A DNA stretch of 64,000 nucleotides from Ignavibacteria bacterium (GTDB taxonomy: Bacteria > Bacteroidota > Ignavibacteria > Kapaibacteriales > UBA2268): assembly GCA_026416955.1 (NCBI GenBank), contig JAOAEE010000008.1:18195-82194 (forward strand). Reading direction: 5' to 3'. This document shows positions 1 to 64,000 of this stretch, one piece after another; positions within the stretch are counted from its first letter, which is position 1; each line of letters begins with the position of its first letter. The notes under the pieces were generated by a model. The model did no database searches. It had not been told where the DNA came from and saw only the letters and a list, made by a program, of their open reading frames with translations. The position numbers and the translations under genes are program-made.

Positions 1-111
1 ACCAAAAACAAAAATTAATAAAATTGAAAGACCAATAAAAATGCTTGATAGAATAAAAAATTGTTTTCTTTTACCTACAAAGTTAATGTTTGGTTTCTTA
101 AAGAATTGCAT
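1..111 (-). CDS. secF: Protein translocase subunit SecF, N-terminal fragment (runs off window start)
   Basis: Not in ORF track. Manual translation from ATG at 111 gives MQFFKKPNINFVGKRKQFFILSSIFIGLSILLIFVFG, the typical SecF start (NINFVGKRK then TM helix). GGGGGA RBS upstream; directly follows secD. Confidence 0.85.
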   Translation of the reverse strand, partial: MQFFKKPNINFVGKRKQFFILSSIFIGLSILLIFVFG

Positions 112-124
112 ATTTCCCCCTAAA

Positions 125-2251
125 TTAAGCACTTAATGTTTTTGGTTGGCCAAAACTAATGTTATTTGCACCAAGATTTAGCGTTATTTGGAATAATGCT
201 TTCGATATAAGGATTGCAGTGAATAAAGTAGTAATAATACCAATCATTAGTGTCATTGCAAAACCTTGGATTGGTCCCGTTCCTAAGAAATACAAAATTA
301 GACCAGTGATAAATGTTGTGATGTTAGAATCGAGAATAGCAGATAGAGCTTTGGAGTAGCCTTCGTCGATTGCAGAACGTATTGACCTACCTTTGTCCAG
401 TTCTTCTCGGACTCGTTCGTAAATAAGAACGTTTGCATCGACAGCCATACCAAGCGTAAGAATTATTCCAGCAATTCCGGGAAGGGTAAGAGTTCCTTGG
501 AAAGCAGCCATAATCCCTACTATTAGTAAAACGTTTATTAATACTGCAACGTTTGCGTAAACTCCAGCAAGAGAGTAGTAAATCATCATAAACAAAAGAA
601 CAAGAATTGCTGCAATAATTAAAGATTGAATACCTTTCTGTATAGAGTCTTCTCCAAGAGAAGGACCAACAATCCTTTCTTCGATAATTTGTACTGGGGC
701 TTTTAAAGCACCAGCTTTAAGAACAATTTTTAGCAATTTTGCTTCTTCGGGACTACTCATTCCAGTTATTTGTGAATTACCTCCTACTATTTTTTGTTGT
801 ACTACTGGGGCAGAGTAAACTACGTTGTCCAAAACAATAGCAATTCGTTTCTTTATGTTTGCTCCGGTAATTCTTGCCCATTTTTCGGCACCATCAGTAT
901 TCATCGACATAGTTACAATTGGTTGATTGGTAGTAGGGTCGTATGTAGCAATAGCGTCTGTAATTACTTCGCCTGTCAATTCTGGCTCACGCTTAAGAGC
1001 GTAAAAACTGTATATTTTATATTCTTTACCCGTGTTATCTTTGATAATATTTGGTTTAGCACTCCTGAGAATTTCGATATCGTAGGGAAGTAGCGCGCGT
1101 ACTTCTTTGCGATTTATTATTACTTCAAATTTGTTCCAAACATCTTCGAAAATTTCGAAATCAAATTCGCCTTTGGGAACTTGCGAAGCATTATAGAAAC
1201 GGACATCTCTTTGATATTGCGTTCTTTCTGCATTTGGTGGTAAGTAATTAGTAATAAACAAGGTTGTGAATGGGTGGTCTTCTAAATATTTTTTTGATTT
1301 TTCTTCTTGGGATAAACCAGCATAAGGATCAGTTGTATCTTGTACTTCTGCTTTCTTTGCAGTATCTACCTTACTATTAACGATATTTGTGTCTTTATTT
1401 TTTATTTCTTTTTTAGTTGTATCCAAAGGAGCAATCTCTTGACTTTTCTTTGTTGTGTCGGGTGGAATATTAGGCATTTCTTTGGTAACTAATTTTTCTT
1501 TCTTTAAAAACTCATCAATTTTATAAAAAGCAGCAACCAAGTTTTCGTCGTTTCGAACAAGTTTAAATTCTAGCCTTGCAGTAGTTTGTATCAGTTGCCT
1601 CATTTCCTTTTCATTGGTTACACCGGGGAGTTCCAATAGTATTCTTCTTTGACCAATTTTTTGTATCGTTGGTTCAGAAATTCCATATTTATCGACTCGT
1701 TGGCGTATGACTTGTAAAGCCTGGTCGATAGATTCCTGTGCATTTTCCTTTAACTTTTCGATAATTTTCTCTTCTGATTCTGCTGCATCGCCTCCAAAGT
1801 CATAATAGTCCGAAAGAAACTTTCTTTTGGGCCTTGCAATTTGGTCGAAATTTTTCTTAAAAATATCTACAACATCTTCGTTGGAATTTTTAGCATCTTG
1901 TTTAGTCTTCTCTAATACTTCAAGAAAAATATCGTCAATGGCATCTCTTTGTGCTGCCTCTTCAAGCATTTTTAGAACATCGACTTCAAGAGTAACATAC
2001 ATTCCACCTCGTAAATCAAGACCAAGTTTTATACGATTTGCTCGTGCATTAATGAGTTCCTCGCCATATGCTTTTTCGAACTTTTCAATAATTGCAAGAG
2101 AATCTTGGGGTGTTGCCGCTTTTTTGGCATTTTCAAAGTATTGTTGCCTTATTTTCTCCAATTTGCTTGCGTTATAAGTTGGATAAAGCAAAAACAAAGA
2201 GATGATAAGTGGGGCAATGACAAGAATAATTTTCCCAATAGACTTCTTCAA
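125..2251 (-). CDS. secD: Protein translocase subunit SecD
   Basis: IKLGLDLRGG, IRQRVDKYGISEPTIQ, IAIVLD, LKAGALKAP, GMAVDANVLIYERVREE motifs. Start moved from 2314 to TTG 2251 because GGAGG lies 6 nt upstream and a TAATTTTG element lies at 2284-2291. Confidence 0.95.
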   Translation of the reverse strand: MKKSIGKIILVIAPLIISLFLLYPTYNASKLEKIRQQYFENAKKAATPQDSLAIIEKFEKAYGEELINARANRIKLGLDLRGGMYVTLEVDVLKMLEEAAQRDAIDDIFLEVLEKTKQDAKNSNEDVVDIFKKNFDQIARPKRKFLSDYYDFGGDAAESEEKIIEKLKENAQESIDQALQVIRQRVDKYGISEPTIQKIGQRRILLELPGVTNEKEMRQLIQTTARLEFKLVRNDENLVAAFYKIDEFLKKEKLVTKEMPNIPPDTTKKSQEIAPLDTTKKEIKNKDTNIVNSKVDTAKKAEVQDTTDPYAGLSQEEKSKKYLEDHPFTTLFITNYLPPNAERTQYQRDVRFYNASQVPKGEFDFEIFEDVWNKFEVIINRKEVRALLPYDIEILRSAKPNIIKDNTGKEYKIYSFYALKREPELTGEVITDAIATYDPTTNQPIVTMSMNTDGAEKWARITGANIKKRIAIVLDNVVYSAPVVQQKIVGGNSQITGMSSPEEAKLLKIVLKAGALKAPVQIIEERIVGPSLGEDSIQKGIQSLIIAAILVLLFMMIYYSLAGVYANVAVLINVLLIVGIMAAFQGTLTLPGIAGIILTLGMAVDANVLIYERVREELDKGRSIRSAIDEGYSKALSAILDSNITTFITGLILYFLGTGPIQGFAMTLMIGIITTLFTAILISKALFQITLNLGANNISFGQPKTLSA

Positions 2252-2283
2252 TTGCAACCTCCAAAATAAATATGAAAAAAATA

Positions 2284-2291
2284 CAAAATTA
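2284..2291 (-). promoter_or_regulatory. Putative -7 promoter element (TAATTTTG) for secD
   Basis: Exact match to the Bacteroidota-type TAnnTTTG consensus, 32 nt upstream of the revised start. Confidence 0.55.
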
Positions 2292-2571
2292 CAATAATAT
2301 AGGTTTTTTACCAATTAATTTTTCTTTTAATTGTTCTTAACTTAATTCTTCTCTTTCAATTCTATTTTAAAAAATTACTTCATTTCTTAAATTTCTATCC
2401 TTGGTTTCTAATTTTACCAAAAATGTAGTGAGTTTTGCGTGTGAAAAATACCTCACTTAGATAAAATCTATAGTGAGTGGAAAAAGAAGACCTTAAAAGA
2501 AAAATCTTATAATTTATGAGATTATTTATAGTTTGTGTAGGGTAGTAAGAATAAATTTAATTATTAGGTAA

Positions 2572-3225
2572 TATGCAACTGGGTCCGATACACAGGACAA
2601 AGCACATTGGGCAGGGTTATTAGATGGAGAAACACAGATATTAGATAATGGACAAAATCTTTCAGTTTTGTATTTTTGTGGTGGATGGAATTGCAGGCAT
2701 CATTGGAGTCCGGTCGAAGGCGAAATGCAAAAGGATGGGAAATTGTTTGTGCACAAGACTTGGAGCGACAATTTCAAGCGAATGCAAGAAGAAAGGAAAA
2801 AAAACGAGGTAAAGAAATTGGAGAAGGAGATGGAGACAGCGAGTCGGCTTGCCGAGTGTCCGAATGTATCGAAGGTTGAGTTGAACCTTGAACGAGCCGG
2901 GCGTGTCGTTCGGCAGTTGAAGGAAGAAACTGGGGCTGGGGATATCGATATTTTTGTCGACGGAATGCCAGTGCAGTTGAAGTCGACACAGAGTAAAAGC
3001 GGTGAAATTTTTAAAAGTATTATTGAAAGGTCGCACAAACAAGCAAATGTGTTTGTTATTGAATACGAAGATTTTGATTATGTTGCCGATAAAATTAATA
3101 TGTTAGAAGATTTATTAAGGAAAAAAGGAAAAAAAAGAGTATTTTTGTTTAATAAAACAACTGGTAATTTTTTTGAGGTGAAGTATAAGCTAAATTCTTT
3201 TTTGAAGTTAAGTTTGCACAAATAA
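2572..3225 (+). pseudogene. Truncated phage MuF/minor-head-protein C-terminus fused to a CdiA-CT-like PD-(D/E)XK nuclease domain
   Basis: Frame is open from 2572 (after TAA 2569-2571) and encodes LDNGQNLSVLYFCGGWNCRHHWSPV (MuF-type GGxNCRH motif), then KEMETASRLAE...DIDIFVDGMPVQLKSTQS...IIERSHKQANVFVIE. The N-terminal part of a head protein is absent. Elevated GC (hand count 144/300 at 2701-3000). Confidence 0.6.
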
Positions 3226-3424
3226 TAAGGGGTTTGTATTTTTCTGGTTTGATAATAATAAATTCTTTATTAGTTAATAAACATAACTTAAATAAATTCC
3301 TATAAATAAGTAATTTGATTTATTTTTTTTAAATAAATAATCTAAGATATTGACAATTAATAATTAAATAGATTTGATTAAGAATTTTGAAGGAAAAATA
3401 AAATAAAAATTTTTTTGTGTTAAT

Positions 3425-4153
3425 TTATATAAACAGTATCTTCTTTATTTTTTTGTAAAGTTCCCACGTTGAGTTTACATCGCGAAGGCAGTAAAGTGCA
3501 ATTTCAATTAAATTACCTTCTTTGTAATATTGGCTTACGTTTGAACCATCTATACCAAATGCTTTGGGGGATTCAATTCCGAAGGCACGGGTGTAAAAAT
3601 CAAGGTTAAATCTTTTAGTGGGTGAAAAATAATTTGTTGGCTGGTAGAATGTCAATTCGTCAAGCAAATCGGTGTGGAATTGGTAATTATACTTAGTTCC
3701 TTCCATCAAGTTCCTTGTTGGAACTACGCCGTGAATTGCGGAACGCAACATAATGAAGGGACAATCGAAATTTCTACCATTGAATGAAATTAGGTGAATG
3801 TCTGGATATTTGGCTAATATGCGCCAAAAAACTTCTAAGCATTTAGTTTCCGTAACCGTATATATTTCAAAATTATCGATTATCTTAGCTTCTTCAACTT
3901 CGACAGGTGAATTGTCGACCACATAAGCAACGGCCTTCTTAGTTAATTCATTGTCATTTTCCAATTCAACGAAAATTAATCCAATGCAAATGATTTGTGC
4001 TGTAAAAGGTGAAAGACCAAGTTCAACCTTTCTTTTTTCTTTTTCTTCTTCAGTTATAAGATTTCTAAGAAGGTATTCTTTTTGAGATTCCGAGAAAGTA
4101 TCCCAATCAAGAGGTGTTGTTTCAATGTCGAAAACAAGATATTCTTCTTTCAT
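3425..4153 (-). CDS. Predicted 3'-5' exonuclease related to the PolB exonuclease domain (DEDD family)
   Basis: VFDIET (ExoI), SFNGRNFDCPFI (ExoII) and YCLRDV (ExoIII) motifs. Confidence 0.85.
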   Translation of the reverse strand: MKEEYLVFDIETTPLDWDTFSESQKEYLLRNLITEEEKEKRKVELGLSPFTAQIICIGLIFVELENDNELTKKAVAYVVDNSPVEVEEAKIIDNFEIYTVTETKCLEVFWRILAKYPDIHLISFNGRNFDCPFIMLRSAIHGVVPTRNLMEGTKYNYQFHTDLLDELTFYQPTNYFSPTKRFNLDFYTRAFGIESPKAFGIDGSNVSQYYKEGNLIEIALYCLRDVNSTWELYKKIKKILFI

Positions 4154-4178
4154 ACCAAAATATTTAGTAATAAAAGGT

Positions 4179-4186
4179 TAATTTTG
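4179..4186 (+). promoter_or_regulatory. Putative -7 promoter element (TAATTTTG) for the bamD operon
   Basis: Exact motif 36 nt upstream of ATG 4223. Confidence 0.55.
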
Positions 4187-4222
4187 CAACTTACAAACTT
4201 ATTTTTTTTTGAATTTACTTTT

Positions 4223-4966
4223 ATGAAAAAAATTTATTTATGTTTTTTATTTATTTTGATTTTTATTGCTTGTTCAACAACAAAAAAAGAAGTAATAAAC
4301 TCTGCTGATGATTTGTTTAATATTGCAAAGGCTGAATTTCAAAAGAAAAAATTTGAGGAAGCAGAAAAGTACTTCGACTTATTAAAACTTCAATATCCAG
4401 GAAGCCAGTATGCAGATGATGCTCAGTTTTATTTGGGTGAAATAAGTTTTGAAAAAGGGGATTACATTATGGCTGCTTTTCATTACTCGACTTTGCGCCG
4501 TTGGTTCCCCTCGAGTGAGTATTGTAAAGTTGCTCTTTTTAAAACAGGGTTAAGTTATTATCAACTTTCACCACCCTATGACAGAGAGCAAGAGTACACT
4601 TTTAAAGCAATTGAATATTTTTTAGAATTTCGGAGTACCTATCCAGATGATTCACTTAATGTTGCCACAAATTTGTATTTAAAAGAGTTGAGAAATAAAC
4701 TTGCATATAGAAATTTGTTTACAGCAAATCTATACTATAAGTGGCAAAGTTATAAGTCCGCTTTAATATACTTGGACATAGTTTTGGACGAATATCCAGA
4801 TACAGATTATGTTGAAGATGCTTTTTGGTTGAAGATATTAATATACAAGGAAAGGGGTTTATTTTACGATTTGGAAGAATTAATTAAACAATATAAAAGG
4901 TTATTTCCAAATGGGAAATATTTCACACAAGTTGAAAATATAGAAAATCTAAAAGGAAGCAAATAA
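4223..4966 (+). CDS. bamD: Outer membrane protein assembly factor BamD (TPR lipoprotein)
   Basis: Lipobox FIACS; YPGSQYADDAQFYLGE, LSPPYDREQEYT and YPDTDYVEDA BamD-like TPR motifs. Start revised from 4082 to ATG 4223 (signal peptide, promoter motif). Confidence 0.9.
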   Translation: MKKIYLCFLFILIFIACSTTKKEVINSADDLFNIAKAEFQKKKFEEAEKYFDLLKLQYPGSQYADDAQFYLGEISFEKGDYIMAAFHYSTLRRWFPSSEYCKVALFKTGLSYYQLSPPYDREQEYTFKAIEYFLEFRSTYPDDSLNVATNLYLKELRNKLAYRNLFTANLYYKWQSYKSALIYLDIVLDEYPDTDYVEDAFWLKILIYKERGLFYDLEELIKQYKRLFPNGKYFTQVENIENLKGSK

Positions 4967-5901
4967 TGAAAAAAATTATTGTTGTTGGAATAATCTTTCT
5001 TTTGCCTTTTTGGGTTTTTTCGAATAAACCTTTTGCAATTATTGTACACGGGGGTGCTGGAACTTATTCAAATGATTCTATCCAAAACTACAAGATAATG
5101 CAAGTAATTTCGGATGCTGTTGAAAAAGGTTACAAAGTATTGGAAAATGGTGGTGCAGCCGTTGATGCTGTCGAGACGGCAATTAAGGTACTGGAAGACT
5201 CGCGACTTTTTAATGCTGGTAAAGGTTCTGTCCTAAATGAGGAAGGATTTGTAGAAATGGATGCATCGATAATGGAGGGCAAGGAATTAAAGGCTGGTGC
5301 TGTGGCAGGTGTAAGAGATTTTCCCAATCCAATTTCTCTTGCTCGCCTTGTAATGGAGAAAACACCCCATTTGCTTTTTGCTGGCGAGGGTGTTGGGAAA
5401 TTAATCGATAGGTTTCAACTAAAAAGGATTAATCCAGATTCATTGGTTACACCCGAGAAATTGCAAGAAATTAAAAGTGGTAAAATCCATAAGAAAGGAA
5501 CTGTTGGAGCGGTTGCTTTGGACAAATATGGGAATATTGCTGCTGGAACTTCAACTGGTGGAATTGCAAATAAAATGGTTGGGCGTGTTGGGGATTCTCC
5601 TATTATTGGGGCTGGAACATATGCAAAGAATTCTACTTGTGGGGTTTCTTGTACTGGGTTAGGAGAATTTTTTATTAAACAAAGTGCTGCCTTTCATATA
5701 TCTGCTTTGATTGAATATGCAAATTATTCCCTAAAAGATGCTGTGGGTTATGTGTTGTCCGAAATAATGAAAATGGGGGCTACTGGTGGTATTATTGCTA
5801 TAGATAAGAATGGCAACATTTTTTTCGACTACACTACTCAAGGTATGCCTTGTGGCTATAAAAGTAGTTCAGGGGTTAAGAAAGTATTAATATTCAAGTA
5901 G
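4966..5901 (+). CDS. Isoaspartyl peptidase / L-asparaginase (Ntn hydrolase, asparaginase 2 family) with signal peptide
   Basis: IIVHGGAG, FNAGKGSVL, EMDASIM, nucleophile segment GTVGAVALD, TSTGG, GRVGDSPIIGAG. Confidence 0.92.
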   Translation: MKKIIVVGIIFLLPFWVFSNKPFAIIVHGGAGTYSNDSIQNYKIMQVISDAVEKGYKVLENGGAAVDAVETAIKVLEDSRLFNAGKGSVLNEEGFVEMDASIMEGKELKAGAVAGVRDFPNPISLARLVMEKTPHLLFAGEGVGKLIDRFQLKRINPDSLVTPEKLQEIKSGKIHKKGTVGAVALDKYGNIAAGTSTGGIANKMVGRVGDSPIIGAGTYAKNSTCGVSCTGLGEFFIKQSAAFHISALIEYANYSLKDAVGYVLSEIMKMGATGGIIAIDKNGNIFFDYTTQGMPCGYKSSSGVKKVLIFK

Positions 5902-5976
5902 AGGGCTCTTTTTAAGATATTTTTCAATAAAATTCCATTTAGTTTGTCTTTAATAAATATTTAAATTGATTTATCT

Positions 5977-6369
5977 ATGCAAAGGATAATGTTAAAATCA
6001 AAAATTCACAGAGCAAAAATTACTGATGCGAATTTATACTACGAGGGTAGTTTTACAATTGATGAAGAGCTTCTTGAAGCTGCGAATATTTTACCATACG
6101 AAAAAGTTTCTGTTGTGAATATTAATAATGGTGAGAGGTTCGATACTTATGTTATTCCTGGTTTGCGTGGCAAAAGGGAATTTTGTCTTAATGGTGCAGC
6201 TGCTCGAAAAGGTGCAATAGGAGACGAGGTAATAGTTATTAGTTATTCTATCTATACTGAAGAAGAGTTGAAAAACTATAAACCACTTGTTGTTCTCCTT
6301 GACCAAAACAACAACATTGTTGAAATTACTGACAAGACAGAGGCAAACAAAATAGTTTCCAAAAGGTAG
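5977..6369 (+). CDS. panD: Aspartate 1-decarboxylase
   Basis: [17 protein letters not shown] (self-cleavage G-S), [15 protein letters not shown]. Confidence 0.97.
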
Positions 6370-6374
6370 TTGAA

Positions 6375-7553
6375 GTGATTGGAATTGCTATACTAGCCGC
6401 TGGCAAAGGTAAAAGGATGAATTCCGTTGATAAACCCAAGGTTTTAGTTAATCTTAAAGGGAAACCTCTACTAAGCTATGTTTTAGATAGTGCATTAAAT
6501 TTAGAACCGACAAAAATTTATGTAATTGTTGGCTTTAAAAAAGAATCTGTAATTGAGTATTTGAACCACAATTATTATTCCAAATATATTCAAATAGTTG
6601 AACAGAAGGAGCAACTTGGAACTGGACATGCAATTTTGCAGTTAGAACCTTATATATCGAACGAGGTAGAAAACTTGTTGATTCTTTCGGGGGATGTTCC
6701 ATTAATTACACCAGAAACTTTAAAAAAGTTTATTGAATTTCATCTAAATGGAAATTATGAGCTATCTTTGATTTCAACAACCGTTAATACTCCTTATGGT
6801 TATGGCAGAATTATTAGAAACCTTAATGGGGAGCTAATTGGAATAGTTGAACAAAAGGATTTGTTGCCAAGCCAAGAGGGAATAAAAGAAATTAATTCTG
6901 GGATATACATTGTAAAAATAAAACATTTATTTAACTATCTAAAATTGTTGAAAAATGATAATTCTCAAAGGGAGTATTATCTAACTGACATTGTAAGTTT
7001 GTATGTAAGTGATTCAAAGAAAGTAGGTGTCTATTTCATTGATGATAATACTGAGGTTTTGGGAGTAAATAGACCGGAAGAATTAATTGAACTTGAAAAG
7101 TTGTTGAATAAAAAATTGGGTGTAAATATGATTAAAGGGGTAAACCATATTGGAATTGCTGTTTCGAACCTAGAAAATAGCATTAACCAGTTCGAAAAGT
7201 TATTTGATGTTAAGGAATTCCATATAGAGACTGTTGAATCTCAAAAAGTTAAAATCGCTTCTTTCAAGGTTGGAAATGTATTGATTGAACTGACTGCACC
7301 AACCGACGATGAATCCCCGATTGCAAAGTTTATTCAAAAAAGAGGCGAAGGTATACACCATATTGCTTTTGAGGTTAATGGCATTCAAAGTGAATTGGAT
7401 AGACTTCGTAATCAAGGAGTTAATTTAATTAATGAAAAACCAGTTGAGGGTGCTCATAATATGGAAATTGCTTTTATCCATCCTAAGTCCGCTAATGGAG
7501 TACTTATAGAATTTTGTCAAACCAAAAATGTTATGTCCAACAAAGAGAGTTAA
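6375..7553 (+). CDS. In-frame fusion: GlmU-N-like sugar-phosphate nucleotidyltransferase (aa 1-251) plus methylmalonyl-CoA epimerase (VOC fold, from internal ATG 7128)
   Basis: ILAAGKGKRM, EQLGTGHA, EINSGIY, EYYLTD, GVN in the N-part; HIGIAV, IELTAP, GEGIHHIAF, FIHPKSANGVLIEF in the C-part. No stop between them. Confidence 0.85.
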   Translation: MIGIAILAAGKGKRMNSVDKPKVLVNLKGKPLLSYVLDSALNLEPTKIYVIVGFKKESVIEYLNHNYYSKYIQIVEQKEQLGTGHAILQLEPYISNEVENLLILSGDVPLITPETLKKFIEFHLNGNYELSLISTTVNTPYGYGRIIRNLNGELIGIVEQKDLLPSQEGIKEINSGIYIVKIKHLFNYLKLLKNDNSQREYYLTDIVSLYVSDSKKVGVYFIDDNTEVLGVNRPEELIELEKLLNKKLGVNMIKGVNHIGIAVSNLENSINQFEKLFDVKEFHIETVESQKVKIASFKVGNVLIELTAPTDDESPIAKFIQKRGEGIHHIAFEVNGIQSELDRLRNQGVNLINEKPVEGAHNMEIAFIHPKSANGVLIEFCQTKNVMSNKES

Positions 7554-7558
7554 TTATT

Positions 7559-8188
7559 ATGCCATTATTAATTTTAGTTCGACACGGAGAATCTGAGTGG
7601 AACTTGCAAAATAGGTTTACTGGTTGGGTCGATATCGACCTTTCTTCTCGTGGTGTTGAGGAAGCTCATCAAGCTGGAAAAACACTAAGGAAACACAATT
7701 ACAAAATTGATGCTGTGTTCACTTCGGTTTTAAAACGAGCAATAAGAACTACCGAAATAATTTTGGAAGAACTTGGTCTTAATGGTATGCATTATGAAAA
7801 AGATCAAGCATTGAATGAAAGGCATTATGGAGACTTACAAGGAATGAATAAAACAGAAATTGGAGAAAAATATGGCTTCGACCAATTAAAAATTTGGAGA
7901 AGAAGTTATGATGTCGCTCCTCCCGGAGGCGAGTCTCTTAAAGATACTCAAAACAGAGTTTTACCATACTATCATAATAAAATTGAACCTTTATTGAAAG
8001 AAGGGAAGAATGTTCTAATATCTGCCCACGGAAATTCATTACGCGCATTGGTAATGTATCTGGAAGGGTTGTCGAAAGAAGAGGTCTTGGAATTAAATAT
8101 ACCTACTGGGGTTCCTTATGTTTACGAGTTAGATGAAAATTTGAATATTAAGAATAAGTTAATTTTGGAAAATAAGGTTGAAGTATGA
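7559..8188 (+). CDS. gpmA: 2,3-bisphosphoglycerate-dependent phosphoglycerate mutase
   Basis: LVRHGESEWN, RFTGWVD, LNERHYGDLQG, AHGNSLRAL, IPTGVP. Start revised to ATG 7559. Confidence 0.95.
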   Translation: MPLLILVRHGESEWNLQNRFTGWVDIDLSSRGVEEAHQAGKTLRKHNYKIDAVFTSVLKRAIRTTEIILEELGLNGMHYEKDQALNERHYGDLQGMNKTEIGEKYGFDQLKIWRRSYDVAPPGGESLKDTQNRVLPYYHNKIEPLLKEGKNVLISAHGNSLRALVMYLEGLSKEEVLELNIPTGVPYVYELDENLNIKNKLILENKVEV

Positions 8189-9855
8189 AAAAAGCAATCT
8201 TGGCAATATTTTTCTTGTTTTTTTGGGGTTTCTTGGAAACAACTTTTTCTCAAAGTGAACAAACATTGATAAATTCCCTTAAAAAAGAACTTTCTCGTTT
8301 TATTGAAAATTTAAAAAGTCAACAATACCCTCCCTACTACATTAGTTATCAAGTATTTGACGTTGAATCGGCAGGTGTTACAAATTCCTTTGGTAGAACT
8401 TTTAGTAAAGGGTCTTCACGTTTTCGTTTTCTGGATATAGACCTTAGGGTAGGGGATTACCAATTGGACAACACTCACCAAACTGAAAGAGGCTCTTTTT
8501 CCTTTTCTTCTTTTCAAAGTTCAAGATTGCCTTTGAATGGAGATGAGAAATCTATTCGTTCTGCTATTTGGAATGCAACCGAAAAAGCATATAAAGAGGC
8601 TGCAAAGCAATACCAAAATGTTTTATCCAGTAAAGCACTAAAAGTTAAGGAAGAAGATACCTCTGCCGACTTTTCACGCGAGGAACCCTCTATTTATTTT
8701 GAACCGAGAGCCCAATACAAAGTCGACTTGAATAAGTGGGAAGCAATATTCAACAGAGTTTCTAAAATATTTAGAGAAAATAAGTGGCTTCTTGAAGGGC
8801 GAATTTCATTTTCTTATAATAATTATTATGAAATTTTCGTAAATTCCGAAGGAAGTGAAATTGCACAGAATGACCCAAGATTTTGGATTAGTATTTATGT
8901 GAGGACTAAAGCAGATGATGGGATGGTTCTCTATTTATACAAAAATTTCTTTGGATTCTCTGAGAGTGAGCTTCCGAGTGAAGATTCTTTAAAAAATGCT
9001 CTTACCGAGATAATTCAGAAGTTAAAAAAATTGAGGGATGCTCCCCTGGCAGAAACTTATTCTGGACCGGCAATTTTAAAGGGCGAGGCTTCAGGTGTAT
9101 TCTTCCACGAAATTTTTGGTCACCGAGTTGAGGGACACCGACAGAAGGACCCAAGGTCAGCTCAAACTTTTAAATCTTATTTAAATAAAAAAATACTCCC
9201 CGAGTTTATGAATGTTGTTTTCGATCCAACCATAAAAGAAATTAACGGGTTCAAACTTTCGGGATATTACAAATATGACGACGAGGGAGTAAAAGCGCAA
9301 AGAGTAGTTTCTGTCGATAGTGGTGTATTTAAAAATTTCATTATGTCGCGTTCGCCTATCGAAAAATTCCCAAAATCGAATGGACACGGAAGGAAAAACT
9401 ATGGATACCGTGCAGTTGCTAGGCAATCTAATTTAATAGTTGAGTCTACCAAAAAGGTACCTTTTTCAACACTTCGCAAAATGATGATTGACGAATGTAA
9501 GAAACAAGGCTTGGAATATGGCCTTATTTTCGAGACAGTTGAAGGTGGTTTTACTTTTACTGGAAGGACAATTCCTAATGCGTTCAATGTTCTTCCAATT
9601 GTGGTTTATAAGGTTTATGTAGATGGTAGGCCCGATGAAATGGTGCGCGGTGTTGATTTAATAGGTACTCCACTAACTACATTTTCGAACATAACTGCAA
9701 CCGCAGACGACCTTGGTGTTTTCAATGGAACTTGTGGTGCAGAATCGGGTGGTGTTCCTGTTGCAGCCGTTTCCCCAAGTATTTTAGTTTCGAAAATTGA
9801 AGTACAAAAGAAAGAAAAATCTGAAGAAAAACCACCAATTTTACCTTCCCCTTGA
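8185..9855 (+). CDS. TldD-family zinc metalloprotease with N-terminal signal peptide
   Basis: HEIFGHRVEGH (HExxxH metal motif), YDDEGV, NGHGR, CGAESGGVPV; hydrophobic N-terminus. Confidence 0.88.
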   Translation: MKKAILAIFFLFFWGFLETTFSQSEQTLINSLKKELSRFIENLKSQQYPPYYISYQVFDVESAGVTNSFGRTFSKGSSRFRFLDIDLRVGDYQLDNTHQTERGSFSFSSFQSSRLPLNGDEKSIRSAIWNATEKAYKEAAKQYQNVLSSKALKVKEEDTSADFSREEPSIYFEPRAQYKVDLNKWEAIFNRVSKIFRENKWLLEGRISFSYNNYYEIFVNSEGSEIAQNDPRFWISIYVRTKADDGMVLYLYKNFFGFSESELPSEDSLKNALTEIIQKLKKLRDAPLAETYSGPAILKGEASGVFFHEIFGHRVEGHRQKDPRSAQTFKSYLNKKILPEFMNVVFDPTIKEINGFKLSGYYKYDDEGVKAQRVVSVDSGVFKNFIMSRSPIEKFPKSNGHGRKNYGYRAVARQSNLIVESTKKVPFSTLRKMMIDECKKQGLEYGLIFETVEGGFTFTGRTIPNAFNVLPIVVYKVYVDGRPDEMVRGVDLIGTPLTTFSNITATADDLGVFNGTCGAESGGVPVAAVSPSILVSKIEVQKKEKSEEKPPILPSP

Positions 9856-10415
9856 CGACTATGGAAATTACTTCAAACGAATACTACGAAAAGCAGAAGA
9901 TAAATAGATTTTTTACAATATTAATTGTAATTTTCGCTGGAATTGTACCGATAGCTTCTTATATCTTTTCTTATTATTTAGTTTTTTCAAATTTCAAGAC
10001 GACGGTGTTTTCAAAAGATACTTATATGTTTTATTTAAGTGGACTTGTTGTTTTTTTATTGTCTTTTTTTGTGGTCTATTTGTTTCTAAATTTGAAATTG
10101 GAACTAAAAATTTCGAAGGATGGAATTTATTTTAGGTTGTTCCCTTTCCACAGAAAGTTTAGGTTTATTCCTTATTCAGACATTCGTTACTATACTATAC
10201 GTCGGTTTAGGCCTATAATGGAATATGGTGGTTGGGGCATTCGTTACAGCGCAAAAAGAAATGGAATTGCTTATACTTTATCTGGTCATTTTGGTTTGCA
10301 ACTTGAACTGAATTCATATAAACGATTAATGATTGGTGTAAAATCACCAGAAGCGGTATTGTTTTCTTTAAAGTCATTTATTCCAAATAAACATATTGAA
10401 AATAAAAGCGAGTAA
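9852..10415 (+). CDS. Small membrane protein (two TM helices plus a YGGWGIR domain; DUF6141-like)
   Basis: Two hydrophobic segments, then FRLFPFH...EYGGWGIRY...GLQLEL. TTG start overlaps the tldD stop. Confidence 0.65.
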   Translation: MTTMEITSNEYYEKQKINRFFTILIVIFAGIVPIASYIFSYYLVFSNFKTTVFSKDTYMFYLSGLVVFLLSFFVVYLFLNLKLELKISKDGIYFRLFPFHRKFRFIPYSDIRYYTIRRFRPIMEYGGWGIRYSAKRNGIAYTLSGHFGLQLELNSYKRLMIGVKSPEAVLFSLKSFIPNKHIENKSE

Positions 10416-10420
10416 GTTGT

Positions 10421-12190
10421 ATGAAACAATTTAGATGTTTATCAATTTTGGTTTTGCTGTTTCTAATTGTAATTACAAAAAATACCTTTGGTATTAGCCA
10501 TTACGAAATTTTACAAGCAATGCGAGATGAACTTAAACGCTCGATGGACAGTTTATTTATTGAAACTTTGCAGAAACCATACTACATTGAGTATTCCTTA
10601 AAAGTATCGAATTATTATCAAGCAAATTCATTCTTAGGTTCTTTAACAGATTCTTCTCAAGGCAAGAAAGTGAATTTGAATGTTAAAGTTCGAGTGGGGG
10701 ATTACAAACTTGATAATACAAACTTTTTGGACTTTTCATTTTCTTTTTTCTTAGGAGGGTTTGATGAAAGTGGCTCGTCGCGTAACGTTCCAGTTGATTT
10801 TGATTATTTTTCGCTTCGTAGAGAATTCTGGCTTGCCACCGATTTTGCATACAAAAATGCTGCAAAAACATACTCAAAGAAAATATCCGTCCTAAAAAAT
10901 AGAGTTATTAAAGATACAATCCCCGATTTTGCATATTCAAAACCGAATAAATTTATCGATACTAATGTGAACATACCTACTTTTGATTTTGTCAAAGTAT
11001 GTAAAATGCTCGAAGAACTTTCGAAAATTTTTCTGAATTATCCAATTATTAATAGTTCTATCGTTAGTTTCGAACATTTTCAAGATTGGGAATATTTTGT
11101 GAATAGTGAAGGAACTGAATATATCAAACCAGTTTTTTTTACTGGATTTGAAGCTGCTGGAACATTGCAAACTTCTGATGGAATGCCTATAAACGATTTT
11201 TATTCTGCTTACTCTACAGTTCCAAACAAATTACCAGAAAAGGACTCATTGGAAAAAGCAATTGTTTCATTGTGCGAAAACTTAGTAAAAATCCAAAAAG
11301 CAAAGACTTTGGAGGACTCTTATTCTGGGCCAGTTTTGTTTACAGAACAAGCTGCTGGTGAACTTTTTGCTCAAGTTTTTATTCCTAATTTATTGGCACA
11401 GAGGTCATTATTAAGCGAACAAGGTACTCAACAACTTTCTCGCTATACTGCTTTTCAGACAAAGATTGGGGGGCGGGTATTACCAGAATTTTTATCGATT
11501 TATTCAGTTCCTTTAAAGAGTGATTTCAATGGGGTACCTTTACTTGGTTATTTTAAAGTCGACGACGAAGGAACTCCAGCAGAAAATATCCCTGTTGTTC
11601 AAAATGGTTATTTAAAAACCCTTTTGTCCAATAGAACACCAATTAAAAGAATATTGAGTTCGAATGCGAATGATAGGGAAGGTTCCCCGATGTTTGGCAA
11701 TATTGAAATTGTGCCTGATAGAAAATATTCCAAATCTTTTAATGAATTGAAACAAAAAATGATGCAACTTTGTAAGCAAAGGGATTTGCCTTTCGGAATT
11801 ATTGTAAAAAAGATAATGAATCAGAATTTGTATTCAACTATTTTTCCAGTTATTTCCCCAGTTGAATATAAATTTGGTAGAGAACAAAATATTTTAAATG
11901 TTGTTGAAGCATATAAAGTGTATCCCGATGGTAGAGAAGAAGTAATTCGTGGAGTAGAGCTAAAGGGAATTACAACACAATCCTTTAAGGACATAATTTT
12001 GGTAGGGAACCGGCCTTATGTTTTAAATATATTAGCACCTTTAGTTTCATCTTCATTTTCATCTGGTGGTTATATTGGTGCTTCTGTAATTGTTCCCGAC
12101 ATTTTAATAGAAGATGCTGAACTGCGACCTATTGAAGTTGACTTTCCAAAACCTCCTTTCTTAGAAAATCCTTTGCTAATGAAAAATTAG
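10421..12190 (+). CDS. PmbA/TldE-like partner subunit with signal peptide
   Basis: Paralogous to the upstream TldD (AMRDELKRS, PYYIEY, RVGDYKLDN, YSGPVLF, VDDEG) but lacks HExxxH (ELFAQVF). Confidence 0.82.
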   Translation: MKQFRCLSILVLLFLIVITKNTFGISHYEILQAMRDELKRSMDSLFIETLQKPYYIEYSLKVSNYYQANSFLGSLTDSSQGKKVNLNVKVRVGDYKLDNTNFLDFSFSFFLGGFDESGSSRNVPVDFDYFSLRREFWLATDFAYKNAAKTYSKKISVLKNRVIKDTIPDFAYSKPNKFIDTNVNIPTFDFVKVCKMLEELSKIFLNYPIINSSIVSFEHFQDWEYFVNSEGTEYIKPVFFTGFEAAGTLQTSDGMPINDFYSAYSTVPNKLPEKDSLEKAIVSLCENLVKIQKAKTLEDSYSGPVLFTEQAAGELFAQVFIPNLLAQRSLLSEQGTQQLSRYTAFQTKIGGRVLPEFLSIYSVPLKSDFNGVPLLGYFKVDDEGTPAENIPVVQNGYLKTLLSNRTPIKRILSSNANDREGSPMFGNIEIVPDRKYSKSFNELKQKMMQLCKQRDLPFGIIVKKIMNQNLYSTIFPVISPVEYKFGREQNILNVVEAYKVYPDGREEVIRGVELKGITTQSFKDIILVGNRPYVLNILAPLVSSSFSSGGYIGASVIVPDILIEDAELRPIEVDFPKPPFLENPLLMKN

Positions 12191-12200
12191 AAGTGGTCGT

Positions 12201-13349
12201 ATGGATTTAAAAAACGAAGATTTAGCCAAAAGAACAGTTTTATTATTACTTAAAAATAAGTGGTTAATATTTTCTTTTGTTTTTGTTTTAACTTTGGCTT
12301 CGGTCGTCATTTCGCTTTTATTGCCAAATCAGTATACTGCGAAAGTTAATGCAATACCACCAAAAACTTCTACTTCGTCGATGGAATCATTAATTAGCGG
12401 CTTAAGTTCAACATTAAAAGATATAGGTTTGGCAAAGTTGAGTGGAAAAACCGAAGGGATGTATTCCTTTCTTGTCATTTTGGATAGTCGAGCAGTAAAA
12501 GATAGTCTGATAAACAAATATAGATTCGATACTGTTTATAAAATACCTAAAACTAAAATGACCAAACTACGAAAGAAATTCGAGGAAAACCTTGAAATAA
12601 CCCTTGAACCTGAGGGTAATTATGTAATTTATTTTACTGATGAAGACCCGAATAGGGCTGCGAATGTGGCTAATGATTATGTGGAAATTTCTAATTATGT
12701 TGCCCAAAAAATTGTTCAGACCGAAGCAAGTTTTAATCGCAAATATTTAGAGAAAAGAATTTCAAATATCGATACATTAATTAGTTCAATTTTGGACTCT
12801 TTGCAAAGATTTTCTCAGAAAAATTTAATTTTTTCACCAGAGGAGCAAGCCAAAGCTATCAGTTCAAGTTATGTCGATTTGAAAGCTAGCAAAATTTCCC
12901 AAGAAATTCTTTACGAGTTGTACAAATCAAGATATGGGGAAAACGACCCTTTGACTTTTTCGCAAAGAAACATAATGGAAAGTTTGGCACGAAAACTTAG
13001 TGAGTTTGAAAATAAACCCGGATACATAGGAAATTTTCCATTAAAATCTTTAACTAAAGTTGGAGGTGAATATTTAAGGCTTTATGCAGAACTTGAAACC
13101 TATACAAAAGTTAAATCATTTCTTTTGCCTTATTTAGAAGAAAATCGTCTAAATGAGCATAGGCAATTACAATATCTAATTGTATTGGATAAAGCAACTC
13201 CACCCGACCAAAAATCCAAACCTAAAAGGTCGCTCATTGTAATTGGTACTTTCTTTGGGTCTTTTCTCTTAGTAACTTTTATGATTTTGCTTATTGATTC
13301 CATCTCTGGATTGGCACGAGAGATGAAAGAATTCAAAAAGAGCACTTAA
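12201..13349 (+). CDS. Wzz/GumC-like polysaccharide chain-length determinant
   Basis: N-terminal TM followed by LLLPNQYTA, coiled periplasmic region, and C-terminal ATPPDQKSKPKRSLIV plus TM. Confidence 0.82.
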   Translation: MDLKNEDLAKRTVLLLLKNKWLIFSFVFVLTLASVVISLLLPNQYTAKVNAIPPKTSTSSMESLISGLSSTLKDIGLAKLSGKTEGMYSFLVILDSRAVKDSLINKYRFDTVYKIPKTKMTKLRKKFEENLEITLEPEGNYVIYFTDEDPNRAANVANDYVEISNYVAQKIVQTEASFNRKYLEKRISNIDTLISSILDSLQRFSQKNLIFSPEEQAKAISSSYVDLKASKISQEILYELYKSRYGENDPLTFSQRNIMESLARKLSEFENKPGYIGNFPLKSLTKVGGEYLRLYAELETYTKVKSFLLPYLEENRLNEHRQLQYLIVLDKATPPDQKSKPKRSLIVIGTFFGSFLLVTFMILLIDSISGLAREMKEFKKST

Positions 13350-13350
13350 A

Positions 13351-14760
13351 ATGACTGCAATCGAAGTTGAAAGAATTGAACGATTTATTATTCCTGTTGT
13401 TTCCTTTATACTTCTTTTTCTACCAATTTTTTATTTTCTTCTTTTTAAGGGTTTTGAATTATTCGTTTTTCTCTTCTTTTTTGCTTTTCCGATTGTTTTG
13501 ATTTTTCTAAAATTGCCAAAGATTTGGTGCTATTTTGTTACTCTTTCTTTTGCAGTTTTTCTTATCTATCGAGGTAAAGACGACCAAGTTGATGTTCTTG
13601 AAATCGCTTTTGCTTTGTTGGTAATTCCGGGATTAATTTACTTTTTCATACATAAACTTTTTGTAGAGAAAAAGCAAATAATTCAAAATTACGGCGACTT
13701 GTTTATATTGCTTTTCTTTATTTTTCTACCTTTCAATGGTCTTATTGCTTTTTTGAACGATGTGGATATTTTTCGTTGGGTTCGTGAAATATCAATTTTA
13801 ATACTATTATTGTTTTATTTTCCCTTACGAGAGTATATTAAATCGGAGAAAGAATTAGGAATTCTTCTACTTTGTGCTTTGATTGCTGTATTTTCTAGTA
13901 TCGGTTACTTAATTTATCATTATCGCGAAACAACTTTGGTGACAGCCAGTTATGCTTACGAGTTAGTTTTTGGTCTTGGTGCAAAAGTTAAAATTAATCA
14001 TACTGTTTTTACAGCTGCATATTTTACTTCAATAATACTTTTTGTAACAAGAAAAAATTTGCTGCTTCGAGTCATAGTCTTTCTGACTGCATTTGCTTCA
14101 TTAGTAGCATTAATTGTAACTGTTAGCCGGACTTTTTGGATTGTTGTACTATTGGGGACAATTGTTTTGTTTATTTATTATGGTTGGAAAGAACGATTAA
14201 GAATACTATTTTTTTATTTTGTAATAGCAATATCTACCTTAGGAGTAATTTATTGGACGTTTGGAAGTAATTACAAATTAGTTACTCGCCTTATTGAATA
14301 TCGGTTTCTTACAAGTACCCAAGGAAAGAAAGATAAGTCTGTGATGGGCCGCCTTGCTGAATATCCAGTCGTATTAAGGGGTATAGCAGAAAATCCACTT
14401 TGGGGAAATGGTTTTGCAAAAAAAATTCGCTTTCGCGACCCAATTTTTGTTCGTACATCAACGAGTCATAATATTCATAATGGTTTTACTTCTATGTTAT
14501 TTAGGGCTGGTATTCCTTTAGCCCTTTTTTATATTAGTTTTTTTATTTACTATTTTTTCAAATCTTTTCGGTTGATTCTTGCTACAAAAAGACATTATTT
14601 ACAACCTTATGTTTTGTCTGGTTTTATAATATTGATTATTCTTTTTGTATCACAGTTTACAAACCAACAATTTTTATTCCGGGACTTTAATTTTAGTGCT
14701 TTCATTGCAATTGCAATGATTGAATTCGTAAATCGTAACTATAAAAGGATCTTGTCTTAG
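13351..14760 (+). CDS. O-antigen ligase/polymerase family membrane protein
   Basis: About 12 TM helices; TVSRTFW and HNIHNGF motifs in the last periplasmic loop. Confidence 0.82.
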   Translation: MTAIEVERIERFIIPVVSFILLFLPIFYFLLFKGFELFVFLFFFAFPIVLIFLKLPKIWCYFVTLSFAVFLIYRGKDDQVDVLEIAFALLVIPGLIYFFIHKLFVEKKQIIQNYGDLFILLFFIFLPFNGLIAFLNDVDIFRWVREISILILLLFYFPLREYIKSEKELGILLLCALIAVFSSIGYLIYHYRETTLVTASYAYELVFGLGAKVKINHTVFTAAYFTSIILFVTRKNLLLRVIVFLTAFASLVALIVTVSRTFWIVVLLGTIVLFIYYGWKERLRILFFYFVIAISTLGVIYWTFGSNYKLVTRLIEYRFLTSTQGKKDKSVMGRLAEYPVVLRGIAENPLWGNGFAKKIRFRDPIFVRTSTSHNIHNGFTSMLFRAGIPLALFYISFFIYYFFKSFRLILATKRHYLQPYVLSGFIILIILFVSQFTNQQFLFRDFNFSAFIAIAMIEFVNRNYKRILS

Positions 14761-14766
14761 GTTTTA

Positions 14767-15270
14767 ATGAGTTACATTTTTGTAGGTACAATAGTTGGAT
14801 TGAAAGGCTTAAACGGAACTTTAAAAGTTGCAGCGGAGAATGAAGTTGTACTTTCTTCCTCTTTAAAAGTCAAGGTTGGGTACTCTCTTCAATATTCTGA
14901 GGAGTTTACTGTTTTGGAATATAAATTTGGAACATCGAAATACAGCTATCTTAGATTGGTTGAAATAGACAATATAATTTCTGCAAAAAAATTGGTTGAA
15001 AAAGGGGTCTTTGTAAATGTACTGGATGTTTCTAATAATTTTGTGACTGAAGACTATTCAAAAGATTTAAACTTTGATGTATATGATGTAAGGAGCGGGA
15101 AATTTCTTGGAAAGGCAATTTCTATCATTCCAAATCCGGGTAACGACCTGATTTTGGTTGTGACTGAAAATGGCGAATTCTTTTTACCTTTTGTGGATGC
15201 TATTGTAAAAAAATTCGATAAGATGGAAAAAGCGATTTTCATTGAATTAATAGATGGTTTGCTCGAATAA
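14767..15270 (+). CDS. rimM: 16S rRNA processing protein RimM
   Basis: VGTIVGLKGLNGTLKV N-terminus; PRC-like C-terminus PGNDLILV...FLPFVDAIVK; adjacent to trmD. Confidence 0.85.
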   Translation: MSYIFVGTIVGLKGLNGTLKVAAENEVVLSSSLKVKVGYSLQYSEEFTVLEYKFGTSKYSYLRLVEIDNIISAKKLVEKGVFVNVLDVSNNFVTEDYSKDLNFDVYDVRSGKFLGKAISIIPNPGNDLILVVTENGEFFLPFVDAIVKKFDKMEKAIFIELIDGLLE

Positions 15271-15291
15271 TACATTGTGAATATGGAGAAA

Positions 15292-15969
15292 ATGAGAATT
15301 GACATTATTTCTGCTGTTCCAGAAATATTTCAATCGTTTTTGAATACCAGTATAGTAAAGAATGCCCAAGAAAAAGGGATTGTTAAAATCGAGGTTCATA
15401 ACTTGCATAGATATTCAACTGATAAATTTGGCCATATTGATGATACTCCTTATGGAGGCGGTTCTGGAATGGTTATTCAATGTGAACCAGTTTTTCGATG
15501 TATTGAAGAATTACAAAGCCAAAGAAAATATGATGAAATAATTTACTTAACCGCTGATGGAGTATTATTCAATCAAAGTCTTGCCAACGAACTTTCTCTA
15601 AAAGAGAATCTTATTTTTTTATGTGGACATTATAAAGGAATCGACCAAAGAATTCGTGATGTGTTAGTTACCCGAGAAATATCTATTGGGGATTTTGTTC
15701 TTACTGGTGGTGAACTTCCAGCGATGATTGTAATAGATTCATTAGTTAGGTTAATTCCGGGAGTTCTTGGCGACCCACAATCTATATTCGAAGATTCTTT
15801 TCAAAATGGTCTTTTGGAACCCCCTATTTATACAAAACCTTCTAATTTTCGAGGTATGAAAGTACCCGATGTTTTGTTGAGTGGAAATCACAAAGAAATT
15901 GACAAATGGCGATATGAACAAGCATTGAAAAAGACTTTGGAACGCAGACCAGATTTACTCAAGAAATGA
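15292..15969 (+). CDS. trmD: tRNA (guanine37-N1)-methyltransferase
   Basis: MRIDIIS, DDTPYGGGSGMV, LCGHYKGIDQR, SIGDFVLTGGELPA, VPDVLLSGNH. Start likely ATG 15292 (track gives GTG 15277). Confidence 0.97.
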   Translation: MRIDIISAVPEIFQSFLNTSIVKNAQEKGIVKIEVHNLHRYSTDKFGHIDDTPYGGGSGMVIQCEPVFRCIEELQSQRKYDEIIYLTADGVLFNQSLANELSLKENLIFLCGHYKGIDQRIRDVLVTREISIGDFVLTGGELPAMIVIDSLVRLIPGVLGDPQSIFEDSFQNGLLEPPIYTKPSNFRGMKVPDVLLSGNHKEIDKWRYEQALKKTLERRPDLLKK

Positions 15970-16852
15970 TACTTCGAAGTGCTTCCTCTATTTTAGGGTA
16001 CTTAAATTCATAATTAATTTCCATAAGTCTTTTTGGAATGACTCTTTGCGAACTTAAAAGAATAGTAGATTGTTCGCCAAAAGCAAGATTTATCAAATAA
16101 TCAGGTATTGATAATATAAAAGGTTTATTTAAAATTTTACCTATGGTTTGTATAAAATCCCTAAATCTGACGGGCGCAGGAGCAACGAAATTATACACCC
16201 CCGAGAAAGTTTCTTCTGTTATACTTTTATAAATCAAATTCAGTAAATCATCAATATGTATCCACGAGAACCATTGGTATCCCGTTCCAATGACAACACC
16301 AAAGCCAAATTTGTAGGAGAAAAGAATTCTTTTCAATGCAATATCATCTTCTTTCAATACTACTCCAAATCTTCCAATGACAAGTTTATGGTTTGAATGA
16401 ACTTTCAAAGCCTCTGTTTCCCAATCTACGCATACTTTCGAAAGGAACCCATTGCCGGGTTCACTATTTTCATCCAAAAAATTATCATTTGAGTCCGAAT
16501 AAATTCCAATTGCAGAAGTATTAAAGAAATTGATTTTCTTTTCGGAGAAGTTATTCAATTTTTCAACTATTCGTCTTGTTGTTTCAATTCTACTTTTGTA
16601 AATTTCTTCTTTATATTTTTTGCTCCATCTTTTTCCAATTGTAGCCCCCGATAAATTAATTATCGCATCAATTTCTGGCAATTTTTCTTCCCAATTATCT
16701 TCCCAAGAGAAGTTATACCTCGAAAAATGAAACATTTCCTTTGCATTGTCGGGATTTCTCCCTAAAGTTGAAATTATATATCCTTTTTGATAAAGGAAAT
16801 TGGTAAGTCTTTTTCCAATTCCCCCTGTTGCACCTGCAATTAAAATATTCAT
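15959..16852 (-). CDS. TIGR01777/YfcH-like NAD-dependent epimerase family protein
   Basis: ILIAGATGGIG Rossmann motif, INLSGATI, SRIETT, GTGYQWFSWIHIDD, SSQRVIP. Confidence 0.88.
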   Translation of the reverse strand: MNILIAGATGGIGKRLTNFLYQKGYIISTLGRNPDNAKEMFHFSRYNFSWEDNWEEKLPEIDAIINLSGATIGKRWSKKYKEEIYKSRIETTRRIVEKLNNFSEKKINFFNTSAIGIYSDSNDNFLDENSEPGNGFLSKVCVDWETEALKVHSNHKLVIGRFGVVLKEDDIALKRILFSYKFGFGVVIGTGYQWFSWIHIDDLLNLIYKSITEETFSGVYNFVAPAPVRFRDFIQTIGKILNKPFILSIPDYLINLAFGEQSTILLSSQRVIPKRLMEINYEFKYPKIEEALRSIIS

Positions 16853-16858
16853 AACTTG

Positions 16859-17779
16859 TTAAAACATAAATGTGATTCCAATTTTGAAATTGTCGTGGAA
16901 CAATGGAGATTCAGTTTTAAAGGGCCAATTCATTCTGTCTTTTCTAAGTTCATAAATCCCATAAGAAAGAGCAGATTTTAATATTACATTAACTATTGGT
17001 GCAGCGTAAGGCGAAGAGTAGTTAATTTCCCTAATGAATTCATCGAGAAGGAGCAAAGAAATTCCTTCAATTGTATAACTTCCTAACCAATACCAAAACT
17101 TGTGAGCGGGATAGACAACAGACCTTTCGAAGCGAAAATCGAATGAAACAGAACGCAAAAGAACCAAAGATATGCCAGATTGGAAGGAATTACCAAAACG
17201 AAATTGTTCCGAAAATCTACCCAAAATAGAACTATCGGAAATTGAAACTTTTTGTGAATTATCAACATCGAATTTAGACCAAATTAAAGAGTTACCGTGA
17301 GTGAAGAAAAGATAATTTTTTTCACCAAGTTTGTATCCGTAACCGTTATCGCTAAAATTGACACCAAAACGCCACATAGTTGCATTAATATTCTGGTTAT
17401 CCTTAACAATCCATTTGGAAGAGTAATTTCCAACAAACAAAGCTTCTCTTTTAAGAAAATTAATTTTCCTACCATCTTTTAATTCTTTGGTTTTAATATT
17501 AGAAGAACCAATATGAATAGATGCGAAGTTCTGAGTGTTGAATTTTAAGTTCGAAGAAATATCTGGATGCAAGGGTTGATTTAGTCCAGTAAATAGTGAG
17601 ATAGATGGAAACTTTTTGGTTCGAAGGTTAAAATATTCATACTGTTTAAAAGGAGAACCGAATACAAATTTCTTAACGAGACCTTTCAAAGTGTCTTCTG
17701 ATACGTCATCTTGAGAAAGCATAATGTGATTAGTAAAAATGAAATATGCAAAAATTAGAAAACACAAAAGTTGTTTCAT
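16859..17779 (-). CDS. Hypothetical exported protein, possibly an outer-membrane beta-rich protein
   Basis: Signal-peptide-like N-terminus, aromatic/glycine alternating strands, C-terminal KIGITFMF ending in Phe. Confidence 0.55.
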   Translation of the reverse strand: MKQLLCFLIFAYFIFTNHIMLSQDDVSEDTLKGLVKKFVFGSPFKQYEYFNLRTKKFPSISLFTGLNQPLHPDISSNLKFNTQNFASIHIGSSNIKTKELKDGRKINFLKREALFVGNYSSKWIVKDNQNINATMWRFGVNFSDNGYGYKLGEKNYLFFTHGNSLIWSKFDVDNSQKVSISDSSILGRFSEQFRFGNSFQSGISLVLLRSVSFDFRFERSVVYPAHKFWYWLGSYTIEGISLLLLDEFIREINYSSPYAAPIVNVILKSALSYGIYELRKDRMNWPFKTESPLFHDNFKIGITFMF

Positions 17780-17824
17780 AATATCCTCCCCTTTTTAAAA
17801 TACGAATTATTATTCGTAAAAGTT

Positions 17825-19033
17825 TCATTTTGTGTATAAGCTAAGGGGGATAGTGAAATAAAATTTACTTCCTTTATTTTCTTGGCTTTCGACCCAAATC
17901 TTTCCACCATTTACTTCAACAAATTCTTTGCATATAATTAAACCTAGCCCTGTTCCTTTTTCTTTGGCCGTACCCAGCGCAGTATGGTGAACATCGATAC
18001 GGAACAACTTAGAAAGGGTATCTTGGTTCATTCCAACACCGTTGTCCTGGACGCATATTTCGGCAAAATTTTCTTTAATTTTTGCAATGACTTTGACTTC
18101 ACCACCGGGATTAGTAAACTTAATTGCATTTGAAATTAAGTTTCGAAGGACGGTTGTAATTGTATTTAAATCGGCAAAAACGGTCAATCTTTGTGGGACT
18201 TCTGCTTCTAATTTAATTTTTTTGTTATCGGCTTGAAGAGAAAGTAAGGAGATATTTTGCTTTATTAATTCCGAAAGATTAAATTCACTGGGTTGGATGT
18301 TAATAGAGCCTGTTTGAGAGCGAGACCAAAGAAGAAGATTTTCTAACAAAGAAAATAATTGAATTGAACTTTCTCTTAAAGGTTCTATGAATTGAAGTAG
18401 CTCATCTTTCGAAAAATCATCAAAGTTTTTGTATAATAATTCCAACACATTTTTAAATGCACCAATGGGGTTCTTAAGGTCATGTGCAATTATTGAAAAA
18501 AACTTGTCTTTTGTTGCATTAAGTTCACGCAACTTTTGCTCGGATTTTCGAAGTTCTTCTTCTACTTTTTTCCTATGTTCAACTTCTTGAAGTGCTTGGT
18601 CTCTCATTTTTTTGAACTCTTTAATTCGGTAGGAAAGGTAAGTGAAATCCTCGACAGAAATAATCCCGAAAATTTCATTTTCATTGTCTAATTTGAAACT
18701 GCTTATAGTTGTATGCAACAATCTTGGTTGCATATTTGGTAAAAATGAAGGGAAGAAGTTTTTATGGAGTTGCGTAGAAAAAATCACTGGGGGCCCACCG
18801 TTTATCGTTGAAGAAATTGGAACAACGTACTTGGGTTGGTTCAGATGAGGGAAAATCTCAGTCAATTTTTTTCCAATAATATCATCGGCTTTAATATTTG
18901 TCCAAATTTCTAATTGTTTATTCCAAAAAACAATGCAAAAATCTTTATCAATAATACATATTCCAATTGGAACAGAGTTAAAAATCTCAAATTTTTTCAA
19001 ATAATGGTACATACAATTAGTTAAAAAATCCAC
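17825..19033 (-). CDS. Cytoplasmic PAS-domain sensor histidine kinase
   Basis: PAS (PIGICIID...FWNKQLE), H-box AHDLKNP, N-box RNLISNAIKF, DNGVG, GTGLGL. Confidence 0.92.
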   Translation of the reverse strand: MDFLTNCMYHYLKKFEIFNSVPIGICIIDKDFCIVFWNKQLEIWTNIKADDIIGKKLTEIFPHLNQPKYVVPISSTINGGPPVIFSTQLHKNFFPSFLPNMQPRLLHTTISSFKLDNENEIFGIISVEDFTYLSYRIKEFKKMRDQALQEVEHRKKVEEELRKSEQKLRELNATKDKFFSIIAHDLKNPIGAFKNVLELLYKNFDDFSKDELLQFIEPLRESSIQLFSLLENLLLWSRSQTGSINIQPSEFNLSELIKQNISLLSLQADNKKIKLEAEVPQRLTVFADLNTITTVLRNLISNAIKFTNPGGEVKVIAKIKENFAEICVQDNGVGMNQDTLSKLFRIDVHHTALGTAKEKGTGLGLIICKEFVEVNGGKIWVESQENKGSKFYFTIPLSLYTK

Positions 19034-19646
19034 CTTTTTCTATAAAGAGGTTAATAGAATTCACTAAAGGTTGGACTGTGTCGATATCAATAAATAAAAT
19101 GAAATCACCTTGTATTTCTAATGTTTCGATTTTGAAGTGTGTTCTTGCAAACAGTATTAAACCTTTGTCCGAGAAAGAAATATCAGAGGATAAAATTTCA
19201 TCGATATTCCCTGTTACATATAGTGGTATCGAATAATTTAATGATGTTTTAATGAGATTTGCAAATGAACCAATTAGAGAATTTAGGACTATGTTACCAA
19301 TTTCGGAAAGAGTTTCTGCTTGGATTTCATCAAAATCTGTAAAGTCCGTTTCTGTGTTTGTGAATGCATAGACTAATTTGGAAGCTTGTTCGGTTCTAAA
19401 AATTAGTTTTGAACTTCCAGCAATTAGTCCAGTAAATGTGAGGGTAACGCAAGAAAGATTATCATAAAGACCTTCGTTTTCGAATTCTTTAACGAGTTCG
19501 TCGAAAGAAACAACTTTAATTTTTGGAACTTCAAGATTTACGTGCTTTCCGGAAATTGAATTTAGTAGATTTGCTGCGCGGCCAACCCCAATGTTTATCA
19601 TTTCTTGAAGAACATCTATTTGTTCAGAATTGAGCACCATTTTCAT
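19017..19646 (-). CDS. cheC: CheC-family phosphatase
   Basis: Two E-x2-N sites: DVLQEMINIGVGRAA and ETLSEIGNIVLN. Confidence 0.85.
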   Translation of the reverse strand: MKMVLNSEQIDVLQEMINIGVGRAANLLNSISGKHVNLEVPKIKVVSFDELVKEFENEGLYDNLSCVTLTFTGLIAGSSKLIFRTEQASKLVYAFTNTETDFTDFDEIQAETLSEIGNIVLNSLIGSFANLIKTSLNYSIPLYVTGNIDEILSSDISFSDKGLILFARTHFKIETLEIQGDFILFIDIDTVQPLVNSINLFIEKGGFFN

Positions 19647-19996
19647 ATAAGTTTTTGAAGAATATTTCTTAATTCATCTTCTTTTGGGGGTTTATTTAAG
19701 AAAGAAAAAGCACCAAGTTCGAAACATTTTGCTTTTGTTGTTTCTTGGATATCTGCAGATATCACAATTACTTTCGTTTGCAAATTATCCGTTTTTATTT
19801 TCTCTAAAATTTCAAGTCCGTTGATGTCTGGCATTAACAAGTCTAAAAAAATAATATCGAATAAAGTGGATTGGATTTTACCAAGTGCATCTGTTCCATT
19901 TTTGGCTTCCTCAATTTCAAGGTTGTAATTTGATAATAATTGGCGAATCATTCTTCTTGAAATTAAGGAATCGTCGACAATAAGAACTTTTTTCAT
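19643..19996 (-). CDS. Single-domain response regulator (CheY-like)
   Basis: LIVDDS, FLDLLMP, ISAD, KPP receiver motifs. Confidence 0.92.
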   Translation of the reverse strand: MKKVLIVDDSLISRRMIRQLLSNYNLEIEEAKNGTDALGKIQSTLFDIIFLDLLMPDINGLEILEKIKTDNLQTKVIVISADIQETTKAKCFELGAFSFLNKPPKEDELRNILQKLI

Positions 19997-20021
19997 AATA
20001 ATTTTATAATTGTTTAATTTG

Positions 20022-20029
20022 CAAAATTA
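20022..20029 (-). promoter_or_regulatory. Putative -7 promoter element (TAATTTTG) for the RR-cheC-HK operon
   Basis: Exact motif 25 nt upstream of ATG 19996. Confidence 0.5.
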
Positions 20030-20052
20030 AGATAATTTTTTTCAAACTAGAA

Positions 20053-20976
20053 ATGAATTTATTGTTTTCGGAAAATTTGCCCTTAGAGGAATTGATTAGT
20101 TTGAAAAGTAGTTATTTTAGAAACTATGGCATATTGGAATCTTACAAGTTTTGTGAGCATATTGCAAAAAAACATTATGAAAATTTCCCCGTTGGGTCGT
20201 TTTTGCTACCCAAAGAAGAAAGGAGATTTTTGCATAGTATTTACGCTTTTTTAAGATTGGCAGATGATATTGCAGATTCACAAGAACTACAATTATCAAA
20301 AGAGGATAGAATAAATGCCTTGGAGATTTTAGAAAAAAATGTTCGGTCTTTTAAGAATTTTGATTTAATTACTAATCCAATTTTCATTTGCTTAAAAGAT
20401 ACTATTGAAAAGAAAGAATTACCTATCGAACCATTTATCAAATTGCTAACAGCCTTCAAAATGGATGTTAATTTTTCTCAACCAAATAATTGGAACGATT
20501 TAGAAAATTATTGTGCATTTTCTGCTAACCCTGTGGGTGAATTAGTCTTAAGAATCTTCGCAGAGTATAGTAACAAAACTATTAATTTTTCGAACCTTAT
20601 TTGCACTGGATTACAACTTGTAAACTTTTGGCAAGATTTAAGTGTTGATATTAATATCGGCAGATTATATATTCCAAAAGATTTATTAATTCATTATAAA
20701 TGTGAAGGTTTAGATATTTCAATAAATCAAAATAAAGAGAAGGTTGGTCTAATAATTAAAGAAATACTAAGTAAAACAAGTGATTATTTTATTGATGGAT
20801 GGAAATTAGTTTGGCACTTAAAAAACAAGCGATTAAGATTTGAAATTAACGCTACAATAATTGGTGGGTTAAGGGTTTTGAGGAAGGAAAAGAAATATGG
20901 TTACAATTTACTTTTCAAAAGACCGAAATTAAACTATTTTGATTACATTTATATACTACTTAATGCATTGATATAA
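20053..20976 (+). CDS. hpnC: Squalene synthase-like HpnC
   Basis: HYENFPVGS, IYAFLRLADDIAD, YCAFSANPVG, LQLVNFWQD. Confidence 0.88.
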   Translation: MNLLFSENLPLEELISLKSSYFRNYGILESYKFCEHIAKKHYENFPVGSFLLPKEERRFLHSIYAFLRLADDIADSQELQLSKEDRINALEILEKNVRSFKNFDLITNPIFICLKDTIEKKELPIEPFIKLLTAFKMDVNFSQPNNWNDLENYCAFSANPVGELVLRIFAEYSNKTINFSNLICTGLQLVNFWQDLSVDINIGRLYIPKDLLIHYKCEGLDISINQNKEKVGLIIKEILSKTSDYFIDGWKLVWHLKNKRLRFEINATIIGGLRVLRKEKKYGYNLLFKRPKLNYFDYIYILLNALI

Positions 20977-20982
20977 AGTTAT

Positions 20983-21882
20983 ATGGAACCCTTGACAGTT
21001 GTCGACTTAGCTAGTTTTGAAAGAGTTTCGCCTCCAAAGGTTAAGCAATCGAATTTTCAACTGGCATTTAGAATACTTCCAAAAGAGGAAAGAGTTGCAA
21101 TTAATACTATTTATTCCTTATTTTCTTATATTGATTCAATTGTAGATGAAGGAGAATTTTCCGAAAATAGTATTGTTGTGAAAGAAAAAAGATTAAAATT
21201 TTGGTCTGCTGTTATCGAGGAATTATACAATGATTCACTTCCCAGTGCAATATTTTTCCCCTTATATTTTGCCATTAAAAGATTTTCAATACCAAAACAA
21301 TACATAATCACTTTAATTGATGGCTGTAGAACAGATTTATACAAAAAGCGTTATTCCTCATTCAATGAGTTGAAAGAGTATTGTTACAGTGTGGCAAGTG
21401 TTGTGGGATTAATCGTTATAGAAATTTTTGGTTATAAGTATCCCGAAACAAGAAGTTATGCAATCAATTTAGGTTATGCGATGCAATTGACAAATATTTT
21501 GAGAGATGTTAAGAAGGATAAAGACCGTGGTTATATTTATATTCCCCGAGAGGATTTAGAAAGATTTGAGTATACCGAAGAAGACTTAATTTGCGAAATT
21601 TATAATGATAATTTTGTAGAGTTAATGCAATTCGAGACTAAAAGAACAAGAGAATATTTCCACAAAGCACGTTCCTTATTGCATCCCGATGAAAGAATTA
21701 CTATGTTTCCAGCCGAAGTTATGGACGAGATTTATTTTCGTTTACTCGAAAAAATAGAGTTAAGTGGGTTTAGAGTTTTTGAAAAGGAAATTAAGGTTTC
21801 GAAAATCCATAAATTTACCATTGCTTTGAAACATTGGCTTTCGATACTCCTTTTTATTAGACCATTTACAAAGAAAGATTGA
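20983..21882 (+). CDS. hpnD: Presqualene diphosphate synthase HpnD (phytoene/squalene synthase family)
   Basis: SNFQLAFRILP, YCYSVASVVG, MQLTNILRDV, GYIYIP; paired with hpnC. Confidence 0.82.
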   Translation: MEPLTVVDLASFERVSPPKVKQSNFQLAFRILPKEERVAINTIYSLFSYIDSIVDEGEFSENSIVVKEKRLKFWSAVIEELYNDSLPSAIFFPLYFAIKRFSIPKQYIITLIDGCRTDLYKKRYSSFNELKEYCYSVASVVGLIVIEIFGYKYPETRSYAINLGYAMQLTNILRDVKKDKDRGYIYIPREDLERFEYTEEDLICEIYNDNFVELMQFETKRTREYFHKARSLLHPDERITMFPAEVMDEIYFRLLEKIELSGFRVFEKEIKVSKIHKFTIALKHWLSILLFIRPFTKKD

Positions 21883-21892
21883 GATAAATTTG

Positions 21893-21900
21893 TAATTTTG
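21893..21900 (+). promoter_or_regulatory. Putative -7 promoter element (TAATTTTG) for nuoE
   Basis: Exact motif 19 nt upstream of ATG 21920. Confidence 0.5.
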
Positions 21901-21919
21901 TTTTTTTATATTATTACTT

Positions 21920-22414
21920 ATGGAAATATTTTTCGACGAACAAGAGTTAGCAAAGGTTAACGAGATTAAGTCAAAATACCCCCACTCCAAAGCTGCATTG
22001 ATGGGGGTTCTTTGGCTGGCACAAAAGAAGTTTGGATGGATTTCAAAAGAAGTTGCCGAATACATTGCAAAATTACTCGATTTGCCACCTTCCCACGTTG
22101 ATGGTGTAGTTAGTTTCTATACTATGTATTTTAAAAAACCAATGGGGAAATACCATATTCAGGTTTGCACAAATGTTTCTTGTATGTTACGTGATGGAGA
22201 TTTAATATTTGACCATATATCAAAACTTTTAGGGATTAAAAATGGGGAAGTTACCCCCGATGGTCTTTTTTCCCTTGAAGAAGTTGAGTGTATGGGTGCT
22301 TGTGGAGGTGCCCCTATGATTGCTATCAACGAGGATTATTATGAAAATATCGATATTCCTTTTGTGGAGAATTTAATTTCAAGACTAAGAAATGGCAATG
22401 GAACTTCGGCATAA
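21920..22414 (+). CDS. nuoE: NADH-quinone oxidoreductase subunit E (2Fe-2S)
   Basis: SFYTMY, VCTNVSC, ECMGACGGAP: four 2Fe-2S cysteines. Confidence 0.9.
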   Translation: MEIFFDEQELAKVNEIKSKYPHSKAALMGVLWLAQKKFGWISKEVAEYIAKLLDLPPSHVDGVVSFYTMYFKKPMGKYHIQVCTNVSCMLRDGDLIFDHISKLLGIKNGEVTPDGLFSLEEVECMGACGGAPMIAINEDYYENIDIPFVENLISRLRNGNGTSA

Positions 22415-23264
22415 ATCTATCTCTTTTTCGAGAGTTTTTCTTGGTTTTATTCTTTTTTTCCACATCTTTTTTTACTTTGTTGGGGGCAAGGAATCGGATA
22501 AATTGTTTGCTCTAAATCCACAGCTTGTAATTTATGAAATTCAAATTTGGCGTTTATTTACTTTCCCTTTGCTATCACTTTCCATTGCAGAAGTCTTTCT
22601 ATTCATTTATTCTTTTTGGGTCCTTGGTCCGAAAGTTGAAAATTGTTTTCGAAAAAATTATTATTTGCTTTCATTATTGCTTTTTATTTTTCTCCAAGGA
22701 TTTTTAACTACTGCATTATTTGGTAAAGAAAAATTTTATCTTGTTGGAACAGAAGGTTTATCTTTTTATTTAATTACTTTGTACTATTTAATTTATTTCA
22801 GGATTGTAAGTCAATACGAGACATTACCTTTGAGAAATATGGTGCAAACAGCGCTTGTAATATGTTTCTGGTTAATGGCTGTTACACTGGATTCTTTCAT
22901 TTACGAGAGAAATACTTTAATTAATTCGTTTTCTTTTGCGATTGTTGGAATATTTATTGGAACATTGTCCTACCTTCAAAATCGCTCTTTTGCTACCGAA
23001 TTAATTCAACAGAGATATCAAGATTTTATTCTTTTCAGAAAAAAACTCGAAGAATTTGAGTCGGAATTTGATGACCCTGATATTGCAAACACATCTGTTA
23101 ACAGTAGTTTTGATGCTTCATCGAAAGAGACAAAAACTATTAATATACCTTTTACCGAAGAAAATCTAAATAAAATACTCGACAAAATCATTGAAAAAGG
23201 GAAGGAATCTCTTACAGAAGAAGAAGTTGATTTTTTAAAGGAATATTCAAAGAAAGTAAAATAA
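22392..23264 (+). CDS. Rhomboid-like membrane protein, apparently lacking catalytic residues, with a DUF6576-like C-terminal domain
   Basis: QIWRLFTF motif; GTEG where GxSG is expected; C-terminal LNKILDKIIEKGKESLTEEEVDFL. Confidence 0.65.
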   Translation: MAMELRHKSISFSRVFLGFILFFHIFFYFVGGKESDKLFALNPQLVIYEIQIWRLFTFPLLSLSIAEVFLFIYSFWVLGPKVENCFRKNYYLLSLLLFIFLQGFLTTALFGKEKFYLVGTEGLSFYLITLYYLIYFRIVSQYETLPLRNMVQTALVICFWLMAVTLDSFIYERNTLINSFSFAIVGIFIGTLSYLQNRSFATELIQQRYQDFILFRKKLEEFESEFDDPDIANTSVNSSFDASSKETKTINIPFTEENLNKILDKIIEKGKESLTEEEVDFLKEYSKKVK

Positions 23265-23278
23265 AATAGGGAATTTAT

Positions 23279-24325
23279 ATGAAAAAAGAAGATTATTTAA
23301 AGAAAGATAGCATAGTTGAGCATATCGACATTACTAAACATAATACTGTGGATTTGATTGAAGCAATGGGTAAAACTGCATTTCAAGCGAGGAATCTTTA
23401 TCGTGCTGCGAAAATTTATGATATGATGCTTTCTGATGAAAATTGCACCATTATTTTGACTCTTGCTGGTTCTTTGTTTAGTGCTGGATTGAAGAAAATA
23501 ATTGTTGATTTAATTAGAAATAATATGGTTGATGTAATTGTTTCGACTGGTGCGATTATTGTAGACCAAGATTTCTTTGAAGCTTTAGGCTTTAAACATT
23601 ACCAAGGTTCACCATTTGTCGATGACAATGAATTGCGCGAATTAATGATAGATAGAATTTACGATACATTTATCGACGAAGAAGAACTACGAGTTTGCGA
23701 TATGACAATTGCAGAAATTGCATCGAAAATTGAACCAAGACCATATAGCTCCCGAGAATTCATAATCGAGATGGGGAAATATCTTGTTGAAAATAATAAA
23801 GGAGAGGATTCCGTAGTACGAAATGCTTTCGAGTGTGGTGTTCCTATTTTTGTTCCAGCCTTTTCCGATTGTTCCGCTGGATTTGGATTGGTTTACCATC
23901 AATACCATACAAATGGCCCAACTGTCTCGATAGATTCAGTGAAAGACTTTTTGGAATTGACAAAAATCAAAATTAAAGCAGTTGAAACTGGAATAGTTAT
24001 GATTGGTGGTGGAGTTCCCAAGAATTTCACCCAAGACGTTGTTGTTGCTTGTGATATTTTAGGGGTAGAAGCCCCAATGCATAAGTATGCTATTCAAATT
24101 ACAGTTGCCGATGAAAGAGATGGTGGATTGAGTGGTTCAACTTTGAAAGAGGCTAGTTCTTGGGGCAAGGTCGAAACTACTTTTGAACAAATGGTTTTCT
24201 CCGAAGCTACCATTGCTTTTCCTTTGCTTGCTTCGTATGCTTACCATAAAGGAAATTGGAAAAAAAGAACCCAAAAAAGGTTTAACAACTATTTACAAGA
24301 AATCCAGGAATTAGTTGCAAAATAA
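23279..24325 (+). CDS. Deoxyhypusine synthase-like protein (homospermidine biosynthesis type)
   Basis: AFQARNL, LTLAGSL, RIYDT, PAFSDCSAG, GGGVPKNF, DGGLSGST, EASSWGK. Confidence 0.9.
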   Translation: MKKEDYLKKDSIVEHIDITKHNTVDLIEAMGKTAFQARNLYRAAKIYDMMLSDENCTIILTLAGSLFSAGLKKIIVDLIRNNMVDVIVSTGAIIVDQDFFEALGFKHYQGSPFVDDNELRELMIDRIYDTFIDEEELRVCDMTIAEIASKIEPRPYSSREFIIEMGKYLVENNKGEDSVVRNAFECGVPIFVPAFSDCSAGFGLVYHQYHTNGPTVSIDSVKDFLELTKIKIKAVETGIVMIGGGVPKNFTQDVVVACDILGVEAPMHKYAIQITVADERDGGLSGSTLKEASSWGKVETTFEQMVFSEATIAFPLLASYAYHKGNWKKRTQKRFNNYLQEIQELVAK

Positions 24326-24447
24326 ACTATACCAAGATTTAAATTTTTTTGCAACAAACAATATCTGGTAACTTTTAGATTAATATACCCAATAAAATTT
24401 TCACAAATTCTTAGATAGCGTTTTTACATTTAGGGGATAGCATCTTG

Positions 24448-24521
24448 TGGTCCCGGAGGGACTCGAACCCCCGACACGCAGTTTAGGAAACTGCTGTTCT
24501 ATCCGCCTGAACTACGGGACC
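24448..24521 (-). tRNA. tRNA-Arg (anticodon CCT); CCA not encoded
   Basis: Reverse complement GGTCCCGTAGTTCAGGCGGATAGAACAGCAGTTTCCTAAACTGCGTGTCGGGGGTTCGAGTCCCTCCGGGACCA: 7-bp acceptor stem, TTCCTAA anticodon loop, GTTCGA T-loop. Confidence 0.96.
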
Positions 24522-24528
24522 ATTTTTG

Positions 24529-24536
24529 CAAAATTA
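24529..24536 (-). promoter_or_regulatory. Putative -7 promoter element (TAATTTTG) for tRNA-Arg
   Basis: Exact motif ending 7 nt before the mature tRNA 5' end, the geometry expected of a -7 element. Confidence 0.65.
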
Positions 24537-24582
24537 AGAAAAAATAAGTTTTTTAACTTTGTATTTGTTTTTAAGGTTTGTA

Positions 24583-25545
24583 ATGAGAAAGATTACTCTT
24601 TTTGTTGTTAGCATTTTATTATTTTCGTGTGGTAATTCAAAAGTAAGCAACATTATCGAAGCAAGTGGTATCGTCGAAGCCACTGAGGTAATGGTAAGCT
24701 CAAAAGTTGCATCCCAAGTATTAAAAATACTTGTTCAAGAGGGAACAAAAGTAAAAGTGGGTGATACCTTGGCAATTTTGGATAATGAATACTATCTTTT
24801 CCAGTACGAGCAAGCTATAGCATTAGAAAAATCTGCAAAAGCAAGTCTGGAGCTTCTTCTTAAAGGAGCAAGAAATGAGGATATTAATCTTGCAAAAGAA
24901 TCTTTAAAGCAAGCTGAAGAAAATTTTCAAATTGCTAAAGCAAACTTTGACAGGTTTCAAAAGTTGAGGGCAACTCATTCAGTTAGTGAAAAACAATTTG
25001 AAGAAGTTGAATTAAACTACAAACTTGCACAATCACGTTTAAACCAAGCCCAAGAAAATTTGAAGAAAATAGAAAAGTTTTTTAGGAAAGAAGAAATAGA
25101 GCAAGGAGAGGCTAATTTACGAAAAGCAGCTTCAAATGTCAATTTGGCTCGAAAATACCTTTCCGATTGCATTGTTATATCTCCGATGGATGGGGTAGTT
25201 TTACAAAAGTATGTTGAAGTAGGGGAAAATGTTACCCCGGGATTAATATTATTTAAGATTGCTAAACTCGATACAATGGAGATGGTTGTCTATATCCCAG
25301 AAAAAACTCTTGGTAAAATTAATGTTGGTCAGAAAGTCGATATAACCTGTGATTCTTATCCTGATAAAACCTATAAAGGTAGGGTTGTATTTATTTCTGA
25401 AGAAGCGGAGTTTACACCCAAAAATATTCAAACAAAAGACGAAAGAGTAAAATTAGTTTATGGAGTAAAAATAAAAATTCCGAATCCAAATTTCGAGTTA
25501 AAGTCTGGAATGCCTGCAGATGCGAAGATTTTTCTTTCAAATTAA
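24583..25545 (+). CDS. HlyD-family periplasmic adaptor (YbhG-like) lipoprotein
   Basis: Lipobox LFSCG, ASGIVEATEV, long coiled coil, AEFTPKNIQTKDERVKLVY. Start revised to ATG 24583; TAACTTTG at 24554-24561. Confidence 0.88.
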   Translation: MRKITLFVVSILLFSCGNSKVSNIIEASGIVEATEVMVSSKVASQVLKILVQEGTKVKVGDTLAILDNEYYLFQYEQAIALEKSAKASLELLLKGARNEDINLAKESLKQAEENFQIAKANFDRFQKLRATHSVSEKQFEEVELNYKLAQSRLNQAQENLKKIEKFFRKEEIEQGEANLRKAASNVNLARKYLSDCIVISPMDGVVLQKYVEVGENVTPGLILFKIAKLDTMEMVVYIPEKTLGKINVGQKVDITCDSYPDKTYKGRVVFISEEAEFTPKNIQTKDERVKLVYGVKIKIPNPNFELKSGMPADAKIFLSN

Positions 25546-25553
25546 CCGCGAAT

Positions 25554-26462
25554 ATGAATTACCCAATAGAAGTTGAGGGTTTAACTAAAAAATTTCAAGA
25601 TTTGACAGCAATTAATAATTTGTCATTTTATGTTAAAAGAGGCGAAATATTTGGAATAGTCGGTCCCGACGGGAGCGGAAAATCTACATTAATCAAATTG
25701 ATTGCTGGTATTTTGAAACCAGACGAAGGGGAAATAAGATTTTTTGATATTAATTCTTTCAAAGAAACAAAGAGGATAAAATCTCGAATTGGATACCTAT
25801 CCCAAAATTTTTCCCATTATGTCGACCTTACCGTTGAGGAGAATTTAGAATTTTTTGCCGAGGTACATAGAGTTAAAAACTTTAAGGAGAGATTTGAGTT
25901 TCTTTTAGACTTTTCAAAGTTAAGGCCTTTTCGGAAAACATTAATTTCTAATTTATCTGGTGGGATGAAACAGAAACTTGCTCTGATTTCTTCCTTAATT
26001 TACGACCCAGAGCTCCTACTTTTAGATGAACCTACGACAGGAGTCGACCCAATTTCTCGTAGAGAATTTTGGCTCTTGCTTAATCAACTTGTTTCCAAAG
26101 GTAAAACAATTATTTTTGCTACACCTTACCTTGATGAAGCAGAAAGGTTTCATAAAGTTTTGATGTTAAATAAAGGGGAAATGCTTTGTTGCGACACACC
26201 GGAAAAAATTATTTCATCTTTTGAATATCTTGTTGCCGAGGTTGTTTGTTCGAACTTAGAGTTGTCGAAAGAACTTTTAAGTGAATTCGGAGATGTACAA
26301 ATTTTTGGAGATAGGTTAAATCTTATTTCTTCTAAAAGTAATCCAAATTTTTTAGAAAAGGCAAAAGATAAACTTTTAAAAAATGGAATTGACTTAATTA
26401 GTTGTGAGTTAATTAATCCCAGTCTTGAAAATGTATTTTTCTATTTACTAAAAAATAAATAA
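25554..26462 (+). CDS. ABC transporter ATP-binding protein (YbhF-like, first NBD)
   Basis: GPDGSGKST, LSGGMKQK, LLLDEPTTGVDP. Confidence 0.93.
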   Translation: MNYPIEVEGLTKKFQDLTAINNLSFYVKRGEIFGIVGPDGSGKSTLIKLIAGILKPDEGEIRFFDINSFKETKRIKSRIGYLSQNFSHYVDLTVEENLEFFAEVHRVKNFKERFEFLLDFSKLRPFRKTLISNLSGGMKQKLALISSLIYDPELLLLDEPTTGVDPISRREFWLLLNQLVSKGKTIIFATPYLDEAERFHKVLMLNKGEMLCCDTPEKIISSFEYLVAEVVCSNLELSKELLSEFGDVQIFGDRLNLISSKSNPNFLEKAKDKLLKNGIDLISCELINPSLENVFFYLLKNK

Positions 26463-26465
26463 TGT

Positions 26466-27395
26466 ATGCCTGCAATTTTTGCAAAAGGAATTACAAAAAA
26501 GTTTGGTAGCTTTGTTGCTGTAGATAATGTTGACCTAATTGTTGAAGAAGGGGAAGTATTTGGGTTCCTTGGTGCTAATGGGGCCGGGAAAACAACAACA
26601 ATCAAAATGTTGATTGGCTTGATTAAACCAACCTCTGGTTCTATTATTGTTTCTGGTATTGATGTTGTACAAAACCCACAAAAGGTTAAGGAAATTATTG
26701 GATATATGTCACAAAAATTCTCGCTTTATGATGATTTAACAGTTGAAGAGAATATTAATTTTTTTGGTGGCATTTATGGAATTGGTGTTACAACCTTAAA
26801 AGAAATAAAAGAAGACTTACTGACGAAGTTCAACCTATTGAACGAACGTAGAAAACTAACTAAGGATATTCCTTTGGGTTTGAAACAAAGACTTGCATTG
26901 GGTATTGCATTAATGCATAGACCCAAAATTGTTTTTCTTGACGAACCAACATCTGGAGCCGACCCAATATCTCGGAGAAATTTTTGGGAAATAATTCGGA
27001 ATTTGAAAAGACAAGGTGTAACGGTTTTTGTTACTACTCATTATCTTGAAGAAGCAGAATATTGTTCGAAAATTGCTTTGATTAATTCTGGGAGAATTAT
27101 TGCATATGGAACCCCGACCGACCTAAAAAAACTTGCTTTTAATTATCCATTGTTTGAAGTAGATTTTGGGGGGATAGAAAGCAATATTGGTGTCTTGAAT
27201 AAAGTTTGTGATTATGGTGAATTTTTTATTTATGGAAGAAAGTTGCACTTTCTTTCTAAGTACTTAATTACTACAAGTGAGTTAGGAATTAAAATGAAAA
27301 GCGATTTTGGAATTGCTCCTAAAACTTTACGAAGAATAATTCCTACTTTAGATGATGTTTTTTTTCAATTAGTCCAAAAAAGCAACAATGATTGA
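26466..27395 (+). CDS. ABC transporter ATP-binding protein (second NBD)
   Basis: GANGAGKTT, degenerate signature IPLGLKQR, FLDEPTSGADP, TTHY. Confidence 0.93.
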   Translation: MPAIFAKGITKKFGSFVAVDNVDLIVEEGEVFGFLGANGAGKTTTIKMLIGLIKPTSGSIIVSGIDVVQNPQKVKEIIGYMSQKFSLYDDLTVEENINFFGGIYGIGVTTLKEIKEDLLTKFNLLNERRKLTKDIPLGLKQRLALGIALMHRPKIVFLDEPTSGADPISRRNFWEIIRNLKRQGVTVFVTTHYLEEAEYCSKIALINSGRIIAYGTPTDLKKLAFNYPLFEVDFGGIESNIGVLNKVCDYGEFFIYGRKLHFLSKYLITTSELGIKMKSDFGIAPKTLRRIIPTLDDVFFQLVQKSNND

Positions 27396-28530
27396 TTTTA
27401 TTGTAATCAAAGCAATAACGAAAAAAGAGATAAGACAATTAAGAAGAGAAAAAAGAATGCTTTTGATAATTTTCATTTTTCCTTTGTTTCTTCTTGTGAT
27501 TTTTGGTTATGCAATTAATCTTGATGTTAAACATATTCAGCTTGCAGTTTTGGATTTTGATAGAACAAGAGAAACAAGAACTATTATTAACTCATTAATA
27601 TCATCTGAATATTTTGATTTGGTTGGATATATTAATAACTATAAGGAAGCAGATAAGATTTTAAATACAAACAAAGCGCAGTTAGTAATTGTATTCCCCA
27701 AAGGTTTTACAAAGGATTTTTTTAATAAAAATTCAGCAAAGATACAATTTTTCATTGATGGTATAAATGGAAATACTTCAAATATTATTTATAATTATTC
27801 GAAATTGGCAGCAAATTTTTTTACCTTTAAGCGACTACAAGAAATTGCCCATTTATCCTCCAAAAAACCAATTTATACTGTTCAATTGGAGCCTAGGTTT
27901 TGGTACAATCCAGAGTTAAAGTCGAATATTTTTCTTGTTCCGGGCCTAATTGGTATAATCATTATTCTTACCTCCGCAATAACTGTGTCCTTATCAATCG
28001 TTAAGGAGAAAGAGAGGAATACAATTGAGCAAATATTGATTTCTCCAATTTCACCTTTAGAATTTATTGTTGGAAAATCTTTTCCATATATGGCACTTGC
28101 TTTTATTAATTCTATTCTTGTCGTAGTTTTTGGTCATATTATTTTTGGAGTTCCTGTAAAAGGGAACCTATTGTTATTAACTATTGCTTTAATTTTTTAT
28201 ATTTATTCTTCTTCGAGTATAGGAATTTTTGTTTCCATTGTTGCAAACAACCAGCTTGTTGCGTTCCTTATGGTTGTAATAATTTCAGTTCTACCATCAA
28301 TGTTGCTTTCTGGTTTTATTTTTCCAATTGAAAGTATGCCGTTCGTCATTCAATTGATTACCAACCTAACCCCTGCAAAATTCTTTCTTTCAATTATCCG
28401 AGGTTTGTTGTTGAAGGATGTAGGCTTGTCAATTCTTTTACTAGATTACATCTATTTGATTTGTTATGGAACAATTTTTATTGTTTTGTCTTTTGTAGTT
28501 TACAAAAGGGGCTTAAGAATCTCATTATGA
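27388..28530 (+). CDS. ABC-2 type permease (YbhS-like)
   Basis: KEIRQLRRE, WYNPEL, FLVPGLIG, SIVKEKERNTIEQ, LLSGFIFPIESMP. Confidence 0.9.
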   Translation: MIDFIVIKAITKKEIRQLRREKRMLLIIFIFPLFLLVIFGYAINLDVKHIQLAVLDFDRTRETRTIINSLISSEYFDLVGYINNYKEADKILNTNKAQLVIVFPKGFTKDFFNKNSAKIQFFIDGINGNTSNIIYNYSKLAANFFTFKRLQEIAHLSSKKPIYTVQLEPRFWYNPELKSNIFLVPGLIGIIIILTSAITVSLSIVKEKERNTIEQILISPISPLEFIVGKSFPYMALAFINSILVVVFGHIIFGVPVKGNLLLLTIALIFYIYSSSSIGIFVSIVANNQLVAFLMVVIISVLPSMLLSGFIFPIESMPFVIQLITNLTPAKFFLSIIRGLLLKDVGLSILLLDYIYLICYGTIFIVLSFVVYKRGLRISL

Positions 28531-29660
28531 GAAAGGTTATTAGTTTTGTTATTAAAGAACTCATTCAATTTCGTCGCGACAAACGAATGATTGGGGTTGT
28601 GTTAATATCTCCAATTATTCAATTGATTTTACTTGGTTATGCTGCAAATATGGATGTTAAAGTAATCGATGTAACAATTCTAGATTTTGATAATACCTCC
28701 ACGAGTAGAAACTTTGTGCAATCTTTAATTTCGAACCAAAATTTTAGAATAAACCGAAAGGTGGATGATTACCGGGATTTGGAAGAAGATATTAAATCTG
28801 GAAAATCAATTGTTGGAATTGTTTTTCCAAAAAATTTTGAAACCGACTTATATTTAGGAAAGGTTCCAAAAATCCAAGTCTTTTTAGATGGCTCTAACGG
28901 AAACAAAACTTCTATTGTTTTTGGTTATCTTGCTAATGCTACTTCTCATTTTAATAGTAAGATATTATCCTCTTTTTTGAGAAAAGACGTCAAAAGTTTT
29001 GCTTCGAGTGGGAACATTATTACACCAGAAATTCGCGTTTGGTACAACCCTGAGATGGTTACCAGAAAATTCCTTTTGCCCGGAATTGTTGCTTTGTTGT
29101 TGTTGATTATTGCCGTGCCATTGACTTCAATGGCAATTGTTAAAGAGAAAGAGAAAGGGACTATTGAGCAGATATTGATTTCCCCTTTAAAACCTTACGA
29201 AATAATTGCTGGTAAATTAATTCCTTTCTTAATAGTAGGATTGGTCGATTTTACTTTTGTTTTACTGGTTATGCGGTTTTGGTTTCAAATCCAGATACAA
29301 GGAAGTATTTTCTTATTATACTTTACAGCTTTTTTGTTTACCGCATCGAATTTAGGAATTGGGCTTTTAATTTCAACTTTTTCGAAAACACAACAGCAGG
29401 CAATGATTGTTTCGGTATTTGCAGTGATTGTTCCGATGATTTATTTGTCGGGGTTCGTGTTTCCAATAGAAAATATGCCAAAAATTATTCAATTATTAAC
29501 CCATTTTATACCATTGAAATATTTTTTAATAATCCTTCGAGGTATAGTTTTGAAAGGTATTGGTATTGCAGAATTGTATTTCGATATATTAGTTTTGGTT
29601 TGTTTCGGTTTAGCCTTTTTTGTTTTGAGCTCGATGAAATTTAGAAGTATTCTCAGATAA
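28527..29660 (+). CDS. ABC-2 type permease (YbhR-like)
   Basis: KELIQFRRD, VWYNPE, AIVKEKEKGTIEQ, LSGFVFPIENMP. Start revised to ATG 28527. Confidence 0.9.
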   Translation: MRKVISFVIKELIQFRRDKRMIGVVLISPIIQLILLGYAANMDVKVIDVTILDFDNTSTSRNFVQSLISNQNFRINRKVDDYRDLEEDIKSGKSIVGIVFPKNFETDLYLGKVPKIQVFLDGSNGNKTSIVFGYLANATSHFNSKILSSFLRKDVKSFASSGNIITPEIRVWYNPEMVTRKFLLPGIVALLLLIIAVPLTSMAIVKEKEKGTIEQILISPLKPYEIIAGKLIPFLIVGLVDFTFVLLVMRFWFQIQIQGSIFLLYFTAFLFTASNLGIGLLISTFSKTQQQAMIVSVFAVIVPMIYLSGFVFPIENMPKIIQLLTHFIPLKYFLIILRGIVLKGIGIAELYFDILVLVCFGLAFFVLSSMKFRSILR

Positions 29661-29699
29661 GTAAAACTATAAAGAAAGAGGAAATAAAAAAAATTTTAG

Positions 29700-30059
29700 T
29701 GGAGATGGCGGGAATCGAACCCGCGTCCGAAGTGTTTCCGCTGCAGTGCCTACATACTTAGTCGTTCTTTAAATTTCGCTTTTACGCGAACCGAACGACA
29801 GGTTTCGTAAAAGCTATCGGTTGTGTTTGTCGCAAAAGGACCAACCGAAAAATCCTTTTGCCAGCCCATCTACTTGCGACACCCTTTTGGAAACCGATGG
29901 GCAAATTTCCAAAAGGATGGGCTACCGTTATGTATTAGGCAGCCAAAGCATAATTGCTTTCGGCATTTTTTTTCTGCCGTTTGGATTTACGTGCTGCAAC
30001 GGCAAAGCACGGTATGCCACTGTCAGCTTCCAACACCCCGTCGAATCCAATTCATCCCC
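29700..30059 (-). ncRNA. ssrA: tmRNA
   Basis: 5' GGGGATGAATTGGATTCGACGGGG and 3' GACGCGGGTTCGATTCCCGCCATCTCCA with a G3.U acceptor pair. Internal tag frame GCC GAA AGC AAT TAT GCT TTG GCT GCC TAA (AESNYALAA*) at 29964-29935. Confidence 0.97.
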
Positions 30060-30105
30060 TCAAAGAACGCATTTTTAAGATACGAAATAATTTTTATTTT
30101 ATTTT

Positions 30106-30113
30106 TAATTTTG
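30106..30113 (+). promoter_or_regulatory. Putative -7 promoter element (TAATTTTG) for mrdA
   Basis: Exact motif 17 nt upstream of ATG 30131. Confidence 0.5.
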
Positions 30114-30130
30114 TTTTTAAATTTTTGAAT

Positions 30131-31924
30131 ATGGAAGATACTAAGTTAAAATTTAAATTGTTTATTTTTATCTCGATATTGTTTTGTGCAGTTTTTATTG
30201 GAAGACTAGCCTATCTTCAGATTTTAAAGGGAAGTGTTTATAAATTAAAATCCGAGACACAAGCAATTAAGACACAAATAGTATATCCATTTAGAGGAAA
30301 TATTTACGATAGAGACGGAAATCTTTTAGTTTACAATGTTCCATCATTTTCTTTACAAATTTTTACAGAAAATTTTAGGCTCGACAGGGCAAATCTGCTT
30401 GCTAAAATTCTGGGAACAGATAGTTTGGGATTATATAATATTATTTTTCAAAATATTCTTAATTACCGTTATGGAGATGTAAAAATACTTCGAGACCTTG
30501 ATTACGAAACTGTGCAGAAAATTCAAGAGTATTCTTATCTTTTACCTGGGGTCGAAATTATTGTTGAATCAAAAAGAATGTATAATTTAAGTGCTAAGAT
30601 GTCTCATATTATAGGATACATTCAAGAAGTATCGCAAGATGAAATCAAACAAGAGACTTATTACAATTTGGGTGATTTTATCGGAAAGTCTGGAATTGAA
30701 AAATATTATGAAATGGAACTACGGGGCCAAAAAGGGCGGAGATATGTTGGAATTTTAGGAGCAGGGTACAAAACCGAAAAGTTTAACGAGGGTAAATCCG
30801 ATGTTCCAGTAAAAAATGGAGATGATTTAGTACTTTCAATAGATTTAAAACTTCAAGCCAAGGCCGAGGAACTTTTGGAAGGGAAAAGAGGCGCTTGCGT
30901 TGCAATTGACCCAAATAATGGAGAAATTTTAGCACTGGTGAGCAAACCCGATTATGATATAACTTTATTAAGTGGGAAAGATTTTAAAAACAATTATCTT
31001 CAACTAATAAATCAAAAAGACAAACCATTGATAAATAGAGCAATTCAATCTCGTTATCCTCCTGGTTCTACTTGGAAACCATTGATGGCTATCGCTGGTT
31101 TAGAGGAAGGTATAATAACTGAGAATTCGACTTTCTATTGTGGGGGTCAATTAGTTTTTGGGGATAGACCCTTTGGTTGCCACGGTGCTCACGGAAATGT
31201 GAATGTTTATCGAGCTATTCAGGCAAGTTGTAACGTTTTCTTTTATCAACTAGCTTTGAAGTTGCAATTAGAAAGAATATCCAAATGGGCAAAGGAATTT
31301 GGTTTTGGTAAGAGAACTGGAATAGATCTTCCATTTGAAAATGCTGGGGTATTTCCAACTTTGGATTATGTTAATAAGAAATTTGGGAACTTAGAAAAAG
31401 CCCCCAAAGGTTTGCTTCTTAATTACGGAATTGGACAAGGGGAAATCTCTGTTACTCCAATACAAATGGCAGTTTATGTTGCAGCAATTGCAAATGGAGG
31501 TAGATTATTTACCCCACATATCGTTCGTTCAATAAAAAATAGTCTTTTAAACCAAACTACTTTGATGAATGTTGAGAGCCGAAAAATTAACATTAATCCA
31601 AGAACTTTGGAGATCGTTAAAAAAGCTATGTTTGATGTAGTTAACTTGCCCGGTGGAACTGCTTTTGGAATAAGAATTCCCGGGTTGGAAGTTTGCGGTA
31701 AGACTGGGACAGCCCAGGCTTCCCAGCCCGGTCAACGAGACCATTCCTGGTTCGTTTGTTTTGCACCAAAAGAAAATCCTAAAATAGCCTTGGTTGTAAT
31801 AGTAGAAAATGCTGGGTTTGGAGCAGCAGTTGCAGCACCAATTGCAAGAGAGTTGTTAAAGGATTTTTTTGGTATTAAGGAACCATTGGTGAAAGTTGAT
31901 TCACTAAATATTTTGCCAGACTGA
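30131..31924 (+). CDS. mrdA: Penicillin-binding protein 2 (class B PBP)
   Basis: N-terminal TM, RGNIYDRDG, YPPGSTWK (SxxK), SCN, KTGTAQ. Start revised from 29954, which would overlap tmRNA. Confidence 0.95.
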   Translation: MEDTKLKFKLFIFISILFCAVFIGRLAYLQILKGSVYKLKSETQAIKTQIVYPFRGNIYDRDGNLLVYNVPSFSLQIFTENFRLDRANLLAKILGTDSLGLYNIIFQNILNYRYGDVKILRDLDYETVQKIQEYSYLLPGVEIIVESKRMYNLSAKMSHIIGYIQEVSQDEIKQETYYNLGDFIGKSGIEKYYEMELRGQKGRRYVGILGAGYKTEKFNEGKSDVPVKNGDDLVLSIDLKLQAKAEELLEGKRGACVAIDPNNGEILALVSKPDYDITLLSGKDFKNNYLQLINQKDKPLINRAIQSRYPPGSTWKPLMAIAGLEEGIITENSTFYCGGQLVFGDRPFGCHGAHGNVNVYRAIQASCNVFFYQLALKLQLERISKWAKEFGFGKRTGIDLPFENAGVFPTLDYVNKKFGNLEKAPKGLLLNYGIGQGEISVTPIQMAVYVAAIANGGRLFTPHIVRSIKNSLLNQTTLMNVESRKININPRTLEIVKKAMFDVVNLPGGTAFGIRIPGLEVCGKTGTAQASQPGQRDHSWFVCFAPKENPKIALVVIVENAGFGAAVAAPIARELLKDFFGIKEPLVKVDSLNILPD

Positions 31925-31999
31925 AAATTCTTTCCTTTGTAACATTTTTTCCCTTTTTGTTTTATTGCTAATTGAATTATTATCAAATTTAGGGTTGAT

Positions 32000-34261
32000 A
32001 TGAGAAAAATTTTATTATTCTTTTCGCTTTTTCTAGCTTTTATTTTATTTTACTCTTGTAGCGAGAGCACTAATCAAACTCTTGAAGAAAACAACATAAG
32101 TGGTGTTCTTGTCGATGAGCAGGATGTTCCAATTCCATTTGCAACAGTTTATGTAGTGCGTGTTTCCGAAGGTAAAACTAATGTTCTGGTAAAAGAGGAA
32201 GTTGTTGCAGTTGATACTACAGACGAGGATGGTAATTTTAGTTTCAAAAGTTTACCTACACCATTAGGTAATTTAAAAATTAGGGTAGTTCACCAAGATT
32301 TTAAAGTTTTTGAAGATTTTTTGCTTGCCCTTTTAGAGAAACAACCAAAAAATAAGTTAAGATTTAGGATCTTGCATAATAATGATTGCTGCGGAAAAAT
32401 CATCATTCGAACTCTTGGTCCCGATTCCACTACTTTAGGTGGTGTTGAAGTACGATTGAATAGAGGAAGGGATTTAGTTAGAAAAACGAAATCAAATGAT
32501 AATGGAATTGTAGTTTTTGAAAATGTTTGTGCTGGTGGATATTGGGTCCGTATTTCCAAGGAAGGTTATCAAGTAATCGAGCGCGAATTTAACCTTGGTA
32601 ATTGTGATACCTTAACACTTACTTTCGTTCTTAGTAGGCGGGAAGTAGACACTTGTTGCAGAGGGGTTATTGGAGTTGAGGTAAAAAATCAAAATGGCGA
32701 GGTTTTAAATGGCTCCGTGGTTAAATTGAGAAAGAATGGTATTTTATTAACAACGCAAACTGTAAGGGAAAACCAACCTGTTTATTTCCGTGAGTTGTGC
32801 CCTGGTACTTATAGCTTGCTAATTCTGAAGGAAGGATATAAAACTGTTGAGAGGAATGTTTCAATAGAATGTAACGATTCTATCTTTGTTTCTGTTCAAA
32901 TGGAAATTGATACTTGCTGTAATAGTGTTCTGAGAGTAATAATAAAAAATACCGAAGGTCAGCGACTTCCGCAAGCCAAAGTATCAATTTGGAAATCTGG
33001 TGTTAGATTAGGATATTATTATACGAACGATGAGGGTGTTGTTGTTTTCCGTGAACTATGTAAAGGGAAGTATGGTTTTGATGTTGAAAAAGAAGGGTTC
33101 AAACGAATAGAATTTTCGGTTGAGATTGGTTGCGGCGAGGAAAAAGAAATAACAAAAGTTTTGGAAGCAGTGCAACAGGATACTTGTTGCAATGGAAGCA
33201 TAAAAGTTTATGTAAAAAATTCTGAAGAACGACCAATTAATCAAGCAATAGTGGCAATATGGAAAAACGACAAGAAATTGGGTTATTATTCCACAAACGA
33301 TAGTGGGTACGTTATTTTCCGTGAATTATGTGCTGGAAGGTATGTTTTAACAATTAGCAAAGATGGATTCAAAACCCAAGAGTTTGTTGTTGAACTAGGT
33401 TGCAACGAGGTAAAAGAATTTACAAAGATTTTACAAAGAGTTGATAATGATACCTGTTGCAAAGGAGTTGTAATTATCCGTGTTAAAGATAGGAGTAACG
33501 AATCAAATATTAACGAAGCTACTGTAAAGATGTGGAAAAATGGTCAAGTAGTTAAATCTGGAACTACAGCAGAAGGGAAAGTCGTTTTTAGAGAAATTTG
33601 TCCGGGTGAGTATAGTTTTTCAATTTTAAAGGATACATACAAAAGTATTGAATTTTCTTTGAGATTTGAATGTAATGACACAATTGAAATTACCAAGTTT
33701 CTTGAGAAAGAAAATGTCGATACTTGTTGCAAAGGTAGAATAATTGTTTATGTCAAAGACTCATCAAATAACGAGCCATTAGCTAACACAGAAGTAAGAC
33801 TATGGAAGGGCTCCCAAAAGATTTCAGTAAAATACTCTAATGAAAGTGGAAAAGTTGTTTTCGAAAACCTTTGCCCTGGAACATATCAAATTTCGATGTC
33901 ACGCTCGGAATACAAGGGACTTGAATTTAGTTTTGAACTTGATTGCAATCAAACAAGAGAATTCACAAAATATTTATCTAGGAAATCGGATACTTGCTGT
34001 ACAGCAAGGTTGAAGTTGAAAATTATAGATGATTCAACTGGGAGTGCAATTTCTGGTGCAAGGGTTTTAGTTAGATATAACCAAACTGTCGTTGCCGACC
34101 CGCAATCTAATTCAGAAGGTTGGGCTGTTGCACAAAATTTGTGTGCTCCTAGAACATATTCGATTAGGGTTTCTGCCGAAGGCTATGAAGTAAGGGAATT
34201 TACTATTACATTTCAAGAGTGTAATACGATTCAAGAGACTATTCGATTAAGAAGGCGGTAA
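32000..34261 (+). CDS. Cys-rich repeat lipoprotein: one carboxypeptidase-regulatory-like domain plus seven ~90-aa four-cysteine beta-sandwich repeats
   Basis: Lipobox FYSC. Repeats start at NDCC (32381) and DTCC (32648, 32909, 33179, 33449, 33719, 33989), each also containing xLC[PAK]G.Y and [EGD]CN-like Cys positions. Confidence 0.85.
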   Translation: MRKILLFFSLFLAFILFYSCSESTNQTLEENNISGVLVDEQDVPIPFATVYVVRVSEGKTNVLVKEEVVAVDTTDEDGNFSFKSLPTPLGNLKIRVVHQDFKVFEDFLLALLEKQPKNKLRFRILHNNDCCGKIIIRTLGPDSTTLGGVEVRLNRGRDLVRKTKSNDNGIVVFENVCAGGYWVRISKEGYQVIEREFNLGNCDTLTLTFVLSRREVDTCCRGVIGVEVKNQNGEVLNGSVVKLRKNGILLTTQTVRENQPVYFRELCPGTYSLLILKEGYKTVERNVSIECNDSIFVSVQMEIDTCCNSVLRVIIKNTEGQRLPQAKVSIWKSGVRLGYYYTNDEGVVVFRELCKGKYGFDVEKEGFKRIEFSVEIGCGEEKEITKVLEAVQQDTCCNGSIKVYVKNSEERPINQAIVAIWKNDKKLGYYSTNDSGYVIFRELCAGRYVLTISKDGFKTQEFVVELGCNEVKEFTKILQRVDNDTCCKGVVIIRVKDRSNESNINEATVKMWKNGQVVKSGTTAEGKVVFREICPGEYSFSILKDTYKSIEFSLRFECNDTIEITKFLEKENVDTCCKGRIIVYVKDSSNNEPLANTEVRLWKGSQKISVKYSNESGKVVFENLCPGTYQISMSRSEYKGLEFSFELDCNQTREFTKYLSRKSDTCCTARLKLKIIDDSTGSAISGARVLVRYNQTVVADPQSNSEGWAVAQNLCAPRTYSIRVSAEGYEVREFTITFQECNTIQETIRLRRR

Positions 34262-34279
34262 GATAAACTATTATATTCT

Positions 34280-34312
34280 GCAAGGGAGAAAATTTTCTCC
34301 CTTGCTTTTTTT
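34280..34312 (+). terminator. Rho-independent terminator after the Cys-rich lipoprotein
   Basis: GCAAGGGAGAAAATTTTCTCCCTTGC perfect inverted repeat followed by T7. Confidence 0.85.
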
Positions 34313-34339
34313 AATTTAGAACTTCTTTTTTGGTGGAAA

Positions 34340-34864
34340 ATGAGGTTGAAATCTTTTAAAACATTTTTTTTAGTGCTACTTTTCATATTTGTTTCTTGCG
34401 AAGTTTCAGATGTAGATAAAACCGCCAAATTAGTCACTATTAGCGAACTTTTTAGTTTAGCCCCCGGGTTCGAATGGTTCCCTTATGAGTTTAACAAATA
34501 TTTACCCGATTCCACGGTTTCCAAACAAATTGATTCATTGTGGAAATTGAAAAGATATAGATTTATTCTATTTGTGAATCCAAGTTGCAATTGCGAAGGC
34601 ACCCAAGTAGTTTTTCCAATGATTGCAAAATGCTTAAAATCTGGGAATGTTCCAGATTCAGCAATAATTATTTATTCTATGTTGAATACTTCTTATACTC
34701 ACCCTTATGTGGAAAAATTCAAAGTCAGATCTCTTCCTTCGTGTTTCACTGAAATTGATTCTTCCAAATACTTTTCAGTTGTTGATACATTTGATTTGTA
34801 TAAATTGAAGTTCCCTGGCAAGTTTCAAATGGAGCATATCATTTTATTGAGCCTTCAAAAGTAA
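34340..34864 (+). CDS. Putative thioredoxin-like lipoprotein
   Basis: Lipobox FVSC; WF..F..Y.PD segment followed by a beta strand into FVNPSCNCEGTQVVFP and a later VRSLPS cis-Pro-like motif, resembling Bacteroidota thioredoxin-family proteins. Confidence 0.55.
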   Translation: MRLKSFKTFFLVLLFIFVSCEVSDVDKTAKLVTISELFSLAPGFEWFPYEFNKYLPDSTVSKQIDSLWKLKRYRFILFVNPSCNCEGTQVVFPMIAKCLKSGNVPDSAIIIYSMLNTSYTHPYVEKFKVRSLPSCFTEIDSSKYFSVVDTFDLYKLKFPGKFQMEHIILLSLQK

Positions 34865-34875
34865 GTCTTTGTTTA

Positions 34876-35940
34876 TTAATTTTTCTGAAAAAGCAACTCA
34901 TTTGCGTTCATTATTACTTCCTCGGGCTTTATTTCTGTTATGCATCTATGATGTTTTAAAGGGCACTGATTATAACCGTGGATAGAACAAGGACGGCAAT
35001 TTAGCTTCTCTATCTGTACTATTCTATTTCTTTCAGACAAAGGGTAAAAGCCGAATTCGGGAATTGTTGGTCCATAAATAGTTATTGTTGGACAGTTTAC
35101 AAGGGAGGCAAGGTGGGTAGGACTACTATCGTTAGTAATAAGTAGTTCCGAGGATTTTATTATCAATAAAGCCTCTGCAAGATTAACTTTTCCAGCAAGA
35201 TTTAATGCATTGGTTCTATCTTCGATTTTCTTGCAAATTTTGTAGTCGTCAAGACTTCCTATTAGTACCACTTTGAAACCATTGTTTTTGAAATACATTG
35301 AAACCTCTATGAATCCCTCTTCTGTCCATCGTTTTGTTTTCCAAATTGAGCCGGGTGCAATTACAATAAATCTTTTGTTTTTAATTGAAGATAGTATTTT
35401 TTCAACTTTTTCAAATAGTTCTTTTGGGTAAAAAATATCTACTTTTGGTAGGTCGAAGTTTGGATAAAATTCATCGAAAATGCTAAGCAAGTTAAGATTT
35501 CTTTCAACTTCGTGGTATCCAAATAAATATTCAACTTTATTAGTATACAAAAAATTCAATGAAGATGTAGTGTATGAAACGGAGACTTTTGGTCGAGATA
35601 AAAATGTTATTAAACTTGTTCGCAATGAGCGATGGGGAGAAAGTATCAATTCAATTTTGTTTCTTCTTAATTTCCTTATCAAATTAATAAACCCTTTTAT
35701 ACCTTTGTCTCTCTTTCTTTTGTCGTAGACTAAATGGGTATCTATAGCTTTAATAAGTGGAATCAATTCTTGTACTTTCGGTGTTGAAACAAAAGTTATT
35801 TCAGAATTTGGATGGACATTTTTTATCGCTTGTGCAAGAAAAAAAGAAATTACGGTATCCCCGATAAAAGCAGTGTTTATTATTGCAATTTTCTTGTAAT
35901 TTGTAATTTTGAATTTTGTTTTCAATTTATAAACTTTCAA
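34876..35940 (-). CDS. Glycosyltransferase family 9 (LPS heptosyltransferase II-like); start uncertain
   Basis: AFIGDTV, PHRSLRT, HEVERNL, APGSIWKTKRW, TNDSSPTHLA, GPT, CRPCS. Confidence 0.9.
   Translation of the reverse strand: MKVYKLKTKFKITNYKKIAIINTAFIGDTVISFFLAQAIKNVHPNSEITFVSTPKVQELIPLIKAIDTHLVYDKRKRDKGIKGFINLIRKLRRNKIELILSPHRSLRTSLITFLSRPKVSVSYTTSSLNFLYTNKVEYLFGYHEVERNLNLLSIFDEFYPNFDLPKVDIFYPKELFEKVEKILSSIKNKRFIVIAPGSIWKTKRWTEEGFIEVSMYFKNNGFKVVLIGSLDDYKICKKIEDRTNALNLAGKVNLAEALLIIKSSELLITNDSSPTHLASLVNCPTITIYGPTIPEFGFYPLSERNRIVQIEKLNCRPCSIHGYNQCPLKHHRCITEIKPEEVIMNANELLFQKN
35904..35911 (+). promoter_or_regulatory. Putative -7 promoter element (TAATTTTG) for the HD protein-xerD-addB run
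   Basis: Exact motif 46 nt upstream of ATG 35958; overlaps the antisense GT9 start region. Confidence 0.4.
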
Positions 35941-35957
35941 AAAAAGAAAATTATTAA

Positions 35958-38180
35958 ATGGTATTCGAAAAAATTGTCAAAAAGCACCAAGGTCAAGAAA
36001 AAAGTTTTGGGAAATTGTTTCTTCCCGATAAAATTTTTAGTAAAATCTTAATTAGTGTCCTTGCGGTTTTGATTTGCTCTGGATTTCATTTATTCAAATT
36101 TTATACTGAAGATGACATATCAACTTTTGCATTTCAAGAAGGCGGAATTTGGCCACATAGAACATTGATTGCAGAATACTCGTTTCCAATTTTTAAAAGC
36201 AAGGAACAGTACTTAAATGATTTGCAAAAAGCACGCGAAAATGTTTTGCCAGTTTTTTTAGAAAATAACAATGCTTATTATATTGTATTAAATAAATTTG
36301 ACTCTTTGTATAAAATAGTTTCTGAGGGGAATTTTTCTACCGATGTAGTTGATGATGTTCTTCCTAATTTTCAGTACAAAAGCGGGTTAGCGATATTTGC
36401 TTCCGAAAAGCAAAATGAAATTCAAAGGGCTAAACAATTTGTGGAACGACAGTTATTTTTCTTTTATTTAAAGGGTGTTATTGATTTGAGTTTAAAAAAC
36501 ATTAAGTCCCAAGAAGTTACTTTTGTTTCAGCAGTAAATAACTTAGAAAAAATTGTTCCCAAAAGATATCTTTATGATAAGGAAAAGTTGATTAGTGAAT
36601 TAAAATTCTCTTTAAAACCTACTTACAAAGATGAAGTTGTTGCCTTTTTTGTTGAACTAGTTAATCGTTCCTATGTTCCTTCGTATACCTTTTCCGACGA
36701 ACTATATCAAAGAAAAATTCAATTTGCTGAGAAATCTGTACCTAAAACTATTGGTTATGTTAAAGCCGGCGAGGTGATTGTTGCAAAAGGAAGAAAACTA
36801 ACAAGCGACGACGTATTGAAATTGAAATCTTATGAAAAAGTTAAGTTGTTGAAAGAAGGGCAATCTTTCACTTTCACTTCAATGCTCGGTTCTATTTTAA
36901 ATATTCTTTCTATTTATTCAATAATATTTATCTATCTTTTGATTTTGAGAAAAAGGATTTTTGGTGATTTTTTTCAATTTGGATTAATTAATATTGCTTT
37001 TATTTTAATTGGTCTTCTTTCTTGGCTTTCAGTAATAATTCAAACCGACTTACAAATAAAATATCTAATTATTCTTCCTTCGATTTCCTTATTAATTGCA
37101 ATAGTTTTTGATTCCCGAACTGCCTTTTACTCGACAATTACATTTGCATTGTTAATAGCATCTATTCGTGGCAACGATTTTGAAACGGCTGTATCATTAA
37201 TGCTTGCCAGTATCATTGGTGCATATTCTGTTAGGGATATTCAAAGTCGAACTCAAATGTTCCGCTCGATGGTGTTCGTTGCTCTTGGTTTTGTTGTTCC
37301 TATACTTGCTTTTTATTTCCAAAAGGCATCGAATGTTGGTTCTTTGTTCGAACAACTTAGTTTTGCTTTCCTTAATTCCGTACTGTCCCCTGTAATTTCA
37401 TATGGTTTATTATTTATTATAGAAAAAATTTCAAGCATTACGACTGACTTGAAACTTAAAGAATATGATGATATTAATCATCCATTACTTCAAAAATTGA
37501 GCGAAGTTGCACCTGGAACCTACCAACATACACTCTCAATGGCACTTCTTGCAGAGTCGTGTGCGGAAGCAATCGGCGCAAATCGATTGCTAACAAGAGT
37601 TGGTGCATATTTCCACGACATTGGAAAAATTTTCAAGCCAGAATATTTCGTTGAAAACCAAATTGAAGTTGAAAATAAGCACCAATATATTTCACCTAAA
37701 CGCAGCGCCGAAATTATCAGGGAGCATGTTCTAAAAGGGATTGATTTGGCAAAACAGTATAATCTTCCACCCAGAATAATTGATTTTATTCCAATGCATC
37801 ATGGTACCTCGCTAATTAAACATTTTTATGCAAAAGCAATTGAAGAATCCGACGGCACACCAATTGATGAAGCAGACTTTAGATACCCCGGACCAAAACC
37901 AAATTCGAAAGAAACTGTGATTGTTATGATTTGTGATTCCGCTGAAGCTTTATCGAGACTTCCTTTCAAAAGCAAAGAAGAATTGAACCAATCCATCGAA
38001 AAAATGATAATGGGAAAACTTATGGACGGTCAATTCGACGAGTCTGATATTTCGATGAAAGACTTAAAAGTTGTTCAGGAAGTTTGTTTACGCCAACTTT
38101 TTGGTATTCTTCATCCCAGAGTAGAATACAAAGAAATACCTCAAAATAGGGTATCGCACACAAATGACAAAAAAGAGTAA
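35958..38180 (+). CDS. 7TM-HD (HDIG) phosphohydrolase, PgpH-like cyclic-di-AMP phosphodiesterase
   Basis: Extracytoplasmic domain, 7 TM helices, APGTYQH, YFHDIGK, HHGT, FRYPGPKP, CDSAEA. Confidence 0.88.
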   Translation: MVFEKIVKKHQGQEKSFGKLFLPDKIFSKILISVLAVLICSGFHLFKFYTEDDISTFAFQEGGIWPHRTLIAEYSFPIFKSKEQYLNDLQKARENVLPVFLENNNAYYIVLNKFDSLYKIVSEGNFSTDVVDDVLPNFQYKSGLAIFASEKQNEIQRAKQFVERQLFFFYLKGVIDLSLKNIKSQEVTFVSAVNNLEKIVPKRYLYDKEKLISELKFSLKPTYKDEVVAFFVELVNRSYVPSYTFSDELYQRKIQFAEKSVPKTIGYVKAGEVIVAKGRKLTSDDVLKLKSYEKVKLLKEGQSFTFTSMLGSILNILSIYSIIFIYLLILRKRIFGDFFQFGLINIAFILIGLLSWLSVIIQTDLQIKYLIILPSISLLIAIVFDSRTAFYSTITFALLIASIRGNDFETAVSLMLASIIGAYSVRDIQSRTQMFRSMVFVALGFVVPILAFYFQKASNVGSLFEQLSFAFLNSVLSPVISYGLLFIIEKISSITTDLKLKEYDDINHPLLQKLSEVAPGTYQHTLSMALLAESCAEAIGANRLLTRVGAYFHDIGKIFKPEYFVENQIEVENKHQYISPKRSAEIIREHVLKGIDLAKQYNLPPRIIDFIPMHHGTSLIKHFYAKAIEESDGTPIDEADFRYPGPKPNSKETVIVMICDSAEALSRLPFKSKEELNQSIEKMIMGKLMDGQFDESDISMKDLKVVQEVCLRQLFGILHPRVEYKEIPQNRVSHTNDKKE

Positions 38181-39078
38181 ATATTTTAATGACTTACTTG
38201 ACGAATTTCTTTTCTTTCTTTCGGTAGAGAAAGGTTTGAGTAAAAACACAGTTGAATCTTATCGGTCCGATTTGGAAAAGTTTTTTCGATTTTCGATTGA
38301 TAGGAACATATCAGATTTTTCCTCTGTTGGTAAAGAAGTTTTGGAAGAGTATTTAAAAACAATTAATTCTGAGGGTATTTCGACAATTACCCAAGCAAGA
38401 TATCTTTCATCTTTGAGAAACTTCTTTAATTTTCTCAACTTGCAAGGTAAAATCAAATCGAACCCAGTCGAAAAAATTGATTCTCCGAAAATTAGAAGAA
38501 ATTTACCAGATGTATTGACAGTTGACGAGGTTTTCAAAATACTTGATTCAGTTCCAACGGAAAATTGCTTAGGAATAAGAGACAAGGCGATTTTGGAAAT
38601 ACTTTATGCTTGTGGACTTCGTGTTTCCGAATTGATTAATCTTAAACAAAGGGATATTTTTTTCGATGAGGGTTTTGCAAGAATTTGGGGCAAAGGTTAC
38701 AAAGAAAGAATTGTTCCAATTGGTAAATCTGCTTTGGAGTGGGTAAAATTGTATCAAAAGAAGTGTAGGCATTTATTAGTTAGGGACAATGCCGACACAA
38801 AAGATATTTTGTTTCTAAATTCACGTGGTGGAAAGTTTTCTAGAATGGGAATTTGGAAAATTATCCGCCACTATGCTTTAATTGTTGGACTTGACGAAAA
38901 GGTTCATCCCCATATTTTTCGGCATTCATTCGCTACACATCTTCTTGAAGGCGGCGCAGATATTCGCGTTGTTCAAGAAATGTTGGGACATTCTGACATT
39001 TCAACTACTCAAATTTACACTCATTTGACGAAAGAGTATTTAATCGAGGTTCACAGGACTTATCATCCAAGAGCATAG
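38164..39078 (+). CDS. xerD: Site-specific tyrosine recombinase XerD
   Basis: GLSKNTVESY, YACGLRVSEL, GKGYKERIVP, HPHIFRHSFATHLLEGGADIRVVQEMLGHSDISTTQIYTH. Confidence 0.92.
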   Translation: MTKKSKYFNDLLDEFLFFLSVEKGLSKNTVESYRSDLEKFFRFSIDRNISDFSSVGKEVLEEYLKTINSEGISTITQARYLSSLRNFFNFLNLQGKIKSNPVEKIDSPKIRRNLPDVLTVDEVFKILDSVPTENCLGIRDKAILEILYACGLRVSELINLKQRDIFFDEGFARIWGKGYKERIVPIGKSALEWVKLYQKKCRHLLVRDNADTKDILFLNSRGGKFSRMGIWKIIRHYALIVGLDEKVHPHIFRHSFATHLLEGGADIRVVQEMLGHSDISTTQIYTHLTKEYLIEVHRTYHPRA

Positions 39079-39086
39079 GTTGCAAT

Positions 39087-42000
39087 ATGGGTTTTGTTGT
39101 TTGCAATGAAACTTTTTTACAAAAATATCCAATAGTTTTTTTCGATGAGTTTGTTCAAAAAATTATTGAAGAATGGAATCCATCGGATTTCTATTTTGTT
39201 TCCGCTACAAATCAATTGGCTTGGAATTTCAAATTGACTTTTGCCGAAAATTATTTTCAAGCCATAAAAAAGCCACTTATTAATTTTACAATTTCCAATC
39301 CAGAGGGTTTTGTAAAGAGGTTTTTTGATGCATTGAAACCCAAAGGGATTGGAAAGGTTCTTTCTGATTCGTACAGATTTCTAGTTTTCAAAGAAGCATT
39401 CGATAGGGCTAAACTTAGTTTTTTCAAGCAAGAAAATCAAAGAACCTCTCTTTACGTTATTAAATGGCTTTCACAGATTATTTTTGGTTTAAAGGAAGAT
39501 GGAATAAATGTCGAAAATTTTGAAAGAGAGATATCACAAGAAAACGAGTCGATAATCAATCTACCAAAATTTCTTGATACTAAAGTTCTTTTCGAAGAAT
39601 ATCAAAGTTTGCTGAAGGAGAGCAATTTATTCGATATTGTTGATGCTACAATATTTTGTGCGAATTACCTAAATAACTATCTTCAAAAGGAAAGTTTAAT
39701 AAACCACAAACCCAAACTGCCAATTTTTTCAGAAAAGACCTTTTTGTTCTTTGGTTTCTACGATTTCAAAGTACCAGAAATTGAATTTATTACCTCGTTA
39801 TCGCGATATCAAAATCCCTTGGCAATATTTTTAGACTTCGATGAGACCAATGGACCTTTGTTCGGAAATTACAATGATTTGATTATTCAACTAAAAAGTC
39901 GGGGGTTTTTGTCGATAAGTCTTGAAAAGAATTCAAGCGAAAATAATACTAATTTTCTAAAAAAATATCTTTTCAATAATATTTTTGGAAAGTCGCGTGA
40001 AGAACTTGCAAAAAATATTCATATCTATGCAACTGAAAACAAGTTCAACGAAGTCAAACAAATAGCAAAGCTATGTAAGTATTTAATTTCAGTAGAAGGA
40101 TACAAACCATCGGAAATATGTATCACAACCAAAGAGCCACAAAGTTATGCATCATTGTTTAGGGAGGCTTTCAATGAAGCAAATGTCCCTGTAAACATAA
40201 TGGAACGCTACAAATTAAGTTCCTCCCCTTTAGTTATTTCAATTTTATCGGCATTGGATGTAGTTGCTCGTGGATTTCGCTTCAAAGATATTCGTAAGGT
40301 TTTGCTAAGTTTTTATTTCCGCTTCGGAAAGCTTGATTCCTCTGGAAAATTTATCCCAATTGACATAGAGAATTTTATCAATATTTCCACAAAGATGAAG
40401 TGTCTTGGTGGCAAAGAGTTAGGCGGAAAAAATTATTGGATTCGAAGGTTTAAAAATCGTATTAAAGTAGTCGAGGATAGAATTAACTTTTTAAAATCAG
40501 CGACTTATCCCGATTCGATGGAATTGTACTCTCTTGAGGAGGAAAAAAGACTTTTGGAGAAAGCAAATACTGATTTTATTACTTTGCTCGACTATTTCGA
40601 TTTTGACAAAGAAGAAATTACAATCGAAGAGTTTTACGATATTGTTTTTAACAAGATAATTCAAAGGTTTGGCATTTTTAGGATTTTAGAGGATGTTATA
40701 AACAATCTATTAAATACAATCGAAAAACTTGATAAATATGATAAAATTTCGAGGATTGAAGAGGTCGAAAAAGATAGTCGTGCATTAGCCAAGTTTTTGG
40801 AACTCCTTGAAGAATTTACATATATTACTTCAAAAAGGTTTCCCGGAAAGAGATATACTTTGACTGAGATTCTTGAACTTTTTAAAGTGGTTATTTTTGA
40901 AGAGAGATATCAAATTTCTAGGAAACCAGAATACGGGGTGACGGTTACTACGATTGAACAAACTCGCGGTATACCATATAAAGTGATTATTCTTTGTGGA
41001 GCAGTAGATGGAATTATCCCATTTCGATACTCTCCTGAAAGGTTTTTAGGTCGAACCTTGGGAAAAAGCGAAAAGCGACATTTCGAGAATGAAAGACTAG
41101 AGTTTTTCTTTTTTTTAACAAACAACCCAAGTTTGTTTAATGAAAATCAAAGAAAGACTTATATTTTCTATCCTAAACGAGACTCTAAGAAAGAATTTGT
41201 TCCTAGCCCTTTTATTTTTTCTTTACTCGATTTGCTTGGAAAAAAGAAGGAAGATGTATTAATTGATTTAACTCATAAGGAAATAAATCGATTTTCGGGA
41301 ATAGATTGGTTTTGGACAGTTGTTTCTAATGTTGAAAAAAATATCAAATTTTCTAAAGTTAATGAGAATTGGGAAGATAAGAATTTCTCGAATTATATTA
41401 CAAATCTTTATTTTCAAAAGATTCAATCAAATGCTCTGGATTTCGAGAAGTTAACAAAAAATACACAGGACTTTTTCAATACGATTACAAGTAAACCAAT
41501 ATCAATTACTTTTTTAGAGGAATACAATCGATGTCCCTTCCGTTTCTTTGTCAATAGAGTGTTGAATATTGAAGAACCTAAGGTTGATTTGGAAATTTTC
41601 CTTACCAATAGGGAAAAAGGGGAGTTGCTACATCTAATTGTTTCAAATTTTTACAAAAAATTGGCAGAAGAAAGCCTTAAGAGAAAAGATAATTTATTCA
41701 CTATACAAGTTAGGAATAGGACATATGTTCCCGTTTTGATTGATGAACAAAAAAGAAATGAATATTTCGAACTAATAGAAAAAATTACTAAAAGTATATT
41801 GGAAAGATATAATACAGAAATTAGTTTATTCGAAATTGATTTCGAGGAATTTTTTTCAAGTGAACCTCAAAGGATTGGTTTAGTTCAGCTTTGGTTAAAC
41901 TATGAGTTAAAACGCTCTCCTTGGGAACATTTTCCCACTTTCTTCGAGTTTAGTTTTGGTCTAGGTAATAAAGACTCTTATGAACCAATAGAGATTGAAC

Positions 42001-42521
42001 TTGAAAATGGGGAAATCATAAAACTAAAAGGAAAAATTGATAGGGTAGATTTATGCTTGACTGATGATGGCATAGAATTTTCTATAATTGATTACAAACT
42101 TTCTCGAAGTGAAGTTCCCTCCCCAATAGAAATTATTTTAGGGCTATCGTTTCAAATGCCCTTTTATGCTATGGCTTTTAAAGATTTTATTGAAAAAAAC
42201 TTAAAATACCAAGTTTATTCAATTAATTTGTTATATCAGATTTTTAATTTCAAACCAATAAAAGGTGAAGATAAAGATTCGTTAAATTTTGTCAAATTTT
42301 TTGTTAGCCAGAATTCAAAATTATCTGTTTATTTTACCAAAAGGAGACATTTTGTTAATGAAGTTATTGACGAAGCATTTTTTTATACTTTTAAAATCAA
42401 GGCACTTAACACAATAAATAATATTAAAAGAAAACTGGAATATCCAGTAAAACCAGCAAGTGAATACAGATTTTGCAAAAATTGTCAGTTTAAATCAATT
42501 TGTAAAAAGGAAATATACTAA
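39087..42521 (+). CDS. AddB-like PD-(D/E)XK nuclease/inactive helicase with Fe-S staple
   Basis: C-terminal EYNRCPFRFF, KGKIDRVD, IIDYK, FCKNCQFKSIC (four Fe-S cysteines); degenerate helicase body. Confidence 0.82.
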   Translation: MGFVVCNETFLQKYPIVFFDEFVQKIIEEWNPSDFYFVSATNQLAWNFKLTFAENYFQAIKKPLINFTISNPEGFVKRFFDALKPKGIGKVLSDSYRFLVFKEAFDRAKLSFFKQENQRTSLYVIKWLSQIIFGLKEDGINVENFEREISQENESIINLPKFLDTKVLFEEYQSLLKESNLFDIVDATIFCANYLNNYLQKESLINHKPKLPIFSEKTFLFFGFYDFKVPEIEFITSLSRYQNPLAIFLDFDETNGPLFGNYNDLIIQLKSRGFLSISLEKNSSENNTNFLKKYLFNNIFGKSREELAKNIHIYATENKFNEVKQIAKLCKYLISVEGYKPSEICITTKEPQSYASLFREAFNEANVPVNIMERYKLSSSPLVISILSALDVVARGFRFKDIRKVLLSFYFRFGKLDSSGKFIPIDIENFINISTKMKCLGGKELGGKNYWIRRFKNRIKVVEDRINFLKSATYPDSMELYSLEEEKRLLEKANTDFITLLDYFDFDKEEITIEEFYDIVFNKIIQRFGIFRILEDVINNLLNTIEKLDKYDKISRIEEVEKDSRALAKFLELLEEFTYITSKRFPGKRYTLTEILELFKVVIFEERYQISRKPEYGVTVTTIEQTRGIPYKVIILCGAVDGIIPFRYSPERFLGRTLGKSEKRHFENERLEFFFFLTNNPSLFNENQRKTYIFYPKRDSKKEFVPSPFIFSLLDLLGKKKEDVLIDLTHKEINRFSGIDWFWTVVSNVEKNIKFSKVNENWEDKNFSNYITNLYFQKIQSNALDFEKLTKNTQDFFNTITSKPISITFLEEYNRCPFRFFVNRVLNIEEPKVDLEIFLTNREKGELLHLIVSNFYKKLAEESLKRKDNLFTIQVRNRTYVPVLIDEQKRNEYFELIEKITKSILERYNTEISLFEIDFEEFFSSEPQRIGLVQLWLNYELKRSPWEHFPTFFEFSFGLGNKDSYEPIEIELENGEIIKLKGKIDRVDLCLTDDGIEFSIIDYKLSRSEVPSPIEIILGLSFQMPFYAMAFKDFIEKNLKYQVYSINLLYQIFNFKPIKGEDKDSLNFVKFFVSQNSKLSVYFTKRRHFVNEVIDEAFFYTFKIKALNTINNIKRKLEYPVKPASEYRFCKNCQFKSICKKEIY

Positions 42522-43106
42522 TTATTTGGAGTTTAATAATTTTTCTATTTCTTTTTCAATACTTTCTGGTGTTGTTTGCGGTGCGAAACGGTCGATTACA
42601 TTTCCATTCTTATCAATTAAGAATTTTGTAAAGTTCCATTTAATATCTTTGGTACCCATCAAACCGGGTTTGGCTTCTTTCAAAAATTTATACAAAGGAT
42701 GGGTATTAGGTCCGTTTACCTCAATCTTGTCGAATAGTCGGAAGGTTACGTTATAATTCGTTGAGCAAAAATTTTTTATTTCCTCATTTGTTCCAGGTTC
42801 TTGGTTTCCAAATTGATTGCAAGGAAATGCGAGTATTTCGAAACCCTTTTCTTTGTATTTTCGATATAGCTTCTCTAATCCTTCGTATTGCGGGGTAAAC
42901 CCACACTTGCTTGCTACGTTAACTATTAGTAGCACCTTACCTTTAAACTCTGTCAGTTTAACAGGTTTTTTGTCGATATCCGTTAGTGTAAGATTTAATG
43001 AATATATCGATTGATTCATTTCTTTACCTTCAAGTTGGTAAAACAAAATTGAGAATAATATAAAAAGAACGAAGTAATACATATTTTTGAACATTTTAGC
43101 CTCCAT
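42522..43106 (-). CDS. Glutathione peroxidase family protein (Cys-type)
   Basis: [32 protein letters not shown]. Confidence 0.95.
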
Positions 43107-43190
43107 AAAAAAATAATAACGAAAAGTCTAAAAATAAATTTTTATTTTTTTCATAACAAAAGGAAAATGAATAACAATTTTGTAAATTCC

Positions 43191-43221
43191 AAAAAAAGAA
43201 CAAGGAGAATACTCCTTGTTC
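43191..43221 (-). terminator. Rho-independent terminator after the DUF1015 gene
   Basis: Minus strand GAACAAGGAG-TATT-CTCCTTGTTC followed by T7. Confidence 0.85.
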
Positions 43222-43246
43222 ATTGAATTAGCGAGAATAAAAAAAA

Positions 43247-44488
43247 TTAATCGAGAAAATGCACGAACAACCCGTCTTTTAATTTAGGTTCAAACCAAGT
43301 GGACTTTGGTGGCATAATTTTACCCGCGTCTGCTATTGACATAAGTTCATTAATAGATGTAGGAAACATTGCAAAAGCTACTGCCCATTCTCCTGAATTA
43401 ACCTTTCGCTCTAGCTCTTCTAGCCCTCTAATACCTCCTACAAAGTCAATTCGCTTTGATGTCCTTGGGTCATCAATTCCAAGAATTGGAGAAAGAATAT
43501 GATTTTGCAAGATTGAAATATCCAAACTCTCTACAGGGTCATTAGTTTGAAAATATTTTGGTTTTATTTCTAATTTATACCACTCTTTGTCGAGGTACAT
43601 TCCAATTTCCCCTTTTTTTGTTGGTTTAAAGCGGGTGCTTTTCTTCTCCAAGTCTACAACTTCCTTTAAGCGATTTAGGAAATCTTCTTTGGAGAGATTA
43701 TTTAAGTCCATTACAATACGGTTATAGTCCATAATCAAAAGATGACTTGCTGGGAAAAGAACTGCAAGAAAGTAATTATACTCTTCGTCTCCCTTGTGGT
43801 TTGGGTTAGCAAGTTGTCGTTCCCTTCCAACGATTGCTGCTGCAGCGGAACGATGGTGACCATCAGCAACATAGAAGTAATCAATTTCAGACAATAATTT
43901 TTGTATTTGGTTAATTTTTTCTTTGTCTGATACTATCCAAACCCTTTGTCTAACATTGTCTTCAGATATGAAATCGTAAACTGGATTATTTTGAATAATA
44001 CTTTCTACAATTTGATTAATTTCATAATTGTCTTTGTATGTTAGAAAAATGGGACCTGTATGAGCATTTGTAACTCGTACGTGATTGCATCTGTCTTCTT
44101 CTTTATCCTTGCGAGTTTTTTCGTGTTTTTTTATTTTATCGTTCCAATAGTCGTCAACTGAAGCACAACCAACAATTCCAATTTGTGTTCGTTCACCCAT
44201 TGTTTGGGACCAAATGTAAAAAAAAGGTTCTGGGTCTTGTACCAAAATCCCATCGTTAATTAATTTCATTAAATTTTCTCGCCCTTTTTCGTAGACTCTT
44301 GGGTCGTAAATATCAATTGAAGGGTCGAGGTCAATTTCCGGCTTCCCAACGTGAAGGAAGGATAAGGGATTGTCCTTAGCTTCCTCGCGAGCTTCTTCCG
44401 TCGAGAGTACATCATAAGGTTTTGCTGCAACTTTGTGTGCAAACTCTGGCTTTGGTCTGTAGGCTTTGAATGGTATGAAAATTGGCAT
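43247..44488 (-). CDS. DUF1015 family protein
   Basis: PYDV, HEKT, YVADGHHRSAAA, YNRIV, MPPKSTWFEPKL. Confidence 0.92.
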   Translation of the reverse strand: MPIFIPFKAYRPKPEFAHKVAAKPYDVLSTEEAREEAKDNPLSFLHVGKPEIDLDPSIDIYDPRVYEKGRENLMKLINDGILVQDPEPFFYIWSQTMGERTQIGIVGCASVDDYWNDKIKKHEKTRKDKEEDRCNHVRVTNAHTGPIFLTYKDNYEINQIVESIIQNNPVYDFISEDNVRQRVWIVSDKEKINQIQKLLSEIDYFYVADGHHRSAAAAIVGRERQLANPNHKGDEEYNYFLAVLFPASHLLIMDYNRIVMDLNNLSKEDFLNRLKEVVDLEKKSTRFKPTKKGEIGMYLDKEWYKLEIKPKYFQTNDPVESLDISILQNHILSPILGIDDPRTSKRIDFVGGIRGLEELERKVNSGEWAVAFAMFPTSINELMSIADAGKIMPPKSTWFEPKLKDGLFVHFLD

Positions 44489-44499
44489 ATTCCCTCCGA

Positions 44500-45414
44500 T
44501 TATTGATATTTAGCTAATGCATCGACGACTTTTTGTGCAATTTCTAGCCCAACGCGTTCTTGGGCTTCGACTGTTGAAGCACCAATATGTGGAGTAACAG
44601 AAACTCTTGGATGGTTAATTAGTTCTTTTTGTTCCTCAGTTGGTGGTTCATTTTCGAAAACATCGATTCCTGCGGCTCGTACAGTTCCATTGTTTAATGC
44701 TTCGAGCAAATCTTTTTCGGAAACAACTCCTCCACGTGCACAATTAATAATTACAACACCTTTTTTCATTTTCTCAAATTCTTGCTTTGCAATTGCTGGT
44801 GGCTCCCCTTTGACTTTGGGTAAGTGCAATGAAATTATGTCTGAACGTGTTAGTAACTCATCTTTAGAGACTAACTCTACATCTAAATCTGTTGAGGTAA
44901 CAAAAGGGTCGTAGGCAATTACCTTCATTTGAAGTCCAATTGCTCTTTTTGCTACTTCTTTTCCTATATTACCTAAACCTATAATTCCTAATGTTTTACC
45001 AGTTAATTCGAAACCTTCTGAATATTCCTTTTTGGGCCATTTTCCTTGTCGCATTTCGATATTACTTAAATTCAAGAAGCGCGCAACTGCAAACATATGG
45101 GCAATGGCAAGTTCAGCAACCGAAATGGAAGATGCTCCGGGGGTATTTAAAATTTCAATTCCTTTGGACTTTGCATAGGCGACGTCGATATTATCCAGTC
45201 CCACTCCCCCGCGTGCTATCACTTTTAAGTTTTTTCCGGCGTCGATAACTTCTTTTGTAACCTTTGTTGCAGAACGAACGATAATTGCATCGTATTCTCC
45301 AATTTTTTCTATCAGTTCATTTGGAGAAAGTTTTTGGATTGTTAAATCGTGACCAGCATTGCGAAGTATTTCTTCGCCTTTTTTGTCAATTCCATCAGTA
45401 ATGATAATTCTCAT
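44500..45414 (-). CDS. serA: D-3-phosphoglycerate dehydrogenase (short form without ACT domain)
   Basis: IVRSATKV, RGGVGLDNID, GLGNIGKEVA, INCARGG, DVFENEP, TPHIGAST. Start revised to ATG 45414 (GGAGG RBS; TAGTTTTG at 45443-45450). Confidence 0.88.
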   Translation of the reverse strand: MRIIITDGIDKKGEEILRNAGHDLTIQKLSPNELIEKIGEYDAIIVRSATKVTKEVIDAGKNLKVIARGGVGLDNIDVAYAKSKGIEILNTPGASSISVAELAIAHMFAVARFLNLSNIEMRQGKWPKKEYSEGFELTGKTLGIIGLGNIGKEVAKRAIGLQMKVIAYDPFVTSTDLDVELVSKDELLTRSDIISLHLPKVKGEPPAIAKQEFEKMKKGVVIINCARGGVVSEKDLLEALNNGTVRAAGIDVFENEPPTEEQKELINHPRVSVTPHIGASTVEAQERVGLEIAQKVVDALAKYQ

Positions 45415-45662
45415 TTTTCCTCCATAAGCAATTAAATGAAATACAAAACTAATAACCAATTAGTAAATAAACTAAAATAATATTGAAGCAAAAGAAAGAT
45501 TGTTGTAATTTTTGAAGAAAATTTGAAAGAAATTTATTACAATTTTTTCGATAATGTTTCTCAATTCAATTTCTGTAAAAAAGAGGCTTTTTCAATTCTG
45601 GTAAAGTCAAAAAATAAAAGAGTAAATTTTTTATTTTTGCTTTTATTTTATGTGAAACCGTT

Positions 45663-46343
45663 ATGTTCTATTTTGTTTTAGGAATTGTTTTAAGTTATCT
45701 TCTTGGTTCTTTTCCAACTGCAGTTGTGGTTAGTAAAGTGTTTTTTGGTTTCGATATTAGGACCCGGGGCAGTGGAAATATGGGAAGTACCAATGCTTTC
45801 CGTCAACTTGGGGTTTTTTGGGGAATTGTCGTCCAAATAGTTGATATACTTAAAGGTTTTATTCCCACTTTCTTTTTTCCAAAAGTAATAATTGATTATT
45901 TTGGGAAAAGTAGTGAATTATTTTGGGTAGATGAACTTGTTTTGATGTTTATTTTTGGTTTTTCTGCTATTGCTGGACATATTTGGTCAGTATTTGTTGG
46001 TTTCAAGGGTGGTAAAGGAATAAATACTGCCTTAGGTATGCTTCTTGCCATTTCACCACTCGAGGTTCTTATTTGTCTTGGTGTTTTCCTTCTTGCTTTC
46101 CTTAGTACAGGAATTGTTTCAATTGGTTCTATCCTTGCTTCCTTTGTGTATCCATTGGTCATTATTATTAGATATATGATACTTAATCACGAATATTCTA
46201 ATTTTCCGCTATTACTTATTTTTTCATTTTTGCTTTTTGTACTTATTTTATTTACCCATCGAGCGAATATCAGAAGAATTATTAATGGAACCGAGAATAA
46301 ATTCGAGCAATTTAAGATTTTCCGAATGAAGAAGAGGAAATAA
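45663..46343 (+). CDS. plsY: Glycerol-3-phosphate acyltransferase
   Basis: YLLGSFP, DIRTRGSGNMGSTN, DILKG, GHIWS, FKGGKG, HRANIRR. Confidence 0.96.
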   Translation: MFYFVLGIVLSYLLGSFPTAVVVSKVFFGFDIRTRGSGNMGSTNAFRQLGVFWGIVVQIVDILKGFIPTFFFPKVIIDYFGKSSELFWVDELVLMFIFGFSAIAGHIWSVFVGFKGGKGINTALGMLLAISPLEVLICLGVFLLAFLSTGIVSIGSILASFVYPLVIIIRYMILNHEYSNFPLLLIFSFLLFVLILFTHRANIRRIINGTENKFEQFKIFRMKKRK

Positions 46344-46350
46344 AACAACG

Positions 46351-47343
46351 ATGAATGTTGGGATTATTGGAATAGGGGCTTGGGCAACTTCGTTAGCAAT
46401 TTTGCTAAATGCAAATGAAAACAGTGTAATTGTTTGGTCTTCAGAAAGCGAACTTATTGAAGAAATAAAAAGAACTAATGAAAATCGAAAGTATTTTCCT
46501 GGTGTTTCAATTCCCAAAGAAATTTTCTTCACTAACAATAAATTCGACCTACAAGATTGTGATTTATTGGTTCAGGCAGTCCCAACCCAATTTGTTGCGA
46601 AAGTGTTGAATAAAGAACATTTTGACCTTAATACAAAACAAATAGTAAATGTAGCAAAAGGTATTGAGAAAACAACATTAAGAAGAATTTCAGAAATTTT
46701 GTTGGATTTTGGAGTAGATGAGAACAATTACTCGATTTTGACCGGACCTAGTCACGCAGAGGAGGTAGTAAAAAAAGTTCCAACGGCAGTTGTTGTTGCA
46801 TCAAAAAATTCAAATTTAAGCAGATTGGTGCAAAAAGTTTTCTCAAATTCTTTTTTTAGAGTATATTCCTCCGAAGATGTTATTGGATGCGAAATTGGTG
46901 GAGCATTGAAAAATGTTATTGCAATTGCTGCGGGAATTATCGACGGATTAGAACTGGGCGATAATTCGAAAGCTGCTTTGATTACTCGTGGATTGGCAGA
47001 AATAACTCGACTTGGGGTTGCTATGGGAGCAAACCCTTTAACCTTTTCCGGTCTTTCGGGTTTGGGTGATTTAATTGTTACTTGCAATAGTAAATATAGT
47101 CGAAATCGTTTTGTTGGAGAACAGTTGGCTCGCGGGAAAAAGCTTAGAGAGATAATCGAAGGTATGAACAGCATTGCAGAAGGTGTGGACACAACAATAT
47201 CTGCGTACAATCTTAGCCGAAAATATAACGTAGAACTTCCTATCACGAACAAAGTTTACGAAATTATGTTCGAAGACCTCGACCCAAGAGAAGCATTAAT
47301 AAGCTTGATGCTTCGCGAAACTAAGCCTGAGTGGTGGCGGTAA
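46351..47343 (+). CDS. gpsA: NAD(P)H-dependent glycerol-3-phosphate dehydrogenase
   Basis: GIGAWATS, GPSHAEEV, GGALKNVIAIAAG, GLGDLIVTC, SRN, AEG. Confidence 0.96.
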   Translation: MNVGIIGIGAWATSLAILLNANENSVIVWSSESELIEEIKRTNENRKYFPGVSIPKEIFFTNNKFDLQDCDLLVQAVPTQFVAKVLNKEHFDLNTKQIVNVAKGIEKTTLRRISEILLDFGVDENNYSILTGPSHAEEVVKKVPTAVVVASKNSNLSRLVQKVFSNSFFRVYSSEDVIGCEIGGALKNVIAIAAGIIDGLELGDNSKAALITRGLAEITRLGVAMGANPLTFSGLSGLGDLIVTCNSKYSRNRFVGEQLARGKKLREIIEGMNSIAEGVDTTISAYNLSRKYNVELPITNKVYEIMFEDLDPREALISLMLRETKPEWWR

Positions 47344-48760
47344 TCTTTCTCTTTTCGGTTAACAAAATATAGATAAAAAAAATGGTTGACCAAACGAACC
47401 CGAAAACCATAGGTTCGAAAGAAACGAAAAATTTAATAATAGGGTTTTGGATAAATGAAATTGAGAATTCTTTAACAATGACGAAGATAAAAGTAACCAA
47501 AGAGGAAGAGATGATAAGTGAATTTACTTTTGTTTTTGAAAATGTTTTATTCGAAAATAACCCTGTAATTGTTGGATAGAAAAGAGAAGGAACTGCAATC
47601 GAAGAAGTTTTGTAAATAATATCAATAGCAGAAGGTATGAAATAGGCTAAAAATATAGAAAAGAAAGCGGAAATTACTAAGCCAATTCTTACTCGGTTTT
47701 CAATTCTTAGTTTTATTAATGTGCGGAATTTTTCCATAATATTTTTTCCAATTATTAAAGCTGAAAGAAAAGAATAACTTTCCAATGTTGAAACTATTGT
47801 TGCAAGCATTGAAACCAATACAATTCCTTTGAAGAAACTTGGAACAATGTTTTCTAATAATATTGGATAAGAAAAAAGTGGGTTAATTTCTGGAAATTTA
47901 AGTTTTCCTACCAGCCCAGTAAATATTGTCATAGTATCGAAAATGAACCAAAAAGTGATTGAGATTAAAATACCTTTCTTTGCAGTTTTTTCGGAATTTA
48001 CTGAAGCACATCTTTGAAAAAAACTTGGATCGATAAATGTTTGTAGAGAAATAAAAAGCCAAGTAATTATGTACTGCCAAGAAACTTCGCCAAAAAATTT
48101 TAGATGTGATTTTGGTAAATAGTTAAGTTGACCAAGGTCGAAAGAAATTTCTTTTAGAGCGAAAAATGTGAAAATACCGAAGCCAAAGTACATTAAAATG
48201 AATTGAATAGTATTAGTAATTACATTCGATTTATATCCGCCATAACCAATATAAATGAAAGTAAGTATTGTACCCAAGATTATTGACGGTAAAAGGGATA
48301 GTCCAAAGATTAGATTAATGAAAACTCCTACCATTAAAACATAAACCGAAGGAAAGGTAATTAACAACATTACTAAAGAGGAATAGACCGATGCTACTTT
48401 TCCATACTTTAATTCGAGAAGTTCGGGTATAGTTTGTGATGATATGTTCCTTATTTTGTTGCTTACAAAAAGTGCATAAAACAATGCTGTAACATAATAT
48501 ACAATTCCAAAACAAAACCAAGCAACCAACCCATATCGATGTACGAATTCTCCAATACCTAAAATATTCCCATACCAAGTAGCAACGAGTGAAGCAACAA
48601 ATAGTGGAAGCGTAAGTTTTCTTCCAGCAAGAAGAAAATCGAGAGTTTTTTCCTTACCTTCTTTGATTTTGCTTTTACCACCATAGATTCCAATAATGGC
48701 TATTAATATGTAGTATAAAAAAATAATTATTACGTCGGAAAACGATAAACTTAGTTTCAT
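47321..48760 (-). CDS. Sodium:solute symporter family transporter, substrate unknown
   Basis: DFLLAGRKL, SLVATW, TIPELL..KYG, FFQRC..., about 13 TM helices. Confidence 0.88.
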   Translation of the reverse strand: MKLSLSFSDVIIIFLYYILIAIIGIYGGKSKIKEGKEKTLDFLLAGRKLTLPLFVASLVATWYGNILGIGEFVHRYGLVAWFCFGIVYYVTALFYALFVSNKIRNISSQTIPELLELKYGKVASVYSSLVMLLITFPSVYVLMVGVFINLIFGLSLLPSIILGTILTFIYIGYGGYKSNVITNTIQFILMYFGFGIFTFFALKEISFDLGQLNYLPKSHLKFFGEVSWQYIITWLFISLQTFIDPSFFQRCASVNSEKTAKKGILISITFWFIFDTMTIFTGLVGKLKFPEINPLFSYPILLENIVPSFFKGIVLVSMLATIVSTLESYSFLSALIIGKNIMEKFRTLIKLRIENRVRIGLVISAFFSIFLAYFIPSAIDIIYKTSSIAVPSLFYPTITGLFSNKTFSKTKVNSLIISSSLVTFIFVIVKEFSISFIQNPIIKFFVSFEPMVFGFVWSTIFFIYILLTEKRKITATTQA

Positions 48761-48776
48761 TTCATTTTAAAATTTA

Positions 48777-48784
48777 CAAAATTA
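48777..48784 (-). promoter_or_regulatory. Putative -7 promoter element (TAATTTTG) for the SSS transporter
   Basis: Exact motif 16 nt upstream of ATG 48760. Confidence 0.5.
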
Positions 48785-48875
48785 TACATTGCTTGTTAAA
48801 AAGAGAACCCAAATACTATTGTGTAGCAATATTTTAGTTAATTTGCAGTCTTATAAATAGTTAATCAAAGGAAAA

Positions 48876-50993
48876 ATGAAAAAAACAATTTTTCTGTTAT
48901 TAATTCTCATTATATTTGGTTGTAGGCATTATGAAGATTTCACAACTTACTTCAATACATATTATAATGCTCAAAGATTAATGAAAGAATCTGAAGATGA
49001 ATTCCAATATCAAGATACAAAGTTCAAAGTTACCCCAAAAGTTGTTTTTCCAAATCAGTATTTGCAACCAGTTCAAGATATTTCTACCGGACCACCACCA
49101 TTTATGCAAGAGTTTATTATTTCCCCACTCAAACTGCAACCAGTTAAAACAAAATTAGACTCGATTATCATCAAAGGGTCCAAAATTTTATCGAGAAAAT
49201 CTAAAAGTAGTTACGTCGAAGGTTCTATCTATTTGATGGCAAAATCTTATTTCTACAAAAATGAATGGTTACCTTCGCAGATTAAATGCAGTGAATTAAT
49301 TGATAAATATCCAGAAGGCGACCTTTCCCCAGATGCTCATCTTCTTTTTGCGAAAAACTTGTTGATTCAAAGGAAGTTTCATAGCGGAAAGCTACTTTTG
49401 TCGAGGACTGTCGATATTGCTTGGCAAAAAGAAAGATACGACATATTGTCCGAGGCTTTTCGCTTACAAGCAGATTTAGCATTATTTGAAAACGACATTA
49501 AAGGTGCAGTAAAACCATATAGGCAAGCGATTGCTCAAAGCGATGACAATTATTATCGCTCTCGCTGGCAGTTGGAACTTGCATCAATTTATTACCGACT
49601 TGGTGACTGGGAAAATGCTTTGGTAAACTTTCAAAAGGTTAGGAGTTTTAATCCAGATTATCTAACAATGTACTCTTCCTATTATTACGAAGCATTGTCA
49701 TTGATTAGAATGGGTAAGTACAACGAAGGAGAAAGTATTTTAAAAAGGCTTAATGAGGACCAGAAATATCAAGAGTGGAAAGAGTTTACCCATTCTGGAT
49801 TTATGCTTTCTGCTCTTTTGAAAGGAGATTCTACAACATTCAAAAAATTAGAAATTAAAGCCGATTCCGCCTTCCGAGCCTCGCCAGCTATGATGGTAGT
49901 TTATTACGAAAAGGGTCTACAAGATTATAATAGTGGTAAGTACTTCGAAGCAAGAAAGTATTTTGCGAGAGCTCGTAACTTGCGAACCCCTGTTTATGCC
50001 TCTGCCGACAAAATGTATAACTTATTGAATAACTGGGAACAGAGATATAAATTCGCCCAACCCTTACTTTCTAAATATGAAAAGGGAGAAGAATTAACAG
50101 ATACTTCAAAAATGTTTCTTGCAGGAACATTGTACGAATTGGGTGCTAACTTTGAAAGATTAGGATTTGTTGACTCCACTATAAAATATTATCGACTTGC
50201 CTGCGATGTTTCTCCGAGTTTCGATACTAATTCTGCTCGATATTTGTATTCATATGCAAGAGTAATTTCCGACAAAAACTTATATATTTCAGATAGTCTG
50301 AAGGACCTGATTGTCGAGCGATATCCACTTACTGAGTTTGGCAAGGAAGTTCTTCGGGAACTTGGGTATACAAGTAATTACATAATTGATACGACCTTTG
50401 ACTTGTTGAATTCTGGTCTAAAACTTATAAGAAATAAAGAATATGATTTTGGTTTAATGCAATTGAAATTGCTTTATTCAAAATACCCCGAGCACGCTCT
50501 TACTCCAAGAGCACTTTATGTTATTGGAAATACTTATGAGAGAAAAGTATTCAAATACGACAGTGCCTTTTACTATTACAAACTACTTTTAGATAAATTT
50601 CCGGAAAGTATTTATGCTAAAGACATAAACCTTGCGGTAACCTATTATCTTGCAGTTCAAAGTGGACAGCCAATTCCAGACTCACTTAAAGAAAGGGTTA
50701 TTCCGCCCCGAACCCCTATTGGACCAATTAAAGGCTTAGAGATTACCCCACAAAATAATCAACCCTCTATTCAGGACAAAAATAAGACAGTAGAAGAAGG
50801 TTTCAACCCTATTGATTATTTCAATGAACCGGGGAAAATTATTCGTGATGTGAAGAAAATAATTTCACCCGATAATCTTGTTCCAGATGTAAGTTTACCT
50901 AAAAATCCACTTGACGAGTTTAAACCCAAAAGAGATTCGACAAATACTGATGTTCCAATTCAAGAAAATAATATGGACAAACCAAAGAAATAA
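48876..50993 (+). CDS. TPR-repeat lipoprotein, SprE/PorW-like
   Basis: Lipobox IFGC; N-terminal YEDFTTYFNTYYNA resembling the SprE/PorW N-terminus; many TPR-like helices; Pro-rich tail. Confidence 0.6.
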   Translation: MKKTIFLLLILIIFGCRHYEDFTTYFNTYYNAQRLMKESEDEFQYQDTKFKVTPKVVFPNQYLQPVQDISTGPPPFMQEFIISPLKLQPVKTKLDSIIIKGSKILSRKSKSSYVEGSIYLMAKSYFYKNEWLPSQIKCSELIDKYPEGDLSPDAHLLFAKNLLIQRKFHSGKLLLSRTVDIAWQKERYDILSEAFRLQADLALFENDIKGAVKPYRQAIAQSDDNYYRSRWQLELASIYYRLGDWENALVNFQKVRSFNPDYLTMYSSYYYEALSLIRMGKYNEGESILKRLNEDQKYQEWKEFTHSGFMLSALLKGDSTTFKKLEIKADSAFRASPAMMVVYYEKGLQDYNSGKYFEARKYFARARNLRTPVYASADKMYNLLNNWEQRYKFAQPLLSKYEKGEELTDTSKMFLAGTLYELGANFERLGFVDSTIKYYRLACDVSPSFDTNSARYLYSYARVISDKNLYISDSLKDLIVERYPLTEFGKEVLRELGYTSNYIIDTTFDLLNSGLKLIRNKEYDFGLMQLKLLYSKYPEHALTPRALYVIGNTYERKVFKYDSAFYYYKLLLDKFPESIYAKDINLAVTYYLAVQSGQPIPDSLKERVIPPRTPIGPIKGLEITPQNNQPSIQDKNKTVEEGFNPIDYFNEPGKIIRDVKKIISPDNLVPDVSLPKNPLDEFKPKRDSTNTDVPIQENNMDKPKK

Positions 50994-50996
50994 CAA

Positions 50997-52043
50997 ATGG
51001 AAAATACTTTGAATGAACTATATAAATTGTATTTCGAGGAAGCAAATGATGCAATCTTACTTGTCGATGGAGAAAATTGGAGTTTACTTGCTGCAAATCG
51101 CTTTGCACAAAAACTTTTAGGTATTAATGAGCAAGATATCAATGAAATTTCTTTTCCTCAATTCAAAAGGCTCATAAAACTTGCAAGGAAGGAAAATTCT
51201 GAAAGTGTTTTTTCTGAACTAACTCTTGATACAAAAGAATTTGGAGAGGTACTTGTTGATGTATTTGCAAAAGTTGTTAATTGGAATGGTCGGAGTATTA
51301 TTATTGCTACTTGTCGAAATGTATCCGACCAGTATATTATGAGCGAAAAATTAGTTCAAACCGACAAACTTGTTCTTCTTGGGCAAATAAGTGCTTCTTT
51401 AGTTCACGAAATCCGAAATCCACTTGCAGCTATTAATTTAAATTTACAACTTCTAAATAGGTCGGTTGGCGAAAACAAAGAACTTTTGTCTTTTATCAAT
51501 TCTGCCTTACAAGGTGTTGAAAGGATTTCTAAACTTATTGATGTAACTTTAAGTTTTTCTCGCCAAACTCAACCACAAATCGAACAAGTAAATTTAAATA
51601 CAATTGTCGTGAACACGGTCGACCTTTTGAACCATTTATTGAAAAAGAAGGAAATATCTATTACCTTTAATTTGAAAAATGATTTGCCTCCAATCACTGC
51701 CGATTCAAAACATATACAACAAATATTGATTAACTTATTATCAAACTCTATTGACGCAATTGAAAGTAAGGGGAAAATAATAATTACCACCTTTTTGGAA
51801 GAATATCCCGACCAAAACATAAGATATTCTTGTGTAAGTGTTGAAGATAATGGAGTCGGCATACCTGAAGAGGATTTGGATAAAATATTTAATCCTTTTT
51901 TTACCAAAAAACCTAATGGTACGGGTTTGGGTATGGCAATTACCCAGAAACTCTTGTATAGATACAATGGTTCTATTGTTGTTCGAAGCAAAGTTGGAGA
52001 AGGAACCGATATTATTGTAAAATTTCCTTCATCTGAAAATTAG
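50997..52043 (+). CDS. Cytoplasmic PAS-type histidine kinase (NtrB/FleS-like)
   Basis: No TM; HEIRNPL, QILINLLSNSIDA, DNGVG, FNPFFTKK, GTGLG. Confidence 0.92.
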   Translation: MENTLNELYKLYFEEANDAILLVDGENWSLLAANRFAQKLLGINEQDINEISFPQFKRLIKLARKENSESVFSELTLDTKEFGEVLVDVFAKVVNWNGRSIIIATCRNVSDQYIMSEKLVQTDKLVLLGQISASLVHEIRNPLAAINLNLQLLNRSVGENKELLSFINSALQGVERISKLIDVTLSFSRQTQPQIEQVNLNTIVVNTVDLLNHLLKKKEISITFNLKNDLPPITADSKHIQQILINLLSNSIDAIESKGKIIITTFLEEYPDQNIRYSCVSVEDNGVGIPEEDLDKIFNPFFTKKPNGTGLGMAITQKLLYRYNGSIVVRSKVGEGTDIIVKFPSSEN

Positions 52044-52101
52044 TTAATTTAAAAAAAGTTCTTATTTTTGAATTACCTTATTAAAAAAAAATAAAAAGCC
52101 T

Positions 52102-53529
52102 ATGGCATTGCAAAACTATACGGTTTTAATAGTCGAAGATGACCCTTTGGTAAATAAAGCAATAAAAGACGCTTTGACTAATAAATATTCAAGAGTCTTT
52201 TCATACCTTAATGCAACCGAGGCTTTGAACGACATCAACCTAATTGCACCCGACATAATTCTTTTGGATATTTTCCTTGGTCCTCACAATGGTTTGGAAA
52301 TTTTGGAACAATTACGAAACCAAGGATATACGATACCAGTAATCATAATGACAGCCACATCAGATATTAAAATGGCAGTTCGAGCAATGAAACTTGGGGC
52401 AGAAGATTTTATTGTCAAACCTATCGACCTAGAACAACTTGAAGTGGCTGTCGAAAAAGCATTACAAAATTACGACCTAAGAAGGCAAGTTGAAATTCTG
52501 ACTGATAAGCTCAAAGAAGAACAACCAAGCGAAATAATCGGAAATTGCGAGCAACTTAGAAAGGTATTAAGCCTTGCGAAAATTGTTGCCTCGACTGACT
52601 CTACCGTGCTTATTGTTGGTGAAACTGGGACTGGAAAAGAACTACTTGCAAAATATATACATAAAAATTCTCCCCGCTCAAAGGGACCTTTCATCGCCAT
52701 AAATTGTGGTGCTATTCCAAAAGACCTTGCAGAATCCGAATTTTTTGGTTACGAAAAAGGTGCATACACTGGTGCAACCGAAAAATTCAAACAGGGTAGG
52801 TTTGAATTGGCGCACCACGGAACAATTTTTCTTGATGAAATTTCTGAACTAAGTTTAGAATTGCAAGTTAAGTTACTTAGGGTGCTTCAAGAGAAAAGAT
52901 TCTTCCGTTTAGGTGGTACAAAAGAAATTTCAGTCGATGTAAGAATTATTGCATCAACAAATAGAGTATTAGAAGATTTGGTAGAACAGGGGAAATTTCG
53001 AGAAGATTTGTTCTATCGGTTGAATGTTGCTCGGCTTGAATTACCTCCATTACGAGAGCGAGGAGAAGACATAATGTTGCTTGCTTCTGCTTTTGTTAAA
53101 GAGTTCAACAAAAAGTTTGGGAAGAATGTTTCTGGGTTCACTCCCGAGGCTGTTTATATATTACGAAATTATCAATGGAAGGGAAACATTAGAGAATTAC
53201 GAAATGTAATAGAAAGGGTGGTTCTTCTTGAAGCAGAAGATGTAATTACAAAAGAGGCATTGAGTTTCTTGAAAGTTGCTGATTCGCAACCTCAAGTTGT
53301 TTCATCTGAACAGGGTTTGCCCGAATTGAAACCAGGTGAACACAAATTAATAATATCAAAATCAGGTGCATCTATGAATAATGTTGTTCGAGATTTAATT
53401 ATTCAGACACTTAGGCTTGTGAATGGAAATCAAATTAAAGCAGCAAAAATTTTAGGTATTTCAAGAGCAAAACTTCGCTATAGAATTGAACAACTTGGGA
53501 TTAACATCTCTGGAAAAATTGTTAATTAA
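52102..53529 (+). CDS. Sigma-54-dependent response regulator (NtrC family)
   Basis: Receiver domain, GETGTGKE, GAYTGA loop, FLDEI, FREDLFYRL, GNIRELRN, Fis-type HTH. Confidence 0.95.
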   Translation: MALQNYTVLIVEDDPLVNKAIKDALTNKYSRVFSYLNATEALNDINLIAPDIILLDIFLGPHNGLEILEQLRNQGYTIPVIIMTATSDIKMAVRAMKLGAEDFIVKPIDLEQLEVAVEKALQNYDLRRQVEILTDKLKEEQPSEIIGNCEQLRKVLSLAKIVASTDSTVLIVGETGTGKELLAKYIHKNSPRSKGPFIAINCGAIPKDLAESEFFGYEKGAYTGATEKFKQGRFELAHHGTIFLDEISELSLELQVKLLRVLQEKRFFRLGGTKEISVDVRIIASTNRVLEDLVEQGKFREDLFYRLNVARLELPPLRERGEDIMLLASAFVKEFNKKFGKNVSGFTPEAVYILRNYQWKGNIRELRNVIERVVLLEAEDVITKEALSFLKVADSQPQVVSSEQGLPELKPGEHKLIISKSGASMNNVVRDLIIQTLRLVNGNQIKAAKILGISRAKLRYRIEQLGINISGKIVN

Positions 53530-53542
53530 ATAATATAACTTT

Positions 53543-54823
53543 ATGGAAACCAGTAAAATAAAAGATTATTTAAAATCTGATGACATTCAGAAAGTCAAAG
53601 AAGCACTTTACTTTCTTTTTGACAATCATTCATACGATGAGGAAATTGTTATTTTAATTTCAAAGTTAGTTACTTCCAAAGACCGTGGAATTCAAAATCT
53701 TGCGATTGATTGTCTTTCGCAATTACCACTTGAATTTCAATTGATTGCCTCAAATTGCATTGCACCTTTGGTTGCAAGTGATAATATAGAATATCGAAAT
53801 ATTGCTTCCGATATCCTTGTAAAGTATAACGATGTGTGTTATGATGCATTGATACCTTTTCTTTCACATCCGATTGATGATGTTCGACAATTTACACTTG
53901 ATATTTGGGGAAACATTGGCTCCACAAAAAACTGGAAAATTGTTCATTCGCTTTTGAACGACCCTAACAAAAATGTTGTAATCTCTGCAATAATGGCTTT
54001 GGGTAACATAAAAGTACCCGATGTTATCGATGACTTGATAAAGAAATATGAAGAAGATGATGAATACAAGCCTTTTGTTTTAAACTCGTTAGGTAAGATT
54101 GGTGGAGAAAAAGCTAAGGAATTTATTTTGAATGTGATTAGCAACGAAAGCGACCAATTACTGCAATTAGCGGCAATCGATGCAATTGGTTATTTCGATG
54201 CAAGTATCGAGTTCCTGGATTATTTGCTTTCTAAATTACCTTTAGTACCGCGGCAAGTCCAACCATACTTTTTAAAAGCGATTTGTAAAATTGGAAAACT
54301 TTACTGCGAAATAAGGAAATTTCCGCAAGAATTAAGAGAAATTGCAAGAGAGTCATTAAAACAAGAAGACTTAGAAATAAGAAGGGCAGCACTTACTGCT
54401 CTTGGAAATTCTTATGACATTTTTGATGTAGACTGTTTGATTCAAGAACTTTTAAGGTTCGATTTAGAAAACATCGAGATTATATTTCAGAATATTATTC
54501 ACAACTCTAGTCTTGAGGTTCTTTCGGATTTCTTGGAAAAGTTAACATACCAAAAGGATAATGGTGAAATTTTTGCTTCATTACTTGAATTCTTTTTTAG
54601 GGAGTGGGATGCAATACAAGAAAGTAAGAAAATTGTAATTATTAATTCCATTCTTAGTTTTTCCGAAGAGCTACCCGACAGTATCTTATTTGATTTTTGC
54701 GATTGGTATAATTATAAAGAACCCGAAGTACTTAGAACTGTTTTCTTTAAATTATATCAAACGCAATCGTTCGTAAACAAAGCAAAATTGGAAGAAATTG
54801 GGGCAAAATACGATTTGCTTTGA
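53543..54823 (+). CDS. HEAT-repeat protein
   Basis: Repeated helical units (DVRQFTLDIWG, NVVISAIMALG, LQLAAIDAIG, IRRAALTALG). Confidence 0.8.
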   Translation: METSKIKDYLKSDDIQKVKEALYFLFDNHSYDEEIVILISKLVTSKDRGIQNLAIDCLSQLPLEFQLIASNCIAPLVASDNIEYRNIASDILVKYNDVCYDALIPFLSHPIDDVRQFTLDIWGNIGSTKNWKIVHSLLNDPNKNVVISAIMALGNIKVPDVIDDLIKKYEEDDEYKPFVLNSLGKIGGEKAKEFILNVISNESDQLLQLAAIDAIGYFDASIEFLDYLLSKLPLVPRQVQPYFLKAICKIGKLYCEIRKFPQELREIARESLKQEDLEIRRAALTALGNSYDIFDVDCLIQELLRFDLENIEIIFQNIIHNSSLEVLSDFLEKLTYQKDNGEIFASLLEFFFREWDAIQESKKIVIINSILSFSEELPDSILFDFCDWYNYKEPEVLRTVFFKLYQTQSFVNKAKLEEIGAKYDLL

Positions 54824-54870
54824 AATAATTTATGTGTTAATTATATTTGTTATTTAATAATATCGATTTT

Positions 54871-55728
54871 ATGGAACAATCTATTGAAGCAAAATATACC
54901 CTAACAGACGAAGGATTTAAGGAACTACGAGATATTATTTATAAAACCAGTGGAATTTATTATAGTGAGAGTAAAAAATACTTACTTGAAAGTAGGATTC
55001 TTAAAAGAATTCAATCCTTGAAGTTGAATTCTTTGTATGATTATGTTAATTTCATAAAAAATCCCGCAAATAAAGGAGAACTAAAAAACTTATTTGATGC
55101 AATAACAATCAACGAAACCTATTTTTTTCGGGCAGAACAACAATTTGATGCTCTTGAAAAAATAATTATACCAGAACTTATTCGAAATAAAAGTCCCCAA
55201 ATGAACCCAGTGGTAATTAGAATTTGGAGTGCGGCTTGTTCAACAGGGGAAGAACCATATACAATAGCAATGATAATCACTGAAAAGGTCAAACCTATCT
55301 ATCCTAATGTTCAATTTCAAATTCTTGGAAGCGACATTAGTTCCCAAGTTCTTGAAGTTGCACAAAGTGGAATTTATAAAGAGTATTCTGTGAGAAATAT
55401 GCCCGAAGTCTACTTGAAAAAATATTTTGTATCGAAAGATGGGCTTTATTATTTAAAAGATGAAATAAAAAAGTTAGTTCGATTTTCAAATATTAACCTT
55501 TTCGATGCAAGTCAGATGAAATTAGTTAGTAATTGCGACGTAATATTTTGTGCCAATGTACTTATTTATTTTGACATTCCCGCTAAACAGAAAGTTGTAT
55601 CATACTTGTTCGATGCATTAAATCCCGGTGGTTATTTATTCATTGGTTACTCTGAATCTCTACACGGGATCTCAAAAGCATTTAAACTTGTCCACTTACC
55701 GAAAGCAATTGCATATAAAAAAGAGTAA
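54871..55728 (+). CDS. cheR: Chemotaxis protein-glutamate methyltransferase
   Basis: ITINETYFFR, IWSAACSTGEEPY, GSDIS, NVLIYF, GYSES. Start ATG 54871 preferred (track gives TTG 54847). Confidence 0.94.
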   Translation: MEQSIEAKYTLTDEGFKELRDIIYKTSGIYYSESKKYLLESRILKRIQSLKLNSLYDYVNFIKNPANKGELKNLFDAITINETYFFRAEQQFDALEKIIIPELIRNKSPQMNPVVIRIWSAACSTGEEPYTIAMIITEKVKPIYPNVQFQILGSDISSQVLEVAQSGIYKEYSVRNMPEVYLKKYFVSKDGLYYLKDEIKKLVRFSNINLFDASQMKLVSNCDVIFCANVLIYFDIPAKQKVVSYLFDALNPGGYLFIGYSESLHGISKAFKLVHLPKAIAYKKE

Positions 55729-55751
55729 ATCAAATTTTAGGTGATATATTT

Positions 55752-56129
55752 ATGCCAAAAAAAATATTAATTGCAGAGGACTCCGAAACTATAAGGCGTT
55801 TTATTGCAATGTCTCTTAAACTTGCTGGTTTCGAAGTTGTTACTGCAGTCGATGGAATGGAAGCGTTAGAGAAATTGCCGTTGCATAAAATCGATTTAAT
55901 TGTTACTGATTTGAATATGCCGAATATCGATGGTTTTACTTTAATTAGAACTGTTAGAGAAAATCCAGAGTATAAAGAACTACCTATTATTATTCTGTCT
56001 TCTCTTGGGAAGGAAGAAGATATAAAGCGTGGTTTCGAAGCGGGAGCAAATTCATATTTAATTAAACCGTTTAATGCTAAAAGAATTCAATATGAAATTT
56101 CTAAATATCTTGGTACTGCAAATGATTAG
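55752..56129 (+). CDS. CheY-like single-domain response regulator
   Basis: LIAEDS, VTDLNMP, KPF. Confidence 0.9.
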   Translation: MPKKILIAEDSETIRRFIAMSLKLAGFEVVTAVDGMEALEKLPLHKIDLIVTDLNMPNIDGFTLIRTVRENPEYKELPIIILSSLGKEEDIKRGFEAGANSYLIKPFNAKRIQYEISKYLGTAND

Positions 56130-56152
56130 ATGTATAACAATTGGGTTGGGCT

Positions 56153-56527
56153 ATGAAATTCCTTGTTGTTGACGATTCTCCTACAATGCGGCGTATAGTC
56201 ATTAATGCTTTAAAATCCTTTGGAATTGAAGATATAGTTGAAGCCGAAGATGGGCAAGATGCGTTAACCAAGTTGCAACAAAACAAAATTGATTTTGTTA
56301 TTACAGATTGGAATATGCCAAATATGACTGGACTTGACCTTACCAAAACTATTCGAAATTCAGAACAATGGAAAAACATTCCTATTCTTATGGTAACAAC
56401 TCGGGGTCTTAAAGAAGATATTATCCAGGCATTACAAGCAAAAGTTAATAATTACATTGTTAAACCTTTCACCCCACAAGTTTTAAAAGAAAAGATTATG
56501 GCTATCTTGCAAGCAAATCAGAAGTAA
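56153..56527 (+). CDS. cheY: Chemotaxis response regulator CheY
   Basis: FLVVDDSPTMRRIV, ITDWNMPNMTGL, ILMVT, YIVKPFT, close to canonical CheY. Start revised to ATG 56153. Confidence 0.9.
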   Translation: MKFLVVDDSPTMRRIVINALKSFGIEDIVEAEDGQDALTKLQQNKIDFVITDWNMPNMTGLDLTKTIRNSEQWKNIPILMVTTRGLKEDIIQALQAKVNNYIVKPFTPQVLKEKIMAILQANQK

Positions 56528-56539
56528 AAGGAGGAACTT

Positions 56540-57460
56540 ATGAAAGAATTGGATATAAAAGAATTGCTAAGGCGGGCAGAAGAATTACGCGCCCTTTTCG
56601 TTTTAGGACAAAGAGTAATTCCATTTCTCGAAGATTTATTTACCTTTGTTGGAGAGGTTCAACCACTTCTTGAGGAAATAAATAATTCAATAAAGGAAAA
56701 TTTGTCTAAAATGCCTAATTTGACAAAGCAACTTTCTAAAGTAACCGAAGCGACTGAACTTGCAACAAACGAAATTCTTGATATTATAGATGGTATTTTT
56801 TATAAACTGGATATTTTACAATCCAACTTAAAAGAAATAGAAAATAATTGCAATGTTGTCGATAATTTCGTCGATAATTTTTCAACATTAATGATGCGGA
56901 AAGAGAGTTCACAAATTAATCCAGAATATTTTATTGAAGAAATAAACAAAATTTTTGAAAACTTTAAGTCAGAATATAATAAAATGACCTCGTTTTCAAC
57001 TTTTAAAGAAATGATAGAAAGTATTCGTACCGATTCAACATCTATTATGTTAGCACTTCAAGTTCAAGACATTACTTCCCAACAAATTGCAGCAGTTAAT
57101 CATTTATTAGATACTGTCCAAAATCGTTTAACAAAACTTTTAAGTAAATTCAATTCAAATGATGTGCAAACGATGGTTTCCCAAGCTACGGAAACAATTA
57201 ATGTGTCTAAACTACATAGAGAAGTTGCTTTCGACCCAGACGCTGTTGAAACATTAGTTGGCAATTCTACAAAGCAGGATGAAATTGATAGACTTTTTCA
57301 ACAAGGAATTTCCACAAGTATTGAAAAAAATAAAGTTGAAACAAAAGAAAAAAACTTTGGTTCGGAGTTTGAAACCAAGGAAAGTCCAATTGAGGAGGAT
57401 AAGCCAATTTCTCAAAGTGACATTGATGCTTTATTTGAGCAAAATAAACAAAATAAGTAA
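56540..57460 (+). CDS. cheZ: CheZ-like phosphatase
   Basis: ATELATNEILD, catalytic LQVQDITSQQI (D-x3-Q), C-terminal SQSDIDALF CheY-P binding-type peptide. Confidence 0.8.
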   Translation: MKELDIKELLRRAEELRALFVLGQRVIPFLEDLFTFVGEVQPLLEEINNSIKENLSKMPNLTKQLSKVTEATELATNEILDIIDGIFYKLDILQSNLKEIENNCNVVDNFVDNFSTLMMRKESSQINPEYFIEEINKIFENFKSEYNKMTSFSTFKEMIESIRTDSTSIMLALQVQDITSQQIAAVNHLLDTVQNRLTKLLSKFNSNDVQTMVSQATETINVSKLHREVAFDPDAVETLVGNSTKQDEIDRLFQQGISTSIEKNKVETKEKNFGSEFETKESPIEEDKPISQSDIDALFEQNKQNK

Positions 57461-57477
57461 AACTACCGGAGGTAAAT

Positions 57478-59430
57478 ATGTATAACGACCCAGAAATGCA
57501 AGAAATTTTCGAAGCTTTTATTGTCGAATCTACCGAATTACTGGAAAGTTTGTCCCAAGATTTAATGCAGATTGAGGAAAGCCCAGAAGACGAAGAGTTG
57601 TTAAATAGAATTTTTCGAGCATTTCATACCATTAAAGGAACTTCATCCTTTATGGGCTTTGATAAAATTTCGACATTAACTCACTCTGCCGAAGATATTT
57701 TGAATAAATTACGAAAGTTTGAACTGAAAGTTAACCAAGATATTATTGATGTCCTTCTGGAAGTTTACGACTTTTTAACTCTTATGATTCAGAAAGTGAA
57801 AAATGGAGAAAGTATTGAGGATATTGATTATTCATCTACATTGGAGAAAATAGAAGTTCTTAAAACAGGTGGTTCGATCGAAATTATTGATGCTACGGAG
57901 GAAGAATCAGAATTGAAAGGGGAAACGGGAGAACAACCTCAATCAAGATTAGAGCAAGTTTTAAAAATGGCTTCTGAATTAGTTTCCAAAAAGGGTGACT
58001 TTTCTCCAGAGGAATATGAATTAATCAACGCGGCCTTCGAGGAAGTTAACAAAGGTCTTATGGCTCAAACAGAAAAACCGTTTAATGTTGATGAGATATT
58101 TAAAGAAAAGGAAAGTCCAAAGGAATTCAAAGTTCAGGATGTAACTGATGAAGTAGAAAAAGTAGAAATGAAACCTAAACTGGAAACAACTGAACAAGAG
58201 GTTTTACATAAATCAAAAGAGGTATCAAAATCCCAGGCTTCTGCATTGACTGCTGAAACAATCAGAATAGATGTTTCAAGGGTAGAAAACTTAATGAATT
58301 TATCTGGAGAATTGGTTCTTGGTAGAAATCGTTTAGAGCAAATAACAAAGAACCTCTTGAGTGGAGAATTGACTAAAGAGAATTTGAAGGAATTGGAAGA
58401 AACAACCTCACAAATTGACTTTATTACCTCGGAAATTCAAGCCTCGGTAATGCGAATGAGAATGATTCCAATAGGAAAACTATTTCAAAAGGCTCCACGC
58501 ATTATTCGAGACTTAGCAAAACAGTTTAACAAAAAAATTCAATTGATAATTGAAGGTGAAGAAACAGAAATAGATAAGGGAATTATTGATGAATTAAGTG
58601 ACCCATTGGTACATATGCTTAGAAATGCTTGTGACCACGGTATTGAAAGCCCCCAGGAAAGAATCAAATTGGGAAAGCCCGAAGTTGGAACTGTGTATTT
58701 GGGTGCAGAACAAGAAGGTAACAATATTGTAATTAGGGTTTCAGACGATGGGAAAGGAATGGACCCAGAAAAGTTGAAGGCTAAAGCAATTGAACGAGGA
58801 ATAATCACCAAAGAAGAAGCAGAACAAATGCCAGACAGAGAAGCATTTCAGTTAATTTTTCATCCCGGGTTCAGTACTGCCCAAATTATTTCCAATGTTT
58901 CTGGTCGTGGAGTTGGTATGGATGTGGTTCGTACCAATATCTTAAAGTTGAAGGGAATGATAGACATCGAGTCCGAAAAAGGCTTAGGTACAACTTTTAT
59001 CATTAAATTACCTTTGACTCTTGCGATTATACAAGGTCTATTGGTTCGTGTTCATACAGAAACTTATGCAATTCCTCTTGCAAGTGTTCTCGAAGTTGTT
59101 GATTGCGATATTTCTAAAGTAAGTACTATTAACAAAAGGGAAGTAATTAAAATTCGTTCCGATATTCTTCCTTTAATTAGGCTAAATAGGGTTTTGAGTA
59201 TTAATGGAGCGAACGAAACACTGAATGATAAATATGTGGTTGTTGTTGGAATTGGAGAATTTCGTGTGGGACTTGTCGTAGACGAGTTATTAGGACAGCA
59301 AGAAATTGTAATTAAATCGCTTGGAGATTTCTTAGGTCATATTAAAGGCATTGCTGGAGTAACAATTCTTGGTGATGGTTCGGTTGTTATTATTATTGAT
59401 GTTGGAGAATTAGTTTATTCCCGAAATTAG
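57478..59430 (+). CDS. cheA: Chemotaxis histidine kinase CheA
   Basis: P1 FRAFHTIKG, P3 TIRIDVSRVENLMNL, HMLRNACDHG, SGRGVGMDVV, P5 CheW-like C-terminus. Confidence 0.97.
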   Translation: MYNDPEMQEIFEAFIVESTELLESLSQDLMQIEESPEDEELLNRIFRAFHTIKGTSSFMGFDKISTLTHSAEDILNKLRKFELKVNQDIIDVLLEVYDFLTLMIQKVKNGESIEDIDYSSTLEKIEVLKTGGSIEIIDATEEESELKGETGEQPQSRLEQVLKMASELVSKKGDFSPEEYELINAAFEEVNKGLMAQTEKPFNVDEIFKEKESPKEFKVQDVTDEVEKVEMKPKLETTEQEVLHKSKEVSKSQASALTAETIRIDVSRVENLMNLSGELVLGRNRLEQITKNLLSGELTKENLKELEETTSQIDFITSEIQASVMRMRMIPIGKLFQKAPRIIRDLAKQFNKKIQLIIEGEETEIDKGIIDELSDPLVHMLRNACDHGIESPQERIKLGKPEVGTVYLGAEQEGNNIVIRVSDDGKGMDPEKLKAKAIERGIITKEEAEQMPDREAFQLIFHPGFSTAQIISNVSGRGVGMDVVRTNILKLKGMIDIESEKGLGTTFIIKLPLTLAIIQGLLVRVHTETYAIPLASVLEVVDCDISKVSTINKREVIKIRSDILPLIRLNRVLSINGANETLNDKYVVVVGIGEFRVGLVVDELLGQQEIVIKSLGDFLGHIKGIAGVTILGDGSVVIIIDVGELVYSRN

Positions 59431-59442
59431 TTTAGTGAAAAT

Positions 59443-60552
59443 ATGAATGGAAAAAAAATAAAGTTGCTCATTGTCGATGATTCAATTTTTATGAGACAAG
59501 CTCTCTCGAAAATATTTACTCAACCAGACATTGAAATAGTCGGAACCGCGCGTAATGGAAAAGAGGCGGTACAAATGGCTGCCGAACTTTCTCCAGATGT
59601 TATTACTATGGATATCGAGATGCCAGTAATGAATGGTTTAGATGCATTACGCGAAATAATGAAGACCAACCCTACACCAGTATTGATGGTAAGTACTTTG
59701 ACTTCAGAAGGAGCAGATGCTACTTTGGAAGCTTTGTCTATCGGTGCTGTTGACTTTATCACTAAGAAAAGTAATTTTACAGAAATGGGAGCAATTAAGG
59801 ATGAATTACTTTCCAAAGTAAGAAATATTGCCCAGAATTCTGAAGTTAAAAATAGATTGATTAGAAGGCGGCTTCTCCAAAAGTTTCAAGAATCTCAGAA
59901 ATCTACTAGTACTAAAGATGCTGTAACTTACAACGAAGTTTCTCAAAACTATGAATGTATATCCAAACCTAGACCTAAAGCAGAAGAAGTTGATGTTGTT
60001 GGAATTGGGATATCTACTGGTGGACCTGCTGCTCTTCAAGAAGTTTTTAGTAAACTTTCTTCTGGTTTGCCATTTCCTATTCTTATTGTCCAACATATGC
60101 CTCCACTATTTACAAAATCACTAGCCAGTCGGTTAAATTCTTTATCAGCAGTGGAAGTGAAAGAAGCCGAACATATGGAATTGTTGCAAAATGGTTGTGC
60201 TTATGTTGCTCCCGGTGGTTATCAAATGATTGTTAACAAGCAGGGAAGAATAGCAATTTCTTCTGAACCAAACACATTGTTTAAACCATCGGCAGATGTA
60301 ATGTTTAAATCGATTGCTGAGGTTTTTGGTTCCCATACAGTCGGAATTATTATGACTGGTATGGGAAACGATGGAACCGATGGTTTAAGGTTGTTAAGTC
60401 AAAAAGGTGGTTATGTAATTGCTCAATCTCCCGAAAGTTGCGTTGTTGCTGGTATGCCAGGCTCTGTAATTAATGCTAAGATTGCAAATGAAATATTGCC
60501 TTTGAAGGAAATTGCTAATGCTATTAATGATTTTGGTAAAAAGTCCCTATGA
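59443..60552 (+). CDS. cheB: Chemotaxis response regulator/methylesterase CheB
   Basis: Receiver domain plus GISTGGP, VQHMP, TGMGNDG catalytic triad. Confidence 0.97.
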   Translation: MNGKKIKLLIVDDSIFMRQALSKIFTQPDIEIVGTARNGKEAVQMAAELSPDVITMDIEMPVMNGLDALREIMKTNPTPVLMVSTLTSEGADATLEALSIGAVDFITKKSNFTEMGAIKDELLSKVRNIAQNSEVKNRLIRRRLLQKFQESQKSTSTKDAVTYNEVSQNYECISKPRPKAEEVDVVGIGISTGGPAALQEVFSKLSSGLPFPILIVQHMPPLFTKSLASRLNSLSAVEVKEAEHMELLQNGCAYVAPGGYQMIVNKQGRIAISSEPNTLFKPSADVMFKSIAEVFGSHTVGIIMTGMGNDGTDGLRLLSQKGGYVIAQSPESCVVAGMPGSVINAKIANEILPLKEIANAINDFGKKSL

Positions 60553-61049
60553 AATCGAGTATCATTCCAAGAGAAGAAGCAAATAATTACAATATTGAAT
60601 TGCTTTACCAAAATCTTTCGGATTTTTCATTTTCAAGTCCTTTCGATAATTTTTTTGATGTTCCATCCAATATTAGCGATGAAGAGAAAAAGAAATTGGA
60701 GCAAATTCTCGAAAACTTTTTTTTACATAGAAAGGAAAGTGTTGAACTAAAAAGAAAGTTTAAAGATTTTTTTGACCAAGAGTTAAAGAAAGACCGAAAG
60801 ATCCCTCCTTCCCAAAAGTTTATAGATTTTTTGATTGCAAAGAAAATATCAGGTTCACACCCACGTAAGAAAGGAACTATTATTTCTGAGATTGAAAAGC
60901 AAAATGTTCATCAAATCAATTTGGAAGGTATAAATCACGAAATACAAGAATATCCAAAGGTAATTAGAAAAGAAACTGGCGAAATTTCTGCCATCGAGGT
61001 TCGTTGTAATTGCGGGGAGATTATTAGAATAGATTTAGAATTTGAATAG
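60549..61049 (+). CDS. Hypothetical protein ending in a CNCG motif, last gene of the che operon
   Basis: ATG overlaps the cheB stop; 166-aa ORF with host-like codon usage; C-terminus IEVRCNCGEIIRIDLEF. Confidence 0.65.
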   Translation: MKSSIIPREEANNYNIELLYQNLSDFSFSSPFDNFFDVPSNISDEEKKKLEQILENFFLHRKESVELKRKFKDFFDQELKKDRKIPPSQKFIDFLIAKKISGSHPRKKGTIISEIEKQNVHQINLEGINHEIQEYPKVIRKETGEISAIEVRCNCGEIIRIDLEFE

Positions 61050-61051
61050 GT

Positions 61052-61351
61052 TTAGGTTTCGATTTGTGTGTGAAGAGCGATTTCTTCTAAGATAGAACTA
61101 ACTCTTAAACATTCTGAGATGTCACCTTCATAGACGCAAGCTTTTCCTTTTGTATGAACTTCCCAAGCAATTTCCATCCCCCTTTCGTAAGTACAATGAA
61201 TTGCTTTGACTAATTGTAACGCCACCTCTTCGAAGGTGTGTACATCGTCGTTAAACAAAATTACTCTTGCTGGAAACGTTACACCTGTTGAGTCAACTGT
61301 CAAAGTTTCTTCTTTTTCTTGGGTAGAAGAGAAAAATTTATATTTAGCCAT
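61052..61351 (-). CDS. clpS: ATP-dependent Clp protease adaptor ClpS
   Basis: VILFNDDVHTFEEV, EVHTKGKA. Confidence 0.9.
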   Translation of the reverse strand: MAKYKFFSSTQEKEETLTVDSTGVTFPARVILFNDDVHTFEEVALQLVKAIHCTYERGMEIAWEVHTKGKACVYEGDISECLRVSSILEEIALHTQIET

Positions 61352-61372
61352 TTTTTTATTCTTTTAATTATA

Positions 61373-61380
61373 CAAAATTA
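61373..61380 (-). promoter_or_regulatory. Putative -7 promoter element (TAATTTTG) for clpS
   Basis: Exact motif 21 nt upstream of ATG 61351. Confidence 0.5.
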
Positions 61381-61990
61381 CTAAATATTAATTTAAGAGA
61401 CAAGGTTTTCGCTAATCTTTAGGAATATATAGAACTTGGTCGATGTTATCTTTTGCGAAAAACGAAAAATTAATGAGGTAAAATTTGAGAGGTTATAATC
61501 CAATGGACAAAGTTTCTATTTGTTTCAAAATAAATTATCTTTTGTTCAGTGACATTGTTGACCTTAGTTTGATTTAACAAAATATTGAAAACAAGGAAAT
61601 TATTGTTCAAGATAATTGGATTATTTTCGATTTTTTTCTTTGAAAGTTCCTAAAAAGGTTTTTTTCGAATTTAAAACAACTGGGTAATAATTTTTTATCC
61701 CTTGTTACTTAATGTTAAGCCGAACATATTCTATTCAATCTGTTTATTCCAAACTTGATAGATTTATTGCAATAAGCAAAGGATTATAATAAGTTATTGA
61801 AATAACTATTTAATAATAAATAAATTAGACTAAAATTTTCGATTTAAAAGATTAATGTAAAAAATATTTAAGAAAAATAATTATTTTCCTGAAAGAAATT
61901 TTTTGAAATAGAATAAATATTAATTACCTCTATGAAATAATTTTTCTACTTAAAATTTTTAAATAAGTAGTTAAATATAAAAACGACTGA

Positions 61991-63076
61991 TTATTTATTC
62001 TCTTTGGTAAACTCCTCCATAAATTTTACTAACTTTTCGACCCATTCAATTGGGCAAGCATTGTAAATGGAAACTCTTATTCCACCAACACTTCTATGGC
62101 CCTTTAAGTTAGTCATATTATGTTTCTTCTTTGCCTCTTCTACAAATTTCGCCTCGAGTTCTGGGGTTGGAAGGTTGACAACAACATTCATTATCGAGCG
62201 GTCTTCTTTATTTTTGACTGGTGTTATCCAAAAATCTGAATTGGCATCGAAGAAATCGTATAGCATATTTGCCTTCTTAAGGTTGGTTTCGTAGACCCCT
62301 TCCACTCCGCCTTGCTTTTCAATCCATTTAAGTGTTTGGTTTACAACATAGATGTTAACGCAAGGTGGGGTGTTGAAAAGTGAGTCATTTTTGATATGTG
62401 TCATATAATTCAACATTGTGGGGGCATTAGGATTTCCTTTTTCTTCTGCCCATTTCTTGTTAATAACAACTATTGTAACTCCTGCTGGTCCTACATTTTT
62501 TTGTGCCCCAGCATAAATTAGATGAAATTTAGAGAAATCGCGAGGTATTCCTAAAAAGTCGCTTGACATATCTGCAACAAGTGGGATACCACCAGTATCT
62601 GGTATGGTTTTCCATTCGGTTCCGTAAATGGTATTATTTGTAGTTATGTGAACGTAATCGGCATCGGGAGTAAATTTAATATCTTTTGGAATATAAGTAA
62701 ATTTTGCTTCTTCACTTGACGCAACAACATTGGCTTTACCAACCCACTGTGCCTCCTTCAATGCTTTCTTAGCCCAAGCACCAGTAACAACATAGTCTGC
62801 TTGCGTTCTTAAGAAGTTCATAGGTACCATAAGAAATTGAAGGCTTGCGCCACCACCAAGAAACAAAACAGAATACTCGTCGGGAGATAAACCCATAATC
62901 TTTAATGTCAGTAATTGTGTTTCTTTAATTAAAGCGTCGAACTCTTTCGAACGATGACTAATTTCCATAATTGAAATTCCAGTGTTGTTGAATTCTAAAA
63001 CAGCTTTGCTTGTGGCTTCAAGAACTTCGATAGGCAATACAGCCGGACCAGGTGAAAAGTTAATTGCTCTATTCAT
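61991..63076 (-). CDS. serC: Phosphoserine aminotransferase
   Basis: NFSPGPAVLP, SHRS, GGASLQF, NNTIYG, DMSSD, AGAQKNVGPAG, NTPP, GHRSVGG. Confidence 0.97.
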   Translation of the reverse strand: MNRAINFSPGPAVLPIEVLEATSKAVLEFNNTGISIMEISHRSKEFDALIKETQLLTLKIMGLSPDEYSVLFLGGGASLQFLMVPMNFLRTQADYVVTGAWAKKALKEAQWVGKANVVASSEEAKFTYIPKDIKFTPDADYVHITTNNTIYGTEWKTIPDTGGIPLVADMSSDFLGIPRDFSKFHLIYAGAQKNVGPAGVTIVVINKKWAEEKGNPNAPTMLNYMTHIKNDSLFNTPPCVNIYVVNQTLKWIEKQGGVEGVYETNLKKANMLYDFFDANSDFWITPVKNKEDRSIMNVVVNLPTPELEAKFVEEAKKKHNMTNLKGHRSVGGIRVSIYNACPIEWVEKLVKFMEEFTKENK

Positions 63077-63223
63077 TTTTTCCTCAAAATATTATTAAAA
63101 AAATGCAATTTAGCATTTTTAATCTTAATGTGTTAAATCGGTTTTGATTTCTTGTTTTGAAATGTTGTAAAAAAAAAGCATTGTAGAAAAATCTACAATG
63201 CTTAAGTTCTTTAGGAAAGAAGA

Positions 63224-63403
63224 TTACTTAACTTCTCGATGTAAAGTATGTCTCCTTAGAAAAGGATTGTATTTTTTGAGTTCGAGTCGTTCGGATGTAT
63301 TATTTTTGTTTTTAGTAGTTGTGTACCGAGAAGCTGGTTTCCCTTCTTTTTTTGCTTCTGTACATTCAAGAGTTACAATAATTCTTGCTTCTTTTTTTGC
63401 CAT
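63224..63403 (-). CDS. rpmG: 50S ribosomal protein L33
   Basis: Not in ORF track (59 aa). Manual translation: [59 protein letters not shown]. Confidence 0.96.
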
Positions 63404-63425
63404 AATTTGCCCATTTTTAAAAAAT

Positions 63426-63433
63426 CAAAATTA
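63426..63433 (-). promoter_or_regulatory. Putative -7 promoter element (TAATTTTG) for rpmG
   Basis: Exact motif 22 nt upstream of ATG 63403. Confidence 0.55.
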
Positions 63434-63455
63434 AAATAAAAAGTTTAAATAATTA

Positions 63456-63998
63456 TTACAGCTTTCTACGATATATGTCATTGTCAAAAATGTATTTTCT
63501 AACTTCATTGGGAACAAGATAATCGATGGATTTATTCTTAGAAATCAACTGTCTAATTAGTGAAGAACTTATTTCAATAATAGGGTTATCAAGGAAATTG
63601 ATTTTTTTTAGATAAGGTTCTAGGTTTGTTGGTATATTAATTTTCCGATAATTTCTTTTTGCTACAACGAGTTCGGCATTTTCAAGTATTGTCTCCCAGT
63701 TTTTCCAAAAAGTGAAATTTTCAATTTGGTCTGAACCAATCAAGAAGTATAGCTTAGATTGAGAAAATGTCGACTTAAAATAAAGAACAGTTTCGAAAGA
63801 ATAAGAAATCCCTTTTTTTTCAATTTCAAAAGTGCTAACTAAAAATTTGGGATTTTCCTTAATTGCTAAACTTATCATTTCCAATCGTTGCTCATCTGGT
63901 GCAATTTCATCGTTTTCAATTTTGAAAGGGGAAATATGATTTGGAACAAAATAGCAGAAATCTAAATGAAAATCAGAGACAAAAAAATTAGCAATAAT
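63456..63998 (-). CDS. nadD: Nicotinate-nucleotide adenylyltransferase, 5' part beyond the window end
   Basis: Frame is open to the window edge (IIANFF...YFVPNHISPFK...QRLEM), then SYSFETV, LIGSDQ, WKNWE, ISSSLIR, YLVP. Confidence 0.92.
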   Translation of the reverse strand: MIANFFVSDFHLDFCYFVPNHISPFKIENDEIAPDEQRLEMISLAIKENPKFLVSTFEIEKKGISYSFETVLYFKSTFSQSKLYFLIGSDQIENFTFWKNWETILENAELVVAKRNYRKINIPTNLEPYLKKINFLDNPIIEISSSLIRQLISKNKSIDYLVPNEVRKYIFDNDIYRRKL

Positions 63999-64000
63999 TA

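Follow-up and report, generated by a model that had tools for sequence, protein, structure and literature searches.

In the stretch of DNA analysed here (the window, 64 kb in length), a short open frame with homology to a phage toxin gene lies between secD and the gene for a PolB-like exonuclease. The interval and its flanks may be partitioned as follows:

125 to 2251, minus strand: secD, the left flank, recognised by the Pfam SecD families, with a TTG start at 2249-2251 (MKKSIGK…).
2252 to 2320, minus strand: leader and promoter region of secD, conserved in comparison with relatives.
2321 to 2571, no strand: AT-rich DNA that separates the open frame from the conserved secD promoter, by alignment with the secD-upstream regions of loci L093-L097.
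2572 to 2625, plus strand: leader of the open frame (codons 1-18, YATGSDTQDKAHWAGLLD), overlapping the frame-2 peptide MQLGPIHRTKHIGQGY and its stop.
2626 to 2712, plus strand: what remains of the conserved motif at the C-terminus of a minor head domain, MuF superfamily, Phage_Mu_F / Phage_min_cap2 (residues 19-47, GETQILDNGQNLSVLYFCGGWNCRHHWSP), from identity to relatives and invariant residues.
2713 to 3189, plus strand: complete C-terminal toxin domain, a predicted CdiA_C-like PD-(D/E)XK nuclease (residues 48-206), from Pfam, AF2, Foldseek and BFVD.
3190 to 3225, plus strand: read-through tail of 11 extra codons (LNSFLKLSLHK) and a stop, from DNA and protein alignment with L001/P0002.
3226 to 3424, no strand: AT-rich spacer of 199 nt with 16-20% GC, where relatives have an immunity gene, from ORF scan, immunity HMM and blastn.
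3425 to 4153, minus strand: PolB-like 3'-5' exonuclease, the right flank, convergent with the open frame (PF10108, E 4.9e-20).

Frame 1 is open from 2572, just after a TAA at 2569-2571, and runs for 217 codons to a stop at 3223-3225. It begins with YATGSDTQDKAHWAGLLDGETQILDNGQNLSVLYFCGGWNCRHHWSPVEGEM… and continues through ETASRLAE, GDIDIFVDG, VQLKS and KQANVFVIE, and frame 2 encodes MQLGPIHRTKHIGQGY followed by a stop at 2574-2621. Translation of the frames recovers all sequence features that the initial annotation had listed for 2572-3225, as well as its 185-aa ORF from TTG 2668. Homology to the protein family described below is limited to about 2626-3189 within the open frame. The leader is without detectable homology to the family (family HMM, tblastn with the full-length relative P0002) and is modelled by AF2 with a pLDDT below 50; at the other end, the closest relative terminates at …EVKYE, before the tail of the window (alignment with L001/P0002). 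Two antisense ORFs (2662-3042 and 2700-3038) overlap the conserved region. As candidates for hidden partner genes they were put down to locally higher GC; L001 also carries antisense ORFs at the same place, a similarity that we take to be a by-product of sense-strand conservation.

From which kind of gene does the frame descend? A family profile built without the window matches it at 179 bits (E 1.5e-56) over nucleotides ~2635-3186, far above chance, and this homology, together with PF06152/PF04233 matches in the relatives, bears out the proposed descent of the ORF from a phage fusion of MuF-superfamily head protein and toxin. The segment NGQNLSVLYFCGGWNCRHHW closes the MuF-superfamily remnant, in which the last ~28 residues of the phage minor-head domain are kept. 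The remnant is 73% identical to P0003 and 57% identical to P0002 and aligns to the invariant GG-NCRH-W motif of full-length relatives (G37, G38, C41, R42, H43 and W45 are invariant across the family); its motif also occurs in 78 viral contigs. Against PF06152 itself the window protein reaches E 0.1, with only ~28 residues of the domain left. The alignment of the family HMM begins at nucleotide ~2635, with an envelope from ~2626, in frame 1, and the tblastn match of P0002 begins at 2629. Residues 1-174 of P0002 have no counterpart anywhere in the window by tblastn or family HMM. The frame-2 segment GPIHRTK had been likened to a MuF motif situated further upstream and taken to indicate a frameshift. 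The likeness finds no statistical support in any frame, and the family HMM, run with filters off on three frames of 2301-3225, matches frame 1 only, from ~2635. When the DNA upstream of 2640 is aligned to L001, roughly 40% of 48 columns agree by eye, which does not clearly exceed the chance level of two AT-rich sequences. Because homology starts at ~2626-2635 and nothing upstream matches in any frame, the gene is cut off at its 5' side, not frameshifted.

Profile and structure comparisons both identify the C-terminal domain as a CdiA_C-like PD-(D/E)XK nuclease, as had been anticipated from its motifs. Pfam CdiA_C (PF18451) matches the window protein at E 3.5e-5 (24.3 bits, under the 26.6-bit gathering cutoff) and is assigned to its 131-aa product in the collection's precomputed Pfam list. 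The AF2 model (pLDDT 78.8, confident over residues 50-205) predicts a restriction-endonuclease-like alpha/beta fold. Its top Foldseek match in the PDB is 4g6v_A, CdiA-CT of Bp1026b (probability 0.99, TM 0.59 on the target, 136 columns), followed by the PD-(D/E)XK folds of XisH, AF2093, YaeQ and Cas4-family proteins, and the top BFVD matches are phage proteins named 'minor capsid', 'CDI toxin-like' or 'tRNA nuclease CdiA C-terminal'. By sequence, none of three queries (window protein, family profile, P0019) retrieved a relevant PDB entry, and PHROGs, NCBIfam and PADLOC gave no match for the ORF. The conserved toxin residues are E86 (2827-2829), E103, D124, D126 (2947-2949), Q135-x-K137 (2974-2982) and Q157 (3040-3042); E86, D126, K137 and Q157, all kept in the window, are invariant in the family, the other two acidic residues being conserved. 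In the window subfamily a glutamine, Q135, takes the (D/E) position. Q-x-K is native in 10 of 13 relatives, with N-x-K in P0014 and E-x-K in P0017 and P0019. The exchange of E-x-K for Q-x-K had been offered as a reason why the toxin is tolerated without immunity; it does not explain tolerance, because Q-x-K is the norm of the subfamily and its members keep their immunity genes.

The toxin of B. pseudomallei 1026b is Mg-dependent and cleaves tRNA-Ala, with active-site residues E187, D214, D223 and K242 (PMC9086364). By analogy, the intact toxin is probably Mg-dependent as well, and its domain would act as a tRNase. The resemblance to this CdiA-CT(II) toxin (4G6V) is considerable: it is the best structural match, PF18451 is the only significant Pfam family, the order of secondary structures is similar, and acidic residues and a lysine are conserved on the core strands. 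The two nevertheless differ in that sequence identity amounts to only 16%, with no PDB match by sequence, and in that the (D/E)-x-K of classical enzymes is replaced by Q-x-K in the window subfamily. Moreover, the subfamily would be delivered by a phage head protein and not by a CdiB/CdiA type V system; no cdiB/CdiA system genes are adjacent to the frame, the toxin domain being fused to the MuF remnant instead.

The family is small. An exhaustive HMMER search with the C-domain over 1.8 billion representatives returned only 13 matches, and the domain is present in nine: eight with a MuF-like N-terminus (266-373 aa), and P0007 (163 aa), which begins at the motif. P0004 and P0009 share only a short repeated motif with the query. 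P0019 (174 aa), considered as a second stand-alone form, is rather a frameshifted full-length gene on a phage-like contig with its immunity ORF present. Full-length relatives (334-373 aa) come from phage contigs that also encode a Mu-type portal, terminase and Gam. Among them, P0002 (362 aa) aligns to 86% of the query with 57% identity; the short form P0003 (212 aa), from a contig carrying Portal_Mu and Terminase_3, stops right after NCRHHW. Pfam detects CdiA_C in 13 of 14 family members at E <= 0.1 (best 1.3e-14), Phage_min_cap2 (PF06152) in eight (best 1.8e-7) and Phage_Mu_F (PF04233) in four (best 3.3e-8), and the MuF domain of the subgroup is too divergent for most members to meet Pfam thresholds. 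In 73 viral-contig ORFs with a complete 3' end, NCRH[RH]W is followed by extensions of diverse sequence, from 15 aa or less up to 959 aa; the motif is the junction of a polymorphic C-terminus. The toxin gene of the relatives is near the portal gene but convergent with it, and a 175-192-aa gene lies in between. The relatives' phage contigs yielded no transposase, and the label 'Mu-like' is therefore based only on portal, Gam and repressor matches. A tblastn search with P0002 against 50,697 GenBank phage records found no match.

In nine of nine loci examined, a homologous 64-94-aa ORF overlaps the toxin gene or starts within a few nucleotides downstream of it. These ORFs align with one another across the nine loci, every relative with readable downstream DNA has one next to the toxin gene, and we presume them to be a family of immunity genes. 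At L001 the contig stops 19 nt past the toxin gene. The ~200 nt of AT-rich DNA that had been described here, ahead of a convergent exonuclease gene, are indeed found, as the 199 nt of 3226-3424 before the exonuclease at 3425-4153; they contain no ORF of at least 24 aa and give only low-complexity matches by blastn. Across six frames of the window, tblastn and the immunity-family HMM detect no immunity gene (best E 0.11, at an unrelated site), and none of 2,168 ORF segments from 85 phage-type loci (L001-L003, L012-L092) matches the window outside 2500-3300. Immunity HMM, ORF scan and phage-ORF comparison thus agree with the initial annotation that neither an immunity gene nor a prophage is present in these 64 kb. 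Since the window covers 64 kb of a 198-kb contig, there may be a prophage or an unlinked immunity gene outside it.

On the host side, secD is 82-88% identical to metagenome relatives. Its conserved leader, in which GGAGGT precedes the TTG start and a TAATTTTG motif and AATTGGT also occur, marks the edge of the junction on the host side. Among the six closest relatives examined for secD, five have a co-oriented ~330-aa gene upstream of secD, which from reading by eye we take to be ftsY. The stretch 2321-2571 stands where these relatives have the 3' end of that gene and is without similarity to any fetched locus and without an Rfam match; in all, ~305 nt of unrelated AT-rich DNA separate the start of family homology from the secD promoter. 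The exonuclease is 66-76% identical to Kapaibacteria and Ignavibacteria MAGs, where an S8 peptidase gene and glyA, a porin gene and uvrA, or another gene come next. None of the relatives' neighbours of either gene is found within the window. A bamD-exonuclease block and a secD-secF block, each with other neighbours in relatives, are joined at the toxin-gene fragment, which is absent from all 6 exonuclease-locus and all 43 secD-locus relatives. The comparison of this interval with related genomes revealed no ORF at the position. A search near the fragment for repeats, target-site duplications and structured RNA gave only AT-rich chance repeats, no Rfam match and no terminator.

Conceivably, such a junction might have been created by the assembly of a chimeric metagenome contig, with the phage fragment not truly located between secD and the exonuclease. 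In no relative are the two flanking blocks adjacent, both junctions are AT-rich and of low complexity, and the contig is a single observation. We nonetheless assign only a very slight probability to this explanation: the composition of secD matches that of the exonuclease (GC 0.35 and 0.34, GC3 0.26 and 0.31), the junctions have no repeat in common that could favour a mis-join, and even one true junction would put the fragment in the host chromosome. Truncated copies are moreover found independently in the host chromosomes at L010 and L011.

Our findings are best accommodated if ~2626-3189 stems from a phage MuF polymorphic-toxin gene that was truncated on its 5' side and survives as a relic, a reading that we regard as likely. 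In the intact gene, a MuF-like minor-head domain of ~200 aa, ending in …NGQxLxVxYFCGGYNCRHRW, would take the protein into the virion; fused to it would be a CdiA_C-type PD-(D/E)XK nuclease of ~160 aa, neutralised by a small immunity protein encoded directly downstream. We envision that a temperate phage, similar to those with Mu-type portal and Gam genes that bear the intact relatives, most likely once inserted at the secD/exonuclease site and that a deletion or rearrangement then took all but this piece. The N-terminal ~170 codons, the immunity gene and the other phage genes are missing, and the relic has neither its native start nor its operon context.

How well has the relic been preserved? 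Its GC3 is 0.40 versus 0.24-0.31 in host genes, and its GC profile agrees segment by segment with that of the phage homologue; this phage-like GC, which has not been ameliorated, would fit a recent arrival. The retained 190 codons contain no stops and no frameshifts, and 11 of 57 conserved columns deviate in the window, where intact members deviate in 6-33%. The earlier description of a captured cassette that is decaying comes close to the reading favoured here. The retained part is without excess decay, and a still-selected gene would look alike. The comparison with the only close homologue (dN/dS 0.40/1.9) is saturated and says nothing on the time since truncation. In-frame starts and sequences resembling Shine-Dalgarno and promoter elements exist, so the relic may be expressed. 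ATG 2725 would give a 166-aa product with the whole toxin domain. ATG 2830 (M87), with GGAGAAGGAG just upstream, is the sole start with a good Shine-Dalgarno sequence; its 131-aa product begins one residue past the invariant E86 and loses half of the first core helix. A TAnnTTTG promoter-like motif is located at 2671. We suppose that the relic is either not expressed or expressed only as a crippled product, and a silent or crippled state would explain how an intact toxin domain is tolerated without immunity.

Alternatively, the stand-alone toxin domain might have been kept as a working host gene, read from ATG 2725 or 2830 and serving as an abortive-infection or anti-phage nuclease, or as part of an addiction module with its antidote elsewhere. 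This is consistent with an intact ORF that has kept all invariant residues without excess substitutions, with the plausible starts, SD-like sequence and promoter-like motif, and with the presence of N-truncated copies in non-phage chromosomal settings in two other genomes (L010 and L011). Those copies, however, both retain an immunity gene, which the window copy does not, and the best-supported start, M87, drops the invariant E86. The window protein is alone in its 90% cluster, and 5.8 billion protein clusters contain nothing closely related to it. PADLOC has no match for the 217-aa and 166-aa products or for P0002, the 6 exonuclease-locus and 43 secD-locus relatives are without the fragment, and the unameliorated GC fits a recent arrival, not a long-kept gene. 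A working host gene is thus unlikely, and for the domesticated nuclease or anti-phage effector that the initial annotation had considered we obtained no positive evidence, there being no second copy, no ORF in relatives and no PADLOC match. Specifically, it is rather improbable that the host keeps an immunity-less, catalytically intact CdiA_C nuclease as a normally silent or weak stand-alone effector, for instance an abortive-infection nuclease triggered by infection.

A further alternative is suggested by orphan CdiA-CT/CdiI and Rhs-CT/RhsI modules, reportedly described by Poole and colleagues in 2011. Known orphan modules carry their own immunity gene and adjoin a full-length toxin locus. 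The fragment could likewise be an orphan cassette such as those downstream of cdiA or rhs, whose short homology arm (NGQ…NCRHHW) and toxin would serve as substrate for the C-terminal swap of an incoming related phage. It is a detached 3' toxin fragment with a short piece of the upstream conserved region, starting ~25 codons upstream of the junction motif at which phage C-termini diverge, in keeping with CDI/Rhs orphan anatomy, and at L011 toxin modules that are full, N-truncated or reduced to the tail do stand in tandem, every one of them accompanied by an immunity gene. Unlike the known orphan modules, the window has neither an immunity gene nor an adjacent full-length toxin gene nor an array, and L011 is the closer analogue. 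Since an arm of ~85 nt is also short for homologous recombination and the host would have no evident gain, we consider the orphan cassette highly improbable.

The relic of a MuF toxin gene, which is the reading we favour, corresponds to an established class. Jamet et al. (2017, PMC5576092) defined the MuF toxins of temperate phages, found a small downstream ORF for 89%, delimited the superfamily as PF04233, PF06152, MuF3 and MuF4, and mentioned the Bp1026b-type tRNase domain (cd13442) when discussing MuF toxicity. The relatives of the window protein conform to this description: an N-terminal MuF domain precedes a variable C-terminal toxin domain that also occurs in other polymorphic-toxin families, a small ORF follows downstream, and the genes lie in phage contigs; in the window the CdiA_C domain directly follows the NCRHHW motif, and BFVD holds annotated phage 'minor capsid' proteins with CdiA-C. 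Differences are that in the window copy the MuF domain is shorter by ~170 aa and neither an immunity gene nor a prophage is present, and that the relatives' toxin gene is convergent with the portal gene, not immediately downstream on the same strand. Where the same MuF-like domain bears extensions of up to 959 aa in related viral contigs, the arrangement resembles that of the polyvalent phage proteins that contain MuF modules (Iyer et al., 2017, PMC5512222); the window has a single small domain and is truncated.

Most likely, then, the relic is a silent prophage leftover of a known phage-toxin kind and no new system. Taken alone it is of little weight, one more leftover of a polymorphic-toxin class already described. 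Its analysis locates a lineage-specific chromosome rearrangement in a Kapaibacteria-like genome to within ~1 kb, and it records a divergent MuF/CdiA_C subfamily in which Q-x-K is native, borne by phages with Mu-type portal genes, as well as a previously unnamed family of 64-94-aa putative immunity proteins. Should the improbable case of a retained effector be true, it would point to a route from phage-delivered polymorphic toxins to host defence genes. According to Jamet et al. (2017, PMC5576092), MuF toxins are found only in phages and prophages; together with L010 and L011, the relic indicates that, in contrast to this original description, pieces of such toxin genes persist in chromosomes outside recognisable prophages.

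The open frame at 2572-3225 on the forward strand (frame 1) comprises 217 codons, running from a TAA at 2569-2571 to a stop at 3223-3225. It reads …LDNGQNLSVLYFCGGWNCRHHWSPV… followed in order by ETASRLAE, GDIDIFVDG, VQLKS and KQANVFVIE, and a TTG-start ORF of 185 aa from 2668 is present in the mechanical ORF list; all the sequence features of the initial annotation were found, with unchanged coordinates. The only meaningful Pfam match is CdiA_C (PF18451; residues 126-190, E 3.5e-5), at 24.3 bits slightly below the cutoff of 26.6 bits, with a faint additional match to Phage_min_cap2. When the family members were scanned singly, CdiA_C was detected in 13 of 14 (best 1.3e-14), Phage_min_cap2 in 8/14 (1.8e-7) and Phage_Mu_F in 4/14 (3.3e-8). 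The latter two are both assigned to the MuF superfamily, whose polymorphic toxins are defined by MuF, a C-terminal toxin and a small downstream immunity ORF (Jamet et al., 2017, PMC5576092).

Relatives are few. Among 5.8 billion protein clusters only two were found: P0002 (362 aa, 57% identity across 86% of the query), which has the same C-terminal domain plus ~200 more residues N-terminal to it, and P0003 (212 aa), whose similarity is limited to the NGQ…NCRHHW stretch, right behind which the protein ends, and whose contig also encodes Portal_Mu and Terminase_3. Querying 1.8 billion representatives exhaustively with the C-domain profile (HMMER) yielded only 13 matches. The domain is present in nine, eight of which (266-373 aa) all share the same N-terminal domain, while P0007 (163 aa) begins at the motif; P0002 and the product of the window itself account for two more. 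P0004 (5750 aa) and P0009 (1409 aa) match through nothing but 5-12 repeats of a short segment resembling TGxGDIDxFVDG, at profile positions ~70-95, which is probably an unrelated repeat rather than the nuclease domain. P0019 (L092:1-861), called as a short CdiA_C protein of 174 aa, represents only the 3' portion of a full-length MuF-toxin gene, which a frameshift splits near codon ~95 of the contig.

An AlphaFold2 model built from a 14-sequence alignment (mean pLDDT 78.8, pTM 0.72) is confident at residues 50-205, with the MuF remnant (residues 1-47) disordered. The structural comparison proposed in the initial annotation found PD-(D/E)XK proteins: the PDB entry that matches best is 4g6v_A, in which CdiA-CT of B. 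pseudomallei 1026b is in complex with CdiI (probability 0.99; TM 0.59 on the target), followed by XisH, AF2093, YaeQ and Cas4-family structures. The best predicted viral structures are phage proteins with the names 'CDI toxin-like', 'MuF-like fusion protein', 'minor capsid protein' (five) and 'tRNA nuclease CdiA C-terminal domain-containing protein'. The identification put forward initially, a MuF-type carrier remnant joined to a CdiA_C nuclease, holds up. The 1026b toxin cleaves tRNA-Ala in a Mg-dependent manner, with E187, D214, D223 and K242 as its active-site residues (review, PMC9086364). Because sequence-only searches of the PDB gave no relevant match, it is from fold and family that we infer that the relic's toxin domain would be a tRNase. 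The carrier motif [YW]NCRH[RH]W is encoded on 78 viral contigs in IMG/VR. Among the 73 motif ORFs with a complete 3' end, the C-terminus extends <=15 aa beyond the motif in 17, 16-60 aa in 28 and >120 aa in 27 (longest 959 aa, sequences unrelated), a diversity characteristic of polymorphic toxin families.

How did the window's copy lose its N-terminal part? The initial annotation had suggested a frameshift; the gene is instead truncated at its 5' side. A family HMM built leaving the window out matches frame 1 with 179 bits, aligning at nt ~2635-3186 (envelope from ~2626), and has no match upstream of ~2626 in any frame. The tblastn alignment of P0002 begins at 2629, and its residues 1-174 have no counterpart anywhere in the 64 kb. 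Frame 2 from 2574 reads MQLGPIHRTKHIGQGY up to a stop; its 'GPIHRTK', put forward as a displaced MuF motif, is without support because no frame shows upstream homology, and the family's own motif, RYxGP…RxFC, differs and is more distant from NGQ than the window has room for. Conservation with relatives on the other side, through the secD leader and promoter, reaches ~2320, and the 305 nt between (2321-2625) resemble no fetched locus. At the 3' end, the window's frame overruns the P0002 stop by 11 codons.

On one side of the relic lies secD, on the minus strand; on the other, a gene for a PolB-like 3'-5' exonuclease (PF10108, E 4.9e-20) converges with it. This exonuclease gene is 66-76% identical to its counterparts in MAGs of Candidatus Kapaibacterium, Kapabacteria and Ignavibacteria, where the linkage to bamD is conserved. 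Downstream of it, these relatives carry:

L004, L007, L009: S8 peptidase and glyA
L006, L008: porin and uvrA
L005: another gene

None of L004-L009 has secD there, and neither the S8 peptidase/glyA nor the porin/uvrA partners occur in the 64 kb. Among the six closest secD relatives examined, a co-oriented ~330-aa gene, read as ftsY by eye, precedes secD in five (L093-L097, 81-87% identity by tblastn), and L131 (75%) has a different upstream neighbour; none of these neighbours was found in the window. Because both blocks have other neighbours in relatives, the relic lies at a lineage-specific junction between them, the rearrangement being seen at 125-4153 in comparison with L004-L009 and L093-L131. 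To the idea that the assembly itself produced this arrangement we give hardly any weight.

Comparison with relatives places the true secD start at TTG 2249-2251 (MKKSIGK…), which the mechanical ORF list puts at 2314; the interval 2249-2320 holds a GGAGGT upstream of this start and a conserved promoter-like block including TAATTTTG. The gene following secD in relatives, secF, would fall beyond the window's left end.

Consistent with the initial annotation, there is no prophage in the 64 kb: 2,168 ORF segments taken from 85 phage-type loci gave no match there outside the relic. Phage attachment sites commonly are tmRNA and tRNA genes; no phage-related ORFs were detected near the two in the window:

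29699-30059, minus strand: tmRNA gene, tag AESNYALAA
24447-24521, minus strand: tRNA-Arg(CCT)

The contigs of intact relatives carry a CI-type repressor, Mu Gam, ParB_N, portal or Portal_Mu, and terminase; no transposase was recognised in them, so the label 'Mu-like' is provisional. In L002:406-4292, L012:7725-10701, L013, L014, L015 and L037 the MuF-like gene ends a plus-strand operon convergent with the portal gene, and between the two lies a conserved gene of 175-192 aa that shares the strand of portal, whereas in the canonical order MuF lies directly downstream of portal on the same strand.

The missing immunity gene, also noted initially, sets the window's copy apart. An ORF of 64-94 aa overlaps the toxin gene or begins within a few nt after it at nine loci (L010-L015, L031, L037, L052), and one of 88 aa follows directly in L092. 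These putative immunity proteins are mutually alignable (…Y..G…(I/L)T.EE…L…), match no Pfam family and, for two members tested, no PHROG. Their HMM found nothing in the six-frame window (best E 0.11, at an unrelated site), which therefore is without the partner kept by every other examined member. Within 3226-3424, the 199 nt 3' of the relic (GC 16-20%), no ORF exceeds 23 aa. The initial suggestion that tolerance of the toxin without immunity might stem from Q-x-K instead of E-x-K does not hold. Q occupies this position in 10 of 13 relatives (N in P0014; E in P0017 and P0019, the members closest to the Pfam model), the immunity family occurs with both Q-x-K and E-x-K variants, and an immunity ORF follows every member with readable downstream DNA. 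Q-x-K is thus the subfamily's native motif, and by this comparison such toxins evidently would still call for immunity.

Two other chromosomal copies support this contrast. At L010:7900-8766, with an OPT transporter gene on one side and unrelated genes on the other, a copy truncated at its N-terminus (P0015; called at 188 aa, although homology reaches ~25 codons farther upstream before it ends) is followed by a 65-aa immunity ORF. It is bounded by perfect hairpin repeats (e.g. GGACTCCACCTCACAGGTGGAGTCC), which resemble others in L011. There, on a 1.38-Mb bacterial contig, a tandem array (L011:10001-12899; GC 55% vs ~33% in its flanks) is bordered by an aspartyl/asparaginyl-tRNA synthetase gene and by housekeeping genes, and the gene calls around it include no other phage genes:

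Module 1: N-truncated MuF-CdiA_C toxin, 266 aa, and 64-aa immunity ORF
Module 2: full-length toxin, 342 aa (missed by the gene caller, which called a minus-strand ORF), and 64-aa immunity ORF
Module 3: ~35-aa toxin tail and 65-aa immunity ORF

The array resembles CDI/Rhs orphan arrays. That the window's copy is an orphan recombination cassette seems to us highly improbable; because the L010 and L011 copies keep their immunity gene, it is the odd one out.

Might the relic act alone? All family-invariant residues are kept (G37, G38, C41, R42, H43, W45, E86, D126, K137, Q157), and of 57 conserved columns the window departs at 11 (19%, against 6-33% in intact members). A functional stand-alone effector is nevertheless unlikely: the suggested domestication found no positive support, the copy being single in databases, absent from related genomes and without a defence-system model match. 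The native start codon is lost. An in-frame ATG at 2725 would give 166 aa including the whole domain, with a weak SD; ATG 2830 (M87), chosen by the gene caller, has GGAGAAGGAG upstream and gives 131 aa, this genome using an SD of GGAGGT ahead of secD. M87 lies within the model's first long helix (77-94), one residue past E86, so the best-supported product would be without a conserved acidic residue. A TAnnTTTG lies at 2671, such motifs occurring 1.2 times per kb. Minus-strand ORFs inside the relic (2662-3042 and 2700-3038; 126 and 112 aa) have counterparts at the corresponding place in L001, a similarity that seems to follow from sense-strand conservation and the high GC of this stretch and does not indicate genes.

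GC along the gene is 0.41/0.47/0.43/0.22 vs 0.41/0.48/0.50/0.25 in the phage homologue, and GC3 is 0.40 vs 0.24-0.31 in host genes; dN/dS (0.40/1.9) is saturated, hence uninformative. The relic is compositionally foreign and not visibly ameliorated, which fits a recent event. We envision that a resident prophage like the intact relatives' phages may have been removed by deletion or rearrangement, leaving this piece. In all, we consider it likely that the ORF is a relic of a known phage-toxin class at a rearrangement junction, recent in origin and probably silent. What is new is a degenerate member of the already known MuF toxin class, and fragments of this MuF/CdiA_C family persist outside recognisable prophages.

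Follow-up and report, generated by a model that had tools for sequence, protein, structure and literature searches.

The locus and its neighbours

The window is a 64,000-nucleotide stretch of DNA from an Ignavibacteria bacterium. Positions 32000..34261 of its forward strand are an open reading frame that, by the ORF list and translation, encodes a 753-residue lipoprotein, P0001. The protein begins MRKILLFFSLFLAFILFYSC, with a signal peptide and lipobox at aa 1-20 (...LFYS-C20; 32000..32059, +) that make residue 20 the lipobox cysteine; all full-length homologues likewise start with a lipobox. Eight tandem CarboxypepD_reg-type β-sandwich domains follow, as judged by AlphaFold2 (AF2) and by PF13620, which matched eight stretches (E = 1.5e-65; 217.9 bits against a gathering cut-off of 32.3). 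The domain nearest the lipid anchor is free of cysteine (aa ~31-127; 32090..32380, +); its best Pfam stretch spans aa 33-103 and its AF2 strands aa 31-123. The remaining seven, all on the + strand, were cut two residues before each CC dipeptide (aa 130, 219, 306, 396, 486, 576 and 666), giving units of 87-90 aa: repeat 1 (aa 128-216; 32381..32647), which opens with NDCC and is of a conserved 'R1-type' first cysteine repeat; repeat 2 (aa 217-303; 32648..32908), which opens with DTCC; repeats 3 (aa 304-393; 32909..33178), 4 (aa 394-483; 33179..33448), 5 (aa 484-573; 33449..33718) and 6 (aa 574-663; 33719..33988); and repeat 7 (aa 664-753; DTCCTA...ECNTIQETIRL; 33989..34258), a conserved, distinct C-terminal subtype.

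These repeat starts and their spacings (267, 261, then 270 nt) are exactly those reported in the first-pass annotation, and so is the tally of four cysteines per repeat, 28 in all, which with Cys20 brings P0001 to 29. The DTCC junction it ascribed to every repeat holds for six; the first is NDCC. Each repeat comprises the CC, a cysteine in (L/V/I)C(A/P/K)(G/P) (LCxGxY) and a further cysteine ~24 residues later, in the last hairpin. The repeats are 24-53% identical to one another and are visible at the protein level only: Tandem Repeats Finder detected no tandem repeat in the DNA, so the duplications are old. Pfam and AF2 agree with the earlier description of a string of β-sandwich modules lacking a catalytic or TonB-barrel domain. 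The LPx[TS]G sortase signal is absent from P0001, whose C-terminus reads ...TIQETIRLRRR, and the T9SS type A sorting domain TIGR04183 gave only a sub-threshold match (13.7 bits against a cut-off of 23) at aa 142-192, which is not C-terminal.

The AF2 model shows eight seven-stranded sandwiches at a mean pLDDT of 84.5, most 10-residue blocks within domains scoring ~83-93. The linkers between domains fall below 50 and the pTM is 0.32, so the word 'rigid' in the initial proposal of a stalk is not borne out and the chain may instead be flexible. Foldseek searches with the model retrieved CnaB, pilin and macroglobulin sandwiches; for the full model these were generic sandwich strings (TM ≤0.13) that gave no functional lead.

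Upstream by 75 nt, on the same strand, lies mrdA, encoding PBP2 (30131..31924, +; TIGR03423 pbp2_mrdA, 584 bits against a cut-off of 455; Pfam PBP_dimer and Transpeptidase). The two genes are probably co-transcribed: the search for terminators gave none between them. A terminator-like hairpin does occur 19 nt past the stop codon of the repeat gene (34280..34305, +), with an 11-bp stem containing six G-C pairs and a T-run. In the window and at four further loci (L001, G007, G031 and G061), the repeat gene follows mrdA on one strand at a distance of 65-110 nt; between these loci the repeat proteins are only ~30% identical and the other flanking genes differ. Two genera of the host family (G117 and G142) lack the adjacency, as does every other family with the repeat gene, and no recurrent gene neighbour was found outside the host's own family. 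The mrdA of the host genome is not beside a SEDS gene, the SEDS genes being on contigs C10 and C68. Neither the mrdA link nor the missing Dsb machinery described below featured in the first-pass annotation.

Downstream, beyond the hairpin, is a gene for a 174-aa lipoprotein (34340..34864, +) with NPSCNC and LPxC motifs that are invariant in the alignment. Its AF2 model (mean pLDDT 82) drew weak Foldseek matches (E ≥ 0.014), nearly all the top ones having a thioredoxin fold, and a thioredoxin-like fold is thus probable. A CxC thioredoxin-like lipoprotein was present in all 17 genomes of the order that were sampled, including 11 lacking the repeat gene; in five other genomes of the host's family, its gene and the repeat gene lie on separate contigs. 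The idea that it is a dedicated partner of P0001 is weakened by this order-wide presence, by its mostly unlinked position and by the strong terminator between the genes; going by gene content and position, its association with the repeat gene is no more than loose.

Cysteine conservation and pairing

Exactly four cysteines at matching positions were found in 432 of 456 repeat units from 72 homologues, and the full quartet (CC, C3 and C4) was kept in 970 of the 1038 domain instances from 171 family representatives, or 93% of modules. With such retention, the pattern is not due to chance. The departures from it are orderly: no domain instance among the 1038 had an odd core cysteine set, and the 67 degenerate domains each keep exactly one N-terminal and exactly one distal cysteine, which is C3 in 31 cases and C4 in the other 36. 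Some members have an extra pair of cysteines on strands A and D, which are neighbours, the two positions (profile columns 11 and 44) being filled equally often (seven instances each). Cysteine counts are even in 119 of 152 mature family proteins.

Mean-field direct-coupling analysis (DCA) of 1033 distinct repeats (effective number 889) pointed the same way as the co-loss. Gap columns aside, its top couplings include 5-76, 4-51 (C2-C3), 3-51, 3-75 (C1-C4) and 6-52, so that the CC segment is coupled with both distal cysteine segments. Together, covariation and DCA indicate two intradomain disulfides per cysteine repeat, and thus bear out the suggestion that the cysteines are paired, with the partners placed inside each repeat. 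The alternative, a vicinal C-C disulfide combined with a bond between C3 and C4, is ruled out by the co-loss pattern. As to which cysteine of the CC would join which distal one, DCA favours C2-C3 with C1-C4, and some R1-type variants read C1-C3 with C2-C4. In structural terms, the four invariant cysteines of each module lie close together at one sandwich end.

Disulfides between repeats, also raised in the first-pass annotation, are not upheld. The first CC comes after a cysteine-free domain and the last repeat retains both C3 and C4, which argues that partners lie in one unit; degenerate units, moreover, lose their partners within the unit. This unusually clear pairing signal in natural variation makes the family a convenient model for the disulfide hardening of repeat proteins.

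Distribution and comparison with known systems

The family is present in 40 of the 151 genomes of the host class, is confined to Kapabacteria/Ignavibacteria, and consists of uncharacterised envelope proteins. Its 171 representatives have 4-12 domains, are always lipoproteins and carry no other domain type; stretches of >40 aa left uncovered by domains occur in the N-terminal region only. The first cysteine repeat best matched repeat 1 of P0001 in 99 of 165 homologues (the second in 45 of 165), and the last best matched repeat 7 in 133 of 165. By these alignments, the ends (the first cysteine repeat and the C-terminal repeat) are conserved and specialised and the middle is variable in length. 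What is kept at the ends is subtype identity only: terminal and internal domains alike are ~40% identical to their counterparts in P0001, and per-domain conservation does not set the ends apart.

The first-pass annotation recognised no described family with this architecture, and we came to the same view: Pfam supplies only the generic domain, NCBIfam has no curated match, and the literature search found no description of the family. Two repeats used as a query matched no sequence in the PDB, and a search of solved structures with the repeat profile gave generic domains only, the closest being from stalk or spacer proteins, namely NOMO2, the SdrD B repeats, the S-layer stalk SlaB and pilins. 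The domain itself is that of ordinary CarboxypepD_reg/transthyretin-like arrays (PF13620, PF13715), PF13620 scoring above its gathering threshold in every P0001 module. Ordinary arrays, however, are cysteine-poor, whereas here CC-C-C marks nearly every module and the proteins are in every case lipoproteins of 4-12 domains; giant arrays of 1.5-7.8 kaa picked up by the same profile have no periodic CC. In this clean, lineage-restricted family, a bacterial β-sandwich that is ordinary and normally free of cysteine has gained a fixed 'CC-C-C' double staple.

Among solved structures, the one whose sequence matched the repeat profile best was NOMO (nodal modulator; 9c7v_B, E = 6e-9), a string of transthyretin-like/Ig-like domains described as a spacer in the ER lumen. 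Like P0001, NOMO is a 'beads on a string' array of one domain type that is membrane-anchored and non-catalytic; unlike P0001, it is eukaryotic, has a C-terminal TM anchor and, in the HMMER alignment, lacks cysteine at the residues opposite the LCxG cysteine. Homology between the two beyond the domain level is not implied by this match. The Cna/SdrD B-repeats and Gram-positive pilins (SpaA/CnaB), which were top Foldseek and profile matches (6fwv, 4oq1, 1d2p, 3kpt, 10ps), are likewise tandem-sandwich stalks. The modules of pilins do not extend under load, since each carries a covalent cross-link. The lock in this group of proteins is an isopeptide (Lys-Asn) bond or Ca2+, as against the disulfide pair from a vicinal CC proposed here, which would do with disulfides what isopeptide locks do in Gram-positive pili; P0001 also differs in having no LPxTG sortase signal and in being N-terminally lipid-anchored in a diderm bacterium. 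The β-sandwich of SlaB, the Sulfolobus S-layer stalk (8qox_B), aligned over the whole repeat (E = 7.6e-4). SlaB too is a membrane-anchored stalk, and holds a surface layer at a distance, but it comes from an archaeon, is anchored by a C-terminal TM segment, contains a coiled coil and is without the cysteine quartet; no S-layer partner gene was seen beside the repeat gene.

Proposed role, alternatives and location

The reading we favour, and consider reasonably probable, is that P0001 is a lipid-anchored envelope tether: a chain of disulfide-locked β-sandwiches of variable length, with conserved ends and a structural function. Such a function (spacing, tethering or adhesion) is suggested by the lack of any enzymatic domain. 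The chain would consist of one cysteine-free domain followed by seven transthyretin-like modules, in each of which the adjacent cysteines just before strand A would bond to one distal cysteine apiece of their own module, at the D-E turn (LCxG) and the F-G turn. The resulting covalent loop would enclose ~72 of the 90 residues, which should make each module resistant to heat, proteases and mechanical unfolding. Load would pass from the linker via the CC, the disulfide and strand G to the next linker, and the internal modules would serve as a spacer whose length varies across the family (4-12 domains); if a sandwich has its usual length of 3.5-4 nm, the eight domains of P0001 would span roughly 25-30 nm. 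What we infer for P0001 is its oxidation state (from covariation), mechanical role, location and partner.

A periplasmic strut or regulator of cell elongation, anchored in one membrane and spanning the periplasm to PBP2 or peptidoglycan in the functional manner of Lpo lipoproteins, is the strongest competitor to this tether, although we judge it unlikely. That the gene keeps its place behind mrdA in one family hints at a connection with cell-wall growth: the adjacency recurs at five loci despite the divergence of the repeat proteins, the transcription signals set a strong terminator after the repeat gene and none after mrdA, the host mrdA is apart from SEDS genes, and the estimated 25-30 nm is of periplasmic scale. 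LpoA and LpoB, which activate PBPs from the outer membrane, are also lipoproteins tied to a peptidoglycan synthase, the tie here being that same adjacency, but they have no sequence or fold similarity to P0001 and act on class A PBPs. Against the strut, the adjacency does not extend to G117, G142 or the other families with the gene; a range of 4-12 domains is hard to square with a fixed periplasmic width; and 11 genomes of the same order have no copy, so that PBP2 can have no general requirement for it.

A further objection is that a disulfide-rich periplasmic protein would fit poorly with a genome that lacks Dsb and VKOR. DsbA, Thioredoxin_4, DsbB and VKOR were all undetectable in the host genome (98% complete), and among the 40 family-positive genomes of the class VKOR was found in only seven and DsbB in none. 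This gap counts against the favoured tether as well. The host does encode a heme-copper oxidase, making oxic conditions plausible. The puzzle, then, is a protein that apparently needs 14 disulfides in genomes with no detectable DsbA, DsbB or VKOR. An extended proposal, in which P0001 would be a covalently locked, length-setting envelope strut co-expressed with PBP2, its 14 disulfides made by a route other than DsbA/DsbB/VKOR with the CxC lipoprotein as candidate oxidase or isomerase, we regard as improbable. Were a non-Dsb route real, it would represent a new disulfide-forming system in Dsb-less, aerobic-capable relatives of Bacteroidota; the practical impact of the family is modest unless this disulfide-route lead or the mrdA lead holds.

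The same gap in known machinery could mean that the cysteines are largely reduced in vivo, acting as a thiol buffer, a redox sensor or a means of covalent thiol-mediated attachment instead of permanent staples. A rough census found no even-cysteine bias among exported proteins of the host genome, a result that likewise speaks against the tether but is weak evidence given home-made gene calling and signal-peptide heuristics, and a CxC thioredoxin-like lipoprotein is encoded next door in the host genus. The strict pairwise co-loss, on the other hand, points to selection against unpaired cysteines, as is typical of structural disulfides, and the thioredoxin-like gene occurs without the repeat gene, is unlinked to it in most genomes and is separated from it by a terminator, which leaves this reading quite doubtful.

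A Cys4 metal site (Zn, Cu or Fe-S) in each repeat, making P0001 the multi-site metal binder or store that the first-pass annotation had considered, could draw on the gathering of four invariant cysteines at one sandwich end, on the absence of known oxidative-folding machinery and on one distant homologue that adjoins a znuABC-like operon, but is very improbable: the 67 domains that persist with a single cysteine pair, in two complementary flavours, fit pairwise bonds and not a tetrahedral site, CxxC and His ligands are absent from the family, adjacent cysteines rarely chelate one ion, the extra pair on strands A and D also counts against it, and the ZnuABC context was seen once only.

As to where the proposed tether would sit, we lean somewhat towards display on the cell surface over the periplasm. 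In Bacteroidota, a cluster of acidic residues directly after the lipobox cysteine is a lipoprotein export signal, a rule not established for the host lineage, and the sequence after the lipidated cysteine of P0001 (C-SESTNQ) is compatible with it. Position +3 is D or E in 70% of family members; 131 of the 150 members with a lipobox have one D/E or more at +2 to +5, as against 39 of 71 predicted lipoproteins of the host genome, and only 49 of the 150 have at least two.

The junctions between repeats may also be modified. As the first-pass annotation had suggested, DTC fits the extended motif for O-glycosylation in Bacteroidetes, (D)(S/T)(A/I/L/V/M/T/S/G/F/C), reported for P. gingivalis and T. 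forsythia (PMC8729774). By motif match, P0001 contains 14 such putative sites, six of them the DTC at repeat junctions, and D[ST]CC is present at 62% of 1037 family junctions.

Architecture and distribution of the repeat lipoprotein

The open reading frame at 32000..34261 (+) was intact and encoded a 753-aa product (ORF listing, translation) that starts with a signal peptide closing with the lipobox …LFYS-C20. A Pfam scan showed eight stretches of PF13620 (CarboxypepD_reg, E 1.5e-65), with other sandwich families appearing as fold-level echoes only; the repeat modules are bona fide CarboxypepD_reg domains. An NCBIfam scan of the protein gave no match above threshold. CC dipeptides occurred at aa 130, 219, 306, 396, 486, 576 and 666. 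With units cut two residues 5' of each CC, the repeat starts in the first-pass annotation were exact (nt 32381, 32648, 32909, 33179, 33449, 33719 and 33989), as was its cysteine set for each unit: CC, a Cys in (L/V/I)C(A/P/K)(G/P) and a Cys ~24 residues on, with 28 Cys in the repeats plus the lipobox Cys. The DTCC that it placed at every junction is NDCC at the first and holds at the others. Pairwise identity among units was 24-53% and a DNA-level search over the gene found no tandem repeat; the array is therefore old. Own-genome search found a single copy of the gene.

The same periodic CC pattern was present in 72 proteins recovered by word-seeded search, every one with an N-terminal lipobox and all from Kapabacteria/Ignavibacteria metagenome-assembled genomes; their existing annotations went no further than 'hypothetical', 'carboxypeptidase regulatory-like' or misnomers derived from the fold. 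A profile built from the seven window repeats and searched against 1.84 billion representatives added ~100 further members. The family is set apart by its restriction to Kapabacteria/Ignavibacteria. The gene was found in 40 of the 151 sampled genomes of the class (23/84 genera), being present in the genome's own taxonomic family and absent from the sampled genomes of three sister families in the same order. The profile also matched 31 giant proteins (1.5-7.8 kaa), ordinary Cys-poor arrays without periodic CC that are a class separate from the CC-repeat lipoproteins; P0093 (6305 aa), P0181 (7796 aa) and the 29 others hold 14-72 Cys-poor CarboxypepD_reg stretches each.

Copy number, which the first-pass annotation had singled out for comparison by repeat profile across metagenomes, ranged from 4 to 12 domains among 171 family representatives. 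None of these had a segment >40 aa outside the repeats, the N-terminal region excepted, and therefore none has any other kind of domain, in line with the reported lack of a catalytic or TonB-barrel domain. The last repeat belongs to a conserved subtype (best match repeat 7 in 133/165 proteins) and the first Cys repeat is usually of the repeat 1 type; the number of internal repeats varies.

Acidic residues after the lipidated Cys are the lipoprotein export signal of Bacteroidota. These positions were more often acidic in the repeat family than in the genome's other predicted lipoproteins: at least one D/E occurred at +2 to +5 in 131/150 family members versus 39/71 predicted lipoproteins of the genome, and +3 was D/E in 70% of the family. 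This is compatible with the export signal, but weaker than it. The junction motif is D[ST]CC at 62% of 1037 family junctions, and DTC does fit, as had been proposed, the extended sequon for O-glycosylation described in P. gingivalis and T. forsythia (PMC8729774), making the junctions putative glycosylation sites.

Cysteine pairing and a possible tether role

All family domain instances (n = 1038) were aligned to the repeat HMM, C1 and C2 being the CC pair, C3 the Cys of LCxG and C4 the last distal Cys. The set was complete in 970 instances; 31 had a single N-terminal Cys with C3 alone and 36 a single N-terminal Cys with C4 alone. No odd core set occurred among the 1038, the one apparent exception, P0173, having four Cys at shifted positions. 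In mean-field direct-coupling analysis of 1033 distinct repeats (effective number 889), column pairs 5-76, 4-51 (C2-C3), 3-51, 3-75 (C1-C4) and 6-52 were among the strongest without gap columns. Co-loss and direct coupling together indicate that the CC segment touches both distal Cys segments and that each CC cysteine needs exactly one distal partner. They support, from sequence covariation, the pairing inferred in the first-pass annotation, as two disulfides within each repeat whose connectivity would be either C1-C4/C2-C3 or C1-C3/C2-C4.

The pairwise loss of Cys in family domains argues against the multi-site metal binder also put forward there; the repeats are not Cys4 metal modules, as degenerate domains keep single Cys pairs. 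Inter-repeat disulfides, another earlier suggestion, are rejected, since the domain ahead of the first CC has no Cys and C3 and C4 are both kept in the last repeat. A vicinal C-C bond with a C3-C4 bond is rejected by the co-loss pattern and the couplings.

Cys count was even in 119/152 mature family proteins, the 33 odd ones being an upper bound, as some signal peptides hold Cys mis-assigned by the pattern used. In P0041 (aa 308-665) and P0070 the repeats have a third pair of Cys, one on strand A (KVCLKN) and one on strand D (ENGCITF), which fits A and D lying side by side in one sheet. Across the family, extra Cys on these strands (profile columns 11 and 44) were equally frequent, at 7 instances each.

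AlphaFold2, run on a 28-sequence alignment, predicted eight seven-stranded sandwiches (mean pLDDT 84.5) joined by linkers with pLDDT <50 at 216-218, 393-396, 482-485 and 573-575 (pTM 0.32). The domains are well defined in the model and their mutual arrangement poorly so; because of the low linker pLDDT and pTM, the rigidity earlier ascribed to the chain is not demonstrated. In each modelled unit CC lies two residues before strand A, C3 right after strand D and C4 in the F-G turn. The strands are joined by short connections throughout and must therefore alternate up and down, which would bring the four cysteines together at the module's N-terminal end.

If columns 3/4 are bonded to columns 51 and 75, a covalent loop would enclose ~72 of the 90 residues of a module. 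Tension across the module ends would then pass from CC through a disulfide to strand G, so that a loaded module could hardly extend and strand A would be unable to peel off. The isopeptide locks of Gram-positive pilins follow the same load-bearing logic. Locked modules, conserved ends, a variable internal number and no other domain point to an envelope tether or spacer hardened by covalent bonds, with an estimated length of roughly 25-30 nm for the protein in the window.

Foldseek matches to the model were all generic strings of CnaB, pilin and macroglobulin sandwiches. The best solved matches of the profile, which were NOMO2, SdrD B repeats and the S-layer stalk protein SlaB, lacked Cys at the quartet positions in the alignments shown. 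The repeat protein resembles NOMO, SdrD/Cna B repeats, pilins and SlaB, stalk or spacer proteins with the same fold, in its architecture and probable role. Unlike these, it has a fixed CC-C-C double staple, an N-terminal lipid anchor, no 'head' domain at all and a distribution confined to Kapabacteria/Ignavibacteria. Identity as a T9SS cargo was rejected (no sorting-domain match above the NCBIfam threshold), as was a sortase pilin (sequence check). The family is a known domain type with a fixed staple for which, as first noted, neither a curated model (Pfam, NCBIfam) nor a description was found by literature search.

Disulfide formation and the adjacent 174-aa lipoprotein

VKOR (PF07884), DsbB (PF02600), DsbA (PF01323) and Thioredoxin_4 (PF13462) were all undetectable by profile search in the genome (98% complete, 78 contigs); control genomes gave matches in each search. 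Among the 151 sampled genomes of the class, DsbB was found in none and VKOR in 27, including only 7 of the 40 carriers of the repeat gene. The genome encodes a heme-copper oxidase (contig C7:11139-12470), so exposure of the organism to oxygen is probable. Three explanations remain: the disulfides may arise extracellularly or spontaneously, an unrecognised catalyst may make them, or the repeat Cys may be less oxidised than the covariation implies. Predicted exported proteins, counted roughly with our own heuristics, included 160 with odd and 123 with even Cys counts, i.e. no even preference. Two other predicted exported proteins, at C60:22-2277 (-) and C54:144736-147240 (+), have 28 and 24 Cys (3-4% Cys) and two CC each; own-genome search showed both to be unrelated to the repeat family.

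In the 174-aa lipoprotein encoded at 34340-34864 (+), the motifs NPSCNC and LPxC are invariant (alignment), the former giving CxC where thioredoxins have CxxC. The protein has no Pfam or NCBIfam model. Its AF2 model (pLDDT 82) has a beta-alpha-beta core, and Foldseek matches, though weak (E >=0.014), were nearly all thioredoxin-fold oxidoreductases. It is a candidate general thiol-disulfide enzyme of this Dsb-less order. It is not a dedicated partner of the repeat protein, because it occurs order-wide (17/17 sampled genomes, 11 of them without the repeat gene) and, in five other genomes of the same taxonomic family, is not on the contig that carries the repeat gene.

Linkage to mrdA

The gene 5' of the repeat gene is mrdA/PBP2 (30131-31924, +; TIGR03423, 584 bits versus a cut-off of 455), which is codirectional with it and ends 75 nt before it. 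No terminator was found between the two, and a strong hairpin with a T-run follows the repeat gene at 34280-34305, so a two-gene transcript is likely on sequence grounds. The adjacency is kept at locus L001 and in three more genomes of the taxonomic family (G007, G031 and G061), in which the repeat protein is only ~30% identical and the other neighbours differ; it is absent in G117, G142 and every other family with the repeat gene. This mrdA is not beside rodA or mreBCD. All three PBPs with a transpeptidase domain and both SEDS genes of the genome are on separate contigs, the SEDS genes at C10:37375-38433 and C68:68815-69966. The link to cell-wall growth is a real but family-limited hint.

In the three genomes (L023:4173-8646 in G007, L025:3922-8365 in G031, L029:9770-14171 in G061), mrdA is preceded by two overlapping, operon-like genes. 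Those of G007, the one scanned with Pfam, encode Wzz-like (chain-length determinant-like) and Wzy_C-like (O-antigen ligase-like) products, and the ORFs of G031 and G061 match in size and order. Such neighbours are unusual company for PBP2. In the window, mrdA lies between the repeat gene and, directly upstream on the opposite strand, a tmRNA gene (29699-30059, -; tag peptide AESNYALAA). Further upstream of mrdA, beyond the tmRNA gene, an HlyD-like gene forms an operon with two genes for ABC ATPases and two for ABC-2 permeases (24559-29660, +).
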